DNA from: an uncultured delta proteobacterium
Lineage (GTDB): Bacteria > Myxococcota_A > Polyangia > Polyangiales > Polyangiaceae
NCBI GenBank assembly: GCA_963782055.1
Contig: CAWAIF010000003.1
Location: 4,768,001-4,832,000 of the forward strand
DNA: 64,000 nucleotides
Direction of reading: 5' to 3'
Shown: positions 1 through 64,000 of the stretch, piece by piece
Layout: each line of letters opens with the position of its first letter
How positions within the stretch are numbered: the stretch's first letter is position 1
Made by a program: the position numbers and the translations under genes
Notes under the pieces: model-generated
Databases searched by the model: none
What the model was told of the DNA's origin: nothing
What the model saw: the letters and a program-made list of their open reading frames with translations, nothing else

Positions 1-1233
1 GTGGACGACGGCGTGCCCCTCTACCAGAACGCCACGCTCGGCAAGAAGTCCTCCTCGCTGCTGGGCGAGTACACCGTCGTCCTGACCGAGGGCGCGAAGC
101 CGCCCAAGCTGACGGACGGCGACGAGATCCAGGTGGTGCCGGAGGAGGCATCCATCGACGACATCAAGAAGAACATCAACGACGTCGCCGTGCTGGTGAA
201 GCAGGTCGCCGGGCAGCTCGCCAAGTCCATCGGCACCGAGCAGGGCGGCCAGAACATCCGCCTCATCCTGCAGAACATGGCGGACGCCACCGACGCCCTC
301 AACAAGACCATCCGCGAGAACCGCGAGACCATCAAGGAGACGCTGGAGCGCCTGGACCGCATCACCGCGCAGAACGAGGCGCCGCTCGCCAAGATCACCG
401 ACAACGTGCGCGCCATCACCGAGGACGTGCGCAACCTGACGGCCGCCATCCAGGGGCGCGGCACCGGCACCGGCGCCGACGTCAAGGAGACCATCAGCCA
501 CCTGGACGAGTCGTCCAAGAGCCTGCAGAGCGCGCTCTCGCACATCGACCACGTCGCCGACCGCCTGGACAAGGGCGAAGGCACGCTGGGCCGCCTCTCC
601 AAGGACGACACCCTCATCAACGAGGTGCAGAGCGCGGCCGAGGGCATCAACAGCATCGTCGAGCCGATCGCGCGGCTGCAGACCATCGTCAGCCTCCGCA
701 GCGACTACAACTTCCTGTCCAACACGTTGAAGAGCTACTTCGAGCTGCGCCTCCAGCCGCGGGAGGACAAGTACTACATGATCCAGCTCATCAACGACCC
801 GCGCGGCCTCACCTCCTTCGCGCAGACGGACGTCGACACCACCAACCCCAACGAGCCGGCGCACTACCGCACGCTGACGACGACCACCACCGACAGCTTC
901 CGCTTCTCCCTGGAGCTCGCGCGGCAGCTCGGGCCGGTGCGCGGCCGGTTCGGCATCATCGAGTCGACGGGCGGCGTGGGCGTGGACCTGGTCCTGTTCA
1001 ACGGCCGCTTCGAGCTGGTCAACGACCTCTTCGGCTTCGGCGAGCAGGCGGTGCCGCGCTTCCGCTCCTTCCTCAGCTACGAGTTCATCAACCGGCTCTG
1101 GCTGCTGGGCGGCGTCGACAACGTCTTCCTGGACACGCGCCGTGACTACTTCGTCGGCCTGAACCTGCGCTTCAACGACGAGGACCTGAAGGCCGTCCTG
1201 CCCTTCGCGGGCGGCGCCGCGACCCCCAAGTGA
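1..1233 (+). CDS. MlaD/MCE-family protein (5'-truncated by the window edge)
   Basis: End of an MCE domain (SSLLGEYTVVL), a long coiled-coil region, the GEGTLGRL motif typical of MCE proteins and a beta-rich C-terminus. Confidence 0.8.
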   Translation: MDDGVPLYQNATLGKKSSSLLGEYTVVLTEGAKPPKLTDGDEIQVVPEEASIDDIKKNINDVAVLVKQVAGQLAKSIGTEQGGQNIRLILQNMADATDALNKTIRENRETIKETLERLDRITAQNEAPLAKITDNVRAITEDVRNLTAAIQGRGTGTGADVKETISHLDESSKSLQSALSHIDHVADRLDKGEGTLGRLSKDDTLINEVQSAAEGINSIVEPIARLQTIVSLRSDYNFLSNTLKSYFELRLQPREDKYYMIQLINDPRGLTSFAQTDVDTTNPNEPAHYRTLTTTTTDSFRFSLELARQLGPVRGRFGIIESTGGVGVDLVLFNGRFELVNDLFGFGEQAVPRFRSFLSYEFINRLWLLGGVDNVFLDTRRDYFVGLNLRFNDEDLKAVLPFAGGAATPK

Positions 1234-1249
1234 CCTCTCTCTCCCTCCG

Positions 1250-1292
1250 CGGTCTCTCTCCCTCTCCCGCGTAGGGAGCGGGCCGGGGGTGA
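1250..1292. repeat. Degenerate CCCTCTCCC...GGGAG palindromic (REP-like) element or bidirectional terminator between convergent genes
   Basis: tctctctccctctcccgcgtagggagcgggccgggggtgag lies in the 60-bp gap between two convergent stop codons. Confidence 0.35.
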
Positions 1293-1293
1293 G

Positions 1294-3261
1294 CTAGCGG
1301 ATCTCGAGCAGGTGGGCGGCGAGGAGCATGTCCAGCGCCCGGAGGACGGAGCCGGCGGTGGTCTGGCCGCCGCGCGTCGCCTCGCTGAGCAGCTCGCTCA
1401 GGCGCTTGGGTCTGCGCGAGAGCGCCTCCACCGCGGCGACCTGGGGCGGCCACCGCACCTGCAGCAGGCCCGGACGGTCCCGGCGGCCGGGGCCCACCAC
1501 CGCGTGAAGGCGCGTGCGGTAGCGCTCCAGCGCGCTCTCGCCGGGGACGGCCGCCTCCATCCCGGCGAGCATGAGGGTGGGCAGGTCCAGGTCCAGCGGG
1601 AACTCGACGTGGAGCGCGGTCTGGTTGCGGTAGAAGCTCGCCTGCCCCTGCGTCCACATGAACAGGTCCGCCACGCGATCGCGGCCCTGCTCGCGGATCG
1701 CCTGGAAGACGTCGACCGGGCTCACCAGGCCGAGGGAGATGAGGGTGTCGCCCATCCGGCCGTTGTGACGGGGGAGCACCGCGAGCGCCATGTCCAGCTC
1801 GTGGCGGGAGAGCTTGCCGCGCCGGACGAGATACTCGCCGAGCAGCTCGCTCGCGTTGGAGGAGGCGACGTGGTGAAGCCGCCCGCGCACGAAGTAGAGC
1901 TCCTTGCGCGCGTTGCGATCCCCGCGCTCGGCGAAGAGCACGCCGGTGTCGTCCTTCTCCAGGACGCAGAGCAGGACCTCCAGCATGGAGAAGTGGGAGA
2001 GGTCGTAGGTGGCGTCGGGCTTGCCCGGGCCCTCCAGCTTGCTCGTCGCCGGCGTCTGCGCGGGGAGGAAGCGCGCCAGATCCTCCACGTCGGCGACGGA
2101 CGCGTAACCGCGCCCGATGTAGTCGACCTGATCGGCGCGGCCCACCTCGCCGGTGGCCAGCGCCTCCACCAGCCGCGCGAACGTCCACGGGCCGTGCTTG
2201 GTGCCTGCCGTGGTGATGACGAAGGAGGGCAGGGTCGTGTACTCGCCGGTGGGCCGCTCCTCCTGCTCCACCGCCACCGGCGCCGCGGCGCGCATGCGGC
2301 TGCTGCTGTCGCGCACGGCGGCCATGGTGGAGCCGGAGCGCGAGCGCATCGCCTCCCGGACGAGCACCCCGAGCTCGGCGCGGGCGCCCGCGGGGTCGCC
2401 GGCGAAGGGGGCCAGCGCCTCGGCGAAAGCGCGGGCGCGCTCGAAGCGGTCGTCGGGGTTCTTGGAGAGGCCCTTGACCAGGGCCTGGTAGAGGCCGGGC
2501 GGGAGCTCGCCGGCGCGCGCGTGCAGCGCGTCGATGCGGCAGTCGCGGATGGCGAGGAGCACCGCGAGCTGACCGACGCCGGGGAAGAGCTGCTCGCCCA
2601 GCAACAGCTCGGCGAGGACGGTGGCCATGCTAAAGAGATCGGCGCGGTGATCGAACTCCTCGCCCGCGACCTGCTCCGGCGCCAGATAGGCGAACTTGCC
2701 CTTGAGCATCGCGCTGGCGGCGCGCTGCGCGGTGAGGCGCTCGTTGGCGCGCGCGATGCCGAAGTCGCCCAGCTTCACGTCCCCGTTCTTGGACAGGTAG
2801 ACGTTGGAGGGGGTCACGTCCCGGTGGACGATGTGGAGCGGGGTGCCCGCGGCGTCGGTCGCAGAGTGCACGTAGTCCAGCGCGAGGAGCACCTCCCGCG
2901 CGATGTGCACGGCGACGGGCACGGGGAGGCTCCGCCCGTCCTGCCGGGTGCGGCGGATCAGCCGGTAGCCGTCGACGCCCTCGACCCACTCCATCGCCAG
3001 GTAGGGCTCGCCGTCGTCGGTCTCGCCGGCGGCGAACACCTTCACGACGTTGTCGTGGCGGACGGAGGCGTGGAGCGCCGCCTCGCGGGCGAACATGGTG
3101 CGGCCCTCCTCGTCGCCCAGGAAGTCGGGCAGGAGGCGCTTCACCACGAGCTGCGGCGGCTCGCCGCGCGGGTCGGCGTGCCGCGCGAGGTAGACCTCCG
3201 CCGTTCCCCCGACGGCGAGGCGAGTCTCCAGGACGTAGGGGCCGAAGGTCACCTCTCGCAT
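1294..3261 (-). CDS. Ser/Thr protein kinase with a C-terminal DUF4388-like domain
   Basis: VVKR, HRDVTPSN, DFG and APE motifs; the C-terminal 'ELYFVRGRL...ELLGEYLVRRG...RMGDTLISLG' segment is typical of myxobacterial DUF4388/PilB-N-like domains. Confidence 0.9.
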   Translation of the reverse strand: MREVTFGPYVLETRLAVGGTAEVYLARHADPRGEPPQLVVKRLLPDFLGDEEGRTMFAREAALHASVRHDNVVKVFAAGETDDGEPYLAMEWVEGVDGYRLIRRTRQDGRSLPVPVAVHIAREVLLALDYVHSATDAAGTPLHIVHRDVTPSNVYLSKNGDVKLGDFGIARANERLTAQRAASAMLKGKFAYLAPEQVAGEEFDHRADLFSMATVLAELLLGEQLFPGVGQLAVLLAIRDCRIDALHARAGELPPGLYQALVKGLSKNPDDRFERARAFAEALAPFAGDPAGARAELGVLVREAMRSRSGSTMAAVRDSSSRMRAAAPVAVEQEERPTGEYTTLPSFVITTAGTKHGPWTFARLVEALATGEVGRADQVDYIGRGYASVADVEDLARFLPAQTPATSKLEGPGKPDATYDLSHFSMLEVLLCVLEKDDTGVLFAERGDRNARKELYFVRGRLHHVASSNASELLGEYLVRRGKLSRHELDMALAVLPRHNGRMGDTLISLGLVSPVDVFQAIREQGRDRVADLFMWTQGQASFYRNQTALHVEFPLDLDLPTLMLAGMEAAVPGESALERYRTRLHAVVGPGRRDRPGLLQVRWPPQVAAVEALSRRPKRLSELLSEATRGGQTTAGSVLRALDMLLAAHLLEIR

Positions 3262-3331
3262 GGCACGCCGTATCTTCGCCGCCGCGGGGCGCTTTCTCCT
3301 TCCCTGTCCATTGAGTATCTATACGACGACC

Positions 3332-4993
3332 ATGATCGAGCATCGGCGGGCGCGCTGCAAATGGCAACCGAGATTGACGGCTCGAGCGTCGGCGCTCGCG
3401 CTCTTCTGCACCATCGCCGGGGCCGCGGCCTCGGCCTGCGAGGGCTGCCACCCCCAGAGAGGGGCCCAGCCGGACGCGGCGGACGCGCCGACGGTGCGGC
3501 TTTACCTCGTCTCCGACCCGGCCGGCGCGCTCGAGCCGTGCGGGTGCGTCAAGGACCAGCTCGGGGGCCTGAACCACGTGGCGGCGTGGATGAAGGGGGA
3601 GCGAAAGCGCGCGCCCGACAGCCTCTTCGTCTCCGCCGGGCCGCTCTTCTTCATCGACCCGGTCATCGAGCCGCCGAAGAAGGCGCAGGAGCTCGCCAAG
3701 GCCGAGACGCTCGCCGCCTCCCTGAAGGACCTGGGCCTCGTGTCCTTCTCCCCCGGGCGCAACGACTGGGCGCTCGGGCAGGACACCTTCGCCCGGCTGG
3801 CGGGGGAGAGCGGCGCCGCCGCGCTCGCGGCGAACGCCACCCCCGCGAGCGGCGTCTTCCACGCCTCGGTGCTGCGCGAGGTGCACGGCGTGAAGGTGGG
3901 CATCGTCGGGGTGGCCCAGCCGGACAAGGCGACCGAGGGGATGCCCACCGACGGCTTCACCTTCGCGGCGCCGGAGGAGGCGGCCAAGGCAGAGGCGGCG
4001 AAGCTGAAGGCGCAGGGCGCGCAGGTGCTGGTGGCGCTCGCCGCCGTGGGCCGCGGGGAGGCCAAGCGCATCGCCGACGCCGTGCCGGACTTCACCGTCG
4101 TGGTGGTCGGGTCGACGGGCGGCGGCGGGGAGGAGAACACGCCCACCCCCTCCCCCGAGCTGGACGGCAAGGTGATCGTCGCCCAGACGGGCAACCACCT
4201 GCAGACCGTCGGCGTGCTGGACCTCTTCGTGCGCGACGGCTCCTTCGACTTCCACGACGCCACCGGCCTCGGCCGCGGCCAGAAGCGCGATGACCTCACG
4301 CGACGCATCGACGAGCTGCGCGGCAAGATCGCCGACTGGGAGAAGTCGGGGAAGGTGGACCCGAAGGACCTCGCCGCCCGAAAGGCGGACCTGGCCCGGC
4401 TGGAGTCGCAGAAGAAGGCGCTGGACGAGGCGCCGGCGCCCAAGGCGGGGAGCTTCTTCCGCTACACCAGCACCGAGGTGCGCGACTCGCTGGGGAGCGA
4501 CGACGCCATCCAGAAGCAGCTACTTGCATACTACAAGAAGGTGGACGACATGAACCGCGTCGCCTTCGCCGGGTTGAAGCCGCCGCCCGCGCCGCCCGGC
4601 GGCGACTCCTACGCCGGCGTGGAGGCGTGCAGCACGTGCCACGCGGCGCCGCGGGCGGTGTGGGACAAGACCGCGCACGCCCACGCGTACGTGACGCTGT
4701 CGTCGCAGTTCAAGGAGTTCAACCTGGACTGCGTGAGCTGCCACGTCACCGGCTACGACCGCCCCGGCGGGAGCACGGTGACGCACGTGGAGAAGCTGAA
4801 GGACGTGCAGTGCGAGGTGTGCCACGGGCCCTCGTCGCGGCACGCGGAGAACCCGAAGATCCCGCCGGAGGTGCCGAAGCCGACAGCGCAGATCTGCACC
4901 ACTTGCCACCACCCGCCGCACGTCCACACCTTCGACGCGCAGGCGAAGCTGCAGGAGATCCTCGGCCCCGGGCACGGCAAGCCGCTGCACTGA
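3332..4993 (+). CDS. Exported UshA/5'-nucleotidase-like domain fused to a multiheme cytochrome c (c554-like)
   Basis: Signal peptide; GALEPCGC..LGGL motif; coiled coil; C-terminal CSTCH, CVSCH, CEVCH and CTTCH, plus CEGCH at the N-terminus. Start moved to ATG 3332 because 3260 overlaps the divergent kinase start. Confidence 0.8.
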   Translation: MIEHRRARCKWQPRLTARASALALFCTIAGAAASACEGCHPQRGAQPDAADAPTVRLYLVSDPAGALEPCGCVKDQLGGLNHVAAWMKGERKRAPDSLFVSAGPLFFIDPVIEPPKKAQELAKAETLAASLKDLGLVSFSPGRNDWALGQDTFARLAGESGAAALAANATPASGVFHASVLREVHGVKVGIVGVAQPDKATEGMPTDGFTFAAPEEAAKAEAAKLKAQGAQVLVALAAVGRGEAKRIADAVPDFTVVVVGSTGGGGEENTPTPSPELDGKVIVAQTGNHLQTVGVLDLFVRDGSFDFHDATGLGRGQKRDDLTRRIDELRGKIADWEKSGKVDPKDLAARKADLARLESQKKALDEAPAPKAGSFFRYTSTEVRDSLGSDDAIQKQLLAYYKKVDDMNRVAFAGLKPPPAPPGGDSYAGVEACSTCHAAPRAVWDKTAHAHAYVTLSSQFKEFNLDCVSCHVTGYDRPGGSTVTHVEKLKDVQCEVCHGPSSRHAENPKIPPEVPKPTAQICTTCHHPPHVHTFDAQAKLQEILGPGHGKPLH

Positions 4994-4999
4994 GAGGCG

Positions 5000-6193
5000 C
5001 TACAGGCCCGCGACGTGGTTCTTGAAGGTCGTGCCGTAGGGCGTCGTCGCGGTCCCGGAGTAGTTCTGGATGAGGTCGAGGCAGTCGCCCCAGGTGTCCC
5101 ACGTCCAGGCGAGGTAGCTCTGCTTCTTGCCGTCGAGCCAGTTCATCAGCGTCGTGATGAAGCCGCCCCCGCAGTCCTGCTCGCCGATCTCGGTCGCGAC
5201 GACGGGGTACTTCTTGGCCACCGCGCCGGCGGTGGCGTCGTAGCAGCTGGTGTCGCTGCAGAGGTTGAAGTCGTAGACGTGCCACGCCGCGGCGAGGTTG
5301 TTCGCCGGGTCGGCGGGCACGTGCGTCAGCCACTGCGAGAGCGCGTTGGAGTACTCCACGCCGCCGAGCAGGACGAGGTTGTTCGCGCCCGCCGCGCGGA
5401 CGGCGGAGACGAGGGTGCTCATCCCCGCCACGGTGTAGTTGATGCCGCTGCAGGAGCCGCCCTTCTCCCAGCACGTCCAGGCGGCGTTGGTGTCCTGGTT
5501 GTTGTCCGGGTACGGCTCGTTGTGCATCTCCAGCACCACATCGGGCCGGCTGGCGAAGGCGGCGGCCACCTGCGACCAGAAGGTGACCGAGTGATCCATG
5601 TCGGGCATCGGCCGCTGCCCGGTCGCGGGCGTCGAGCCGGGCGCCGTCCAGTGCAGCTCGAGGATGGGGTACATGCCGTGCGCCAGGATGCGATCGGCGA
5701 AGTCGGAGAGGGCCTTCTGGTAGTTGGCGCCCGCGTACTGCGACGGCACGCCGTTGATGCCGAGCCAGCAGTCCTCGTTCATGGGGACGCGCACCGCGTT
5801 GACGTTCTTCCAGCTCGCGATGGCGGCGAGGGAGGCGTCGTCGGATGGGCCGTCGAAGATGCCGAAGCCCTGGATGCACGCGTACTCGGTGCCGGAGCGG
5901 TTCACGCCGTGGAGCTGCACGGTGTTGCCCTTGCCGTCGACGAGCAGGTTGCCGACGGCGTGGAGGTAGTGCACCCCGGCGTCGCCCGACGGCGAGGCGT
6001 CGGCGTCGCCCGACGGCGAGGCGTCGCCCGTCGCGTCGGCGCCGACCGCGGCGTCCAGCGCAGGCGAGGCGCCCGCGTCGCCCGTGGCGGAGGGGTCGGC
6101 GGCGTCGGGCTCGCTCGAGCTGGAGGTCGTCGAAGGCCCGCACGCGAAGGCGGCGGACGCCATGAGGGCGATGGCCCATCGGAGTTGCTGCAT
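5000..6193 (-). CDS. Glycoside hydrolase family 5 (endoglucanase-like) lipoprotein
   Basis: Lipobox AFAC, acidic DA linker, GVNRSG.EYAC, acid/base motif HNEP, nucleophile region ATEIG, YLAWTW. Confidence 0.9.
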   Translation of the reverse strand: MQQLRWAIALMASAAFACGPSTTSSSSEPDAADPSATGDAGASPALDAAVGADATGDASPSGDADASPSGDAGVHYLHAVGNLLVDGKGNTVQLHGVNRSGTEYACIQGFGIFDGPSDDASLAAIASWKNVNAVRVPMNEDCWLGINGVPSQYAGANYQKALSDFADRILAHGMYPILELHWTAPGSTPATGQRPMPDMDHSVTFWSQVAAAFASRPDVVLEMHNEPYPDNNQDTNAAWTCWEKGGSCSGINYTVAGMSTLVSAVRAAGANNLVLLGGVEYSNALSQWLTHVPADPANNLAAAWHVYDFNLCSDTSCYDATAGAVAKKYPVVATEIGEQDCGGGFITTLMNWLDGKKQSYLAWTWDTWGDCLDLIQNYSGTATTPYGTTFKNHVAGL

Positions 6194-6337
6194 GCCGATG
6201 CTCTAGCAACCGGACTCGCGACTCGGCTCGTGGCTCATGCGCGATTGCTCGCATCATGTGCGGCACGAGCGTGCGGCGCCGCTCGGGCCGAGCTCTCCCA
6301 AAATTGTCCGTGGCTCAGGCGTGCGCATCGGCCTAGA

Positions 6338-6856
6338 ATGGACGCCATGTCCGGCTCGGCTTCCGACAAATCCGGCGACGCGACCGCCAGCCGCGCGCTG
6401 CTCACCGCCGCGCTCGGCGGCCTCCTGTGCGTCGGGATGCCGGCCTGCAGCGCCACCGACCCGGGCTCCGACACCGTCGCCCCCGGCGGCCGACCGGACG
6501 CCGCGCTGGCGTCCCCTGCCGTGCAACCGGACGCGGGCGTCGGCCTGGACGCCTCCGTCGACCTGGACGCCTCCGCCGCCGATGCCGCCGCCGGGGACGC
6601 GGCGCCCGCGTGCGAGGGTGGCCCGGGCGATGCCGCCCCGATCATCACCTCCTCGACCATCGTCCCCGACCTGACGCTGGAGGACTTCACCGCCGAGTGC
6701 GACAAGCGCGGCGGCACCGTGGAGATCCACCCGCACTGCGGCGGGGAGAACACCTGTCGCGGGATGTCCTACGACACCGGGACGCAGACCCTCACCGAGC
6801 ACACCTGCCGCGGGATGAACGTCTGCGCGGGCTTCAGCTGCGTCATCTGCGACTGA
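6338..6856 (+). CDS. Small Cys-rich lipoprotein; candidate MNIO (bufferin BufA2-like) precursor
   Basis: 3' part of ORF 5015..6856 (start ATG 6338 or 6347); hydrophobic leader ending in MPAC; repeats HCGGENTCRG and HTCRGMNVCAG; its stop is 3 nt from the DUF2063 stop. Confidence 0.7.
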   Translation: MDAMSGSASDKSGDATASRALLTAALGGLLCVGMPACSATDPGSDTVAPGGRPDAALASPAVQPDAGVGLDASVDLDASAADAAAGDAAPACEGGPGDAAPIITSSTIVPDLTLEDFTAECDKRGGTVEIHPHCGGENTCRGMSYDTGTQTLTEHTCRGMNVCAGFSCVICD

Positions 6857-6859
6857 GCC

Positions 6860-7732
6860 TCAGCCGGCCCCGGCCCAGAAGCCCAGCGTCACGCTGCGGG
6901 CGAGCCACGCCTGCGTCTTGACCGGCAGCTCGCCGCGCTCCTCGGCGGGGCACGCCGCCTCCAGCCGGGCGAGGGCGTCGCGCACCGTGTGGCGACCGAG
7001 CAGGTCGAGGAGCTCCGCCTCGCGCGCCTCCAGCGGGAGGTGGCCCAGCCCCTCCGGCCGGCGGACAATCGCCCACCACCGCGCCTCGGGCAGCCGCGCG
7101 GGGAGCGCGACCGGAGCCTCCGTCGCGTCGTCGCGCGCCTGCTTGCGAAGCTCGAGCAGCGGCCAGCTCTCCTTCACCAGCGCCGCTGCCGGAGAGGGAA
7201 CCAGCCGCGCGTCGAGCAGCCGCGGGGCGTCGCTCGCCGAGGGACGGTACGGCAGGATCTCCGGCGCGCCGAGCACGCGCATGAATGCGGCGTCGATGCG
7301 CGCTGCCTCCACGAGCGCCTCCCGAGCGACCAGGCGGTCGCCGGCGGCGACGTGCTCGCCCGGCGTCTCCTCGTCGAGGAAGGTCTCGAAGCCGTCCGCC
7401 GCGCGGCCGACGTCCCACCCGTGCGGGGGGTGAGCGAGCAGGAAGCGCGAAGCGTGATCGTTGAAGGTCCAGTGACCGAGCAGCCGCGTGGTGAGCGGGA
7501 AGGCGGTCTGCAGCACGCCGAAGAGGCGAAACCAGTACTGCCGGTTGTAGACGGCGAGCCGCTCCGCGCCGCTCGTCTTCGGGCCGCCCCGCGCCTGCTC
7601 CACGAGGGCGGCGTCGTAGGCGGCGGGCGTCGCCCTGAGCGTGCCGCTCGCGCGGTCGAGCGGCGTGCGGATGGTCGCGCCGAAGCGCGCCTGCAGGTCG
7701 GCGAGCCAGGCCGGGGCGTCCCGCGAGCTCAC
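6860..7732 (-). CDS. DUF2063-type MNIO partner protein (HvfC/BufC-like)
   Basis: RLAVYNRQYWFRL...FPLTTRLLG signature; the GTG start overlaps the DUF692 stop (GTGA). Confidence 0.8.
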   Translation of the reverse strand: MSSRDAPAWLADLQARFGATIRTPLDRASGTLRATPAAYDAALVEQARGGPKTSGAERLAVYNRQYWFRLFGVLQTAFPLTTRLLGHWTFNDHASRFLLAHPPHGWDVGRAADGFETFLDEETPGEHVAAGDRLVAREALVEAARIDAAFMRVLGAPEILPYRPSASDAPRLLDARLVPSPAAALVKESWPLLELRKQARDDATEAPVALPARLPEARWWAIVRRPEGLGHLPLEAREAELLDLLGRHTVRDALARLEAACPAEERGELPVKTQAWLARSVTLGFWAGAG

Positions 7733-8565
7733 GCGCGCGCCTCCCGCGCCCGCTCCAGCTCCGCCAGCACCTCCGGCATGGGCGGGATGCGGGCGTCCCA
7801 CTCGAGCAGCGTCGGGAAGGGCCCGCCCATCCGCCACGCGCGCGCGTAGAGCGACCACACCGCGTCGGCCACCGGGTGGTCGTGCGTGTCGACGATGGTG
7901 CCGTCCGGCTCGCGCGCGAACCCCGCCAGGTGGACCTCGAGGACGCGGGAGAAGTCGATCGCCGCGAGGTACGCGTCCGGGTCGAAGCCGTGGTTCTGGC
8001 TGGAGACGTAGACGTTGTTGACGTCGAACAGGAACCAGCAGCCCGACTCGCGCACCACGCGCGTGTAGAAGTCCCACTCGGTGAGCGTGGACCCGGCGAA
8101 GGTCACGTAGCTGGAGAGGTTCTCGATCCCGAAGGGGCGCCCCAGCCGCCGCTGCACGGCGTACGCGCGCTCCGCCGCCCACTCGACGAGCTCGGGTCGG
8201 TAGGGCGTGGGCAGCAGGTCGTGGTGGGAGACGCCGTGCGCGCCGGTCCAGCAGAGGTGATCGGTGACGAAGGGCGCGTCCACCTCGTCGGCGAGCCGGC
8301 AGAGGGCGTCGAGGTAGGCCTCGTCCAGCGGCGCGTGGCCGAGCAGGTTGAGGCCCACGCCGTGGAGCACCACGGGGTAGCGCGCGCGCACGCGGGCGAG
8401 CTTGTGCCGCGGGGGGAGCGCGGCGTCGAGGAAGTTCTCGCTGATGATCTCGAAGTACCCGACCTCCGGCTCGTGCTCGAAGAGGTACGGGTAGTGCGAC
8501 GGCCGCAGCCCCAGCCCGAGGGCCTCGCCGGCGAGGCCGCGGGCCGCCCGGACACGCTCGCTCAC
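7729..8565 (-). CDS. DUF692 multinuclear non-heme iron-dependent oxidase (MbnB/TglH/BufB family)
   Basis: GLGLR..HY, EIISENF, LHGVGL, TDHLCW, IENLSSY, FDVNNVY, HLAG, DTHD and LLEWD motifs. Confidence 0.93.
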   Translation of the reverse strand: MSERVRAARGLAGEALGLGLRPSHYPYLFEHEPEVGYFEIISENFLDAALPPRHKLARVRARYPVVLHGVGLNLLGHAPLDEAYLDALCRLADEVDAPFVTDHLCWTGAHGVSHHDLLPTPYRPELVEWAAERAYAVQRRLGRPFGIENLSSYVTFAGSTLTEWDFYTRVVRESGCWFLFDVNNVYVSSQNHGFDPDAYLAAIDFSRVLEVHLAGFAREPDGTIVDTHDHPVADAVWSLYARAWRMGGPFPTLLEWDARIPPMPEVLAELERAREARA

Positions 8566-8600
8566 GTCGCGCGAGGTGGACACGACGAGGAGGGTAGCAC

Positions 8601-9674
8601 TCAGTAGACGAAGGGCACGATCCGGTGGGGCACGCGCTTCCGGTACTCGTCCCACAGCGCGCCGTACTTCGCCGCGCACCGCCTGTCGTCGTCGCGCTCG
8701 CGGGGCACCAGCAGCGCGAGGTAGTACGCCGGGTACAGCCAAGGCCACGGGTCGCTCGGCCGCGCGAGGGCGAGCGTCAGGCCGAGCGCCATCAGGATCT
8801 CGCCCAGGTAGTTGACGTGGCGGGAGACGCCCCAGAACCCGCCGACGAGCAGCGTGTGCTCGCCGTCGGCGATCGTCCGCGGCGCCAGCAGGCCGAGGAG
8901 CTTCGCCGGCGGGCGCGTCTTGAAGAGGAACTTCTGGAGGTTCGCCCCGCGGGAGAGGGCCCAGCCGCCGAAGAAGACGAGCCCGGCGGCCGCGAGCAGC
9001 CACGCCGGGGCGTGGGGGTCGGGCGCGCGCGCCGCGGACCAGAGCCCCACGCAGTAGAAGAAGGGGTAGAAGGTGAAGCAGCCCCAGCCCAGCTTGAAGC
9101 CCACGCGCTCGGCGAAGAAATCGTAGGTGTACAGGTGCACCTCCTCGAAGAAGAGGTACTCGCTCACGAAGAAGGTGAAGAGCGCGGAGTACACCACGAC
9201 CGAGATCGCCGTGACGCCGCCGTTGACCTTCGCCTCGTGAGCGGCGAAGGAGAGGACGTTGAGCTCCAGCATCACCGCGCCGATGAGGTACAGGTACATC
9301 TTGGCGTCCACCAGCCCGCCGAGCAGCTGCGGGTTGGCGCGCCGGCCGAGGAAGAGCTCCGCCAGGAAGGGCTTGCCGGTGGGCGGCGCGCCGAGCACCA
9401 CGGCGAAGGTGAACGCCAGCCCCAGGGCGCACGCTCCAGCCAGCGCCTCCCACCGGTGATCCCACAGGAAATCGCGGGGCAGGACGCCGAAGTGGTCCAG
9501 GCCGTAGTAGGCGAGCAGGGTGACGGCGAGCACGCGCAGGCCGTTGAGGCGGTAGGTGAGCTTCTCCCCGTTGTCGCCCGTGACGTAGCCGCGCACGGTG
9601 CGCGCGGGCAGCAGCACGTGGAGCACGAGCACCCACGCGTAGACGGCGAGCGGCGCGACGAGCCCGGCGATCAA
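8601..9674 (-). CDS. ERG4/ERG24-family sterol reductase-like membrane protein
   Basis: YRLNG, FLGRRANPQ, YDFFAERVGFKLGWG, ANLQKFLFK, GFWGVSRHVNYLGE and RERDDDRRCAAKYG..W.EY motifs; the TTG start overlaps the SDR stop. Confidence 0.88.
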   Translation of the reverse strand: MIAGLVAPLAVYAWVLVLHVLLPARTVRGYVTGDNGEKLTYRLNGLRVLAVTLLAYYGLDHFGVLPRDFLWDHRWEALAGACALGLAFTFAVVLGAPPTGKPFLAELFLGRRANPQLLGGLVDAKMYLYLIGAVMLELNVLSFAAHEAKVNGGVTAISVVVYSALFTFFVSEYLFFEEVHLYTYDFFAERVGFKLGWGCFTFYPFFYCVGLWSAARAPDPHAPAWLLAAAGLVFFGGWALSRGANLQKFLFKTRPPAKLLGLLAPRTIADGEHTLLVGGFWGVSRHVNYLGEILMALGLTLALARPSDPWPWLYPAYYLALLVPRERDDDRRCAAKYGALWDEYRKRVPHRIVPFVY

Positions 9675-10468
9675 GGCTCGACCGACTTCTTCATGATGGC
9701 GATGGCCCGCGCGCGCGTCACGACGCGCCGCAGGAAGAAGCTCGCCAGCTTGTTGACCGTCCCCGGCACGACGACCGGACCGCGTCCGAGCGCGTGCAGC
9801 GTCTCCTCCACCACCGCGAGCGGCGCCATCGTCCCGGGGGCCTCCTTCCCGCCGCCGAGCATGCGCTGGTAGTTGGGCGTGCGGATGGCGCCCGCGCACG
9901 AGGCGATCACGTCCACCCCGCCCGGCCGGAGCTCCGCCCAGAGGCCCTCCGCGAGGGTGGTGAGGAAGGCCTTGCTCGCCGCGTAGGCGGCGAGCCGCGG
10001 CGAGCCGGTGAAGCCGGCGAGAGACGACATGATCACCAGCGCGCCGCGGCCGCGCGCGAGCATCGGTGGGACGACGGCGTGCGTGAAGCGCAGCGGCCCG
10101 TTCACGTTGACGTCCACGACGCGCAGGGCGTCGGCGAGCGGCCGCTCCAGCAGCGGCGCGACGAAGGAGTACGCCGCGTTGTAGACCGCCACCCCCACCT
10201 CGCGGTCCGCGAGCGCGGCGCCCAGCGCGCCGGCGAAGCCCGGGTCGGCGAGGTCCAGCGCCAGCGGGACGACCTCCACGCCGTGCCGCTCCCCGAGCTC
10301 GCGCGCCAGGTCCTCGAGCACGTCCGCCCGGCGGGCGACGAGCAGCAGGTCGAGCCCCCGCGCGGCGAGCGCCTCGGCGAAGGCGGCGCCGAGGCCCTCC
10401 GACGCCCCGGCGACGACCGCCCAGCGGCCGTACCGCTCGCGGAAGGGGAGCGCGAGGCGCCGCACCAC
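9671..10468 (-). CDS. Short-chain dehydrogenase/reductase (17-beta-HSD/KAR-like subgroup)
   Basis: YGRWAVVAGASEGLG, YNAA, SS and the catalytic YAASK. Confidence 0.9.
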   Translation of the reverse strand: MVRRLALPFRERYGRWAVVAGASEGLGAAFAEALAARGLDLLLVARRADVLEDLARELGERHGVEVVPLALDLADPGFAGALGAALADREVGVAVYNAAYSFVAPLLERPLADALRVVDVNVNGPLRFTHAVVPPMLARGRGALVIMSSLAGFTGSPRLAAYAASKAFLTTLAEGLWAELRPGGVDVIASCAGAIRTPNYQRMLGGGKEAPGTMAPLAVVEETLHALGRGPVVVPGTVNKLASFFLRRVVTRARAIAIMKKSVEP

Positions 10469-11274
10469 TAGCGCGACACCCCGGCGATGGCGTCCAGGAG
10501 CGCCGGCCCGTCCAGCGCGAACAGGTCGGTGTGATGCCCGCCCTGGATGGTGATGAGCTCCGCCCGCGGGAAGGTCTTCGAGAGCGCCTGGCCCATCGCG
10601 AAGGGGACGACCTCGTCCTGGGTGCCCTGGATGATCAGGACGGGCAACCGGATGCGCGGCGCCTTGGATCGGGTGTCGAAGCGGTCCCCCACCAGCCAGT
10701 GCACAGGAAGGAAGGGCGCGACCTTGGCACCGACGTCCGGGATGGAGGTGTACGGCGCCATCAGGACGAGCTCCCTCCCGAAGCCGCGCAGCGCCATCTC
10801 CGCCGCCACGCCGGTGCCCAGGCTGGTGCCCCAGAGCACCAGGCGATCGCGAGGGATCGCCAGCGCGTCCAGCAGCGCCTGCGCGTCGGCGTAGAGGCCC
10901 TGCTCGGTGGGCGACCCGGCGTCGCGCGAGAGGCCGTAGCCGCGGTACTCGGCGAGCACCACGTTCACGCCGCGCAGCGCGAGCTCACGCGCGATCTCCA
11001 CGTCGTCGAAGACCGTCTCGCCGTTGCCGTGAAAGTGCACGACGGTGGTGGCGGTCGCGCCGCCGCCCCTCGCCGCGAAGCGCATGGCGAAGACGGGTGT
11101 GCCGTCCTTCGCCGTCGCGTCGATGCGCGTCGCGTCGGACGGGATCGGGCGATCGGCCTCGACCGGCGCGGGGTAGAGCAGCCTGCGGTAGCTCGCCGCG
11201 CCCAGGACGCACACGCCGGCGTAGAGCAGGGCGAGGCCGGCGAGGAGCTGGATCACGCGGCGCCTCCATCTCAT
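10468..11274 (-). CDS. Alpha/beta hydrolase (ABHD13/17-like) with N-terminal membrane anchor
   Basis: HFHGNGE, EYRGYG, nucleophile GTSLG, G..DEVVP and GGHH; ATG overlaps the cobB stop (ATGA). Confidence 0.88.
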   Translation of the reverse strand: MRWRRRVIQLLAGLALLYAGVCVLGAASYRRLLYPAPVEADRPIPSDATRIDATAKDGTPVFAMRFAARGGGATATTVVHFHGNGETVFDDVEIARELALRGVNVVLAEYRGYGLSRDAGSPTEQGLYADAQALLDALAIPRDRLVLWGTSLGTGVAAEMALRGFGRELVLMAPYTSIPDVGAKVAPFLPVHWLVGDRFDTRSKAPRIRLPVLIIQGTQDEVVPFAMGQALSKTFPRAELITIQGGHHTDLFALDGPALLDAIAGVSR

Positions 11275-12023
11275 GACGTCGCGAAGAGCCCCGGCACCGC
11301 CTCGGTCGCGCGGCCGAGACGGCACTCGTCGAAGGCCCCGCCGTTCTCCGGCGCCTCCGGGCCGACGTAGACCGTGCGCGCGCCCGCCGCGCGCGCGGCC
11401 CGCACCAGGCCCGCCGCCGGGTAGACGGCCCCGGAGCTGCCGATGGTGACGAAGAGGTCGCAGGCGTCGACGGCGCGCGCGATGGCCTCCAGCCCGAAGG
11501 GCACCTCCCCGAACCAGCAGATGTGCGGGCGGACGCGCCCGCCGCACGCGCACCGCGGAATGCTCGCGTCGTCCTCGTACAGGCCCGCGTCCTCGAAGGG
11601 CTCCGCGCGATCGCAGCGCGGGCCGGGGCGCTCGCAGCGGCTCTTGGAGAGCTCGCCGTGCATGTGCAGCACGCGCCTGGAGCCGGCGCGCTCGTGGAGG
11701 GGGTCCACGTTCTGCGTGCAAAGGAAGAGTCGGTCGGCGAGGGCGCCCTCCACCGCGGCGAGCGCCACGTGCGCCGCGTTCGGCGCGACGGTCGCCGCCT
11801 GGGCGCGCCGCGCGGAGTAGAAGCGCCAGACGAGCACCGGGTCGCGCGCCCAGCCCTCCGGCGACGCCACGTCCTCGAAGCGATGCTCCTCCCACATGCC
11901 TCCCGCGTCGCGGAAGGTACGGATGCCGCTCTCCGCGCTGATCCCCGCGCCGGTCAGGACGAAGACGCGCCGCGCCGGGAGCACCGCGAGCGGCGCGAAG
12001 TCGGCGTGGGGCCTCACGTTCAT
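11271..12023 (-). CDS. cobB: NAD-dependent protein deacylase (sirtuin)
   Basis: TGAGISAESGIRTFR, TQNVD.LHERAG, HMHG, RPHICWFGE and GSSGAVYPAAG. Confidence 0.92.
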   Translation of the reverse strand: MNVRPHADFAPLAVLPARRVFVLTGAGISAESGIRTFRDAGGMWEEHRFEDVASPEGWARDPVLVWRFYSARRAQAATVAPNAAHVALAAVEGALADRLFLCTQNVDPLHERAGSRRVLHMHGELSKSRCERPGPRCDRAEPFEDAGLYEDDASIPRCACGGRVRPHICWFGEVPFGLEAIARAVDACDLFVTIGSSGAVYPAAGLVRAARAAGARTVYVGPEAPENGGAFDECRLGRATEAVPGLFATS

Positions 12024-12060
12024 GGTGTGCAGAGCATACGCGCGGACTATCCTCGTGCCC

Positions 12061-14511
12061 ATGGCACGGTGGGCGTTCGTCGCGACGGCAGGGCTGGCGC
12101 TGGTGCTCGGGACCATGGGCGGGTGCAGCTCGGACGACGCCGGCACGCAGGGCGCGGTCGCTCGCTTCACCCTCACCGCGGGACAGACGCCCCCGTTCCT
12201 CGATGTCCCCTACCCCACCGACGCGTACCTGAAGGACGGGCACGTCATGAACCCCCTGCCCGGGCTGGACGCGGTGGTCACGCAGAACGCCGACATCCTC
12301 TCCGGCGCCTTCGCCGAGCTGGACGGCTTCTCCCGCTTCACCCACGCCCTCTTCTACGTCGACGACATGGACGCCGCGCCCGTCGACGACGCTCCGCCCT
12401 CGGCGGTGATCGACAAGACCTCCCTACCGGCGGACGAGGACGCGTGCGTGGCCGACACCAGCTCGGTCTACCTGCTGGACATGGACGCGCCTGACCCCGC
12501 GCACGCGCGCGTGCGCTGCCGCGCCTACTTCCAGGACGACGCCATCCGCGGCTCGGACACGCGTCCAGTGGTGGCCGTCGGCCCGGCGCGCGGCATCGTC
12601 CTGGAGGAAGGCCACCACTACGCCGCCCTCCTGACGAGCCGCCTGCAGACGGCCGACGGGCGCGCGGTGCGCGCGAGCGCCGACCTGACCAACCTCCCCA
12701 CCACGCCGGAAGATGCGACGCAGAGGATGTATCGCGACGCCCTTGACCGCGCCGTCGCGCTCCTGGGGCCCGGCCTCGGCGGCGCGCGCATCGTCGCCAT
12801 CGCGCCGTTCACCACGCACACCCGCGCGCGCGAGCTGTTCCAGCTGCGCGCGACGCTCGACACCGAGCCAATCCCCCCGCTCTCCTTCGACCCGAAGGAG
12901 CTCGCGCCGATGGGCGCGGCCCGCTTCGCGCGGCCTGTCGGCGGCGTGCTGCCCGCCGGCTTCACCGCCAGCCTGGACGACTGGCTCGGCGTGGTCGACC
13001 CGAAGAACAAGCTCCCCGACGGCTCCGACGACTGGGACAACCAGCTCCCCGTGCGCGCGCACGATTACATCGCCGCGTGGGGGACGGCCGTCTTCGAGGC
13101 GTCCAGCTACCTGCGTGACGAGCCGGGCGGCTACGACAACCCGCTGCACGCGCACTTCGCCCGCGACGCGAGCGGCAACATCGTCCGCAGCCCCACCAAG
13201 CCGACGGCCAAGATCTGGGCATCCATCGCCGTCCCCGACGCCCCCATGCCTCCCGGCGGCTACCCGACGGTGATCGTGCAGCACGGCCTGGGCGCCTCGC
13301 GCGAGTACCTCGTCCAGGCGGCCAACGTCTTCTGCACCAAGGGCTGGATGGTGGTGGGCGTCGACAGCATCACCTTCGGCGCGCGCGCCGTGGAGCCGGA
13401 GTTCCAGGTGGACGAGCACACCGACTACGAGAGCGCCCCCGGCGCAACGTACAAGGGGCCCGACGGCATCGCCGACAACACCCCCAGCGGGCGCAACCCG
13501 CCGACCGACCTCTTCGGCAACCTCCTGAACCTGGGCGCGTTCCGCGATCAGCTCCGGCAGGCGGCGATCGACACGGTGAGTCTGGTCCGTGTATTGCGCA
13601 ACCATCCGGATCTCTCCCCCCTGAAGACGGGCGCGACCGTCCCGGCGATCGACCCCGACCACATCGCCTACGTGGGCGAGTCGCTCGGGTCCATCGAGGG
13701 CGAGATGGCGGCGGCGATCGAGCCGCACGTCCACCCGTGGGTCTTCTCCGTGGGCGGTGGCGGCTTCATCATGGAGGCGGCGGTGCACGGCCCGGGCATC
13801 GGCACGCTGCTCGGCGCCGCGGCGGGCCTGTATTTCCACTTCCTGCGCGACCGCCTCACCGAGTTCCACCCCCTGGTGAACCTGGTGCAGACGGCGGTGG
13901 AGCCGGCCGACCCGCTGCTCTACGCCGGCGACCTCATCCGCCACCCGCAGCCCGTCGGCGACGTGCCCCCCGCCCCGCGCGACGTGCTGCTCATCGAGTC
14001 GCTCTACGACGAGCTGGTCGCCAACGAGGCGGGCGAGGCCTGGGCGCGCGCCGCGGGCCTCGGGCTCGCCGAGCCCAACGTCGGGTCCAACGCCGGCATC
14101 ACCGACCTGCAGAGCCTCGAAGCCGGCGGAGGGCACGTGCCTCTGCCGAGCATCGGCCCCGACGCCTCCGGCACCATCCACGACGTGCCTCTACCGGGGA
14201 TCACCGGCCTGGTGGTGCAAGCAGGCCCCTGCGACCACGGCTCCGACTGGGTATCGAGCAAGGGCCAGCACCAGTTCGCCATCCCTTACGTGCGCTACGA
14301 CGACCCGGTGCTCTACGACCGGCTCCCCGTCGCCTTCGACATGCGCAACCCCTACCGTGCGCTGGCCCAGCAGATCACCGACTTCATCGGCGACCGCTTC
14401 GCCGGGAAGGCGCCCGGCGTGGTGGTTCACCAGCCACCCGTGCGGGACTTCGACGACGACGGAGTGAAGGACGACGTCGACCCCGACCCCAGCGACCCAT
14501 CCGTCAAGTAA
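12061..14511 (+). CDS. Large lipoprotein with a lipase-like alpha/beta hydrolase domain
   Basis: Lipobox MGGC; PYPTD N-terminal motif; VQHGLG; nucleophile YVGESLG; C-terminal D-rich DFDDDGVKD.VDPDP repeat. Confidence 0.75.
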   Translation: MARWAFVATAGLALVLGTMGGCSSDDAGTQGAVARFTLTAGQTPPFLDVPYPTDAYLKDGHVMNPLPGLDAVVTQNADILSGAFAELDGFSRFTHALFYVDDMDAAPVDDAPPSAVIDKTSLPADEDACVADTSSVYLLDMDAPDPAHARVRCRAYFQDDAIRGSDTRPVVAVGPARGIVLEEGHHYAALLTSRLQTADGRAVRASADLTNLPTTPEDATQRMYRDALDRAVALLGPGLGGARIVAIAPFTTHTRARELFQLRATLDTEPIPPLSFDPKELAPMGAARFARPVGGVLPAGFTASLDDWLGVVDPKNKLPDGSDDWDNQLPVRAHDYIAAWGTAVFEASSYLRDEPGGYDNPLHAHFARDASGNIVRSPTKPTAKIWASIAVPDAPMPPGGYPTVIVQHGLGASREYLVQAANVFCTKGWMVVGVDSITFGARAVEPEFQVDEHTDYESAPGATYKGPDGIADNTPSGRNPPTDLFGNLLNLGAFRDQLRQAAIDTVSLVRVLRNHPDLSPLKTGATVPAIDPDHIAYVGESLGSIEGEMAAAIEPHVHPWVFSVGGGGFIMEAAVHGPGIGTLLGAAAGLYFHFLRDRLTEFHPLVNLVQTAVEPADPLLYAGDLIRHPQPVGDVPPAPRDVLLIESLYDELVANEAGEAWARAAGLGLAEPNVGSNAGITDLQSLEAGGGHVPLPSIGPDASGTIHDVPLPGITGLVVQAGPCDHGSDWVSSKGQHQFAIPYVRYDDPVLYDRLPVAFDMRNPYRALAQQITDFIGDRFAGKAPGVVVHQPPVRDFDDDGVKDDVDPDPSDPSVK

Positions 14512-14546
14512 AGACTTCGCGGCGCGGCGACGCGCCCAGGCGGCGG

Positions 14547-14625
14547 TTGCGACGCGTGGACGTTGGCATAGACTAGTCGTCGGCTCGCCTCTCCGCGCCC
14601 CGCGCGGAGTCCGGGCCCAAGGAGG
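14547..14625 (+). promoter_or_regulatory. Putative sigma70-type promoter and strong RBS
   Basis: TTGCGA-N16-TAGACT (14547-14574) and AAGGAGG (14619-14625) ahead of TTG 14633. Confidence 0.4.
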
Positions 14626-14632
14626 CACCCCG

Positions 14633-16087
14633 TTGGGCGCGATCGAAGACGCGGCCCCTCAAAGAGGAACGGACGTCGGCATCGACATCGCCGCCGGCGA
14701 TCAGGTGGAGCTGCTCTCCGCCGACCTCTCCCTGGCGCGGGCCCTTTTCGACGGCGTGCCGGTCGCGAGGCTCCTCGCGCGCGCGCGCGTGGGCCGCGAC
14801 GAGCGGGATCTCGCCGCCCCGGCCGAGGGCGGACGCGTCAGCTTCACCTTCGACGCCCTGCTCGTGCGCGTCTGCTCCGCCAGCGTGGTCGCGACCGACA
14901 GGGTGAAGGTGGCCGTCGCGCGGCAGGCGCGCGCGGCGTCGGTGGAGGGCCCGCTCGCGGCGAGCGACGCCACCATCGCCACCCTCGTCTACGCCGTGGC
15001 GATCGCGCCGGACCCCGACGCCTCCATGGCCGAGGCCTTCCTGGAGTCCACGCAGACGGGGCTCACGCTCAAGGCGGCGGAGACCATCGGCGCGTACGTC
15101 GAGAAGGTGGGGGAGGCCGCGGCGGCCTACGACGCGCGCGTGCGATCCGTCGACCCGCGCGGCGCCCTCTTCGAGGCCTGCGTGCGCCTGGCGACACGCG
15201 CCGTGGTCGGGCCGATGCCGGCGTCCCGCCTCTTCGAGGCCGCGCGGCGCCTGTACCGTGCCGGCCTCGCGAGCCCCCTGCTACGCCCGGCCGCGTCGCC
15301 GCTCTACCCCCAGGGCATCGACGCCGAGATGCCGCGCAAGCTGCGCCGGATGGTGTCGCTCGACCGCGCCCCGCTCGAGGCGCTCACGTCGCGCGACCCG
15401 CGCGAGCTCGCCGCCGCCCTCGCCCGCCTCGAGGGGGCCCGCGAGAGCTCCGCGGAGATCCAGCTCCTGCGCCTGGACTCGCTCGTCGCCGACCTCACCG
15501 TCCTGCTCGGGCACGCGGGCGCGCCGGCGCTCGCGGTGAAGGTGCCCGAGCCGGAGCCGCTCGCCGCGCCGGACTCCGCGCGCCCCTCGTGGCAGCCGCA
15601 CGACTGGTCCAGCCGCGAGGCCGCGGAGGCGCTCGCCACCGCGCTGGAGCGCGGCACCACCACCCTCCCGCGCGCCTACGTCCTGGTGCAGCGCGGGGGT
15701 GACGCGGCGCTGGACGCCGTGGGCGCCGAGATGCTCCGCGTCGACGCCCACCCTTACGCGAGCGCCGCCATCGCCGAGATCCTCGCGCGCAGCCAGCGCC
15801 CGCGCGACGTCATGCGGCTCGTCACCTACTTCGCGGTGGCGCCCGACCCGACGATCGCCGCGCGCACGCTCAGCGCGTGCGGGGCGCCGGAGCTCCCCGG
15901 CGTGCTGCGCGCCTGGCTCGAGGCGATGCTCCCGCACGACGGCACGGCCGTCCCCTTCCGCGACGACCCGCACACCTCCACCGCGGGCCGCGTGACGGCG
16001 TGCATCGCCGCGCTCAAGCCGTACCCCAACCTGTACGGCGCGGTGAGCCCGCTGCTCGACCGCGTGAGCAACCCGCCACCCGGCTGA
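14633..16087 (+). CDS. Hypothetical helical protein
   Basis: 484-aa ORF with host-like codon bias and a strong RBS; no motif recognised. Confidence 0.65.
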   Translation: MGAIEDAAPQRGTDVGIDIAAGDQVELLSADLSLARALFDGVPVARLLARARVGRDERDLAAPAEGGRVSFTFDALLVRVCSASVVATDRVKVAVARQARAASVEGPLAASDATIATLVYAVAIAPDPDASMAEAFLESTQTGLTLKAAETIGAYVEKVGEAAAAYDARVRSVDPRGALFEACVRLATRAVVGPMPASRLFEAARRLYRAGLASPLLRPAASPLYPQGIDAEMPRKLRRMVSLDRAPLEALTSRDPRELAAALARLEGARESSAEIQLLRLDSLVADLTVLLGHAGAPALAVKVPEPEPLAAPDSARPSWQPHDWSSREAAEALATALERGTTTLPRAYVLVQRGGDAALDAVGAEMLRVDAHPYASAAIAEILARSQRPRDVMRLVTYFAVAPDPTIAARTLSACGAPELPGVLRAWLEAMLPHDGTAVPFRDDPHTSTAGRVTACIAALKPYPNLYGAVSPLLDRVSNPPPG

Positions 16088-16125
16088 GGCGGCGCGAGGC
16101 CATACGCGCGTGATATCCTCCGAAG

Positions 16126-17097
16126 GTGCGTCGCTTCCTCGCCATCGCCGGCTCCCTGGCGCTCGTCTCGTGCGCGGCGATCCTCGGCATCGACGACGGC
16201 ACGCCCCGCGACGATGACGCCGGCCTCGACGCCGCGACGGCCGACGTCGCGATGGACGCGCCCGCGGAGGCGGCGACGGAGGCACCACCACCGCCGCCCT
16301 GCGACGTGACCACCCCCTTCGGCACGCCGGTGCCGATCACCGAGCTCAACACCACCTCCGCCGAGGAGCACCCGCACCTGACACCGGACGAGCTCACGAT
16401 CTACTACCAGAGCAACCGCAACGGCGGCGCGGGCAAGTCCGACATCTGGAGGGCGACGCGGCCGACCCGGACCTCGCCCTTCGCCGCGCCGGTCAACCTG
16501 AGCGGCATCAACACGACGGGGCAGGAAGCCGATCCCGCCATCTCCGCCGACGGCCTCACCCTCCTCTTCTTCACCGACCGCTCCGGCGGCGGCGACATCT
16601 GGTTCGCGCAGGCGGCCGACGGCGGCTTTGGCGCGCCCGCCATGCTGCCGCTCGTCAACACCTCCTCCCTCGACTTCGGCCCCTCGCTGCAACCGGGGGC
16701 GCTGGTGCTCTACTTCGCCTCTGCCCGCAACAGCGACGCGGGCCTGACGAACGTGTTCGTCGCGTCGAGCAACGACGCCGGGGTCACCGGCGTGAGCAGC
16801 GTCGGCCCCGTCAACACGGCCAACCACAAGGATGGCTACCCCGCCATCTCGGCGGACGGCCTCGTCTTGTACTTCGCCTCCGACCGACCCACCAACGGGC
16901 TGGGCGACTGGGACGTGTGGGTCTCGGTGCGCGCCTCCACCGCCGACGCCTTCGGCACCCCGACCGACGTGACCGAGGTCAACACGTCCTCCAGCGACGA
17001 GCCAGGGTGGCTCTCCGCCGACCTGTGCCGCCTCTACCTCTCGAGCAGCCGCGGGGGGAACAACGATCTGTACATCGCGGAGCGAGCGCCGCCCTGA
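16126..17097 (+). CDS. PD40/TolB-like beta-propeller repeat lipoprotein
   Basis: Lipobox LVSC; repeated 'P.ISADGL.LYF.S.R...DIW' units. Confidence 0.85.
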   Translation: MRRFLAIAGSLALVSCAAILGIDDGTPRDDDAGLDAATADVAMDAPAEAATEAPPPPPCDVTTPFGTPVPITELNTTSAEEHPHLTPDELTIYYQSNRNGGAGKSDIWRATRPTRTSPFAAPVNLSGINTTGQEADPAISADGLTLLFFTDRSGGGDIWFAQAADGGFGAPAMLPLVNTSSLDFGPSLQPGALVLYFASARNSDAGLTNVFVASSNDAGVTGVSSVGPVNTANHKDGYPAISADGLVLYFASDRPTNGLGDWDVWVSVRASTADAFGTPTDVTEVNTSSSDEPGWLSADLCRLYLSSSRGGNNDLYIAERAPP

Positions 17098-17115
17098 CGC
17101 GCGGATACGTGCACT

Positions 17116-18687
17116 CTACACCGGAATGATGCCCCGCTTGCGGGCCGGCCGCTCCATCGTCTTGTGCCGGGCGAGCTCCAGCCCCCAGGCGATGGCGCGG
17201 CGGGTGTCGCGCGGGTCGATCACCTCGTCGATGAGTCCCCAGCCCGCCACCTTGTAGATGTCGATGTTCTTCTGGATCATCTCGACGATGGTCTTCTTGG
17301 CCTCCGGCGGGGGCTCGGTGTCGCCGAAGAGCTTGCGCGCGGCGATCCCCACCATCCCCTCCGCGCCCATCACGCTGATCTCGCCGGTGGGCCAGCTCAC
17401 GATGAGGTCCGGCTCGTAGGCGCGGCCCGCCATGACGTAGTAGCCGGCGCCGTACGCCTTGCGCACCACCACGGTGATCTTCGGCACCGTCGCCGCGCTC
17501 ATCACGTGCAGCATCTTGGCGCCGTGACGGATGATGCCCGCGTGCTCCACCTTGGAGCCCACCATGAAGCCGGGCACGTCCTGCAAGAAGACGAGCGGCA
17601 CGTTGAAGGCGTCGCAGATCTGGATGAAGCGCGCCGCCTTGTCGGCGGAGTCCACGTCCAGGATGCCGCCGAGGTACATCGGCTGGTTGGCGACGATGCC
17701 CACGCTCTTGCCGCCCACCCGCGCGAAGCAGGTGATGACGCTCCGCGCCCAGCGCGGCTTGATGTCCAGGATGTCGCCGCCATCGACGAGCATCTTGATG
17801 AGCTTGTACATGTCGTACGGCTTGCGCGTGGACTCCGGGAGCAGGTCGAGCAGCGCCTCGTCGCGGCGCTCCACCGGGTCGGTCACCGGCAGCTCCGGCG
17901 GCGACTCGTCGCAGTTGGAGGGCAGGAAGGAGAGGTACTTCTTCACCGCCGCGATGCACGCCGCGTCGTCGGCGAACTCCCCGTCACCCACGCCACTCAC
18001 CTCGCTGTGCACCTTGGAGCCGCCCAGGTCCTGCTCGGCGATCTCCTGCCCGGTCACCGCCTTCACCAGCGCCGGACCGCCGAGCGCCAGGCTCCCGATG
18101 TTCTTCACCATCGGCACGTAGTCGGCGAGGCCGGGGATGTACGCGGTACCCGCCGCGCCCGGCCCGACCATCGCCGCCACCTGCGGGACCACGCCGCTCA
18201 TGTGCACCTGCTCGCGGAAGAGGTGCCCCGTCCCGGCGAAGAGCGAGATCATGTCGGGGTGGCTGGAGCCGGGGTCGATGCGCGCACCGCCGGAGTCGAT
18301 GAACCACACGATGGGCCAGCGCCCGCGCAGGCTCATCTGCCGCAGGCGCGTCACCTTCTCCTCGCCGGTGTAGCCGATGCTCCCGCCCTTCACGGTGAAG
18401 TCGTAGGCGGCGACGCACACCATCCGCCCGTCCACCTTGCCGAAGCCGGTGACGACGGCGTCGGCTGGGGGCTTGTCCTTGCCGTCCGGCCCGGCGGCCA
18501 GGCCCATCTGCGTCCCGTGCGCGCCGATCTCGAAGAACACCCCGCCGTCGAAGAAGGCGGCCATGCGCTCGCGCGCCGTCATCTTCCCGCGGGCGTGCTG
18601 CTTCTCCACCCGCGCGGGCCCGCCCATCTTGCGGATCTCCTCGAGGCGCTTCTCCAGGTCGGCGACCAGCTCACGCATGTTCGGCAT
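17116..18687 (-). CDS. Acyl-CoA carboxylase carboxyltransferase (beta) subunit
   Basis: GKMTARER, DFTVKGGS, DSGGARI, QDVPGFMVG, RKAYGAG and IDEVIDP.DTR. Confidence 0.93.
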   Translation of the reverse strand: MPNMRELVADLEKRLEEIRKMGGPARVEKQHARGKMTARERMAAFFDGGVFFEIGAHGTQMGLAAGPDGKDKPPADAVVTGFGKVDGRMVCVAAYDFTVKGGSIGYTGEEKVTRLRQMSLRGRWPIVWFIDSGGARIDPGSSHPDMISLFAGTGHLFREQVHMSGVVPQVAAMVGPGAAGTAYIPGLADYVPMVKNIGSLALGGPALVKAVTGQEIAEQDLGGSKVHSEVSGVGDGEFADDAACIAAVKKYLSFLPSNCDESPPELPVTDPVERRDEALLDLLPESTRKPYDMYKLIKMLVDGGDILDIKPRWARSVITCFARVGGKSVGIVANQPMYLGGILDVDSADKAARFIQICDAFNVPLVFLQDVPGFMVGSKVEHAGIIRHGAKMLHVMSAATVPKITVVVRKAYGAGYYVMAGRAYEPDLIVSWPTGEISVMGAEGMVGIAARKLFGDTEPPPEAKKTIVEMIQKNIDIYKVAGWGLIDEVIDPRDTRRAIAWGLELARHKTMERPARKRGIIPV

Positions 18688-18696
18688 CGTCTTCCT

Positions 18697-19476
18697 CTAT
18701 TTCCCGGTCCACTTCGGCTGGCGCTTCTCCAGAAACGCCATCAGGCCCTCGCGCGCGTCGTCGGTGCCGAGGCACTCGCCGAGCTTCTCGCGCAGCACGG
18801 GCAGCGACTGCTCCAGCGGCTCGCCGTCCTGCGCGGCGAAGGCGCGGAGCCCGAGGCGCATGGCGACGGGCGCGCGCCCGGCGAGATCCTCGCAGAGTGC
18901 GTCCACCTCCCCGTCCAGCGCCGCGGCGTCGACGGCGCGGTTGACCAGCCCCACCTCGGCGGCGCGCGCGGCCGGGAGCTTCTGCCCGCGCAGCATCATG
19001 TCCAGCAGCGCACGCCGCGGCATCACGCGCGCCAGCACCGCCATGATCATGAAGGGGAAGAGGCCGACGTCGATCTCCGGCGTGCCCAGCTTCGCCTCCG
19101 CCGCGGCGATCGCGAGGTGGCTCGCGGCGACGAGGCCGAGGCCGCCGCCCATGGCGTGCCCGTTGACGCGCGCGACGATGGGCTTCTCGAAGCGCGTCAT
19201 CGCGAGCAGGAGGTCGGCGTAGTCGCCCTTGAACGGCAGCGTGTCGCCGTCCGACCCCTGCCCGGTCATCTGCTGGAAGTCCCCGCCCGCGCAGAAGGCC
19301 TTGCCCTCGCCGGTGAGCAGCACCACGCGCACCGCCTCGTCCTTCGCGGCCTCCTCCAGCGCGTGGAGCAGCTCGTTGACCATCACCGGGCCGATGGCGT
19401 TGCGCCGCTCCGGGTTGAAGAGCGTCACGCGGAAGACGGCCCCCGCCCGCTCCGTCCTGATCTTGGAGAAGCCCAT
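18697..19476 (-). CDS. Enoyl-CoA hydratase/isomerase (crotonase family)
   Basis: RRNAI, AFCAGGD, VNGHAMGGG, PEIDVG and EGLMAFLEKR.PKW; ATG 19476 abuts the upstream stop. Confidence 0.92.
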   Translation of the reverse strand: MGFSKIRTERAGAVFRVTLFNPERRNAIGPVMVNELLHALEEAAKDEAVRVVLLTGEGKAFCAGGDFQQMTGQGSDGDTLPFKGDYADLLLAMTRFEKPIVARVNGHAMGGGLGLVAASHLAIAAAEAKLGTPEIDVGLFPFMIMAVLARVMPRRALLDMMLRGQKLPAARAAEVGLVNRAVDAAALDGEVDALCEDLAGRAPVAMRLGLRAFAAQDGEPLEQSLPVLREKLGECLGTDDAREGLMAFLEKRQPKWTGK

Positions 19477-20369
19477 CACGCCTTCTGCGGCTTGAACTGG
19501 TCCAGGCCGAGGATCTGCCGCGCCTCGTCCACCGTCGCCGGCTTGCGCCCGGTGTCGCGCACCATGCGGGCGGCGACCTCCACCAGCTCGCCGTTGGACT
19601 TCGCCATCTCCCCGCCCGGCAGGTAGAAGTTGTCCTCCAGCCCGACGCGCACGTTGCCGCCGAGCACCAGCGCCGTCGCCAGCATCCGCCACTGGCACTT
19701 GGAGATGCCGATGACCTCCCACTCGCTGCCCGGCGCGAGATCGAGGGCGATCTGCTTCTGGAGCTGAAGGCTCTCCACCGTCGGCGGGATGCCGCCCAGC
19801 ACGTTGACGATGAACGAGAACTGCAGCGGCTTGTGGAGCACGCCCATGTCGAGCAGCGGCCAGATGCCGTGCGTGTGCCCGGTGTCGAAGCACTCCAGCT
19901 CCGGCTTCACGCCGCTCTCGTTCATGGCGGAGAGGAGCTTGATGATCTTGGAGTAGGTGTTCGGAAACACCATGTCGAAGGCGAAGGACTTACGCTTCGC
20001 CGAGTACTTCGAGTAGTTCATCGTGCCCATGTTGAGGGCGGCGATGGCGGGCCGGCTCTCGCGCACGTAGGTGCACTGCTCGGTCACGTCGTCCAGGATG
20101 GTGCCCGTCGAGAAGTTGAGGATGATCGGGCAGCGCTTCTGGATCTCCTCCTTGATCTTGGCGAAGGTCGCCGGGCTGAAGGTGGGCGAGCCGTCGTCGT
20201 TGCGCGCGTGGATGTGCACCACGGCGGCGCCGGCGTCGTAGGCGCGCTTCGCCTCGTCGGCGATCTCCGCGGGGGTGTAGGGGATGTGCGCGCACTGCTG
20301 CCGGTTGGCGAGCACGCCGCTGAGGGCGCACGTCACGACGCACAGGTCCGGATCTCTCTCGAAGGCCAT
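19476..20369 (-). CDS. 3-keto-5-aminohexanoate cleavage-family enzyme (BKACE, DUF849)
   Basis: VTCALSG, PYTPAEIA, GAAVVHIHAR, NFSTG, KPELECFD and RVGLEDN; RBS AAGGAG. Confidence 0.92.
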   Translation of the reverse strand: MAFERDPDLCVVTCALSGVLANRQQCAHIPYTPAEIADEAKRAYDAGAAVVHIHARNDDGSPTFSPATFAKIKEEIQKRCPIILNFSTGTILDDVTEQCTYVRESRPAIAALNMGTMNYSKYSAKRKSFAFDMVFPNTYSKIIKLLSAMNESGVKPELECFDTGHTHGIWPLLDMGVLHKPLQFSFIVNVLGGIPPTVESLQLQKQIALDLAPGSEWEVIGISKCQWRMLATALVLGGNVRVGLEDNFYLPGGEMAKSNGELVEVAARMVRDTGRKPATVDEARQILGLDQFKPQKA

Positions 20370-20371
20370 GG

Positions 20372-20848
20372 TCACTCCTTGCCGGGTTGGGGCGCGGCCA
20401 CGAGCTGGCGCACGCGCTTGGAGAGCTTGGTGGAGATCTTGAGCAGCTCCCGCGTCTCCTGCGCGGAGAGGCCGAGCAGCGCCTGGCGGAAGACCTCCAT
20501 CGGCTCGACGGGGATCTCGCGGGCGAGCTGGGCGCCCTTGGGGGTGAGCTTGATGTGCACGACGCGCCTGTCGGTGGTGGAGCGCGCGCGCAGGACCAGC
20601 CCCTCGCGCTCCATGCGATCGATGATCCCGGTCACGGTGCTGTTCTGCGCACGGATGCGCTCGGAGAGCTCGGTGAGGGAGAGGTCGCCGATCTGCTCGA
20701 GCATCTTGATCACCGTGAGCTGCGGGCCGGTGAGGTTCGCCCGGCGGGCGAACTCCTTCGTGACGCGGCGACCCTCCGTGTAGAGGTAGATGATCGCCTC
20801 GAGGATCTGGTCGACGTCCTGCTTGAGATCGGGGCTGAGGGGGGTCAC
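20372..20848 (-). CDS. MarR-family transcriptional regulator
   Basis: LTGPQL...STVTGIIDRMEREGLV.R...DRRVV.I.LT..G winged helix-turn-helix. Confidence 0.92.
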   Translation of the reverse strand: MTPLSPDLKQDVDQILEAIIYLYTEGRRVTKEFARRANLTGPQLTVIKMLEQIGDLSLTELSERIRAQNSTVTGIIDRMEREGLVLRARSTTDRRVVHIKLTPKGAQLAREIPVEPMEVFRQALLGLSAQETRELLKISTKLSKRVRQLVAAPQPGKE

Positions 20849-20906
20849 GAGAGGGGCCTCCGCGCGCGCTCCGCCCCGGAAACTGGAGCCCGTCGGGGCT
20901 GCATTC

Positions 20907-20952
20907 TTCCGAGGTTCGGAATTTTAGCGTGCGAAAGAATTGTACGCGAAAG
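20907..20952. promoter_or_regulatory. Candidate MarR operator region
   Basis: Palindrome TTCCGA-GGT-TCGGAA (20907-20921) and GCGAAAG direct repeats (20931, 20946) in an AT-rich patch upstream of marR. Confidence 0.4.
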
Positions 20953-20994
20953 GCCCCGCGTCAACCGAGAAGCGTCGACCGCGCGAGGCGCGGC

Positions 20995-21642
20995 CTAGAG
21001 GCAGGCGCCGACCAGCTTCTTGGTGGAGGTGCCGACGGTGACCTCGACGGTCGTGCAGTGCCGCGACTTGTCGGTGCAGTCGTTGTCGGTCGAGCAGAGC
21101 TCCAGGCCCTTCGTGCATGTCGCCGCGCACTGGGCGCCGCCCATCGTGACCGTCGTCGTCTTCGGACACCCGGCGGAGCTGGGGGGCGGCAGCCCGGCGC
21201 AGCACGCCGCGCCGCTGCATTGCGACGGGTTGTCGCAGTCCCAGCGATACTGATTCGGTCCGGCGCACGTCGTGCTGGCGGTGCAGCCGCTGCCGCTGAC
21301 CGACTGGCAGCAGGAGGGCATCTGGCTGCCGAGGGTGCAAGCGCTCGGAGGGCAGTCCATCGTGGTGCCGTTGGAGCCGCTCCCGGTGAACGGGCACGGG
21401 GGCGGCAATCCGTCCGGGCCACCGTCCACGGCGGGCGAACCTGAGTCGTTGCCGGCATCCACGCGGACGCAGACGCTGGACAGGCACGTCAGACCGGCGT
21501 TGCACGTACCGTTGGAGAAGCACGGCTGCCCCTCGTCGCCGGGGTTGCTGGTGGTGGTGGGCGTGTCGCCGACGCACGCCGCGACGCACACCATCCCGAT
21601 CGCCGTCATCCCCAAGAGCACTGCCAAGCTCGATGCGCGCAT
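20995..21642 (-). CDS. Cys-rich lipoprotein of unknown function
   Basis: Lipobox VAAC; many Cys including CC pairs; DAG linker. Confidence 0.7.
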   Translation of the reverse strand: MRASSLAVLLGMTAIGMVCVAACVGDTPTTTSNPGDEGQPCFSNGTCNAGLTCLSSVCVRVDAGNDSGSPAVDGGPDGLPPPCPFTGSGSNGTTMDCPPSACTLGSQMPSCCQSVSGSGCTASTTCAGPNQYRWDCDNPSQCSGAACCAGLPPPSSAGCPKTTTVTMGGAQCAATCTKGLELCSTDNDCTDKSRHCTTVEVTVGTSTKKLVGACL

Positions 21643-21772
21643 CGCCGCTCCTTTCGACAAGCCCCCAAGGTATCACCGTTGCTCCCTGTCGCGCGTGGCA
21701 CCCGCATCCGCCTTCCGTTAGACTGCGCGACAGCTTGCCCTCACTCTTTTCGCCGCAACTCCAGGAGCCACC

Positions 21773-22195
21773 ATGCGTCTTTCCTTGCTCATCGCTCTCA
21801 CGCTTCTCGCGGCCGCCGGCTGCGGAGGGCAGGTCGCCGGCCCCATCGACGCCGGCGCGGGCGACGGGCAGGCGGCGGACGCGACGAGCGACGTGAAGGT
21901 GGACGCCCCGCCGGCGGTCGACTGCACCAAGCTCGCGGCGGACATCGGCGACCTGGAGGAGCAGGCGCGCACCTGCTGCGCCTTCTGCAACTCCGTGCAG
22001 TGCTCGCACGTCGTGGACGGCCTCTGCTGCCCGGTCAGCATCACCTCCGACCAGGCGCCGGCCCTGGCGGCCGCGCTGGCGAAGTTCAAGGCGGCGGGCT
22101 GCGTCGCCGGATGCCCGGCCGTCCTGTGCCCCACGGCGCCGTCCAACGTGTGCGGTCCGGGGAAGGACCCGAACGGCGCCGGCCGCTGCCAGTAG
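21773..22195 (+). CDS. Small Cys-rich lipoprotein
   Basis: RBS AGGAG, lipobox AAGC, DAG linker, Cys-rich C-terminal domain. Confidence 0.75.
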   Translation: MRLSLLIALTLLAAAGCGGQVAGPIDAGAGDGQAADATSDVKVDAPPAVDCTKLAADIGDLEEQARTCCAFCNSVQCSHVVDGLCCPVSITSDQAPALAAALAKFKAAGCVAGCPAVLCPTAPSNVCGPGKDPNGAGRCQ

Positions 22196-22228
22196 CGGCC
22201 CGCCCGGTCGCCAGCGTGCGCGCGAGGG

Positions 22229-22879
22229 TCAGCCGCGGGCGTGCAGGCCGGTCACCGCCCACGCGCCGACGGCGGCGTAGGGAGCGACGAGCGACGAGCG
22301 CGGTCCGATCGTCACCACCCCGCCGTTGGCCGGGTTGTCCAGCGCCTCGAACTCCTCCACCGTCAGGTGAAGGAAGCGCATGACGAAGCAGCGCAGCGCC
22401 ATGCCGTGCGTGACGATGAGCACGCGCGCGGAGTCCTTGCGCTCCACCTGCCGCATCATGCTCTCCAGGAAGCCGGACACGCGGTCGTAGCAGTCCGCCG
22501 GGCTCTCACCGCCCTGGTAGCGGTAGTAGAACCAGCCGTGCGTCTCGCGCAGCGGCTCCTGCTCCTTCACGTCGGAGTAGCCGTGGTCCTGCTCGCGCAG
22601 GCGCGGGTCTTCGTAGACGCCGAGGCACTCCGAGCCGGCGCAGCCGGCGCCCTCCAGCAGGCCGTGGAGTGTCTGGCGCGTGCGCACGTACGGGGACGTG
22701 TAGACCAGGGCGCCGCGCAGGAAGTCCGCGCCGATCTCCCCGCCGGCGCGCCGCGCCTGCTGCTCGCCCAGCGGCGTCAGCAGCGCGCGGAAATCCCCCG
22801 CCTTCTGCGGGTCGAACTCCTGCACGTTGGCAGCGGACTGCCCGTGGCGGACGAGCTTGATGAGGAGGTCGCGCGGCAT
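22229..22879 (-). CDS. Histidine phosphatase (phosphoglycerate mutase family)
   Basis: LVRHGQS, SPYVRTRQT, LREQD, GES and VTHG motifs. Confidence 0.9.
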   Translation of the reverse strand: MPRDLLIKLVRHGQSAANVQEFDPQKAGDFRALLTPLGEQQARRAGGEIGADFLRGALVYTSPYVRTRQTLHGLLEGAGCAGSECLGVYEDPRLREQDHGYSDVKEQEPLRETHGWFYYRYQGGESPADCYDRVSGFLESMMRQVERKDSARVLIVTHGMALRCFVMRFLHLTVEEFEALDNPANGGVVTIGPRSSLVAPYAAVGAWAVTGLHARG

Positions 22880-22983
22880 CGCCTGTAGGTACATGGCCCA
22901 CCCGGCGCCGTCCGCCCGGCGGGTCGGGGGCGGTTGTAGCGCATCCGTCAGAGCTTTCACCCGGCTCGTGCGTACAAGCCCCC

Positions 22984-25044
22984 ATGCGCCGATCCGCCTT
23001 CACTCGGAGCCTCCTCCTGCTGGGGATCTCCAGCGCCGCCTGCTGGGCGTGCCACCGCCACGTCCCCGCGCCGCCCCCGCCGGATCCCGCGCCCGTGGTC
23101 GAAGCGCCGCCCGCGTCCCCCGTCGTCCCGCTGGAGCGCGTGGGCTCGCGGCGTGAGGGCGCGAGCGTCGCCCTCGCCAGGCTCGGGGGCAAGCCGGTCG
23201 CCCTGGTCGCCGACGCCGACAGCGGCGCGGTGCGCACCATCGACCTCGACGCGCGGCGAGAGGTGGGCTCGATCGACCTGCTCGGCCGTCCCGGTCAGAT
23301 CCTGGTGACGAGGCAAGGCAAGGTGGCGGTCGCGCTGCGGGACGACGGCGCCGTCGCCCTGCTCGACGCCCACGCCGACGGCTCGCTCAGCTTCGCCACG
23401 CGCCATCCCACCGCGGTCGAGCCCATCGCCCTCGCCCTCTCCCCGGACGACGCTACCCTCTTCGTCGCCTCCGGCTGGGGTCACACGCTGCAGTCCTTCG
23501 ACCTCGCCACGTGGAAGGAGACACGCCACCTGTCGATCGCGCGCGAGCCGCGCGCGGTGCTCGTCGCGCCCGACGGCAAGCACGCCTTCGTCGCGCACTC
23601 GTCGGTAGGCAAGCTGGACGTCATCGATCTCGCCGCCCCCGACGGCAAGCTCGCCGCCGTCGACCTGGGCGTGCCCAGCTTCACGCGTCCCGGCTCGCGC
23701 AGCCTCATCTTCGACGCGCTCGTCCCTGTGGACAACGAGGCCGGTCCCCCCATCGACGATCCCCCCATGCCGTTCCGCTGCGGCTTCGCGCGCCACCGTT
23801 TCGTCACGGTGCCGCCGCGGTTCGCGCGTCAGGGCTACGCGCTCGTCTCCTTCGCCGTGCCGGACCGGAAGGGCGGGGCCTCGCACGACGTCGTCCTCGC
23901 CCCCCACACCGAGGTGATGACCGGCGATCCGCTGGCCATCTCCAGCGGCTACGGCGGCGGCGGCATCGAGGACTTCGAGCAGGGCCTGCGCGCGGAGGTC
24001 TTCGGCATCTCCACGGTGGACGGGCGGAGCGGGACGAAGACCGTGTTCACGAGGGCGGGCGACTCCGCGACGCAGGACGGCTGCCACCTGCCGCGTGGCG
24101 CCGCCGTGGACGCGGCCGGCAAGCGTCTGCTGGTGGCCTGCCTCGGCAGCAACGCGCTGATGTCCTTCGACGTGAGCAAGGGCAAGGTCGGCCGCAAGGC
24201 GCTCGCGAGGGTGCCTGTCGCCGCGGGGCCGACGGGCGTGGCGGTGGACGAGACCGGAGGGCGCGCCGTCGTCTTCTCGCAGTTCGACGCCACCCTCTCC
24301 GTCGTCCCGCTCGCCACCCTGGCCGCGCCCGCCACCAAGGAGGCTCCCCCACCGGCGCCCCTCTTCACCGTGAAGCTGGAGCGTCCCTCCCGTCTCTCCG
24401 AGAAGGCCGCGCTCGGCCGCAAGCTCTTCCACTCCGGCGGCGACGCGCGCATCGCGAAGGACGGGCGCGCGTGCGCGAGCTGCCACCCCGGCGGCCGCGA
24501 CGACGGCCTCGTCTGGTCCACGCCCAACGGCCCCCGCCAGACGATCATGCTCGCCGGACGCGAGGCCCGCCCCGCGCCCTTCGGGTGGATGGGCAAGCAC
24601 GGCACGCTGCAGATCCACATGGCCGCCACGATGAAGAACCTGAAGGGCACCGGCCTGCCGGCGAGCGACGCGGACGCCCTCGCCGCCTACATCCAGACGA
24701 TGAAGGGCCCGCCGCACCCGGTGCGCACACTCACGAAGGAGGAGGAGCACGGCAAGGACGTGTTCGAGTCGCCCAGCACCGGCTGCTCCACCTGCCACGC
24801 CGGGTCGAGCGGCTTCTCCGACCACGACGTGCACAATGTGCATAGTGCAACCATCGCCGACACCCAGAGCGAGTTCCTCGCGCCCTCTCTCATCGGCGTC
24901 GGGGGCTCCGCCCCGTACTTCCACGACGGCCGCTACGCCACCCTGGACGACCTGATCGCCAAGAGCGACGGCAAGATGGGGACGACGAGCACGCTGAGCC
25001 CCATGGACCGCCGCGCCCTCGCGGCCTACCTGGCGACCCTGTAG
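22984..25044 (+). CDS. YVTN-type beta-propeller fused to a diheme cytochrome c (CcP/MauG-like) domain
   Basis: Signal peptide; propeller repeats (EP.ALALSPD); LGRKLF, CASCH, CSTCH, PSL.GV..SAPYFHDG. Confidence 0.85.
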   Translation: MRRSAFTRSLLLLGISSAACWACHRHVPAPPPPDPAPVVEAPPASPVVPLERVGSRREGASVALARLGGKPVALVADADSGAVRTIDLDARREVGSIDLLGRPGQILVTRQGKVAVALRDDGAVALLDAHADGSLSFATRHPTAVEPIALALSPDDATLFVASGWGHTLQSFDLATWKETRHLSIAREPRAVLVAPDGKHAFVAHSSVGKLDVIDLAAPDGKLAAVDLGVPSFTRPGSRSLIFDALVPVDNEAGPPIDDPPMPFRCGFARHRFVTVPPRFARQGYALVSFAVPDRKGGASHDVVLAPHTEVMTGDPLAISSGYGGGGIEDFEQGLRAEVFGISTVDGRSGTKTVFTRAGDSATQDGCHLPRGAAVDAAGKRLLVACLGSNALMSFDVSKGKVGRKALARVPVAAGPTGVAVDETGGRAVVFSQFDATLSVVPLATLAAPATKEAPPPAPLFTVKLERPSRLSEKAALGRKLFHSGGDARIAKDGRACASCHPGGRDDGLVWSTPNGPRQTIMLAGREARPAPFGWMGKHGTLQIHMAATMKNLKGTGLPASDADALAAYIQTMKGPPHPVRTLTKEEEHGKDVFESPSTGCSTCHAGSSGFSDHDVHNVHSATIADTQSEFLAPSLIGVGGSAPYFHDGRYATLDDLIAKSDGKMGTTSTLSPMDRRALAAYLATL

Positions 25045-25065
25045 TCCCGCGGAATTCCTGCCAAA

Positions 25066-25168
25066 CGTCGGACTGCTAGCACGCTCGCAATCCGGCGCGT
25101 GCCCGCTGCCGCGGCGTCCGGGCCGGGCCCCCACCCCGCGGATTGCGAGCGTGCTAGCGGTCCGGCGG
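25066..25168. repeat. Inverted pair of a ~30-bp palindromic element (REPIN-like)
   Basis: Arms 25066-25094 and 25139-25167 are reverse complements at 27/29 positions, separated by a 44-nt spacer. Confidence 0.75.
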
Positions 25169-25261
25169 AAGGGGGGCAGCTGGGGGGTGAGCAAGGGGAG
25201 ACGCTCCGCCGGCCGGGAGGTTGCGTGGACCCCGTCGCCGTGCTTCCCTTCCGGCCCCCCG

Positions 25262-25840
25262 ATGGACCACGAGTTCCAGATCCCCCTGACCGAGCTGGAC
25301 GCCGGCGGGCGTGATTACGCCTTCGCCATCGGCCCCGCCTGGCTCCACGCCGCCCTGGAGGGGACCGAGGCCTCCCCCGGCAAGTCCGCCGGCGAGGTGT
25401 CCGTCCGCCTCTCCAAGAGCGGTAACGACGTGGCCGTCCACGGAAAGCTCCACGTCGAGGTGACGGTCCACTGTGCCCGCTGCACCAAGCCCTTCCTTCT
25501 GCCCATGGAGGTCCCCCTGGCCGTGCTGATGGTGCCCGCCGCCACCGCCCGGACCCCAACCGGCGAGGAGGACCTGACCCCCCAGGACGCCGACGTCATC
25601 CCCTACGAGGGGGATCACGTCGTCCTGGACGATCTGGTCCGCGACGAGATCTTGCTCGCCGTCCCCATGATCCCCTTGTGCTCGGAAGATTGCCCGGGTA
25701 TTCACCCGGCTCCCACGGAGGAGCCCGCGCCGGAACGCATCGATCCGCGGCTCGCGCCCCTCCTGGCGCTCAAGGCCCAGGCCGGAGACACGCCGCCCCA
25801 TCCGGGCGAGCAGGCGACGAAGAAGAGGAAGAAGGAGTAG
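25262..25840 (+). CDS. yceD: YceD/DUF177 family protein
   Basis: [34 protein letters not shown]; directly upstream of rpmF. Confidence 0.9.
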
Positions 25841-25844
25841 CGCC

Positions 25845-26033
25845 GTGGCAGTCCCCAAGCGACGAACCAGCCGATCCAAGCGCAACATGCGCCGCGCCAA
25901 CCACGACAAGGTGACCGCCCCGCAGCTCATCGCGTGCGCGCACTGCGGCGAGCCCAGCGTGCCCCACCGGGCGTGCGCCTCGTGCGGTTTCTACAAGGGC
26001 AAGAAGGTTCGCGCCGGCTCCGCCAAGGAATAG
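25845..26033 (+). CDS. rpmF: 50S ribosomal protein L32 (Zn-ribbon form)
   Basis: [20 protein letters not shown] and CASC. Confidence 0.97.
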
Positions 26034-26052
26034 GCGCTACCCTTCGCATACC

Positions 26053-27054
26053 GTGCCCACCACCGTCATCCCGAAGAGCCGCGTCCTAGGCACCGGCCGC
26101 TACCTGCCGCCCCTCGTCCGCACGAACTTCGACCTCGAGAAGATGGTGGAGACGTCGGACACGTGGATCCGGGAACGTACCGGCATCCGCGAGCGCCGCA
26201 TCGCGCCGGAGGGCATGGTCACCAGCGACATGGCGACCGGCGCGGCCAAGGCCGCGCTGGAAGCGGCCGGCCTCGAGGCCAAGGACCTGGACCTCATCAT
26301 CGTGGGCACCGTCACGCCGGACATGCCCATGCCGGCGACCGCGGTCTTCGTGCAGCAGAAGCTCGGCGCGCGGCCGACGTGCCCCTCCTTCGACCTGTCC
26401 GCCGCGTGCGCTGGCTTCATCTACGGCATGACGATCGCCGACCAGTTCGTGCGCTCCGGCGCGGCCAAGCACGTGCTGGTGGTCGGCGTGGAGCTGCTCT
26501 CGCGCGTCATCGACTGGAGCGATCGCACCACGTGCGTCCTCTTCGGCGACGGCGCCGGCGCCGTCGTCATCGGCCCGGCGGAGGGCGACGACCGCGGCAT
26601 CCTCGCCACGCAGATCTTCAGCGACGGCTCGCTCGCCGAGTCGCTCATGATCCCCGGCGGCGGCAGCCGGGAGCCCGCCTCGAGCGACGTGCTCGCCCAG
26701 ACGCGCCACAAGGTGAAGATGCGCGGCCAGGACATCTTCAGGGCCGCCGTGCGAAACCTGTACTCGGCGAGCCAGGGCTGCGTCGACTCCGTCGGCCTGA
26801 AGAACGAAGAGGTCGACTGGGTGGTGCCGCACCAGGCCAACCTGCGCATCATCGATCAGGTGACCGCCCGCGCGAGCTACCCCAAGAGCAAGGTGCTCAC
26901 CAACATCGAGCACGTCGGCAACACCTCCAGCGCATCCATCCCCATCCTGCTCGACGAGAGCGTGCGCGAGGGCAAGATCAAGAAGGGCCACGTCGTGCTG
27001 ATGTGCGCGCTCGGCGCCGGGATCTCCTGGGGCGCCGCCCTCGTCCGGATGTGA
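26053..27054 (+). CDS. fabH: Beta-ketoacyl-ACP synthase III
   Basis: WIRERTGI, AACAGF, LFGDGAGA, PHQAN and GNTSSAS. Confidence 0.96.
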   Translation: MPTTVIPKSRVLGTGRYLPPLVRTNFDLEKMVETSDTWIRERTGIRERRIAPEGMVTSDMATGAAKAALEAAGLEAKDLDLIIVGTVTPDMPMPATAVFVQQKLGARPTCPSFDLSAACAGFIYGMTIADQFVRSGAAKHVLVVGVELLSRVIDWSDRTTCVLFGDGAGAVVIGPAEGDDRGILATQIFSDGSLAESLMIPGGGSREPASSDVLAQTRHKVKMRGQDIFRAAVRNLYSASQGCVDSVGLKNEEVDWVVPHQANLRIIDQVTARASYPKSKVLTNIEHVGNTSSASIPILLDESVREGKIKKGHVVLMCALGAGISWGAALVRM

Positions 27055-27101
27055 TCGGGTAGGGTTGCGGCCGGGCCCGCACCAAAGTAAACGCGCGCGA
27101 C

Positions 27102-28052
27102 ATGAGCATCGCGTGGGTCTTTCCGGGTCAGGGCGCCCAGGCCGTCGGCATGGGCAAGGACGTGATCGCCGCCTCCGCCGCCGCACGTGACGTGCTGGCG
27201 CGCGCCGACGCCGCGCTGGCCGAGCCGCTCTCGCGCCTCATCGCCGAGGGGCCGGAGGACCAGCTCACCCTCACGGCCAACGCCCAGCCGGCGATCGTGA
27301 CGACGAGCTGCGCGGTGCTCGCCGCCATCCGCGAGCGCGTACCCGACCTGCGGCCGCCCGCCTTCGCCGCCGGCCACTCCCTGGGCGAGTACTCCGCGCT
27401 GGTCGCCGCCGGCGCGCTCTCCCTGGAGGACGCCGTACGCCTGGTGCGCGCGCGCGGCCGCGCCATGCAGGACGCCGTGCCTCCCGGCGCCGGCGCCATG
27501 AGCGCGGTGATGGGCCTCGACCCCGAGAAGGTCGATGCACTCTGCAAGCAAGCCGCGCAGGGCGAGGTGGTGAGCGCGGCCAACTTCAACGCGCCGGGGC
27601 AGGTGGTCATCGCCGGTCAGGCCAGCGCCGTCGCCCGCGCGGCGGAGCTGATGGCCGCGGCGAAGGGCAAGGTCATCCCCCTCAAGGTGAGCGCCCCCTT
27701 TCACTGCGCGATGATGGCCCCCGCCGCGCGCGCGCTGCTGGCGGAGCTGGAGCGCGTCACCGTCGCGCCCCTCGCCTTCCCCATCGTCGCCAACGTCGAC
27801 GCGCGCCCCAACCAGGACGCGTCGCGCGTCAAGGACCTGCTCGTCCGCCAGGTGGATGGCGCGGTGCGCTGGGAGGAGTCGGTGCGCCTCATGCAGCGCG
27901 AGGGCGTGACGCATGCGCTGGAGATCGGTCCGGGGAAGGTGCTCGCCGGGCTGATCCGCCGCACGGCGAAGGAGATCAAGGTGCTCAGCGTGGGCGACGC
28001 CGCCGCCCTCGACCAGGTGGCCGCCTTCGTCGCGGAGGCGTCCGGCGCCTGA
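27102..28052 (+). CDS. fabD: Malonyl-CoA:ACP transacylase
   Basis: FPGQG, AQPAI, GHSLGEY, VSAPFH and EIGPG. Confidence 0.96.
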   Translation: MSIAWVFPGQGAQAVGMGKDVIAASAAARDVLARADAALAEPLSRLIAEGPEDQLTLTANAQPAIVTTSCAVLAAIRERVPDLRPPAFAAGHSLGEYSALVAAGALSLEDAVRLVRARGRAMQDAVPPGAGAMSAVMGLDPEKVDALCKQAAQGEVVSAANFNAPGQVVIAGQASAVARAAELMAAAKGKVIPLKVSAPFHCAMMAPAARALLAELERVTVAPLAFPIVANVDARPNQDASRVKDLLVRQVDGAVRWEESVRLMQREGVTHALEIGPGKVLAGLIRRTAKEIKVLSVGDAAALDQVAAFVAEASGA

Positions 28053-28194
28053 GCAAATCGGCAGGGCCCCGCCCCACGCGGGCCCTGCGCGACGCGTCGG
28101 TCGTCGGCCCGGCGCCCCGGATCTGCTTTTCGCGCTTTTCTCGGCCGGAGAAGCGTGCGAAGAAAGCGCCCCGCTGGAGGACTGTACGAACCCG

Positions 28195-28941
28195 ATGTTT
28201 CGACTCGACGGAAAGGTAGCGCTCGTCACCGGCGGCTCGCGCGGGATCGGCCGCGCGGTGGCCGAGGCCCTCGCCGAGCAGGGCGCCGCGGTGATCGTCA
28301 ACTACGTCCGGGGTGAGGCGGCCGCGCGTGAGGTGGCCGACGGCATCGTCTCCCGCGGCGGCAAGGCGGAGATCGCCGGCTTCGACGTGGCCGACACCGC
28401 CGCGACCGAGGCCGCGATGGACGCCCTCATCAAGCAGCACGGCAAGCTGGACGTGCTCGTCGCCAACGCCGGCATCGCCATCGACGGCCTGCTGCTGCGT
28501 ATCAAGGACGAGGACCTGCAGAAGCTCTTCGACACCAACGTCAAGGGCACCCTCACCTGCGCCCGCGTCGCCACCAAGTCCATGATGCGCGCCAAGACCG
28601 GCCGGATCATCTTCCTGTCCTCCGTCGTCGGGGAGATGGGCAACGTCGGCCAGACGGCCTACGCCGCCACCAAGGCGGCGCTGCTCGGCGCCGCCAAGTC
28701 CATCGCGCGCGAGTACGCCTCCCGCAACATCACCGTCAACGCCGTGGCCCCCGGCTTCATCGACACCGACATGACACAGGCCATGAACGACGCCGCGAGG
28801 GACGCGGTCCTCAAGGCCATCCCCCTCGGCCGCACCGGCACCGCCCGGGAGGTCGCCGCGGCCTGCGCCTACCTCGCGAGCGACGAGGCGGCCTACGTCA
28901 CCGGCCAGGTCCTGCGCGTCAACGGCGGGATGTACGTCTAG
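28195..28941 (+). CDS. fabG: 3-oxoacyl-ACP reductase
   Basis: TGGSRGIG, NAGI, YAATK, PGFIDTDMT, VNGGM; fab cluster context. Confidence 0.95.
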   Translation: MFRLDGKVALVTGGSRGIGRAVAEALAEQGAAVIVNYVRGEAAAREVADGIVSRGGKAEIAGFDVADTAATEAAMDALIKQHGKLDVLVANAGIAIDGLLLRIKDEDLQKLFDTNVKGTLTCARVATKSMMRAKTGRIIFLSSVVGEMGNVGQTAYAATKAALLGAAKSIAREYASRNITVNAVAPGFIDTDMTQAMNDAARDAVLKAIPLGRTGTAREVAAACAYLASDEAAYVTGQVLRVNGGMYV

Positions 28942-29044
28942 TCACCCGGGCGGACGCGCGCCCCTATCCACGCGACATTCATCACTTTTCTTGCAGTCCT
29001 TCGCTTTTCGCGAAAAACCCCACGTTTTCTGATACGAGGCACGC

Positions 29045-29290
29045 ATGGCTCATGACATCCCGACCGAGGTCAAGCGCATCATCAAAGAGCAGCTCGACGT
29101 CGACGAGAAGGACATCAAGGCCGAATCCACGTTCATCGACGACCTCGGCGCGGATTCGCTAGGGCTGGTCGAGCTCGTTCTGGCCTTCGAAGAGGCCTTC
29201 GAGATCGACATTCCGGACGAGGACACCGAGAAGATCCGGACCGTCCAGGACGCGATTGACTACATCGAGAAGCACGCCAAGAAGAAGTAG
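29045..29290 (+). CDS. acpP: Acyl carrier protein
   Basis: DLGADSL phosphopantetheine site; [11 protein letters not shown]. Confidence 0.97.
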
Positions 29291-29329
29291 TCGACCCTCT
29301 CCGGCAGCCGGTCGGGCTGCCGAACCCCC

Positions 29330-30579
29330 ATGGCCATGGAACGCGTCGTCATCACCGGCATCGGGCTCGTCACTCCGGTCGCGACCGGAACGATGGAGTC
29401 GTGGCGGGCGCTTCTCGCCGGGCAGAGCGGCGTGGCGCCCATCACCCTCTTCGACACCACCGACTTCCGCGTCCGCATCGCGGGAGAGGTGAAGAACTGG
29501 GACCCCCTCCAGTTCATGGAGAAGAAGAAGCTCAAGGAGATGGACCGCTTCGCGCAGTTCGCGGTGGGCGCAGCCTACAACGCGATCCGCGACGCCCAGC
29601 TCGAGCTCGCCGACGAGGAGCGCGACGAGGCCGGCTGCTTCATCGGCGTCGGCCTGGGCGGCCTGCAGACACTCGAGCGCGCCAAGCAGACGCTGCTCGA
29701 GAAGGGCCCGCAGCGCATCAGCCCGTACAGCATCCCCGGCATCATCGCCAACATGGCGGCCGGTCAGGTGTCGATGGCCCACGGCCTGCGCGGCCCCTCG
29801 TACTGCACCACGAGCGCGTGCTCCAGCGGCGCCCACGCCCTCGGCGAGGCGACGGAGTGGATCCGCCGCGGCCGCTGCCAGGTGATGGTCGCGGGCGGTG
29901 CGGAGGCGACCGTCTCACCCGTCGGCATCGGCAGCTTCGAGGCGATGATGGCGCTCTCCCGCCGGAACGACGACCCCACCCGCGCCAGCCGGCCGTGGGA
30001 CAAGGGGCGCGACGGCTTCGTGTGCGGCGAGGGCTCCGGCGTGCTGGTGCTGGAGTCGCTCACCCGCGCGAAGAAGCGCGGCGCGCGCATCTACGCCGAG
30101 ATCACCGGCTACGGCGCGTCGAGCGACGCCTACCACCTCACGCAGCCCGCCCCCAACGGCGAGGGCGCGCAGCGATCCATGCGCATGGCCCTGAAGGACG
30201 CCGGCGTGGCGACGGACCAGGTCGACTACATCAACGCGCACGGCACCTCCACCCCGGTGGGCGACGTCGAGGAGTCCCGCGCGATCGAGGCGGTCTTCGG
30301 CGACCACGCGCGCAGCAAGAAGCTCTGGATCAGCTCCACCAAGTCGATGATGGGCCACCTCCTCGGCGCGGCGGGCGCGGTGGAGAGCGCGATCTGCGCC
30401 CTCACCATCGCCGAGGGCAAGATCCCCCCACCATCAACCTGGAAGAGCCCGACCCGGCCTGCGTGCTCGACTACGTCCCCAACGTCGCGCGCGAGCGGCA
30501 CGTCACCCACGCCCTCAACAACTCCTTCGGCTTCGGCGGGACCAACTGCAGCCTCGTGCTGTCGCGCTTCGAGGGCTAG
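29330..30579 (+). CDS. fabF: Beta-ketoacyl-ACP synthase II, with a 1-nt deletion in a C6 run at 30424-30429 (probable sequencing error)
   Basis: N-terminal part in ORF 29330.. ([20 protein letters not shown]); the C-terminus PPTINL...NSFGFGGTN continues in the frame ending at 30579. Confidence 0.92.
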
Positions 30580-30592
30580 GTCGGTCCTCGCC

Positions 30593-31092
30593 GTGCGGTG
30601 CCCGTTCTGCTCCCACATGGAGAGCAAGGTCATCGACTCGCGGCTCTCGACGCCGGGGGACGTCACCCGCCGGCGGCGCGAGTGCGAGCGCTGCGCCCGC
30701 CGCTTCACCACCTACGAGCGCGTGGAGGACGTGCTGCCGCTGGTGGCCAAGAAGGACATGCGCCGCGAGCCCTACGACCGGCAGAAGCTCCTCGCCGGCG
30801 TCCGCAAGGCCTGCGACAAGCGCGCGGTGCCACAGGAGAAGCTGGAGGAGCTGCTCGACGGCATCGAGCGCGAGCTCGCCGAGACGGGAGAGCGCGAGGT
30901 GAGCTCGCTCGACCTCGGCGAGAAGGTGATGCTGCGCCTGCGCGACCTGGACGAGGTGGCGTACGTGCGCTTCGCCAGCGTCTACCGCTCCTTCCGCGAC
31001 ATCGCCGAGTTCCAGGCCGAGCTGGATCGCATCGCCCAGCAGAAGCGCGAGGAGAGCGACCGGCCGCCGCCCTCGCCGGAAGGGGGCGGGCG

Positions 31093-31096
<4 letters not shown>
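30593..31096 (+). CDS. nrdR: Transcriptional repressor NrdR
   Basis: (V/M)[28 protein letters not shown] cone, [11 protein letters not shown]. Confidence 0.96.
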
Positions 31097-32241
<1,145 letters not shown>

Positions 32242-32302
32242 TCGCGCGGGCGCGAGGGGGCCTGGCGGCAGGGCCGCGACGGCATTAGGATGGAGAGCGA
32301 GC

Positions 32303-32818
32303 ATGATTCGCACCATCCTCCACTACCCCCACCCTCGCCTGCGCGACGTGGGCGCCAAGGTCGAGGCGGTCACGCCCGACGTCCAGGCCCTCGTCGACGA
32401 CATGGCGGAGACGATGTACGCGGCCCCGGGCGTGGGCCTCGCCGCCACGCAGATCGGGGTGGCCCTGCAGGTCTTCGTCGTGGACTGCGCCGAGGCGGAC
32501 GCCCCGAGCGATCTACGCGTCTTCATCAACCCGGAGATCCTCGAGCGCCACGACACCATCACCTGGAGCGAGGGCTGCCTCAGCTTTCCCGGGGTAAACG
32601 AGGACATCGAGCGCGCCGCCCGCGTGCGCGTGCGCGCGCAGGATCGCTCCGGCAGGACGTTCGAGCTGGAGGCGGAGGACCTGCTCGCGGTGGCGATCCA
32701 GCACGAGTACGATCACCTCCAGGGCGTGCTGATGATCGATCACATGGGCCCGCTCAAGAAGCGCATCGTGCACCGCAAGATGCAGAAGCGCGAAGCGGGT
32801 CACGCCTCGGCGGAGTGA
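32303..32818 (+). CDS. def: Peptide deformylase
   Basis: GVGLAATQ, EGCLS and QHEYDHL motifs. Confidence 0.96.
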   Translation: MIRTILHYPHPRLRDVGAKVEAVTPDVQALVDDMAETMYAAPGVGLAATQIGVALQVFVVDCAEADAPSDLRVFINPEILERHDTITWSEGCLSFPGVNEDIERAARVRVRAQDRSGRTFELEAEDLLAVAIQHEYDHLQGVLMIDHMGPLKKRIVHRKMQKREAGHASAE

Positions 32819-32845
32819 GCGAGCCGGCCGCCGCGGCCGGCCGGT

Positions 32846-35062
32846 TCAGCGCGCCTTCTTGAAGAGGTTGGTGTCCACGCGCACGCCGCGCGCGGCGAAC
32901 TCGTTGAGGATGCGCGGCACCACGCCGGTGGCCAGGTGGCCCTCGGCGCCGTCGGAGGCGACGAACACGTCGCGCGAGACGATGCCCTTGGCGTCGGCGC
33001 CGCCCAGCTCGGCGATGCGCACCACGCGGTAGCGCCCGTCGGGGAGCAGGTGCACCTCGACGGCGACGTCGAAGGCCTCACCCACCAGCTCGCGCGCCGC
33101 CTCGGCGGAGAGGCCCGGGCGGGCGAGCAGCAGCTGCCCGCACAGGCGCGAGACCGCCTGCCGGAGCGACGGCGCCGACACCGCGCCGAGCACACCCTCG
33201 GTGCCCTCGGCGATGGCCTCCAGCGTCGCCGCCACGAAGGGACCGGCGAGCGCGCCGACGATGAGCCGGTCCGGCCGGATGCGCGCGGCGGAGCGGACGG
33301 TTCCCTCCGCGCTGGACTGCGCCGCCACCGAGAGGCGGAGCACCTGCGCGTGCGAGATCCCGAAGTCCTCCTCGTCCTGGAGCACGGCGACGCGATCCCC
33401 CGGGGCGCCGCTCGAGGCGAGCGCGCCGAGGAAGGTCGTCGCGGCCACGCCGCTCGAGGCCGACACCAGCAGGTTGGCGCGCGCCTGCAGGCAGCCCTCC
33501 AGGAAGGTCGCCATCGCGCGCGACATGGCACCGAGGCGCACGAAGTCCTCGAGCGACATCTCCACCTTGCGGCGCTTGCGGATGACGAGCGCGTTCGCCG
33601 CCGAGGCCGGCGGGCGGAACGCCATCATGTGCGCGCCACGCGGCAGACGCCTGTCGACGAAGGTCTCGCCCTCGCGCACCGGGTGGCCCGATTGCGCGGC
33701 GAGGCGGAGGATGGCCGTACCGAGCGCGTCGTCGCTCGTGTAGGCGACGTCGGCGAGCGCCACGTTGCCGGCGCGCACGACCATGACCTGGTCGTGCCGC
33801 AGGCAGTGAATCTCGCTGACCTCGTCGTCCTCGAGCAGCGCGCCGGCGGCGCCCGCGCCGAGGAGCTCGCGCACGGCGTCGGCGCGGACTGCGTCGATGT
33901 CGACGCCGTCGGGCACCTCGCCCTCCGACTTCATCGCGGCAGCCTGCGCCGCCGCCGCCTTCTCCACCTTGGCCGTCCACGCGCCGTCCACCGTGGCGGA
34001 CTTCTTCAGGTCGGTGAGGTCCACCTCGTCGGCGATGAGGTCGATGAGCGATCCGAGGGCGAGCCTGCGCCCGGCCTGGGCTGGCGTCTCGCGCGGGGGG
34101 ATGCGCGACGGCGTCGAGCCCGGCTGCGAGGGTCGCGACGGCCGCGCGGCCCCCGCCCCGGTGTTGATGACCGGCGGGGCAGGCATCGACGGCGGGCGCG
34201 CCGGCGAGGGCGCCGGGCTCGTGTTCATGTTCATGGTGCCGCCGCCCACACGGCCCGCGCTGACCGAGGGCACGCGCGGCGGCGCGGGGACGCGCGCGGG
34301 CTCCGGCTCGTCGGGATCGCGCTCGAGCGGGTAGTGGCTCACCGCGTTGGGATCGGGCCGGCCGGTGGCCAAACCGGGATCGCTCCGCCGACCGCCGGGC
34401 AGCGGCGGCATGTTCGGCGGCATGGCGCCGCTGGACTTCATCGTGGTGTTCGGCACGGCTCCGGCAGCGGGCGCGGGCGGTACGGGCGCCGCCGGCGACG
34501 GCGGCGACGGAACGGGCTGCGCCGCGGCGATGGGCATCGGCACGGCCGGGGTGGGGGGCCGCGGCATCGGCGCCGGCGGCATGGGAGACATCCCCATCCC
34601 GGGGCTGGGCTGAGGCGGCAGTGGCGGCATCCCCGGCGGCATCGGCCCCGCCGGCGGCATCGGCCCCGCCGGCGGCATCGGCCCGGGCGGCCCCGTCAGT
34701 CCGGGCGGGCCGGGCGGCACGGCCATCTGCGGGGGCGCTGGCACGTTGCCGCCGCTCGCCTCGGCCGCGGCGCCGCCGAGGTCCAGCCGCAGGATGAAGT
34801 CGCCGATGTAGATCTTGTCGCCCTCGCGGACGATCGTCGCCTGCGCGATCTTGCGACCGTTGACGTAGGTGCCGTTGGTGCTCTTCAGGTCGGTGACGAT
34901 GAAGCGTCCGTCCCGGTAGAGCAGGCGAGCGTGGTGCTTCGAGACGTTGCCCTTGGGGAGCATCAGGTCGTTGCCCTGCACGCGGCCGACGTTGATCTCG
35001 TTCTTGTCGAACGTCTCCTTGCGTTCGGCTCCCCCCTTCTCACTGATGATGATCGAGAACAT
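32846..35062 (-). CDS. FHA domain + Pro-rich linker + CpaF/TadA-like ATPase domain with degenerate Walker motifs
   Basis: FHA (VGR...VSKHH...STNGTYVNG); EDDEVSEI, VDRRLP, IRK and RIRPDRLIVG; Walker A reads SASSGVAATT. Confidence 0.82.
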   Translation of the reverse strand: MFSIIISEKGGAERKETFDKNEINVGRVQGNDLMLPKGNVSKHHARLLYRDGRFIVTDLKSTNGTYVNGRKIAQATIVREGDKIYIGDFILRLDLGGAAAEASGGNVPAPPQMAVPPGPPGLTGPPGPMPPAGPMPPAGPMPPGMPPLPPQPSPGMGMSPMPPAPMPRPPTPAVPMPIAAAQPVPSPPSPAAPVPPAPAAGAVPNTTMKSSGAMPPNMPPLPGGRRSDPGLATGRPDPNAVSHYPLERDPDEPEPARVPAPPRVPSVSAGRVGGGTMNMNTSPAPSPARPPSMPAPPVINTGAGAARPSRPSQPGSTPSRIPPRETPAQAGRRLALGSLIDLIADEVDLTDLKKSATVDGAWTAKVEKAAAAQAAAMKSEGEVPDGVDIDAVRADAVRELLGAGAAGALLEDDEVSEIHCLRHDQVMVVRAGNVALADVAYTSDDALGTAILRLAAQSGHPVREGETFVDRRLPRGAHMMAFRPPASAANALVIRKRRKVEMSLEDFVRLGAMSRAMATFLEGCLQARANLLVSASSGVAATTFLGALASSGAPGDRVAVLQDEEDFGISHAQVLRLSVAAQSSAEGTVRSAARIRPDRLIVGALAGPFVAATLEAIAEGTEGVLGAVSAPSLRQAVSRLCGQLLLARPGLSAEAARELVGEAFDVAVEVHLLPDGRYRVVRIAELGGADAKGIVSRDVFVASDGAEGHLATGVVPRILNEFAARGVRVDTNLFKKAR

Positions 35063-35166
35063 TCGCCCCTCGAGGCAGGGTCAACGTCTGGGTCCGAAGC
35101 GTACCGGACGGCCGCGCAGGACCTGCGCGGCGAGCCACCCGCGCACCGTGCGCGTTACCACGGCGG

Positions 35167-35196
35167 ATTGTCGGAGCTTTTGCTCGCAAGTGTCAA
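35167..35196 (-). promoter_or_regulatory. Putative sigma70 promoter for the FHA-ATPase gene
   Basis: Minus strand TTGACA-N18-GACAAT about 105 nt upstream of the start. Confidence 0.55.
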
Positions 35197-35317
35197 CTTG
35201 AGAGCGAGGGAGGCCCCCCGACGGCCGTTGCAGCGCCACCACCACGGCCATTTCGCGAGCTTCCGCGTCCTCGGCCCGGCTGCGGCGCCGCTCGAGTTCC
35301 CGCCGCGCGACGCGGCG

Positions 35318-35500
35318 TCAGGGCTTGGCGCGCTTGCCCTTGACCTCGGACGTCACCATCCCGAGCAGCTCGCTCGCCAGCGCGACCACGTGCTCCTCGG
35401 TGTAGCCGTTCGCCCGGAGCTCCCGGTAGATGCTCTTGGCGAGGATGCCCAGCGTACGGGGATCACGGCTGGGGGGGGCGGCGTCGATCGGAAGAGCCAT
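35318..35500 (-). CDS. Small (60 aa) helical hypothetical protein
   Basis: RBS GAGG, ATG 35500, amphipathic 'ILAKSIYRELRANGYTEEHVVALASELL'; host-like codon usage. Confidence 0.65.
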   Translation of the reverse strand: MALPIDAAPPSRDPRTLGILAKSIYRELRANGYTEEHVVALASELLGMVTSEVKGKRAKP

Positions 35501-35729
35501 GGCACCTCGGGGGTCGCGGAGAGCCGCGACGGACCGTGAGCAATCAAGCGCCATGCCATACGGATGATCAGGGAAATGCTGCCTCCCGCGGGCCTCACGT
35601 GCGAAGGAGCGTGCTCGCCCCGGGCGTTTCCGCGCGAACCGTGGTTCGCATACACCGCAACCCTGAGCGGGCTCCTCCGGCGGCCTCCGGCCGGCCGCGC
35701 GCCCGGCGGCGTGTTACCGTGCGCGGCCC

Positions 35730-37094
35730 ATGAGCTCCTGGCTCGAAAAGGGCTCCCGACGTCGGCGCCTGCTCATCGCCTTCGGGATCTACGTCGTGGT
35801 GGTGGCGGTGATGGCCATCGTCGCCGGCTCCGAGCGGCTGACGACCCACACCGCCTTCGACCACTACGCCTTGCTCGCCGATGCCTGGCTGCACGGCCGG
35901 CAGGACCTGGCGAACGGCCCGCCCGGCTACGCCGCGGGGAACGACTTCGCCCTGTTCGAGGGCCACTGGTACATCAGCTTCCCGCCCTTCCCGGCGATGC
36001 TGATGCTGCCCTTCGTGAAGCTCGCGGGGAGCGCGCAGAACTTCCAGGACGGGCAGTTCATCGTGTGGCTCTCCGGCATCGGGCCCGCGGTGCTCTTCCT
36101 GGTGCTGGAGAAGCTGCGGCGCGCCGAGCGCTCCGCGCGCACCGAGGCGCAGAACGCTGCGCTCGCGCTGCTCTTCGCCTTCGGCACGGTCTACTTCTTC
36201 ACCGCGGTGCAGGGCACCGTCTGGTACGCGGCGCACGTCGTCGGCGTCGGGCTGATGTGCATCTACCTGCTCTACGCGCTGGACGCCGAGAACGCGTGGG
36301 CCGCGGGCTCCATGGCGGGGCTCATGTTCCTCACGCGCCCGCACACCCTGCTGGTGGGCGCGCTCTTCGTGCTGGAGCTCGCGCGCGTCACGGCGAAGGA
36401 CGGCCTCGCGACCGAGGGCTCCCTGCTCGACCGCATCGAGAAGACGTGGATGCGCGTCGACAAGGCCGCCTTCTTCCGGCGGGCCGGCGCCTTCGCGGTG
36501 CCGGTGGCGATCGCCCTCGGCGTCGCGTCGTGGATGAACTACACGCGCTTCCACAACGCGAGCCCGGCGGCGTTCGGCCACGAGCACCTCACGGTGCAGT
36601 GGCACGGGCGCATGCAGAAGTGGGGGCTGTTCGGCTACCACTACCTCGCCAAGAACCTGGGCGTGGTGCTCACCAGCCTCCCCTACCGGCCGCCGCACGG
36701 GCAGCTGGGGCAGGGCATGCCCGCCGTGCAGATCAACGAGCACGGCCTCGCGCTCTGGTTCACCACCCCGCTCTACATCTGGCTGCTCTGGCCGAAGCGG
36801 AAGGGCTTCCTCCACGCGGCGCTCTGGCTGGCCGCGCTGGGCCCCATCCTCTTCGACCTGCTCTACCAGAACAGCGGGTGGCGGCAGTTCGGCTACCGCT
36901 TCTCCAACGACTACGCGCCGATCCTCTTCGTGCTGCTCGCCATCGGCGGCCGCCCCTTCGGCTGGATGTTCCGGACCGCCGCCGCGTGGGCCCTCGCGTG
37001 GAACCTCTTCGGCGCCGTCACCTTCAACCGCGCCAACTTCGACCGGTTCTACTGGCGTGAGTCCACGCAGCGGGTCCTTTACCAGGACGACTAG
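35730..37094 (+). CDS. Polytopic membrane protein, possibly a GT-C fold glycosyltransferase
   Basis: Multiple TM segments; NDFALFEG.WY..FPP.PA, TRP and QFGYRFSNDY motifs. Confidence 0.7.
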   Translation: MSSWLEKGSRRRRLLIAFGIYVVVVAVMAIVAGSERLTTHTAFDHYALLADAWLHGRQDLANGPPGYAAGNDFALFEGHWYISFPPFPAMLMLPFVKLAGSAQNFQDGQFIVWLSGIGPAVLFLVLEKLRRAERSARTEAQNAALALLFAFGTVYFFTAVQGTVWYAAHVVGVGLMCIYLLYALDAENAWAAGSMAGLMFLTRPHTLLVGALFVLELARVTAKDGLATEGSLLDRIEKTWMRVDKAAFFRRAGAFAVPVAIALGVASWMNYTRFHNASPAAFGHEHLTVQWHGRMQKWGLFGYHYLAKNLGVVLTSLPYRPPHGQLGQGMPAVQINEHGLALWFTTPLYIWLLWPKRKGFLHAALWLAALGPILFDLLYQNSGWRQFGYRFSNDYAPILFVLLAIGGRPFGWMFRTAAAWALAWNLFGAVTFNRANFDRFYWRESTQRVLYQDD

Positions 37095-37104
37095 GAGCCT
37101 CGCC

Positions 37105-37653
37105 ATGATCAAGCCCACGCTCGGAATGATTGCAGTCTGCATGCTTTGTTCCTGCAAGGGGTCGAGCGCACCGCCGGAGCCGCCGCCGGGCAAGACGGCC
37201 GCCACGATCACGGTCACCACCGCCTCCTTCCCCGCGGGCGGCGCCATCCCGGCGGAGTTCACCTGCGACGGGACGGACGTGTCGCCCGCGCTCGCGTGGA
37301 GCGGGGCGCCGGCGGCGGCCAGGTCGATCGCCGTGGTGGTGGACGACCCCGACGCGCCCGGCGGCACCTTCACCCACTGGATCGCGTGGAACGCGCGCGC
37401 CGACACGACCGCGCTGGCGCAGGGCGCGGCCATCACCACCCTGGGCGGCGTGTCCGGCCAGAACGACTTCGACAAGACCGGGTACTCGGGCCCCTGCCCG
37501 CCGAAGGGCCAGCTCCACCACTACCACTTCCGCGTCTACGCGCTGGACACGACCGTGACGCTCGGCCCCGGTGCCAGGCGCGGCGACCTCGACCACGCGC
37601 TCAACGGGCACGTCCTCGCGCAGGGGGAGCTCATCGGCACCTTCCGCCATTGA
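37105..37653 (+). CDS. YbhB/YbcL (PEBP/RKIP-like) lipoprotein
   Basis: TCDG.DVSP.L.W, DDPDAP, FTHW, GPCPP and HHY.F.VYALD; lipobox LCSC. Confidence 0.92.
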   Translation: MIKPTLGMIAVCMLCSCKGSSAPPEPPPGKTAATITVTTASFPAGGAIPAEFTCDGTDVSPALAWSGAPAAARSIAVVVDDPDAPGGTFTHWIAWNARADTTALAQGAAITTLGGVSGQNDFDKTGYSGPCPPKGQLHHYHFRVYALDTTVTLGPGARRGDLDHALNGHVLAQGELIGTFRH

Positions 37654-37698
37654 GCGGATGGTTTGAAAGGCCGGCGTTCTTTGGGTAGAAGCCCTCCC

Positions 37699-38472
37699 AT
37701 GCGCCGCGCCTCCCTCCTCGTCCTCCCGATGCTCGTCCTCGCCTTCGCCGCGTGCCGGTCGGAGTCTCCGCCGGAGCCGGACGCCGTGCACGCCGACCCT
37801 GCCGCCGCCAAGGCCGTCGGCACCGCGGTCGCCGCCAAGCAAGGCGCCGCCGTCGGCCCGACACGCATGCAAGTGGCGCAGGTCCCGGTGTCTCCGGACG
37901 ACCCCGTCCACGGCCAGTTCAATCTCGCCGACGCCGAGAAGGGGCTCAAGGGCAACGGAGACCTGAGCGCCACCATCGAGACCTCGCACGGGACGCTGAC
38001 GTGCAAGCTCTTCGCGGACAAGGCGCCCATCACCGTCGCCAACTTCGTCGGGCTCGCGCGCGGCACGCGCCCCTGGAAGGACCCCGCGAACGGCCAGTGG
38101 GTGACGCGCCCCGCCTACGACGGCACCACCTTCCACCGCATCATCAAGGGCTTCATGATCCAGGGCGGCGACCCGAAGGGCGACGGCTCGGGCGAGCCCG
38201 GCTACGTCATCCCCGACGAGATCTGGCCCGGCGCGACGCACGACCACGCCGGCGAGCTCTGCATGGCCAACCGCGGGCCCAACACCAACGGCGCGCAGTT
38301 CTTCATCACCGACGCCGCCGCGCCGCACCTGGACAAGGGCTACACCATCCTGGGCGAGTGCGGCCCGGTGGCGGCGATCCACATGATCGCCAGCGTCGCC
38401 ACGGGCCCGGGGGACAAGCCCGTCACGCCGGTGGAGATCCGCCACGTCACCATCACCCGCGGCGGGAAGTGA
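37699..38472 (+). CDS. Cyclophilin-type peptidyl-prolyl isomerase (lipoprotein)
   Basis: APITVANF, FHRIIKGFMIQGGDP, MANRGPNTNGAQFFIT. Confidence 0.94.
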   Translation: MRRASLLVLPMLVLAFAACRSESPPEPDAVHADPAAAKAVGTAVAAKQGAAVGPTRMQVAQVPVSPDDPVHGQFNLADAEKGLKGNGDLSATIETSHGTLTCKLFADKAPITVANFVGLARGTRPWKDPANGQWVTRPAYDGTTFHRIIKGFMIQGGDPKGDGSGEPGYVIPDEIWPGATHDHAGELCMANRGPNTNGAQFFITDAAAPHLDKGYTILGECGPVAAIHMIASVATGPGDKPVTPVEIRHVTITRGGK

Positions 38473-38481
38473 TCGCGCCGC

Positions 38482-39108
38482 TCAGGGCGGCTTCGGCAGG
38501 ATGACCTTCTGCCCGGGCTTGACGCCGTGGCGGCGCGTCCAGCCGGCGTTGACCTCCAGCACGTAGCGCGAGGGGCAGCCGACGCTGCGCGTCTCGTCGT
38601 TGAGCGTGGGCGCGTTCTCCACCACGCCGACGATGGTGCCGTCCTCGTCGATGAAGAGCATGTCCAGCGGGATGCAGGTGTTGTGCATCCAGAAGGTGTG
38701 ATCGCTCCGGTCCTCGAGGAAAAAGAGCATGCCCCTCTCCTCCGCCATGTGCGTGCGGAACATGAGGCCGCGCTCCGTCTCCGCGGGGGTGCGCGCGAGC
38801 TCGGCGTCCACGGAGGCGCCGGTGTCGGGGAACTTCACGGGCATGACGGGCACGAAGGGCGGCCCTCCCTCGGGGTCTTTCGGACAGTGGGCGGCAGGCT
38901 TCGGCGCGGGCGAGGCGACCGGCGCCATCGGCACCACGCACGACGGCGTGGACGGCGCAGGGCCATGGGGCGAGGCGGCGGCGGCCGCGCCCGTCGCCGC
39001 GGGAAGCACGACCGCGCTCGCCGGCGGCGGTGGCGGCGGCTCGTCCGGCGCGCGGTTGCACCCGCAGAGCGCCAGCGAGCCCAACAGCAGCAGTCCGGCC
39101 CGACGCAT
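38482..39108 (-). CDS. DUF192 family lipoprotein
   Basis: ELART...RGLMFR, GMLF, FWMHNT.IPLDMLF and YVLEVNAG; lipobox LCGC. Confidence 0.9.
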   Translation of the reverse strand: MRRAGLLLLGSLALCGCNRAPDEPPPPPPASAVVLPAATGAAAAASPHGPAPSTPSCVVPMAPVASPAPKPAAHCPKDPEGGPPFVPVMPVKFPDTGASVDAELARTPAETERGLMFRTHMAEERGMLFFLEDRSDHTFWMHNTCIPLDMLFIDEDGTIVGVVENAPTLNDETRSVGCPSRYVLEVNAGWTRRHGVKPGQKVILPKPP

Positions 39109-39140
39109 GGCAGGGGCTTTAGCCGAAAACGCCGGGGGAC

Positions 39141-39201
39141 AAAAGTAGAACGGCATCGCGCGGAGGCCCGGGGGGGGAGAGCCATCCTGCGCGATGCCGA
39201 A
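39141..39201 (-). ncRNA. Candidate ~60-nt hairpin sRNA or leader with a C-rich loop and U-rich tail
   Basis: Perfect 11-bp stem CGGCATCGCGC/GCGCGATGCCG (39151-39161 with 39189-39199), loop UCUCCCCCCCCGG, followed by UUCUACUUUU on the minus strand. Confidence 0.4.
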
Positions 39202-39210
39202 CTTCCTCTT

Positions 39211-39227
39211 AGCGAGGACCGTGCCAA
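39211..39227 (-). promoter_or_regulatory. Putative sigma54 (-24/-12) promoter
   Basis: Minus strand TTGGCACGGTCCTCGCT versus consensus TGGCACG-N4-TTGCW (one mismatch, correct GG-N10-GC spacing). Confidence 0.6.
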
Positions 39228-39325
39228 TCCGAAGTGCTGGAAATCTGGTGCGTGTCGCCGCGTGGCGTTTCACCCCTGCAAGGGCGCAATTTCACGTTTG
39301 AACACCAGCACCACTTGCCCACAGG

Positions 39326-40255
39326 TTATGCCCGCAAGCTGCGGACGCCCGCCTGGTGCACTTTGCCCGGGAGCATTCGCCCCACGATGCTCTCGGCGGC
39401 CTTGCCCGCCTCCACCAGACGCTCCAGGTCGATGCCCGTCTGCACGCCCATGCCGTGGAGCATGTAGACGAGGTCTTCGGTGGCGACGTTGCCCGCGGCG
39501 CCCGGCGCGTAGGGGCACCCGCCCATCCCGCCCACCGACGCGTCGAAGTCGCGGATGCCCATCTCCAGCCCGACGAGGACGTTGGGCAGGGCGGTGCCGC
39601 GCGTGTCGTGCATGTGCATGGCCAGCTTGGGCGCGGGGATCTCCGCGAGCATCATCCCGATGATCCGGCGTGTCTGCAGGGGCGTACCGACGCCGATGGT
39701 GTCTCCCAGCGACACCTGGTAGCAGCCCATCTCCAGCAAGGTCCGGGCGATGGAGAGCGCGCGGCGCGGATCCACCTCGCCCTCGTACGGGCAGCCCCAG
39801 ACTGTCGACACGTAGCCCCGGACGCGCAGGCCCGCCTCCCGCGCCGGGCCGATGGTCGCCTTGAAGGCTTCCAGCGTCTCGGCGATGGTCTTGTTGACGT
39901 TCTTGCGGTTGTGCGTCTCGCTGGCGCTGAGAAAGACGGCGATCTCGCTCAGGCCGGCGGCGCGCGCGCGCTCGAGGCCACGCGCGTTGGGGACGAGCGC
40001 GGAGTAGACCACCTTGCTCGAGTGCGGGAGCCGCTGCGCCTCGCGCGCGACGTCGTCGGCGTCGGCGAGCTGGGGAATCCACTTGGGCGAGACGAAGCTG
40101 GTGATCTCAATCCGCTCCAGCCCCGCGGCGGTCAGCGCCTCGATGAGGCGGAGCTTGTCGCCCAGGGGCACGGTGACCTTCTCGTTCTGGAGGCCGTCGC
40201 GGGGGGAGACCTCGTAGATGGACACGCGGTCGGGCAAGGTCTCCAGGAAGGCCAT
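39326..40255 (-). CDS. Hydroxymethylglutaryl-CoA lyase
   Basis: EVSPRDGLQNE, SLGDTIGVG, HMHDTRG, GGCPYAPGAAGNVATED. Confidence 0.95.
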   Translation of the reverse strand: MAFLETLPDRVSIYEVSPRDGLQNEKVTVPLGDKLRLIEALTAAGLERIEITSFVSPKWIPQLADADDVAREAQRLPHSSKVVYSALVPNARGLERARAAGLSEIAVFLSASETHNRKNVNKTIAETLEAFKATIGPAREAGLRVRGYVSTVWGCPYEGEVDPRRALSIARTLLEMGCYQVSLGDTIGVGTPLQTRRIIGMMLAEIPAPKLAMHMHDTRGTALPNVLVGLEMGIRDFDASVGGMGGCPYAPGAAGNVATEDLVYMLHGMGVQTGIDLERLVEAGKAAESIVGRMLPGKVHQAGVRSLRA

Positions 40256-40389
40256 GAGCACAGGGTTCGCTCTCGGGCCTGGCCCGTCAACCCCGTCGCC
40301 GGCCGCACCATGCCGGGCTCTGCCGAGCCCTTCGCGACCAACACACCCAAATGTTTTCGCCGCGGCCCGCTCGCCGTATCCTACAGGTC

Positions 40390-41130
40390 ATGCGGCACAA
40401 CGACGAGGAGCGACCTCCGTCGAGCCTGAGGGGTCGGCTCTGCGACGTGTTCTTCCCCGCCCTGGCCAGCGAGTCGATCGAACCGCTGCTCATGCGGCTC
40501 GGTCCCAAGGCCACCCTCGACGACCCTCTCTTCGGCGCCTGCAGCGGCGTGGACGACCTGCGCGCCCGGCTGAAGCAGTGGGCCACCTGGCTCGGAGAGC
40601 ACGCTGCCACCTTCGAGCGCACGCAGACCACGATCGGAGCCGACCGCGACGTGACGCAGGGACTGATGGAGATGCGCTCGGACGGGGACCACATCACGCT
40701 GCCCGTCGCGGTGCTGATGGAGCGCCTGCGGGAGCGGGAGGTGGTGCTCCGGGTCTACTTCGGCACCAGGCGCCTGGGCACCAGCGCGAAGGGCCCCTCG
40801 CTCCAGCGCGCCGAGACTCCGCCGGTGCTGCCGGACGTCATCGTGGAGCACCTCGACGCCATCGGCGCGGGGACGGTGCAGCGCATCGTCGCCGGCACCG
40901 AGGAGGACGCGGTGCTCCGCGACGCCGCGGGCCAGGAGCACCCGCGCGAGCAGATCGGCGCGCTGCTCGGCGCCGTGGAGCTCGAGCCCGCCGGCGTGGC
41001 GGACGACGGCCGCGTGTGCGCGGTGGAGGCGACAGGCAAGGCGGGAGGCCCGGCGTGGCTGCTCGTCTTCGTGCGCGGAGACAGCGGGCTCGTCCGGGCG
41101 ATCCGCGTCTACTCCGACCTCCCCGGATGA
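40390..41130 (+). CDS. Hypothetical protein, possibly tandem SnoaL/NTF2-like domains
   Basis: Two similar halves (ATLDDP..G; AVLRDAAG) ending in RVYF and RVYSD. Confidence 0.55.
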   Translation: MRHNDEERPPSSLRGRLCDVFFPALASESIEPLLMRLGPKATLDDPLFGACSGVDDLRARLKQWATWLGEHAATFERTQTTIGADRDVTQGLMEMRSDGDHITLPVAVLMERLREREVVLRVYFGTRRLGTSAKGPSLQRAETPPVLPDVIVEHLDAIGAGTVQRIVAGTEEDAVLRDAAGQEHPREQIGALLGAVELEPAGVADDGRVCAVEATGKAGGPAWLLVFVRGDSGLVRAIRVYSDLPG

Positions 41131-41217
41131 GGTATCGTCGAGGGGCTCGGCCGGGGCACACCGGCCGCTCCGCTCGTTCGTTCGCGCGCGGCGCGGGGCG
41201 GCTCGAAAGGTACCAAC

Positions 41218-42141
41218 ATGACTCGCTCGACATGGATCCCCTTCATCGTCGGCCTCGTCGCGGCGGCGTGCGGAGGCTCTGGCAGCACCGACGTGACCCC
41301 CGACCAGGCCTGCACCGACGCCGCGACCACCCTGTGCAACAAGATCGACAGCTGCTCGCCGCTCTTCATCCAGCTCCAGTACGGTGACGCCGCCACGTGC
41401 ATCGCCCGCGCGAAGCTGAGCTGCACGCAGAACCTGGCGACGCCCGGCACCAGTGACACGCCCGCCTTCATCGAGGGCTGCGGCAACGCGTACGGCAGCC
41501 TCTCGTGCGCCGACGTCTTCGGCATCGCGGCCAACCCGCCGGCGGCCTGCCAGGCCGCGCCAGGCACCGTGGCGAACGGGGGCGCCTGCGGCGTCAACGA
41601 CCAGTGCCAGAGCACGGCGTGCAAGATCGACGGGACGACCGGGTGCGGCACATGCGCGGTGCGGGCCAACTCCGGTGAGTCGTGCGCCAACGGCGTCCCG
41701 TGCGCCGTGGGCCTGACGTGCGCCGGCAACCAGACGTGCGTCACGCCGGGCGCGCTGAACGACGCGTGCGACGCGGCGAGCAAGCCGTGCAAGGGCGGGC
41801 TCGTCTGCGACGGCGGCACGTGCAAGACGCCGCAGCCCGCGGGCGCGCCCTGCACCGGCGCCGGCACGGGCAACTGCGACGGCACGCAGGGGCTCTACTG
41901 CAGCAACAGTCAGTGCAAGCAGGCGCTCACCGCGAAGGCCGGCCAGACGTGCGGCATCGACCTGCAGGCGGGGACGTACACCGCGTGCACCGGAGGCTCG
42001 GTGTGCACCTCCAACAACGTGTGCAGCGCGGTCGCGGCCGACGGCGCGGCGTGCGACGACACCAAGGGCCCCACGTGCCTCGCCCCCGCGCGCTGCATGT
42101 CCGGCATCTGCACGGTGGTGAACCCGGCGAGCTGCAAGTAG
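41218..42141 (+). CDS. Cys-rich repeat lipoprotein (copy 1)
   Basis: Lipobox AAAC; repeated G..C.....C..GL.C....C units. Confidence 0.85.
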   Translation: MTRSTWIPFIVGLVAAACGGSGSTDVTPDQACTDAATTLCNKIDSCSPLFIQLQYGDAATCIARAKLSCTQNLATPGTSDTPAFIEGCGNAYGSLSCADVFGIAANPPAACQAAPGTVANGGACGVNDQCQSTACKIDGTTGCGTCAVRANSGESCANGVPCAVGLTCAGNQTCVTPGALNDACDAASKPCKGGLVCDGGTCKTPQPAGAPCTGAGTGNCDGTQGLYCSNSQCKQALTAKAGQTCGIDLQAGTYTACTGGSVCTSNNVCSAVAADGAACDDTKGPTCLAPARCMSGICTVVNPASCK

Positions 42142-42165
42142 GCCTCAGGGCCAAGGAGATCCCCC

Positions 42166-43120
42166 ATGATGCGCGCCACCCTCACTGGACTCGCCCTCGT
42201 CGCCCTGGCCGCGGCGTGCAGCAGCGGCGACAGCACCGGGAACGACGCCGGCGCTTCGGTCACGCCGGACCAGGCGTGCACCGACGCCGCGACCGCGATC
42301 TGCAACAAGCTCTCCTCGTGCTCCCCGCTCTTGATCCAGGGCGTCTACGGGGACGTGGCCACGTGCATCACGCGCACCAAGGTGAGCTGCGGGCACAACC
42401 TCGCCGCGCCGGGCGCCGGCGACACCCCCGACTATGCCGAGGGGTGCGGCAAGGCGTACGCGACGCTCTCCTGCGCCGAGCTGCTGGCCGGGTCGTACGA
42501 CCCGCCCGCGGCGTGCCGCCCGCCGGCGGGGACCGTCGCCAACGGGGGCGCGTGCGGCATCCCCGACCAGTGCCAGAGCGACGGTTGCAAGATCGACGGG
42601 ACCACGGGCTGCGGCACCTGCGTCCCGCGGGCGAAGCCGGGCCAGTCCTGCGCCGGCGGCATCCCGTGCGACTACGGCGCAGTATGCGCCGGCACCGCGG
42701 GCAGCGAGATTCTGCGTGCCCCCCGCGACCTCCGGCGCGGCGTGCGACGCCAACAAGCCCTGTGTCGCCGGCCTGGTGTGCGACGCGGGCAAGTGCGCGA
42801 CGCCGCAGCAGGAGCAGGCGGCCTGCACCGGCCCGGGCGTCGGCAACTGCGACGCCGCGCAGGGGCTCTTCTGCGACGCCGGGGGCAAGTGCCGGAAGGC
42901 GCTCACCGCCGGCGCCGGACAGAAGTGCGGCTACGATCAGCAGTCCGGCGACTTCACCGCGTGCCTCGGCGGCGCCACGTGCGACGCCACCGCCATGACG
43001 TGCACCGCGCCCGCGGCCGACGGCGCGGCGTGCGACCTGACGAAGGGGCCCGGGTGCATGGCCCCGGCGCAGTGCCTCTCCGGCACGTGCACCATCGTCG
43101 ACCCGGCGACCTGCAAGTAG
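42166..43120 (+). CDS. Cys-rich repeat lipoprotein (copy 2, tandem paralog) with a 1-nt insertion at ~42710
   Basis: Colinear with copy 1 (VTPDQACTDAAT..CNK...CKIDGTTGCGTC...P.TCK); the frame switches from ORF 42166 to ORF 42434..43120 at GAGATTCTGC. Confidence 0.8.
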
Positions 43121-43130
43121 CCGATCCCGG

Positions 43131-44630
43131 CTACACGCCGATGAGACGCATCTGTCGCTTGTGGTGCGTGGGGGGGACGAAGGGGATGGCGTACTGCCCG
43201 GAGAAGCACGCGTGGCAATACCCGCAATCCGCGGGATCCCCCGCGGGTCTGCCCGCGACCGCGGCGATCATCCCCTCCAGCGAGAGGTAGCCGAGCGAGT
43301 CGGCTGTGACGTACCGCGCGATCTCGTCGACCGTGTGGCTGGAGGCGATGAGCTCGCGGCGGGTGGGCGTGTCGATGCCGTAGTAGCAGGGCCACTGCGT
43401 GGGCGGGCTGGAGATGCGCAGGTGCACCTCCCGCGCGCCGCAGTCGCGCACCATCTTGACGATCTTGCGGGAGGTGGTGCCGCGGACGATGAAGTCGTCG
43501 ATGACGACCACGCGCTTGCCGCGCAGGACCGGCGCCACGGGGTTGAGCTTCAGGCGCACGCCGAAGTGGCGGATGGACTGTTGCGGCTCGATGAAGGTGC
43601 GCCCCACGTAGTGCGAGCGGATGAGCCCCATCTCGAAGGGGATGCTGAGCGCCTTGGCGTAGCCCACCGCGGCGGGGACGCCGGAGTCGGGGACAGGGAT
43701 GACGACGTCGGCCTCGACCGGCAGCTCGCGCGCCAGCGCCTCGCCCAGCGACTTGCGCACCTCGTACACGCTGCGGCCGCCGATGTGGGAGTCGGGCCTC
43801 GCAAAGTACACGTACTCGAAGATGCACATGTGCGGCGACGCCGTCTCCGGGAGCCGCAGGGAGCGGATGCCGGAGGCGTCGATGATGAGCAGCTCGCCCG
43901 GCTCCACGTCACGCACGTACTCCGCGCCGATGAGGTCGAAGCTCGTCGGCTCGCTCGCGATGACGTGCGCGTCCCGCTGGCCGGGCAGGATGCCGAGGCA
44001 CATGGGGCGGATGCCCATCGGGTCGCGGGCGGCGACGATGGTGTCCTCGGTGAGGAAGAGCAGGGAGTAGGCGCCCTTCACGCGCGCGAGCGCATCGACG
44101 ATGCGGTCCTCGATGGCGACCTGGTGGCTCAGCGCGACGAGGTGGACGAGCACCTCGGTGTCGGAGGAGGACTGGAAGATGGACCCGCGCTCCTCCAGCT
44201 CGTCGCGCAGGGCGTCGGCGTTGGTGAGGTTGCCGTTGTGGCAGACGGCGAGCGACCCGCGCGCGTAGTCCACCGCGAAGGGCTGCGCGTTCTTGATGTG
44301 CGAGCCACCCGCGGTGGAGTAGCGCACGTGGCCGATGGCGATGCGGCCGGGCAGCCGCGCGAGGTGCGACTCGCTGAAGACGTCCTGCACCAGGCCCATG
44401 GCGCGGTGGAGGTAGAGCTGCTGCCCATCGCTCGAGACGATGCCGGCCGACTCCTGCCCGCGGTGCTGCAGGGCGTGCAGGCCGAGGTAGGCGAGGTTGG
44501 AGGCCTCGGTGTGGCCGTAGATGCCGAAGACACCGCACTCGTCATGGAAGTGGTCGTCCTCTTCCTCGTGCCTGAAGGGCGCGCGGGCGGGCGACGGGGA
44601 GTCGTCCAGGACGACGAGATGGCGGCGCAT
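43131..44630 (-). CDS. purF: Amidophosphoribosyltransferase
   Basis: Propeptide then [45 protein letters not shown] and C..C Fe-S ligands. Confidence 0.96.
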
Positions 44631-44824
44631 CAACGCCGTCGCTTTAGCACGTTCTCCAGGGCGACGGAGCCGACGCCCACCAGGACGCCAATGGACACGG
44701 CCGAGACGTACCCGCCGAAGGCGGAGCCGCAGCAGCCGGCGCAGGCGCCGGGGCACGCCAGCGCGGTGGCGGAGACGCCGAGGCCGGTGGCGAGTGTGGC
44801 GAGGCCGACGAACAGCTTCCTCAT
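44630..44824 (-). CDS. Small (64 aa) membrane protein with a CPGACAGCC motif
   Basis: Signal-like N-terminus, Cys cluster, TM helix and basic tail KRRR; TGATG overlap with the purF start; RBS GGAGGAG upstream. Confidence 0.65.
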
Positions 44825-44981
44825 GCGTCCAATCTTGCTCCTCCCCGGGGTACGCGCAAGAGAAGAATTCGCGACCTCCCCCGGCCCTGCGGCCTCGGCC
44901 CGGAGCCGGGGACCGGACGCCGCCGCGGATGCACGGGGCTGGTTTTCGCTGGCTGCACGGCCGACGTCCGGCGGGAGCGGA

Positions 44982-45590
44982 TCATCCCGGTGGCGCCACG
45001 AGCGCATGGCTGCGGTCGAGCTCGCGCCGGCGCTGCTCCTCGCGCGCCTGGGCGCGGCGGGCTCGGTCGAGGTCCCGTCGCACCCAGGCCCCGCACTCGG
45101 TCAGCCGGTCGAGCTCGGCCTGGTCGCCGAACCCGTGCCGGATGCGCATGCAGAGCGCCTCGAGGTGCCTGCGCGCGCTGGCGCACCGCCGCGCATCGGG
45201 CCAGCGCCGCTCACCCGGCGCAAGCGCGCCGTCCAGCGCGAACCCCACGTGCCCCACGAGCACGAGCCCGTAGTACGCCCGCCGGATACGCCGGCGCCCT
45301 TCCGGCGTGAGCGCGACGAGCACCTCGCGCCCGACCCTCCGCCGCGTCACGAGCCCGATCGTCTCGAGCGCCCGCATCATCTCGCTGATCGTCGCCCGCG
45401 CCACCCCGAGCCCTCGGCGCAGATCACTCTGGTAGTGCGCGCACCCGTTCCCGAGCCGGTAGAGCGCGTCGAGCACATCGAACCGAGCCGCCGTCAGCCC
45501 CATCGCCCGAAGCGCCCGCCGAGTGAGCCGGAGCGTCGCGTAGTACGCCCGCTTGATCGTGAAGAACACCGGATCCAGTCCCGCCATCAT
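44982..45590 (-). CDS. MarR-like winged-helix protein with a C-terminal extension
   Basis: GLTAARFDVL...QSDLRRGLGVARATISEMMRALE..GLV.R...V.LT.EG. Confidence 0.7.
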   Translation of the reverse strand: MMAGLDPVFFTIKRAYYATLRLTRRALRAMGLTAARFDVLDALYRLGNGCAHYQSDLRRGLGVARATISEMMRALETIGLVTRRRVGREVLVALTPEGRRRIRRAYYGLVLVGHVGFALDGALAPGERRWPDARRCASARRHLEALCMRIRHGFGDQAELDRLTECGAWVRRDLDRARRAQAREEQRRRELDRSHALVAPPG

Positions 45591-45740
45591 CCCCACCCCC
45601 AAAGCACCCCCCATGCCACCCCCCCCTCCCCACGGATCCCGGCAGAAACGTCGGAGTGAAAGGATCCTTGCACTTTGACGCTGGTGTCCGGGGACGGGGA
45701 GGGGGGACAGGGGGGACAGGGGATGGGGAACGCGCGGGGG
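45591..45740. other. Opposed C-tract and G-tract clusters (G-quadruplex potential on both strands)
   Basis: At least five runs of 4 or more C at 45591-45630 and many runs of 4 or more G at 45690-45740. Confidence 0.45.
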
Positions 45741-45749
45741 CGAATTTTG

Positions 45750-46409
45750 TCACGGCGCCGCTGTGGGGTAGGTCGCGGTGATCTCCAGCTTGTAGCGGGC
45801 GTGGCCGTGGGTGGTGTCGAGGACGGCGCCGGAGAGGTTGTGCTTCACGGCCGTGGCGCACGCCGACACGGCCCGGCTGCCCCGCAGGGTGCGGCCCTCG
45901 TGCGGCAGGGTGAGGAAGATGGGCCGGCGCTTGCGCGCGTAGCTCACGTCGGCGACGTAGACGAGGTCGCCGCCCTCCTGCGCGGACGCCGCGCAGCTCG
46001 TGGCATCCAGGATGGCCTTGGCGAAGGCCTGCTCGAAGCCGGGCAGGTGGTCGCACTCGGAGGGGGGGGTGTGGTGCGGGCCGGGGTCGTGGCACTCCAG
46101 CACCTGGGCCGGGGAGAGCGTCACGCCATTCTTGGAGGCGACGCTGTCCTTGGCCGCGGAGGCGGAGGCGGCATCCGCTTCGGCCTGGGCGAGCGCGGCC
46201 GCGGCGGAGGCCGAGGCGGCAGCGGGGTCTTCGGCCACGGCGCGCGGGCGCCGCCAGAGGTAGAGCGGGATGACGACGAGCACGAGCAGGAGCAGCAGCG
46301 CGGCCACCACCTGCACGCGGCCCGGGCGGTCGACGGAGAGGTCCAGGCCGGGTCGGGAGAGGGGCCGCGGCTCGGACGGCGGGTGCGACGGGTTGGGCGA
46401 GTCGGCCAT
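45750..46409 (-). CDS. Hypothetical bitopic membrane protein
   Basis: Single TM helix, Ala-rich linker, domain with 4 Cys; 9 nt downstream of the kinase. Confidence 0.7.
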   Translation of the reverse strand: MADSPNPSHPPSEPRPLSRPGLDLSVDRPGRVQVVAALLLLLVLVVIPLYLWRRPRAVAEDPAAASASAAAALAQAEADAASASAAKDSVASKNGVTLSPAQVLECHDPGPHHTPPSECDHLPGFEQAFAKAILDATSCAASAQEGGDLVYVADVSYARKRRPIFLTLPHEGRTLRGSRAVSACATAVKHNLSGAVLDTTHGHARYKLEITATYPTAAP

Positions 46410-46418
46410 CGCAGCCGG

Positions 46419-48131
46419 TCAGGGGTCGACGAGCTGCCGCACTGAGGCGGTGGACTCGCAGCGCGCGATGGAAGCCATGAGCTCCAGCCCCTCCGGCAGC
46501 ATGCCCTGCACCTGGCCCACCACCTGCTCGACCAGGTTGCGGGCTTCCTGCGGCCCGGGGCCCACCATCGCCACGGCGAAGCGCAGCGGGCCGGTCTTCC
46601 CCGCGACGACGGCGATGAGCGACAGCAGCAGCATGTCGGTGAGCTCGACGACGCGCGTGGCCGCGCGACGCAGGGCGAGCATCTCCAGGATGGTGGGACA
46701 ATCGGAGACGAGGCGGTTGGGCCCGCGGATCTCGTAGCGGGCGACATGCAGCGGGGAGTCCACCCACTCGGCGAAGCCGGCCTCCTCGTCCAGGGCCTTG
46801 AGGAGCTGCTCGCGGGCGAGCAAACCGGTGAGGCCGTCGCGCTTGCCGAGGTAGCTGCGCGCGCGCTTGTGGTGGGGGCTCTCCCGCGCGAAGGAGACGA
46901 GCTTGAAGCGCAGCTCGCCGAACTGCACCTCGCCGCCGTGCATCACGTTGACCTGCTTGCGGCGCTCGTAGGTGTGCTCGGCGTAGGTGCCGTTGGTGGA
47001 GCCCTGGTCGTCGACGGCCCAGGTGCCGTTCTGCCAGCGCAGCTTGGCGTGCTGACCGCTGACGGTGGCCTCCGGCACCACGATGTCGTTGTCGGCCCGG
47101 CGGCCGACTGTGAACTCCGGCTTGTCCAGGCTGACCAGCTCCCCCACGAACTCCGGCGCGTTGGAGGCGAAGGTGGCCAGGAAGGCCTGCTGCGCCGGCG
47201 AGAACTGCGTCGCGGCGCTGCGGCCGGGCGGCGGCCCGGGGTCCAGCCGCTCGCGCGCGACCTGCACCGGGTTGGTCGTGAGTGTGGTGGGGTTGAAGAA
47301 GCGAAGGTGGCGCGCGGGCAGGCGCTGCTGCGCGTCGTCGGAGAGGCAGCGGAAGACCTGCTTCACCTCGTCGATGCTCAGCCCGGCGGGGACGTCGAAC
47401 ATGATCTGCGCGCGCATGGGCTTGGCGCGCGGCTTGTAGCCCGGCTCCGGGACGCGGCAGGTCCACATCTCCCAGAGGGTGAGGCCCAGCGCGTAGACGT
47501 CGTCCTCCATGGAGGCGCCGCCGGAGCGGATGCGCTCGGGGGCCATGTAGTTGGGGGTGCCGCCGTCGGGCGGGGCGCCGGGGCGGCGGGCGCTGACGCG
47601 GGCGCGCTCCTTGGCGAAGCCGAAGTCCAGCACGACCGCCTTGCCCAGCCCGCCGTCGGGCGTGGAGGTGACCATGACGTTGCCGGGCTTCAGGTCGCCG
47701 TGGACCAGACCCTGCGCGTGGATGGCGGCGACGCCGGCGGCGACCTCGCTCGCCAGGCGGCGGAACTCGTCGGAGGTGTAGCCGCCCTGGGCCTTCTTCC
47801 GGCGGATGTGCGTGTGGAGGGTCTGACCGGTGATGTACTCCATCACCAGGATGGGCCCGTACTTGGAGGGGGCCAGGTCGTGGACGCGGCAGACGTTGGG
47901 GTGGCTGACAGAGCGGGCGTGCAGCAGCTCCTGCCGCAGGGCCTCGTCGTCGCCGGGCATGCGCGACTCCTCCCGCACGATCTTCAGCGCGACCGGCTGC
48001 TGGGTGGCGCGGTCGTACGCGAGGAAGACCTCGCCCATCCCCCCCTTGCCGAGGCTCTGCCGGATCTCGTAGCGATCGTTGATCACCGTGCCCGGTGCGA
48101 TGGCTGCGGTGCTTCGAGAGGGCTCGGACAT
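46419..48131 (-). CDS. Ser/Thr kinase + FHA + degenerate GGDEF-like domain
   Basis: GKGGMG, VALK, HGDLKPGN, DFG, APE; FHA (VGR...VSGQHA...STNGT); DGLTGL without a GGDEF signature. Confidence 0.85.
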   Translation of the reverse strand: MSEPSRSTAAIAPGTVINDRYEIRQSLGKGGMGEVFLAYDRATQQPVALKIVREESRMPGDDEALRQELLHARSVSHPNVCRVHDLAPSKYGPILVMEYITGQTLHTHIRRKKAQGGYTSDEFRRLASEVAAGVAAIHAQGLVHGDLKPGNVMVTSTPDGGLGKAVVLDFGFAKERARVSARRPGAPPDGGTPNYMAPERIRSGGASMEDDVYALGLTLWEMWTCRVPEPGYKPRAKPMRAQIMFDVPAGLSIDEVKQVFRCLSDDAQQRLPARHLRFFNPTTLTTNPVQVARERLDPGPPPGRSAATQFSPAQQAFLATFASNAPEFVGELVSLDKPEFTVGRRADNDIVVPEATVSGQHAKLRWQNGTWAVDDQGSTNGTYAEHTYERRKQVNVMHGGEVQFGELRFKLVSFARESPHHKRARSYLGKRDGLTGLLAREQLLKALDEEAGFAEWVDSPLHVARYEIRGPNRLVSDCPTILEMLALRRAATRVVELTDMLLLSLIAVVAGKTGPLRFAVAMVGPGPQEARNLVEQVVGQVQGMLPEGLELMASIARCESTASVRQLVDP

Positions 48132-48292
48132 CGGCTGGGAAACCTAAGCCACAACGCGGGACGGTGACAACGTGCGATCCCACGCCGGGCGGGCCGCGGG
48201 CTCGGTCAAGCGTCTACGATCCGCGACGCCGACGCAAGGCTTTGCGGCGCGTGCACCCTCACCGGCCGGGGTGGGGTGAGACGGGACCCGTC

Positions 48293-49822
48293 TCAGCCCA
48301 GCTCGACCTTGCTCCACATCTCGCGACGCATGCGCTCCTTGCGGCGGTCGGTCCGGGTGATGATGCGCGCGACGCCCCACGCGCTGAGGAGCTCGCCCTC
48401 CTGCCCCAGGGCGGGCATCGTCGTCTTGCCGACGACGAAGGCGTTGCCCAGCGGGGTGCGGCTCGGCTCGCCGGCGAGGCCGTAGAGGTGCGGCGGGTCC
48501 ACCTCGTACTGCGCGTCCATCGCCTCGGCGTCGATGGAGCCGCCGCCGGCGCGCGTGCGCACACGGTCGACGAGCGTGCAATCCCCGCCGCGGTGATCCC
48601 AGAGCGGCTGGCCGTCGTGGGGGGAGTCGACCACCATCAGGTGGCGCTCCAGGAAGGGGAAGAAGCGCTGGAGCCGGGCGAGCACGCGGGTGCGCTGCTC
48701 GTCGACCGGGGGATCGTCGTCGGAGACCAGGGTCTCGGCCACGAGGAGGGAGGCCCCGAGCGCCGGATCGCCGGCGGGGTGGCGCTGGACGTGGATGGCG
48801 CCGTGGAGGCGGTGCGGGTCAGGCACGATGAAGGACTCGTGGGCGAGCGCGTCGGGGATGCCGTCGTCGCGCGCGACGACGGAGACGACGAACCGGCGCG
48901 CCCGCGGCCGGAGCTCGGGCAGCGCGGCGAGCGACCTGCGAGAGGGCTCGAAGCCATCCGCAAGCTCCACCAGGGACAGCGACGGCAGCGCGGCGATGAC
49001 GAACTGCACGCCGGTGGGATCGACGTCGCCGTCCACGATCGCCCCGCGGACCTTGCCGCCGCGGACCACCAGGCGGTCCACCCGGGCGCTCAGCTCCACC
49101 TCGCCGCCCTGGGCGCGGATGCGGTCGAGGAGGAAGTCGGCGACCTCGTCCTCGCCGCGGGCCAGGCGCGAGACGCCGCGTGTCCACGCGCCGTGCAGGC
49201 GGGCCAGCGCGAAGGGCGGGAGCTCGCCGTAGAGGTCGCTCGACATGCGCGCCGTCACCTCCACCACCGCGCGGTACTCGTGGTCGCGAGGGAACTCCGC
49301 CAGGTAGTCGCGCGCGCCGTCGCGGACGTGGGGGAGCGCGCCGACGATGCGGCCGGTCTCGCGGCGCTCCCAGAAGCCGCCGGGGGGCCAGGTGACGTCG
49401 CGCTCGAAGGCGGCGTCCGCCGCGGCGTTGGTGCGGGCCAGCTCGGCGTAGAGGTCGTCCACCACGCGGCGCACCTCGGGGAACTCCCGATCGATCTCGC
49501 GAGCGAAGAGGGCGGTGTCGGGCGGCAGCTCGATGCGCCGGCCGGGCAGCAGCACCTGGGTCATGGGGTCGAGCGCGGTGATGCGCCGGCGGAAGGTCTG
49601 CGACTGCGCCAGCTCCACCAGGATGCGCGTCCAGGCCGGGGACGCCGCGCCCAGCAGGGTGAACGCGCGCCGGGCGAGCGTCAGACCTTCGAAGGAGTAA
49701 AAGCAGGGCTTCTGCCCCTGCCCCACCACGAGCACCCGCCACGAGCGCCGCGACAGGAGCGCGGCGGTGGCCAGCGCCCCGACGCTCGTCCCGAGGACGA
49801 CGGCGTCGTAGTGCTTCGACAT
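48293..49822 (-). CDS. Phytoene desaturase-like FAD-dependent oxidoreductase
   Basis: N-terminal Rossmann-like YDAVVLGTSVGAL..AALL, IRAQGGEV, RTPLGNAFVVG. Confidence 0.7.
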   Translation of the reverse strand: MSKHYDAVVLGTSVGALATAALLSRRSWRVLVVGQGQKPCFYSFEGLTLARRAFTLLGAASPAWTRILVELAQSQTFRRRITALDPMTQVLLPGRRIELPPDTALFAREIDREFPEVRRVVDDLYAELARTNAAADAAFERDVTWPPGGFWERRETGRIVGALPHVRDGARDYLAEFPRDHEYRAVVEVTARMSSDLYGELPPFALARLHGAWTRGVSRLARGEDEVADFLLDRIRAQGGEVELSARVDRLVVRGGKVRGAIVDGDVDPTGVQFVIAALPSLSLVELADGFEPSRRSLAALPELRPRARRFVVSVVARDDGIPDALAHESFIVPDPHRLHGAIHVQRHPAGDPALGASLLVAETLVSDDDPPVDEQRTRVLARLQRFFPFLERHLMVVDSPHDGQPLWDHRGGDCTLVDRVRTRAGGGSIDAEAMDAQYEVDPPHLYGLAGEPSRTPLGNAFVVGKTTMPALGQEGELLSAWGVARIITRTDRRKERMRREMWSKVELG

Positions 49823-49887
49823 ACGCCGTCAGTTAGCACACTCATGCCCGGGCGAGGCCCCTCAGGCCACGACGCCCGACGCGCCTC

Positions 49888-51096
49888 TCAGCTCCCCTGC
49901 GTCTTGCAGCCGACGACGATCTGGACCTGGTTCTGGTCGTCCGCCTTGATGTCGGTGCAGGCCTGCCCGTAGAGCTGGATGTGGGTCTGGTTGGAGATGT
50001 AGTCCCAGCCGTCCTGGTGCTTGGTGTCGCGGAGGACCTGCTGCGTGCCGTTCTTGGTCTGGATCTGGACGTTGACCTTGGACAAATCCGCCGTGCCGCC
50101 CTGCGGGGTGGGTACCTCGAAGGAGCAGTCGAACGCCTGGAGCGCGATCTGGTCGAAGGCCTGCTGGATGTCCTTCGCGAAGGTCTTGTTGTTGAGGGCG
50201 TAGAAGCAGTCGTCGTTGGCGGAGCAGCCGGCGTAGCGGTCGGTGCCGCCCGCCTGGGCGATCGGGGAGAGGTACTCCGGCCGGGCGCCCTTGGTGCCGT
50301 CGATGACGCCCAGGACGAAGGTGCGCACGCCCGCCTGCTCGCCCGCGGCGGCCGCGTCGACCACGCGCTGGATGTCGTTGGCGTTGGGGTCGTTGCTGTC
50401 GTCGCAGGAGGTGGGGTAGCCGTCGGTCAGCAGCACGACCGACTTGGTGCCGGCGGCCTTGGAGGCCTGCTGCTGATCGATGGCGGCGGTGAGGCCGGCG
50501 GCGAGCGGGGTGCCCCAGTAGAAGTCCTTGTCCGAGCTGGAGACATAGGCCTCGATGTCGCTCACCTGCTGCGGGTCCAGGTTGGCGACCGGGACAGGGA
50601 GCTGGTAGGTCGGCTCGTCGCAGCGGGGGTGGATGCCGGGCAGCTCGCCGTTGGCGCAGCTACAGGTGACGTCGTTGAGCGTGGAGCTGATCCAGCAGCA
50701 GCTGATGGGGGAGTCGCCCTGCGGGAACATCATGGCGCCGGCGCGCGTGCTCGGGGGCAGGGTGCCCAGCAGATCGAAGAGGCCCTTCTTCGTCGCGACC
50801 CAGCGCGTATCGCCGCTCGTCAGCTTGATCTGCATGCTGCCGGAGCGGTCCATCAGGAAGAGGACGTTGCCGGGGGCCTTCTCCGCGGCGTAGACGCCCT
50901 GCGCGTCGGCGCACCAGGGGGGCGGCGCGGCGTCGAGCGGCACGGTGGGCTCGTCCCCCTGACCGGCGTCCGGCGGGTCCGCCGGCTTGGCGGGGATGCT
51001 GGCATCCGGGTCGGCTGCGCAGCCGGCGGCGGGGGCCAGGCAGGCCAGCCCGAGGAGCGCGAGAACCACGAGGGATGTAGGAGCAGGTCGCATCAT
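49888..51096 (-). CDS. VWA-domain lipoprotein
   Basis: Lipobox AAGC; MIDAS DRSGS, TP and LLTDG; Cys-containing C-terminal domain. Confidence 0.88.
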   Translation of the reverse strand: MMRPAPTSLVVLALLGLACLAPAAGCAADPDASIPAKPADPPDAGQGDEPTVPLDAAPPPWCADAQGVYAAEKAPGNVLFLMDRSGSMQIKLTSGDTRWVATKKGLFDLLGTLPPSTRAGAMMFPQGDSPISCCWISSTLNDVTCSCANGELPGIHPRCDEPTYQLPVPVANLDPQQVSDIEAYVSSSDKDFYWGTPLAAGLTAAIDQQQASKAAGTKSVVLLTDGYPTSCDDSNDPNANDIQRVVDAAAAGEQAGVRTFVLGVIDGTKGARPEYLSPIAQAGGTDRYAGCSANDDCFYALNNKTFAKDIQQAFDQIALQAFDCSFEVPTPQGGTADLSKVNVQIQTKNGTQQVLRDTKHQDGWDYISNQTHIQLYGQACTDIKADDQNQVQIVVGCKTQGS

Positions 51097-51188
51097 AGGC
51101 GCCGGCTATACAACATGTGTGCCTAGGTGCGCTAGGCAAATCGGGATCAGCGTGGACGGGAAATTCCGGCATCTCCGTGGGTGTGATC

Positions 51189-51232
51189 GTCCCACATGGT
51201 GTCCCATGTGGGACAAAGGGACACCAGGGACA
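51189..51232. promoter_or_regulatory. Perfect 11-bp inverted repeat plus a GGGAC(A) array in a divergent promoter region
   Basis: GTCCCACATGG-tgtc-CCATGTGGGAC (51189-51214); GGGACA at 51210, 51218 and 51227. Confidence 0.5.
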
Positions 51233-51287
51233 TGGACCGTCGGCGATCCAACCCCCCGAGCCGTCCGGGTCTTCACGGCGTGCGGCC

Positions 51288-51323
51288 GTCGTCGGACTGC
51301 GAGCATGCTAGCGGTCCGGCGGC
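51288..51323. repeat. Third copy of the ~30-bp palindromic element
   Basis: 51293-51322 matches 25139-25168 at 28/30 positions. Confidence 0.75.
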
Positions 51324-51359
51324 GCAGCCCGGCTGCGGGGGCGGTGGTAGGGTGCCGGC

Positions 51360-52727
<1,368 letters not shown>

Positions 52728-52798
52728 CTGTACGGATAGTGGTTCTCCCGTATTTACCGGACGGACCGTCGGGGTCACAGATTGGGGGGGTCAGAATC

Positions 52799-53347
52799 AT
52801 GCTCTCGAAGCGTTCGATCGCGTTGCCTCGGCACGTCTCTCTCGCCCAGGTGGCCGACGCCTCGCGAGACGCGGTGCGTGCATTCCTCGAACTGGACGCG
52901 ACCAAGCCGACGCTGGCGGCGTGGCTGCGCGGCCCGTACCGGGAGGCGACGCGCTTCGGGCCGCGACGGATGGTGACGCCGCCCAGCGAGGGCAACACCG
53001 AGCCGCGCGGCGCCATCGTCGCCGCGGCGCAGGCGGAGGTGACCGCGGCGGTCCGCATGGCGCTCGCGGCGCGCGCGACCGAGGATTTGGTGCGCAAGCT
53101 CCCGCCGGTGGTGCACATCGTCCCCGCGCACGACACCTCCGGGGCCCGGGGGTTCGTCCCGATCGACGCGCAGGGCGGGCGCCTGGCGGACAGGGTGATC
53201 GCCCTGGTCCTCGCCGACTACCTCACGCGCCCCCGCGACTTCGTCGCGCGGCCGGTGCTGGCGGAGGACGTCCGTCCGCCGCACAAGCGGGCGGTCGCGC
53301 AGAACGCGCCGACGCAGCCGCAGATGCCGGCGGTGCGCCGCAAGTGA
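52799..53347 (+). CDS. Hypothetical protein
   Basis: Intergenic part of ORF 52574..53347 from ATG 52799; host-like codon usage. Confidence 0.55.
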   Translation: MLSKRSIALPRHVSLAQVADASRDAVRAFLELDATKPTLAAWLRGPYREATRFGPRRMVTPPSEGNTEPRGAIVAAAQAEVTAAVRMALAARATEDLVRKLPPVVHIVPAHDTSGARGFVPIDAQGGRLADRVIALVLADYLTRPRDFVARPVLAEDVRPPHKRAVAQNAPTQPQMPAVRRK

Positions 53348-53356
53348 GCGGGGCGA

Positions 53357-54634
53357 TCACTCGGGGATGTCGCGCGTGAAGCCGCGCTCGACCTCGGCGT
53401 AGTCGACGCTCACGTCCAGCCGGGCGAGCACCGAGTAGAAGCCGAAGTTGAGGCGGTTCATGAAGAAGACGTCCTCCGAGATGGGCGCGACCTGCGCGGC
53501 GGGGAGCTTGCGCGCCCTGGCGAGCGTCTCCTTGAAGACCTCGACGAGGCTGCCCGCGTAGGGGCGGGTGATCCGGAACGGCCGCTCGAAGAGCGGATCG
53601 AAGCACCGGCGGACGAAGTTCGCCATGAGGTCGTCGTAGGGGCCGGGCTCGAGCTCCAGCATGCGGCGCAGGCCCTCGCGGAAGGCGCGATCGTCGCCGG
53701 CGATGGCGGCGCGGTGCATCGCCGCGGCGCCGAGCTGCTGCGTCCGGGGGATGGGCTGGACGCAGCCGAAGTCCAGGAAGCTGATGCGCCCGTCCTCGTG
53801 GAAGAAGTAGTTGCCGGGGTGCGGGTCGGCGTTGAACCGGCCGCCCACCAGGTTGCCCTTGAAGACGAAGCGCCAGAGCGTCCGGGCCCACTCCTCGCGC
53901 TCGGCCTCGGCCGCGGCGCAGGCGTCGTCGAAGGAGCTGCCCCGCACCAGCTCGGTCGTCAGCACGCGCGCGGCGCTGCGCTCCGCCACCACGCGCGGGA
54001 CGTGGATCTGCGGGTCGCCCGCGTGGACGCCGGCGAAGAACACCTGGTGCTCGGCCTCCAGGCGGTAGTCGAGCTCCTCGCGGAAGCGCGTGCGGATCAC
54101 CTCCAGCACCGCCTTGGAGTTGAAGCGGCGCGCGCCCATCGCCCCCGCCATCTGCTCGACGATGCCCGCGTTCTGCAGGTCGGCCTCGATCGCCCTGGTG
54201 ATGCCGGTGTGCTGCACCTTCACCGCGACCTCCACGCCGTCCGGGAGGCGCGCGCGGTGGACCTGGCCAATCGACGCGCTGGCGAGCGGCTCGTCGTCCC
54301 ACTCGGCGTAGAGGCGATCGACGGGCGCGCCCAGCTCCTCCTCGACCGTGGCGCGGATCTCCTCGATGGAGGTGGTGGGCGCCGCGGCGCGGAGCTTCTT
54401 CATCGCCGCCTCGTAGGCCTCGCGGTGCTCCTCCGGGACGACGCCGTCCACGTACGACGCCATCTGCCCGACCTTCGCCGCGAGGCCGCGCAGGGTGCCG
54501 AGGATCTCCGCGGTGCCGTGGGCGGCGCCCTCGCTCCCGTGGGAGAGCAGCAGGCCCGCGCCGCTGCGGGCCCCGGCGGCGGCGAAGCGCGCCAGCCGAC
54601 CCAGGCGACCCTGCGGGACGCGGCGGGAGCTCAA
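53357..54634 (-). CDS. ABC1/UbiB-family atypical kinase
   Basis: [31 protein letters not shown] and LDFG. Confidence 0.93.
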
Positions 54635-55689
54635 TCGCCGCGCCCTTCGGGCCGTCGGCCAGCCTGCGGCCGCACCTGCCCGGTGCCGACCGCCTCACGG
54701 ACCCGCGCGATGACGGGTGCGGCGACGGCGCGCGCGCGCTCCGCGCCCTCGCGCAGGATGCCCTCGACGTGCGCGGGGTCCGCCGCGAGCTCCGCCCGAC
54801 GCGCGCGCGCCGGGGCGAAGGTCGCGTGGAAGAGATCGACGAGCTGCTGCTTGTAGTGGCCCCAGCCCTTGCCGCCCTCCCGGAAGGTGCGGTCGACCTC
54901 CGCCATCTCCGGCTCCGAGGCGAAGAGCTTCAGCAGGGCGTGGATGGGTGTGGCGGCGGGGTCCTTCGGCGCCTCCAGTGGGGTGGAGTCGCTCTTGATG
55001 CTCATGATCTGCTTCTTCGTCGTCTTGTCGTCGGAGAACAGATCGATGGTGTTCTTGTAGCTCTTGCTCATCTTCTGCCCATCCAGGCCGGGCACCACGG
55101 CGGTCTCTTGCTGGACGAGCGCGCTGGGGAGCTTGAGGATGCCCTCCACCTTCCGGGTCTCGTCGTGCTCGTCGCGCTTGGGGTCGTAGCCGGGGACGTA
55201 GGCGAGGTTGAACTTGGTCGCGATGTCGCGCGTCATCTCCAGGTGCTGCACCTGATCCTTGCCGACGGGCACGGCGTCCGCCCCGTAGAGCAGGATGTCG
55301 GCGGCCATGAGGACCGGATAGGTGAAGAGACCGGCGTCGGGCGAGATGCCCTTGGCGGTCTTGTCCTTGTAGGAGTGTGCGCGCTCGAGGAGGCCCATGG
55401 GGGTGATCACGGCGAGGTACCAGAAGAGCTCGGGGATCTCCGGGATGTCCGACTGCCGGAAGAGCACCGCCTTCGTAGGGTCGAGACCGAGCGCGAGGTA
55501 GTCCAGGGCGACGTCGGTGGCGAGCGCCCGCATGGCCGCCGGATCGCGGACGGTGGTCATGGCGTGGAGGTTGGCGATGAAGAAGAGCGCTTCGTTGTGC
55601 TCCTGCAGTCGGATGAACTGCCGGATGGCGCCGAAGTAGTTGCCGATGTGCAGCTTTCCAGAGGACTGAACGCCCGAGAGGATGCGCAT
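54631..55689 (-). CDS. trpS: Tryptophan--tRNA ligase
   Basis: HIGN, YPVLMAADIL, VPVGKDQ.QH and KMSKS. Confidence 0.96.
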   Translation of the reverse strand: MRILSGVQSSGKLHIGNYFGAIRQFIRLQEHNEALFFIANLHAMTTVRDPAAMRALATDVALDYLALGLDPTKAVLFRQSDIPEIPELFWYLAVITPMGLLERAHSYKDKTAKGISPDAGLFTYPVLMAADILLYGADAVPVGKDQVQHLEMTRDIATKFNLAYVPGYDPKRDEHDETRKVEGILKLPSALVQQETAVVPGLDGQKMSKSYKNTIDLFSDDKTTKKQIMSIKSDSTPLEAPKDPAATPIHALLKLFASEPEMAEVDRTFREGGKGWGHYKQQLVDLFHATFAPARARRAELAADPAHVEGILREGAERARAVAAPVIARVREAVGTGQVRPQAGRRPEGRGD

Positions 55690-55755
55690 TGGCGGCACCA
55701 TAGCGCAAACGCGGAACTTGTCGGCGCGCCGGTCGTCTACCACCATGGTACGGAC

Positions 55756-56493
55756 GTGCGACGCGCCTCCCCCCTGCTCTTCTTCGGCCTCTCCGCCGCC
55801 CTCCACGGGGCGGTGTTCACCGGGGTCTGGCTGAGGCCGCGGGCGAAGGCGGTCGCCGACCCGACGCCGGTGCTCACCGGAGACACCTTCGACGTCACCG
55901 AGGTGATCGAGCAGGCGCCTCCTCCCCCGCCCGCGCAGGTGGACCCGGAGCCGCAGGCCACCGCGCCCACCCGCGCGGTCGCGCCGCCGCGCCACGCCGC
56001 CGCGGTCGCCACCGCCGCTGGGTCCGGCACCGCCACCGCGCCCACCCCTCCCCCGCTCACCTACGGCGCCGTCGGGGAGCGGGCCGCCGTCGCCGTCGCG
56101 GTGGCCTTCACACGCGCCTTCCCGCAGGCGTCCAGCGGCGATGCGGTGTGGGCGAGCGTGCCCTTCGGGGACGCCGGCTCCGCCGACATCACCTTCCGGA
56201 TCGAGGCGGACGGCAAGCTGGCGCACTACACCGTCTCCGGCGACGCGTCCCCCGCCCTCCGGCGCGCCATCGTGCGCACCATGGCGCTCATCGACGGGCG
56301 GAGCTTCGTCGCGACCGGGCCGGTGACGCACCTGCACGTGAGCAGCCGGGTCTCCCCCGACGCGGTGCACGACGGCCTGCACGGCGACGTCTTCGCCATC
56401 GGCGGCACCTTCACCAGCGGCGAGGGGAGCGCCTTCTTCGCGCTCTCCATCGGGCGGCGCGTCGACGTGACGGTGCGCGAGTCCGCCAGGTAG
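55756..56493 (+). CDS. Hypothetical protein with TonB-like architecture
   Basis: N-terminal TM with S..LH, Pro/Ala-rich linker, ITFRIEADGK beta-motif. Confidence 0.55.
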   Translation: MRRASPLLFFGLSAALHGAVFTGVWLRPRAKAVADPTPVLTGDTFDVTEVIEQAPPPPPAQVDPEPQATAPTRAVAPPRHAAAVATAAGSGTATAPTPPPLTYGAVGERAAVAVAVAFTRAFPQASSGDAVWASVPFGDAGSADITFRIEADGKLAHYTVSGDASPALRRAIVRTMALIDGRSFVATGPVTHLHVSSRVSPDAVHDGLHGDVFAIGGTFTSGEGSAFFALSIGRRVDVTVRESAR

Positions 56494-56512
56494 CCGTGAT
56501 ACCGTCCGCGCC

Positions 56513-57856
56513 GTGAGGCTGGAGTGGGCGCGGCGTTGGCTCGAGCGACCGGCCGCGCGGGCGCTCGTGGTCGCCGCGCTCGCCGCCCTCTTCCTCGGAG
56601 GAGCGCTGGCGCAGGCCACGCGCGTCAACCGCGACTGGCGCCGCCACGACCAGGACTCGTACATCGCGTATGCGCGGCTCGTCCACGACAGCCACGGCGC
56701 GGCGGTCGGCAACCGGCTCCAGATGCCCGCGCTCCCCGAGCTGCTGTCGCTCTTCTACCGCGACGGCGAGTCGCCCGGCGCCTTCTTCCCGCGCGCCAAG
56801 CTGGTGTGCATCGCGCTGGGCGCGCTCGCCGCGGCTTTCTCGGCGCTCATCCTGTGGCGCCGTCTGCCGCGCGCGCCGGCGATCGCGGTGGCGCTCGTCG
56901 CCGTCTTCTTCGTCTTCGCCTTCCGCGCGGGGTACGTGCAGGCGGAGCCGCTCTCCTACGCGGCGACCTTCGCGCTCTTCGTGGCGATGTGCGACGCGTG
57001 GGCGCGGCCCTCGTGGGCGCTCGCGGCGGGGATTGGCCTGCTTCTCGCGGCGGCGTTCATGGTCAAGGCCACCGCCCTCGTGGGCTTCTACGTGCTGGCG
57101 CTGGCGGTCGCGGTGCGCGCGGCGGTGCTGCTCGTACGGCGCCGGGATCCGCGCGCGCTGGTGCCGGCGGGCCAGGTCGCCCTCTCCTTCGCGATCTTCC
57201 TCGCGGCCATCTGGCCGTACGCGAAGAACAGCCGGCGCGTCTTCGGCCATTACCTCTACAACATGAGCTCCACCTATGTGATGTGGTGCGACTCGTGGGA
57301 GCAGTTCCTCGCGCTGCAGGCGCGGCTGGATCTGGTGCACGAGGGGCCCTCGCTGCCGCCCGCCGAGGTGCCGTCGATGGCCACCTACTGGCACACCCAC
57401 ACCCTCGGGCAGATGGCGTGGCGCGAGACGCGAGGCCTGGGCGAGGTGCTCGGCAACTGCCTCATCTCGCACGGCTACGCCCTCTTCGCGCTGCTGTACC
57501 TCGGCGTGCTCGTCGCCATGGTGCGCAAGTACCCGGAGGTGCGGCGCGGCCTCTTCCGTCGCGACGCGAGCGCGCAGGCGTGGTTCGTGGTGCCGTACCT
57601 GCTGCTCCACCTGGTGCTCTTCGGCTGGTATGGCCCCATCGCCGCGGGCAACCGCTTCATCCTCGGCATCTTCCTGCCCGGCATGTACGCCATCGCCGCC
57701 GGGCTCTCCGCCCACACGCGCCCCGAGCACACCCTGACGGTGCGCGGCACGCCGCTCGACTGGACGAAGATCAACGTCCTGGTCATCGTCCTCGTGGCGC
57801 TCCACCTCGTCGTGTACTTCCCCTACGCCGTCGCCACCCATTACTCCGGCGGCTGA
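56513..57856 (+). CDS. Polytopic membrane protein, possibly a GT-C (ArnT/PMT-like) glycosyltransferase
   Basis: Many TM helices; DQDSY loop, QAEPL, MVKAT, GNRF. Confidence 0.65.
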   Translation: MRLEWARRWLERPAARALVVAALAALFLGGALAQATRVNRDWRRHDQDSYIAYARLVHDSHGAAVGNRLQMPALPELLSLFYRDGESPGAFFPRAKLVCIALGALAAAFSALILWRRLPRAPAIAVALVAVFFVFAFRAGYVQAEPLSYAATFALFVAMCDAWARPSWALAAGIGLLLAAAFMVKATALVGFYVLALAVAVRAAVLLVRRRDPRALVPAGQVALSFAIFLAAIWPYAKNSRRVFGHYLYNMSSTYVMWCDSWEQFLALQARLDLVHEGPSLPPAEVPSMATYWHTHTLGQMAWRETRGLGEVLGNCLISHGYALFALLYLGVLVAMVRKYPEVRRGLFRRDASAQAWFVVPYLLLHLVLFGWYGPIAAGNRFILGIFLPGMYAIAAGLSAHTRPEHTLTVRGTPLDWTKINVLVIVLVALHLVVYFPYAVATHYSGG

Positions 57857-57939
57857 GATCCCTTCCCTGGCGTCCGCCCGCGCCGGGCGCCCGGCGCGCG
57901 GCCCTTTACGCCGGGCACCTCCGCGGCCTATGCACCCCC

Positions 57940-60642
57940 ATGGCCAAGACGCCCGCGGCCGGTGGGCCCTCCCTCCCCGCTCCCGGCACCGACAACGTCC
58001 TCTTCCTCATCGACCTGTCGGGCTACGTCTTCCGCGCGTACCACGCGCTGCCGCCGCTCTCCTCCACCAGGGGCGAGCCCACCCACGCGGTGATGGGCGC
58101 GGTGACGATGCTGCAGAAGATCGTCAACGAGAAGCGGCCGAGCATGCTCGCCGTCGCGATGGACTCGCGGCGCAGCTTCCGCAAGGACCTGGACGCCCGC
58201 TACAAGGCCACGCGCCCGCCGCCGCCGCCGGACCTGAGCCAGCAGATGGCGCGCTGCGAGCAGGTCGTGCGCGCGTACAACATCCCGGTCTACCAGCAGG
58301 AGGGCTTCGAGGCGGACGACGTCATCGCCGCCGTCGTGATGCGCGCGACGAAGGAGGGCGTGCGGGTCGTCATCGTCAGCGCCGACAAGGACCTGATGCA
58401 GCTCGTCCACGACGAGGACCAGCAGGTCCTGATGTGGGACTCGATGCGCGACCGCGTCTACGGCCCGCGGGAGGTGACCGAGAAGCTGGCGGTGCGCCCC
58501 AGCCAGGTGCGCGACTACCTCGCGCTCACCGGTGACAGCTCCGACAACGTGCCCGGCGTGCCCAGCGTGGGTCCCAAGACGGCCAGCGATCTCCTGCGTG
58601 ACTACGGCACGCTCGAGGGCGTGTACGCTCACCTGGGCGACATCAAGCGCGCCAAGCTGCGCGAGGCGCTGCAGACGCACGAGGGCGACGCGCGCATCTC
58701 GCAGAGGCTGGTCACCCTGGAGGCGGACGTCCCCATCGCGTGGGACAAGGAGCACCTGCGCTACGGCGGCGCGGACCAGGACGCGCTGCGCGCCCTCTTC
58801 ACCGAGCTGGAGTTCACCCGGCTGCTCGACAAGCTGCCGCCCCCCGCGCCGCAGAAGCGCGCCTTCGCGATGGTCGGCGACCGCGCGGCGCTGGAGCGCG
58901 TCGCCGCGGAGGCGAGGGCGACCAGGACACTCGCGCTGCACGTCCACATGACCGAGAGCGATCCCCACCGCGCGGCCATCGTGGGCGTCGGCCTCGCGAC
59001 CGGCCCGGGCGTCGGCCTCTACGCGCCGGTGGGCCACCGCTACCTCGGCGCGCCCAAGCAGATCGGCCTCGGCGACCTGCGCGAGGTGCTCGGCCCGGTG
59101 CTCGTCGATCCCGCCGTCACCAAGCAGGCGCACGACATGAAGACCAACGAGGTGGTCCTCGCGCGCCACGAGATCCCGCTCGCCGGCCCCGTCTTCGACA
59201 CGCTGCTGGCCGCCTACCTGCTCGATCCGGAGGCCCCCATCGGCCTCGTCGAGCTGGGGCGGCGCGAGCTCGGGGTGGACCTGCCCACCGCGCAGCCCGC
59301 GTCGAAGAAGGCGCTCTCCTTCGAGTCGCTGGACGTCGAGCACGCCACCGAACTGGCCGCGCCGGCGCCGGAGGCCTGCGCGGCGCTCGCCGCGCGCCTG
59401 GCGCCGCGGCTGGACAGCGAGGGGCTCGGCCCGCTCTACCGCGACGTGGAGGTCCCGCTCTCGCGCGTGCTCGCCGAGATGGAGCTCGCCGGCGTGCTGG
59501 TCGACACCGCGCAGCTCGGCGTCATCGGCGCGCGCGTGGGGGAGGAGCTGCGCCGCGTGGAGGCGCGCGCCAAGGAGATCGCCGGCCGCGAGTTCGCCAT
59601 CCGGTCGCGCGATCAGCTGGAGACCATCCTGTTCGATCAGCTCAAGCTGCGCGTCGTCAAGCGCACGCCCAAGGGCGGCCGCTCCACCGACGCCGAGGTG
59701 CTGGAGGAGCTCGCCGGGGAGCACGAGCTCGCGCGCGTGGTGCTCGACTTCCGCGAGATCGACAAGCTGAAGGGCACCTACATCGACGCGCTCCCCCGCT
59801 TCGTCAACCCGAAGACCGGGCGCATCCACACCCGGTTCAACCAGGCCGTCGCGGCGACGGGCCGCCTCGCCTCGAGCGATCCCAACCTGCAGAACATCCC
59901 CGTCCGCAGCGAGCTCGGGCAGGAGATCCGCTCCGCCTTCGTCGCGCCGCCGGGGTGCGTGCTCGTCTCGGCGGACTACTCGCAGATCGAGCTACGCGTG
60001 CTCGCCCACCTCTCCCACGACCCGATGCTGGTGGAGACCTACCGCACCGCGCAGGACGTGCACGCGCTCACCGCGTCCATCGTCTTCGGCGTGGAGCGCT
60101 CGGCGGTCACCTCCGACATGCGACGCAAGGCCAAGACGATCAATTTCGGCGTCATCTACGGCATGGGCGAGGCGGCGCTCGCCCGGCAGCTGGACATCCC
60201 GCGCGCGGACGCGGCGCGCTTCATCGCGGCGTACTTCGAGCGCTACGAGGGTGTCGCGCGGTTCATGGAGGGCGCGGTGGAGAGCGCGCGGCGCGGGGAG
60301 GCGGTGCGCACGCTGCTCGGCCGGCGCCGCTTCCTGCCCAACCTGCACTCCGCCAACCGCGGCCTGCGCTTCGAGGCGGAGCGCATCGCGCGCAACACGC
60401 CCATCCAGGGCACGGCGGCGGACATCCTGAAGCTGGCGATGGTGCACCTCGGCAAGGGTGACGTCGTCCCCGGCGCGCGGATGGTGCTGACGGTGCACGA
60501 CGAGCTCGTCTTCGAGGTGCCGGAGGAGCGCGCGAAGGAGGCGATGGGCCGCGTGAAGGAGGCGATGGAGGCGGCGATGAAGCTGGACGTCCCCCTCGTC
60601 GTCGACGTGGGCAGCGGGAAGAACTGGGCCGCCGCGCACTGA
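57940..60642 (+). CDS. polA: DNA polymerase I
   Basis: 5'-3' exonuclease (FRAYHA, EADDVI, GDSSDNVPG); polymerase motifs TGRLASSDPNLQNIP, DYSQIELR, K.INFG.IYG and VHDEL. Confidence 0.97.
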   Translation: MAKTPAAGGPSLPAPGTDNVLFLIDLSGYVFRAYHALPPLSSTRGEPTHAVMGAVTMLQKIVNEKRPSMLAVAMDSRRSFRKDLDARYKATRPPPPPDLSQQMARCEQVVRAYNIPVYQQEGFEADDVIAAVVMRATKEGVRVVIVSADKDLMQLVHDEDQQVLMWDSMRDRVYGPREVTEKLAVRPSQVRDYLALTGDSSDNVPGVPSVGPKTASDLLRDYGTLEGVYAHLGDIKRAKLREALQTHEGDARISQRLVTLEADVPIAWDKEHLRYGGADQDALRALFTELEFTRLLDKLPPPAPQKRAFAMVGDRAALERVAAEARATRTLALHVHMTESDPHRAAIVGVGLATGPGVGLYAPVGHRYLGAPKQIGLGDLREVLGPVLVDPAVTKQAHDMKTNEVVLARHEIPLAGPVFDTLLAAYLLDPEAPIGLVELGRRELGVDLPTAQPASKKALSFESLDVEHATELAAPAPEACAALAARLAPRLDSEGLGPLYRDVEVPLSRVLAEMELAGVLVDTAQLGVIGARVGEELRRVEARAKEIAGREFAIRSRDQLETILFDQLKLRVVKRTPKGGRSTDAEVLEELAGEHELARVVLDFREIDKLKGTYIDALPRFVNPKTGRIHTRFNQAVAATGRLASSDPNLQNIPVRSELGQEIRSAFVAPPGCVLVSADYSQIELRVLAHLSHDPMLVETYRTAQDVHALTASIVFGVERSAVTSDMRRKAKTINFGVIYGMGEAALARQLDIPRADAARFIAAYFERYEGVARFMEGAVESARRGEAVRTLLGRRRFLPNLHSANRGLRFEAERIARNTPIQGTAADILKLAMVHLGKGDVVPGARMVLTVHDELVFEVPEERAKEAMGRVKEAMEAAMKLDVPLVVDVGSGKNWAAAH

Positions 60643-60649
60643 TGGCGTC

Positions 60650-61771
60650 TCAGGGTACGACCTTGTGCACCACCACCGGCTGCGACGCGCCCGCGTCTCC
60701 GCTCGGGTCCTCCACCACGTACGTCACCATGTTGGCGTTCGGCTCGTTGCAGGCGAAGTGCACCGTGTGCTTGCCGGCGCCGTAGGGGCTGAGCACCCCC
60801 AGGCCGACAGCATCCTGCGGGGCGGCCACCAGCAGCGGCGTGCCGCTCTGCACCACGGTGTCGGAGGACACGTCCAGGATCTGCGCGCTCTTGATCAGCG
60901 CGGGCATCTGCGGGTCCTGCCCGCCCTGGCCGTCCAGCACGATCACCACCCCTCCGCTCTGCTCGAAGGTGGCGAGCGCCGAGGCCCACCCCGCGCCGAT
61001 GCCCGCGAGCGTGCTGGCCGGCGCCTTCGACTGGTCGTAGACGACCAGCACGTCGGTGTTCTGGTTGGTCATCGCCGAGCTCACGTCGGACGGCTGCGAG
61101 GCGGTGGTGTAGGTCACCGTCCGGTTCTGCGCCTGCGCCGCGGCGGTGATGACCGACTTCACCGCGTTGACGGCGTTGGGCGCCGCGTACTGCTCGTAGG
61201 AGCGCACCTGGATGGTGTTGCCCGGCGGCAGCGTCGCCGCGTTGCCGAGCACCTTGGCCTGCGCGGCGGAGTACGCGCCGGCGAAGTCGTGTCCGATGAC
61301 CACCGCGTGGCCTGCCACGCTGCCCTGGCACTTGCCCGCCGAGCAGAGCAAGGACTGGCAGACGTTGCCGCACCCGCCGCAGTTGAAGGGGTCGGTCATG
61401 GGGTCGACGCAGACCGCGTTGCAGACGATCTGGCCCTGCGGGCACCCGCCGCCGCCGTCGGCGTCGGTGACCGCGCCGTCGCCCGCGCCGCCGTCACCCA
61501 CCGCGCCGTCGCCGGTGCCGCCGTCGCCCGTCGCGCCGTCGCCCGTCGCGCCGTCGCGGCTCGCGTCGATCCTGGAGCCGTCGGCGTCGCCGGAGTCCCC
61601 CTGGCCCCCGCCGTCACCGTTGACGTCCCCCGCGGGCACGCACGCCTCGCCGACGAGCACGTAGCCGGGCGCGCACTCGCCGCCGACGAGCGCGTTGTCC
61701 GCGCCGCACCCCGCCCCCGCCGCGAGGAGCGCGCCGGCCGTCAGCGCAGCGAGCGCCGCCACGAGCTTCAT
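60650..61771 (-). CDS. Lipoprotein with DG-rich linker and Stig1-like Cys repeat
   Basis: Lipobox GAGC; (G)DGATG repeats; CVDPMTDPFNCGGCGNVC; ATGA overlap with the OmpA gene. Confidence 0.8.
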   Translation of the reverse strand: MKLVAALAALTAGALLAAGAGCGADNALVGGECAPGYVLVGEACVPAGDVNGDGGGQGDSGDADGSRIDASRDGATGDGATGDGGTGDGAVGDGGAGDGAVTDADGGGGCPQGQIVCNAVCVDPMTDPFNCGGCGNVCQSLLCSAGKCQGSVAGHAVVIGHDFAGAYSAAQAKVLGNAATLPPGNTIQVRSYEQYAAPNAVNAVKSVITAAAQAQNRTVTYTTASQPSDVSSAMTNQNTDVLVVYDQSKAPASTLAGIGAGWASALATFEQSGGVVIVLDGQGGQDPQMPALIKSAQILDVSSDTVVQSGTPLLVAAPQDAVGLGVLSPYGAGKHTVHFACNEPNANMVTYVVEDPSGDAGASQPVVVHKVVP

Positions 61772-63141
61772 CGGTCCTCCTTGGGCATCGAGAGCGACTG
61801 CGTCTTGGTGATCTGGAACTCCACGCGCCGGTTCTTCCGCAGCGCCTGCACCGTCCTGCCGGTGGCCCGCGGCTTCTTGTCACCGTAACCGTGCGTCTTG
61901 ATGCGCGAGTCCGCCACGCCGAACTTCACCAGCAGCCGCTTCACGCTCTGCGCGCGGGACCGCGAGAGCATCAGGTTGTGTTGCTCGGTGCCGCGCTCGT
62001 CGGCGTGCCCCTCGATGTCGACCTCCTCGATGTCGGGGTTGGCCAGCAGCAGCTCCGCCACCTTCTTGACGATGGGCCAGCTCTCGTGGCGCACCCGCGG
62101 GCTGTCGGTGCCGAAGAGGATGACCTCGTCGAGCTCGATCTCGTCACCGGCGACGCGCACCGAGCCGGCCGCGGGCGGGCACCCGTTGGTCTTCGGATCG
62201 TTGGTCGGCACTCCGACGACGTCGGGGCACGCGTCCTCCACGTCGGGGATGCCGTCGGCGTCGCGGTCGGCGGCGGGGCACCCGTTCGTCTTGGGGTCGG
62301 TGGTGCGCACGCCGGGCGTGTCCGGGCACGCGTCCTCGTCGTCGTAGACCGCGTCGCCGTCGCGGTCGGTGCGCGGGCAGCCGTTGGTCTTCGGGTCGGT
62401 GGTGCGGCGGCCGGGGACGGTCGGGCACGCGTCCTCGTCGTCGTAGACCGCGTCGCCGTCGCGGTCGGTGCGCGGGCAGCCGTTGGTCTTCGGGTCGGTG
62501 GTGCGGCGGCCGGTCACGTCCGGGCACGCGTCCTCGTCGTCGTAGACCGTGTCCTTGTCGCGATCGGTGCGCGGCGGCGGCTTGGGCGGCGGCGCGCCGA
62601 GCCCCACCTCGATCCCGAACGCCAGGATGTGCGCGTCCTCGGGGCGCGGCCCCTCCCCGAGCTGGAAGATGTGCGTGTAGCCGACGTAAGGGCCGAGATC
62701 GAAGCGGCCCTTGCCCACGCGGAAGTCCCAGCCCACGTGCGCGTCGAAGCCGGGCCGCGCGACGTTGCCGGTGGGCGCGAGCCCGCCGTTGGCGTCCAGC
62801 CACAGACCGCCGGGCTTCGCGGAGAAGGGGCGCACCCGCACGCCGAGCATCGCCCCGATGCCGATGCCGGTGCCCTTGGCCACCAGCGAGGGATCGTCGT
62901 TGCTGCCCGCCGAGAGCACGATGGTCGAGACCTCCGCCTGCACGCCGAACGGCCCCGCGACGGGGATCTCCACCGAGACCGCCCCCGCTCCGCCGAAGCC
63001 GAACTGCGTCTGTTGCGGCGCGCCGACGGCGTGAGCGAGCCCGCCGCCCACGTGCAGCCTCACCGGGTCCGCCTGCGCGCTGCGCGAGAGGGTCATCGCG
63101 CTCGCGGCGGCGAGGAGGACGAGGAGTGCGTGCCGGCCCAT
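61768..63141 (-). CDS. Outer-membrane beta-barrel + TSP3 Ca-binding repeats + OmpA domain protein
   Basis: Signal peptide, amphipathic beta-strands, four D.D.D...D..DACP repeats, IEGHADERG...N..LS..RA...NRRVEF. Confidence 0.92.
   Translation of the reverse strand: MGRHALLVLLAAASAMTLSRSAQADPVRLHVGGGLAHAVGAPQQTQFGFGGAGAVSVEIPVAGPFGVQAEVSTIVLSAGSNDDPSLVAKGTGIGIGAMLGVRVRPFSAKPGGLWLDANGGLAPTGNVARPGFDAHVGWDFRVGKGRFDLGPYVGYTHIFQLGEGPRPEDAHILAFGIEVGLGAPPPKPPPRTDRDKDTVYDDEDACPDVTGRRTTDPKTNGCPRTDRDGDAVYDDEDACPTVPGRRTTDPKTNGCPRTDRDGDAVYDDEDACPDTPGVRTTDPKTNGCPAADRDADGIPDVEDACPDVVGVPTNDPKTNGCPPAAGSVRVAGDEIELDEVILFGTDSPRVRHESWPIVKKVAELLLANPDIEEVDIEGHADERGTEQHNLMLSRSRAQSVKRLLVKFGVADSRIKTHGYGDKKPRATGRTVQALRKNRRVEFQITKTQSLSMPKEDR
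62176..62571 (-). repeat. Four 99-nt tandem coding repeats (33-aa TSP3-type units)
   Basis: Unit RTDRDGDAVYDDEDACP..PGRRTTDPKTNGCP; three units are nearly identical at DNA level. Confidence 0.9.
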
Positions 63142-63427
63142 ATGGCAGACATACGGCCGCTTCTCTCCCGACTTGCGGCAAGAGTCGTTGCGCACATGCG
63201 CGCACACGGACACCTGCGTCACGGGCTTCCTGACAACTGTGAATGGCCGGTCATGGGCGCCCTGATTTCCTGCGGGGAAGCCGCGCCCGCCGGCTGGCGT
63301 AGAGCTTGCTCGAGCTGGCAGCTGGCGCGCTGGACCCTGGGGGGTCTTTCGCGTTACGTTCAAGGAGATCGTCGTCGTCGTTCGCGCGTCGAATCGTTGG
63401 TGCGCACCCCTCGTCCTACCCACTGAG

Positions 63428-64000
63428 ATGTCCAACGAAGCCCCTCCCAGCAACGGCCTGGTCGCCGGGAAGTACGAGCTGCTCCGCATGATCGGTCGGG
63501 GTGGCATGGGATCGGTGTGGGAGGGGCGTCACGTCTCGCTGAGCACGCGCGTCGCCATCAAGTTCATCGAGAGCGAGTACACGGACAACGAGGAGGCCCG
63601 CAAGCGCTTCGACAACGAGGCGCGCGCCGCCGCCGCCCTCCAGTCCAAGCACGCGATCCAGATCTTCGACCACGGCGTCACCGACGACGGCAAGCCCTAC
63701 ATCGTCATGGAGCTGCTCGTCGGCGAGCCGCTCGACAAGCGCCTGGAGCGCGCGCGTCGCCTCTCCCCGCAGGAGACGGCGGTCATCGTGCAGCAGGTCT
63801 GCCGCGCGCTGCAGAAGGCGCACGACCACGGCATCGTCCACCGCGACCTCAAGCCGGAGAACATCTTCCTCGTCCGTTCGGAGGAGGAGGAAGAGGTCGC
63901 CAAGGTCCTGGACTTTGGCATCGCCAAGATGAAAAACCCCACGCAGGAGCAGGGCGTCTCCTCCAGCACCAAGACCGGCGCGGTGCTCGGCACGCCCTAT
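63428..64000 (+). CDS. Ser/Thr protein kinase (3'-truncated by the window edge)
   Basis: Translated by hand from ATG 63428: GRGGMGSVW, VAIK, HRDLKPEN, DFGIAK, GTPY. Absent from the ORF track because it has no stop in the window. Confidence 0.92.
   Translation, partial: MSNEAPPSNGLVAGKYELLRMIGRGGMGSVWEGRHVSLSTRVAIKFIESEYTDNEEARKRFDNEARAAAALQSKHAIQIFDHGVTDDGKPYIVMELLVGEPLDKRLERARRLSPQETAVIVQQVCRALQKAHDHGIVHRDLKPENIFLVRSEEEEEVAKVLDFGIAKMKNPTQEQGVSSSTKTGAVLGTPY

Follow-up and report, generated by a model that had tools for sequence, protein, structure and literature searches.

An MNIO (DUF692) gene with no precursor gene upstream on its own strand raises the question of what its product modifies. 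Within the window, by which we mean the whole stretch of 64,000 nucleotides that was analysed, such a gene is paired with a DUF2063 gene, and the pair converges on a short gene that an earlier note had proposed as the substrate. That gene (6338..6856(+)) translates as claimed and lies hidden within a shadow ORF of 613 aa (5015..6856); third codon positions have a GC fraction of 0.94 within the gene, against 0.60 in the part of the shadow ORF that lies upstream. The translational coupling of the pair was likewise borne out, with the MNIO (7729..8565(-) as first read) and DUF2063 (6860..7732(-)) genes sharing GTGA at 7729-7732, as was the convergence, with precursor and DUF2063 stop codons 3 nt apart. 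The locus holds no alternative candidate precursor. By linkage, reciprocal co-occurrence and homology to BufA2 the convergent gene is the best candidate, and we regard it as very likely to be the substrate of the window MNIO. Features are collected in Table 1, and residues are numbered from 6338.

Table 1. Features of the convergent cassette in the window.
Feature	Coordinates	Strand	Basis or comment
Putative -10 hexamer TAGAAT, 7 nt before ATG 6347	6334..6339	+	Leaderless-type promoter inferred
Precursor gene, 169 aa from the likely start (172 aa from 6338)	6347..6856	+	Predicted lipoprotein with bufferin-related six-Cys domain
Leader motif ASxALLxAALGGLL and lipobox-like MPA-C37	6386..6448	+	Predicted signal peptidase II site; likely helper-recognition site
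Low-complexity A/D/P/G stalk, residues 38-91	6449..6610	+	C37-to-core distance variable
Folded core with six Cys	6635..6850	+	AlphaFold model, Cys conservation, hhalign to BufA2
DUF2063 partner protein (BufC/HvfC-like), translationally coupled to MNIO	6860..7732	-	PF09836, 55.9 bits (cut-off 27.2)
MNIO (DUF692), dedicated clade	7729..8583	-	PF05114, 314.8 bits; likely start GTG 8583
Putative -10 hexamer TACCCT (TG upstream), 7 nt before GTG 8583	8591..8596	-	Pattern shared with homologous MNIO upstream regions

Both genes stand as first read, but their likely starts differ from those given in the earlier note: 6347 instead of 6338 for the precursor and GTG 8583 instead of 8565 for the MNIO, each preceded at a distance of 7 nt by a TAnnnT hexamer. 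The TAnnnT pattern recurs ahead of 37 of 93 homologous precursor starts, compared with 0.9% at random control positions, and ahead of 50 of 67 homologous MNIO starts. We infer that both promoters are leaderless and of housekeeping type, not stress-sigma promoters. A consensus scan for promoters and terminators returned 0 sites, so that no intrinsic terminator was seen at the convergent junction, and this terminator-less tail-to-tail layout may couple the substrate and maturase transcripts by antisense overlap. RNA evidence comprises one run (0.06 share) with two short contigs, neither of which lies on the precursor gene. The lack of DoxX and ECF sigma genes to which the earlier note drew attention was confirmed, with no DoxX or sigma-70 region-4 match within the window; the nearest listed sigma match is some 36 kb distant from the cassette, with 150 of the 183 candidates scored. 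It is not a special feature, however, as such absence is ordinary for Buf2 clusters (PMC12452194, PMC11626156). The cassette is flanked by genes for a GH5 hydrolase and an ERG4/ERG24-family protein; the latter, a sterol reductase-family gene (8601..9620(-)), ends just upstream of the MNIO promoter. Farther away, 3260..4993(+) encodes a UshA-like protein with a C-terminal multiheme domain (NF041198, 256.5 bits against a cut-off of 275).

The case for the convergent gene as substrate rests on its linkage to the MNIO and helper genes across 136 loci retrieved by means of the family alignment (56 from GTDB and 80 from metagenomes, partly redundant). A convergent helper gene accompanies the precursor in 110 of these, 91 with the MNIO as well and 19 with the MNIO off contig; of the rest, 5 loci are arranged otherwise, 11 lack both genes and 10 are uninformative. 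The GTDB subset alone contains 45 full tail-to-tail cassettes, 1 with the MNIO off contig, 2 other arrangements, 5 loci with neither gene and 3 uninformative ones. Precursor and helper stops overlap in 56 of the 110 convergent loci and lie no more than 30 nt apart in 105. The reciprocal search, with the window MNIO at E<=1e-85 (our own cut-off, six candidates scored per genome) in 401 class-level genomes, found the MNIO clade in 17 genomes, every one of which belongs to the 20 that carry the precursor family, and in 16 of the 17 the MNIO lies within 5 kb of the precursor on the same contig. There were 0 cases of the clade without the family, a count in which, as in all these linkage figures, related genomes represent kin, not independent samples. 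Among the three family-bearing genomes without a clade MNIO, one holds a split MNIO match and two a precursor lacking C140. The genomes behind the five GTDB loci with neither gene hold elsewhere MNIO matches at 71%, at 60%, at 63% (a fragment) and, in two, at only 39-45%.

The source genome carries one copy of the precursor family and four MNIOs. Since each of the other three MNIOs has its own upstream, Cys-bearing and lipoprotein-like candidate, no rival precursor is left for the window MNIO. These upstream candidates (L005:1291-1662, L002 ~1091-1348 and L004:2332-2919) sit on a low-complexity stalk; one is BufA2-like and two bear ASCG/ASCSG motifs. Homologues of the precursor thus occur mostly with MNIO genes, as the earlier note expected, and no other precursor in the genome tracks with this MNIO; the conserved linkage, together with the confinement of the MNIO clade to family genomes, makes the precursor very likely the substrate. 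We looked for a fourth conserved gene beside the heme-less cassettes and found none, the next clusters being a RegB-like kinase (11 loci) and a RegA-like regulator (6), and no neighbour there, copper-related or other, was consistently conserved. In one cassette the gap between precursor and helper is about 4 kb and the precursor and MNIO matches are in pieces, possibly reflecting decay or an assembly error.

The precursor belongs to an uncatalogued family, with no Pfam match and a score of 14.3 bits on NCBIfam BufA2 (NF050166), below the cut-off of 60; the best NF050166 score among eight scanned relatives was 53.8 bits. A protein search recovered 75 homologues, and a core-profile search 211 clusters at 50% identity. 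Distribution is patchy (20 of 401 class-level genomes and 8 of 201 phylum genomes), carriers with names are almost all Myxococcota MAGs, and a plasmid search gave no match. Our literature search found no description of the precursor family or of a convergent MNIO cassette, although supplements may list short members; motif and taxon words gave no motif match in two spreadsheet supplements of PMC12452194, one of them covered in part. The precursor family, its MNIO clade and the convergent gene order look new.

Export features were assessed in 66 aligned full-length homologues, chosen by excluding partial, near-duplicate and aberrant rows. These share the leader motif, C37 and the core but differ in their stalks: C37 is invariant (66/66), the residue before it is A, G or S in 65, and the distance from C37 to the core ranges from 7 to 157 aa (median 43.5). 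In 51 of the 66, the n-region is either neutral or acidic, which is atypical of Sec signals. Lgt homologues are present in the source genome. The precursor looks like a lipoprotein, with predicted lipidation at C37 and a variable stalk. Among 215 proteins, 137 have a single C-terminal core, 65 a C-terminal extension with a CxxCH or longer-spaced heme motif, 11 tandem cores and 2 other extensions. The 11 tandem members are lipoprotein-like, with 2-5 copies of the core, and at seven loci two or three tandem precursor genes with differing stalks precede one helper-MNIO pair.

The earlier note had recognized two CxGxNxCxG repeats. The conserved core begins near residue 100 and takes in a further cysteine, C121, which lies on a helix and which the note missed. 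In order, the core comprises a strand, the C121 helix, GG, a strand, the repeats with C134/C140 and C157/C163, and a last strand with C168. The AlphaFold model (pLDDT 77) agrees, with strand, C121 helix, strand, hairpin and a strand bearing C168. Foldseek gave no match to the core at E<=0.001 and VIA-align a best Z of 3.5, absences that are not proof of a new fold; the PDB sequence search gave no match under E 0.12, and ESM Atlas no usable match for the core, with one relative (P0018) returning only unnamed clusters under 0.9. Across 280 non-redundant domains, C134, C163 and C168 are each present in 280, C121 and C157 in 279 and C140 in 267, and 265 retain all six. C140 is lost alone in 13 domains. 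It is absent from 3 of 10 scored unlinked loci as against 2 of 113 linked loci, and the other seven unlinked loci keep all cysteines; three C140-less genomes have no clade MNIO, their best MNIO identity being 39-49%. The five loci in our set with this variant mostly have no dedicated MNIO nearby. Loss of C140 alone, and its greater frequency at loci without the MNIO, are consistent with a modified, non-disulfide cysteine, in cases that are few and related. We had also considered an obligatory C92-C171 disulfide and found it unsupported, as these optional cysteines often occur singly or not at all (both in 46, C92 only in 36, C171 only in 7, neither in 53).

Homology to BufA2, which the earlier note had drawn from the repeats, was recovered by hhalign (94.8%, E 5e-8): residues 131-166 align with BufA2 CysI-CysV, without CysIII. 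The kinship holds at the level of profile homology and does not extend to membership in NF050166. By profile, cysteine spacing and gene order, the precursor is not a BufA2 member. In the AlphaFold model of the core the helix stands ahead of the repeats, whereas in that of BufA2 (strand, strand, helix; low confidence, pLDDT 63) it follows them. The helix-GG block of the family best matches the C-terminal CysVI tail of BufA2 (p=0.034), exceeding the 95th shuffle percentile in 6 of 10 related BufA2 domains, and tandem members repeat a helix-first unit. These observations make a rearrangement likely, for example via a duplicated form with 12 Cys; on this modest evidence the core is probably a rearranged BufA2 in which the Cys-bearing helix moved from the C to the N terminus.

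Bufferin 2 (Caulobacter vibrioides buf2ABC; Buf_6/12Cys; NF050166/NF050167; PMC11626156, PMC12452194) shares with this cassette six conserved Cys, CxGxNxCxG repeats, a BufB-like MNIO, a DUF2063 partner, a predicted export signal and a cluster free of sigma genes, and some of its members are lipoproteins. In contrast, the precursor has an SYD hairpin in place of CysIII, a helix Cys that precedes the repeats and a new Cys in the last strand; its MNIO falls in a separate clade, its genes are tail to tail instead of following the strict bufABC order (PMC12452194), and its family is frequently fused to cytochrome c. Buf2 itself has its outer Cys pair in a disulfide, and it is the four Cys in the middle that carry modifications (PMC11626156). 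Since the alignment pairs C134 with CysI of BufA2, a residue left unmodified in Buf2, the assignment of the modified cysteines stays between two options. Covariation pairs are weak (L114-H133, T118-V128 and E129/P132/H133-F166), as is the C121-C168 contact signal (MI-APC z ~3), but they place C134 near the helix start and C168 near C121 and so favour a C121-C168 staple around four modified cysteines, the arrangement known from Buf2. We accordingly give C121-C168 a slight edge over C121-C134 as the predicted structural disulfide.

The best NCBIfam model for the window MNIO is BufB (NF050167; 308.1 bits against a cut-off of 310), and its scores are far below the cut-offs for ChrH, MbnB and ApyH. 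The DUF2063 protein scores 25.3 bits on NF050145, below the cut-off of 142. In a quick tree, all 83 MNIOs linked to the family group on a single branch (SH-aLRT 99), separate from the 28 that were taken from BufA2-hit loci. Clade support is 99-100 across the quick trees, the stem measures 0.49-0.62 changes per column, and identity to the MNIOs at BufA2-hit loci is 33-49%.

Members of the same MNIO clade also accompany relatives in which the core is fused to a c-type cytochrome. The extended form occurs in 12 of the 20 family-bearing genomes of the class sample, and Pfam cytochrome c was found in 3 of 3 heme-extended members scanned. Of 13 fusion-type loci, 9 place the precursor downstream of the MNIO on its strand, 2 place it upstream and 2 have no MNIO in view; the canonical bufABC order is seen in 2 of 13. 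These loci often include a DUF3570 gene and sometimes adjoining MbnP/MbnH or SCO genes. The context points to copper indirectly: eleven picked neighbours of heme-fused relatives included 2 MbnP, 1 MbnH, 1 SCO1, 1 DUF3570, 1 DUF2271 and 1 DUF1775, the last of which we take to be copper-binding. The MNIOs of heme-less cassettes nest among the fusion MNIOs (quick tree of 47 chosen rows, SH-aLRT 82-86, thus below 95), which suggests that the heme-less form in the window lost its cytochrome. Such a loss would be compatible with a role in copper delivery or redox chemistry. Buf1|Cytochrom_C fusions (PMC12452194) similarly join a bufferin-type domain to a c-type cytochrome, but they are few and carry a DUF2282 (Buf1) domain, whereas the fusions here make up a major branch within another domain family. 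The window protein itself has no cytochrome domain.

The earlier note saw the lipid tether as what sets this protein apart from known bufferins. That distinction does not hold: lipoprotein signals are already on record for about 16% of Buf2 precursors (PMC12452194). Lipidated MNIO RiPPs, too, are established, with lipidated bufferin and oxazolin precursors predicted and NedA confirmed (PMC13056109). The DAG-RiPPs described there, RiPP-lipoprotein hybrids such as DybA and NedA, share with the precursor an MNIO association, a hydrophobic signal, an invariant Cys at the predicted lipobox and a core with cysteines at the C terminus. The precursor differs in having neither the CPACGMG nor the EGKCG motif of PMC13056109, in its predicted folded domain of 70 residues and in its length of 169-172 aa, which exceeds the 50-160 aa mining window of that study; shorter relatives fall inside it.

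Taken together, the cassette encodes an MNIO, its DUF2063 helper and a six-Cys predicted lipoprotein, likely their dedicated substrate, which would probably become a membrane-anchored copper binder of bufferin type; the cassette likely works like a lipidated bufferin 2. Going beyond the genes, their conservation and linkage and the BufA2 homology shown above, and by analogy with bufferin and DAG-RiPP biochemistry, the precursor and the MNIO-helper pair would be transcribed from two inward-facing promoters, and in the cytoplasm the helper would recognize the conserved leader. The MNIO would then oxidize core cysteines to 5-thiooxazoles, the products of the BufB subfamily (10.64898/2025.12.15.693703). 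C134, C140, C157 and C163 of the two CxGxNxC repeats are the most likely modified residues, with a predicted change of -16 Da in all, and C121-C168 would serve as a structural disulfide. Sec export, followed by lipidation at C37 and cleavage, would leave the protein binding copper in the envelope from the tip of a flexible stalk.

A rival reading takes the MNIO-made site as a redox or copper-delivery centre, not a copper sponge: the family would have begun as a lipoprotein-cytochrome c fusion, and the heme-less form would act in trans, supplying copper or electrons to a partner. The heme motif in 65 of 215 proteins, the prevalence of the extended form in the class sample, the nesting of the heme-less MNIOs, the housekeeping look of the promoters and the SCO, MbnP/MbnH and DUF3570 genes beside the fusions all speak for it. 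We nevertheless consider it unlikely for the window protein, which has no heme domain; no conserved redox partner lies beside the heme-less cassettes, the nesting comes from a quick tree with support below 95, and amplification to two or three genes and to 2-5 domains better fits stoichiometric binding. The chances that the precursor is an MNIO substrate with chemistry or metal unlike that of bufferins (another Cys modification; Ag, Hg or another ligand) seem slimmer still. The long stem of the MNIO clade, its distance from the MNIOs at BufA2-hit loci, a Cys spacing unlike BufA2 and the wide chemical diversity of MNIO subfamilies (PMC13056109) would allow this, but the MNIO comes less than 2 bits short of the BufB cut-off while remaining far under those of ChrH, MbnB and ApyH, and the CxGxNxCxG repeats are kept.

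That the precursor is an ordinary disulfide-bonded lipoprotein merely travelling with the MNIO pair is highly improbable. Six Cys could form three disulfides, and 11 of 136 loci have neither MNIO nor helper nearby; against this stand an MNIO clade never seen without the family in 401 genomes, the want of any other candidate at the locus, the single loss of C140 and a core homologous to a known MNIO substrate. The bufferin-type copper binder thus remains our preferred account. A wider proposal, which we hold less likely than not, is that the core represents a third family of bufferin type, a copper module matured by the MNIO, circularly rearranged and equipped with an enzyme clade of its own. 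Since the module occurs alone on a stalk as a lipoprotein, in tandem arrays and joined to cytochrome c, its enzyme-made site would on this view be a protein cofactor for copper delivery or electron transfer and not a stress sponge.

The rearranged Cys pattern, the dedicated MNIO clade, the fact that the convergent order is conserved and the relatives that are tandem or fused to cytochrome c had all escaped the earlier note; the lipid anchor that it stressed adds little, being already published. A very likely substrate family is now assigned to an MNIO clade that looks orphan under the published upstream-gene rule. Mining by Antoine et al. was limited to genes preceding the MNIO (PMC12452194) and would miss such a cassette, so convergent genes are worth mining as well. 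With variants that have or lack heme, have or lack C140, carry single or tandem cores and span stalks of 7-157 residues, the family offers a natural test series for the choice of cysteines by MNIOs and for the redox activity of thiooxazole-copper sites.
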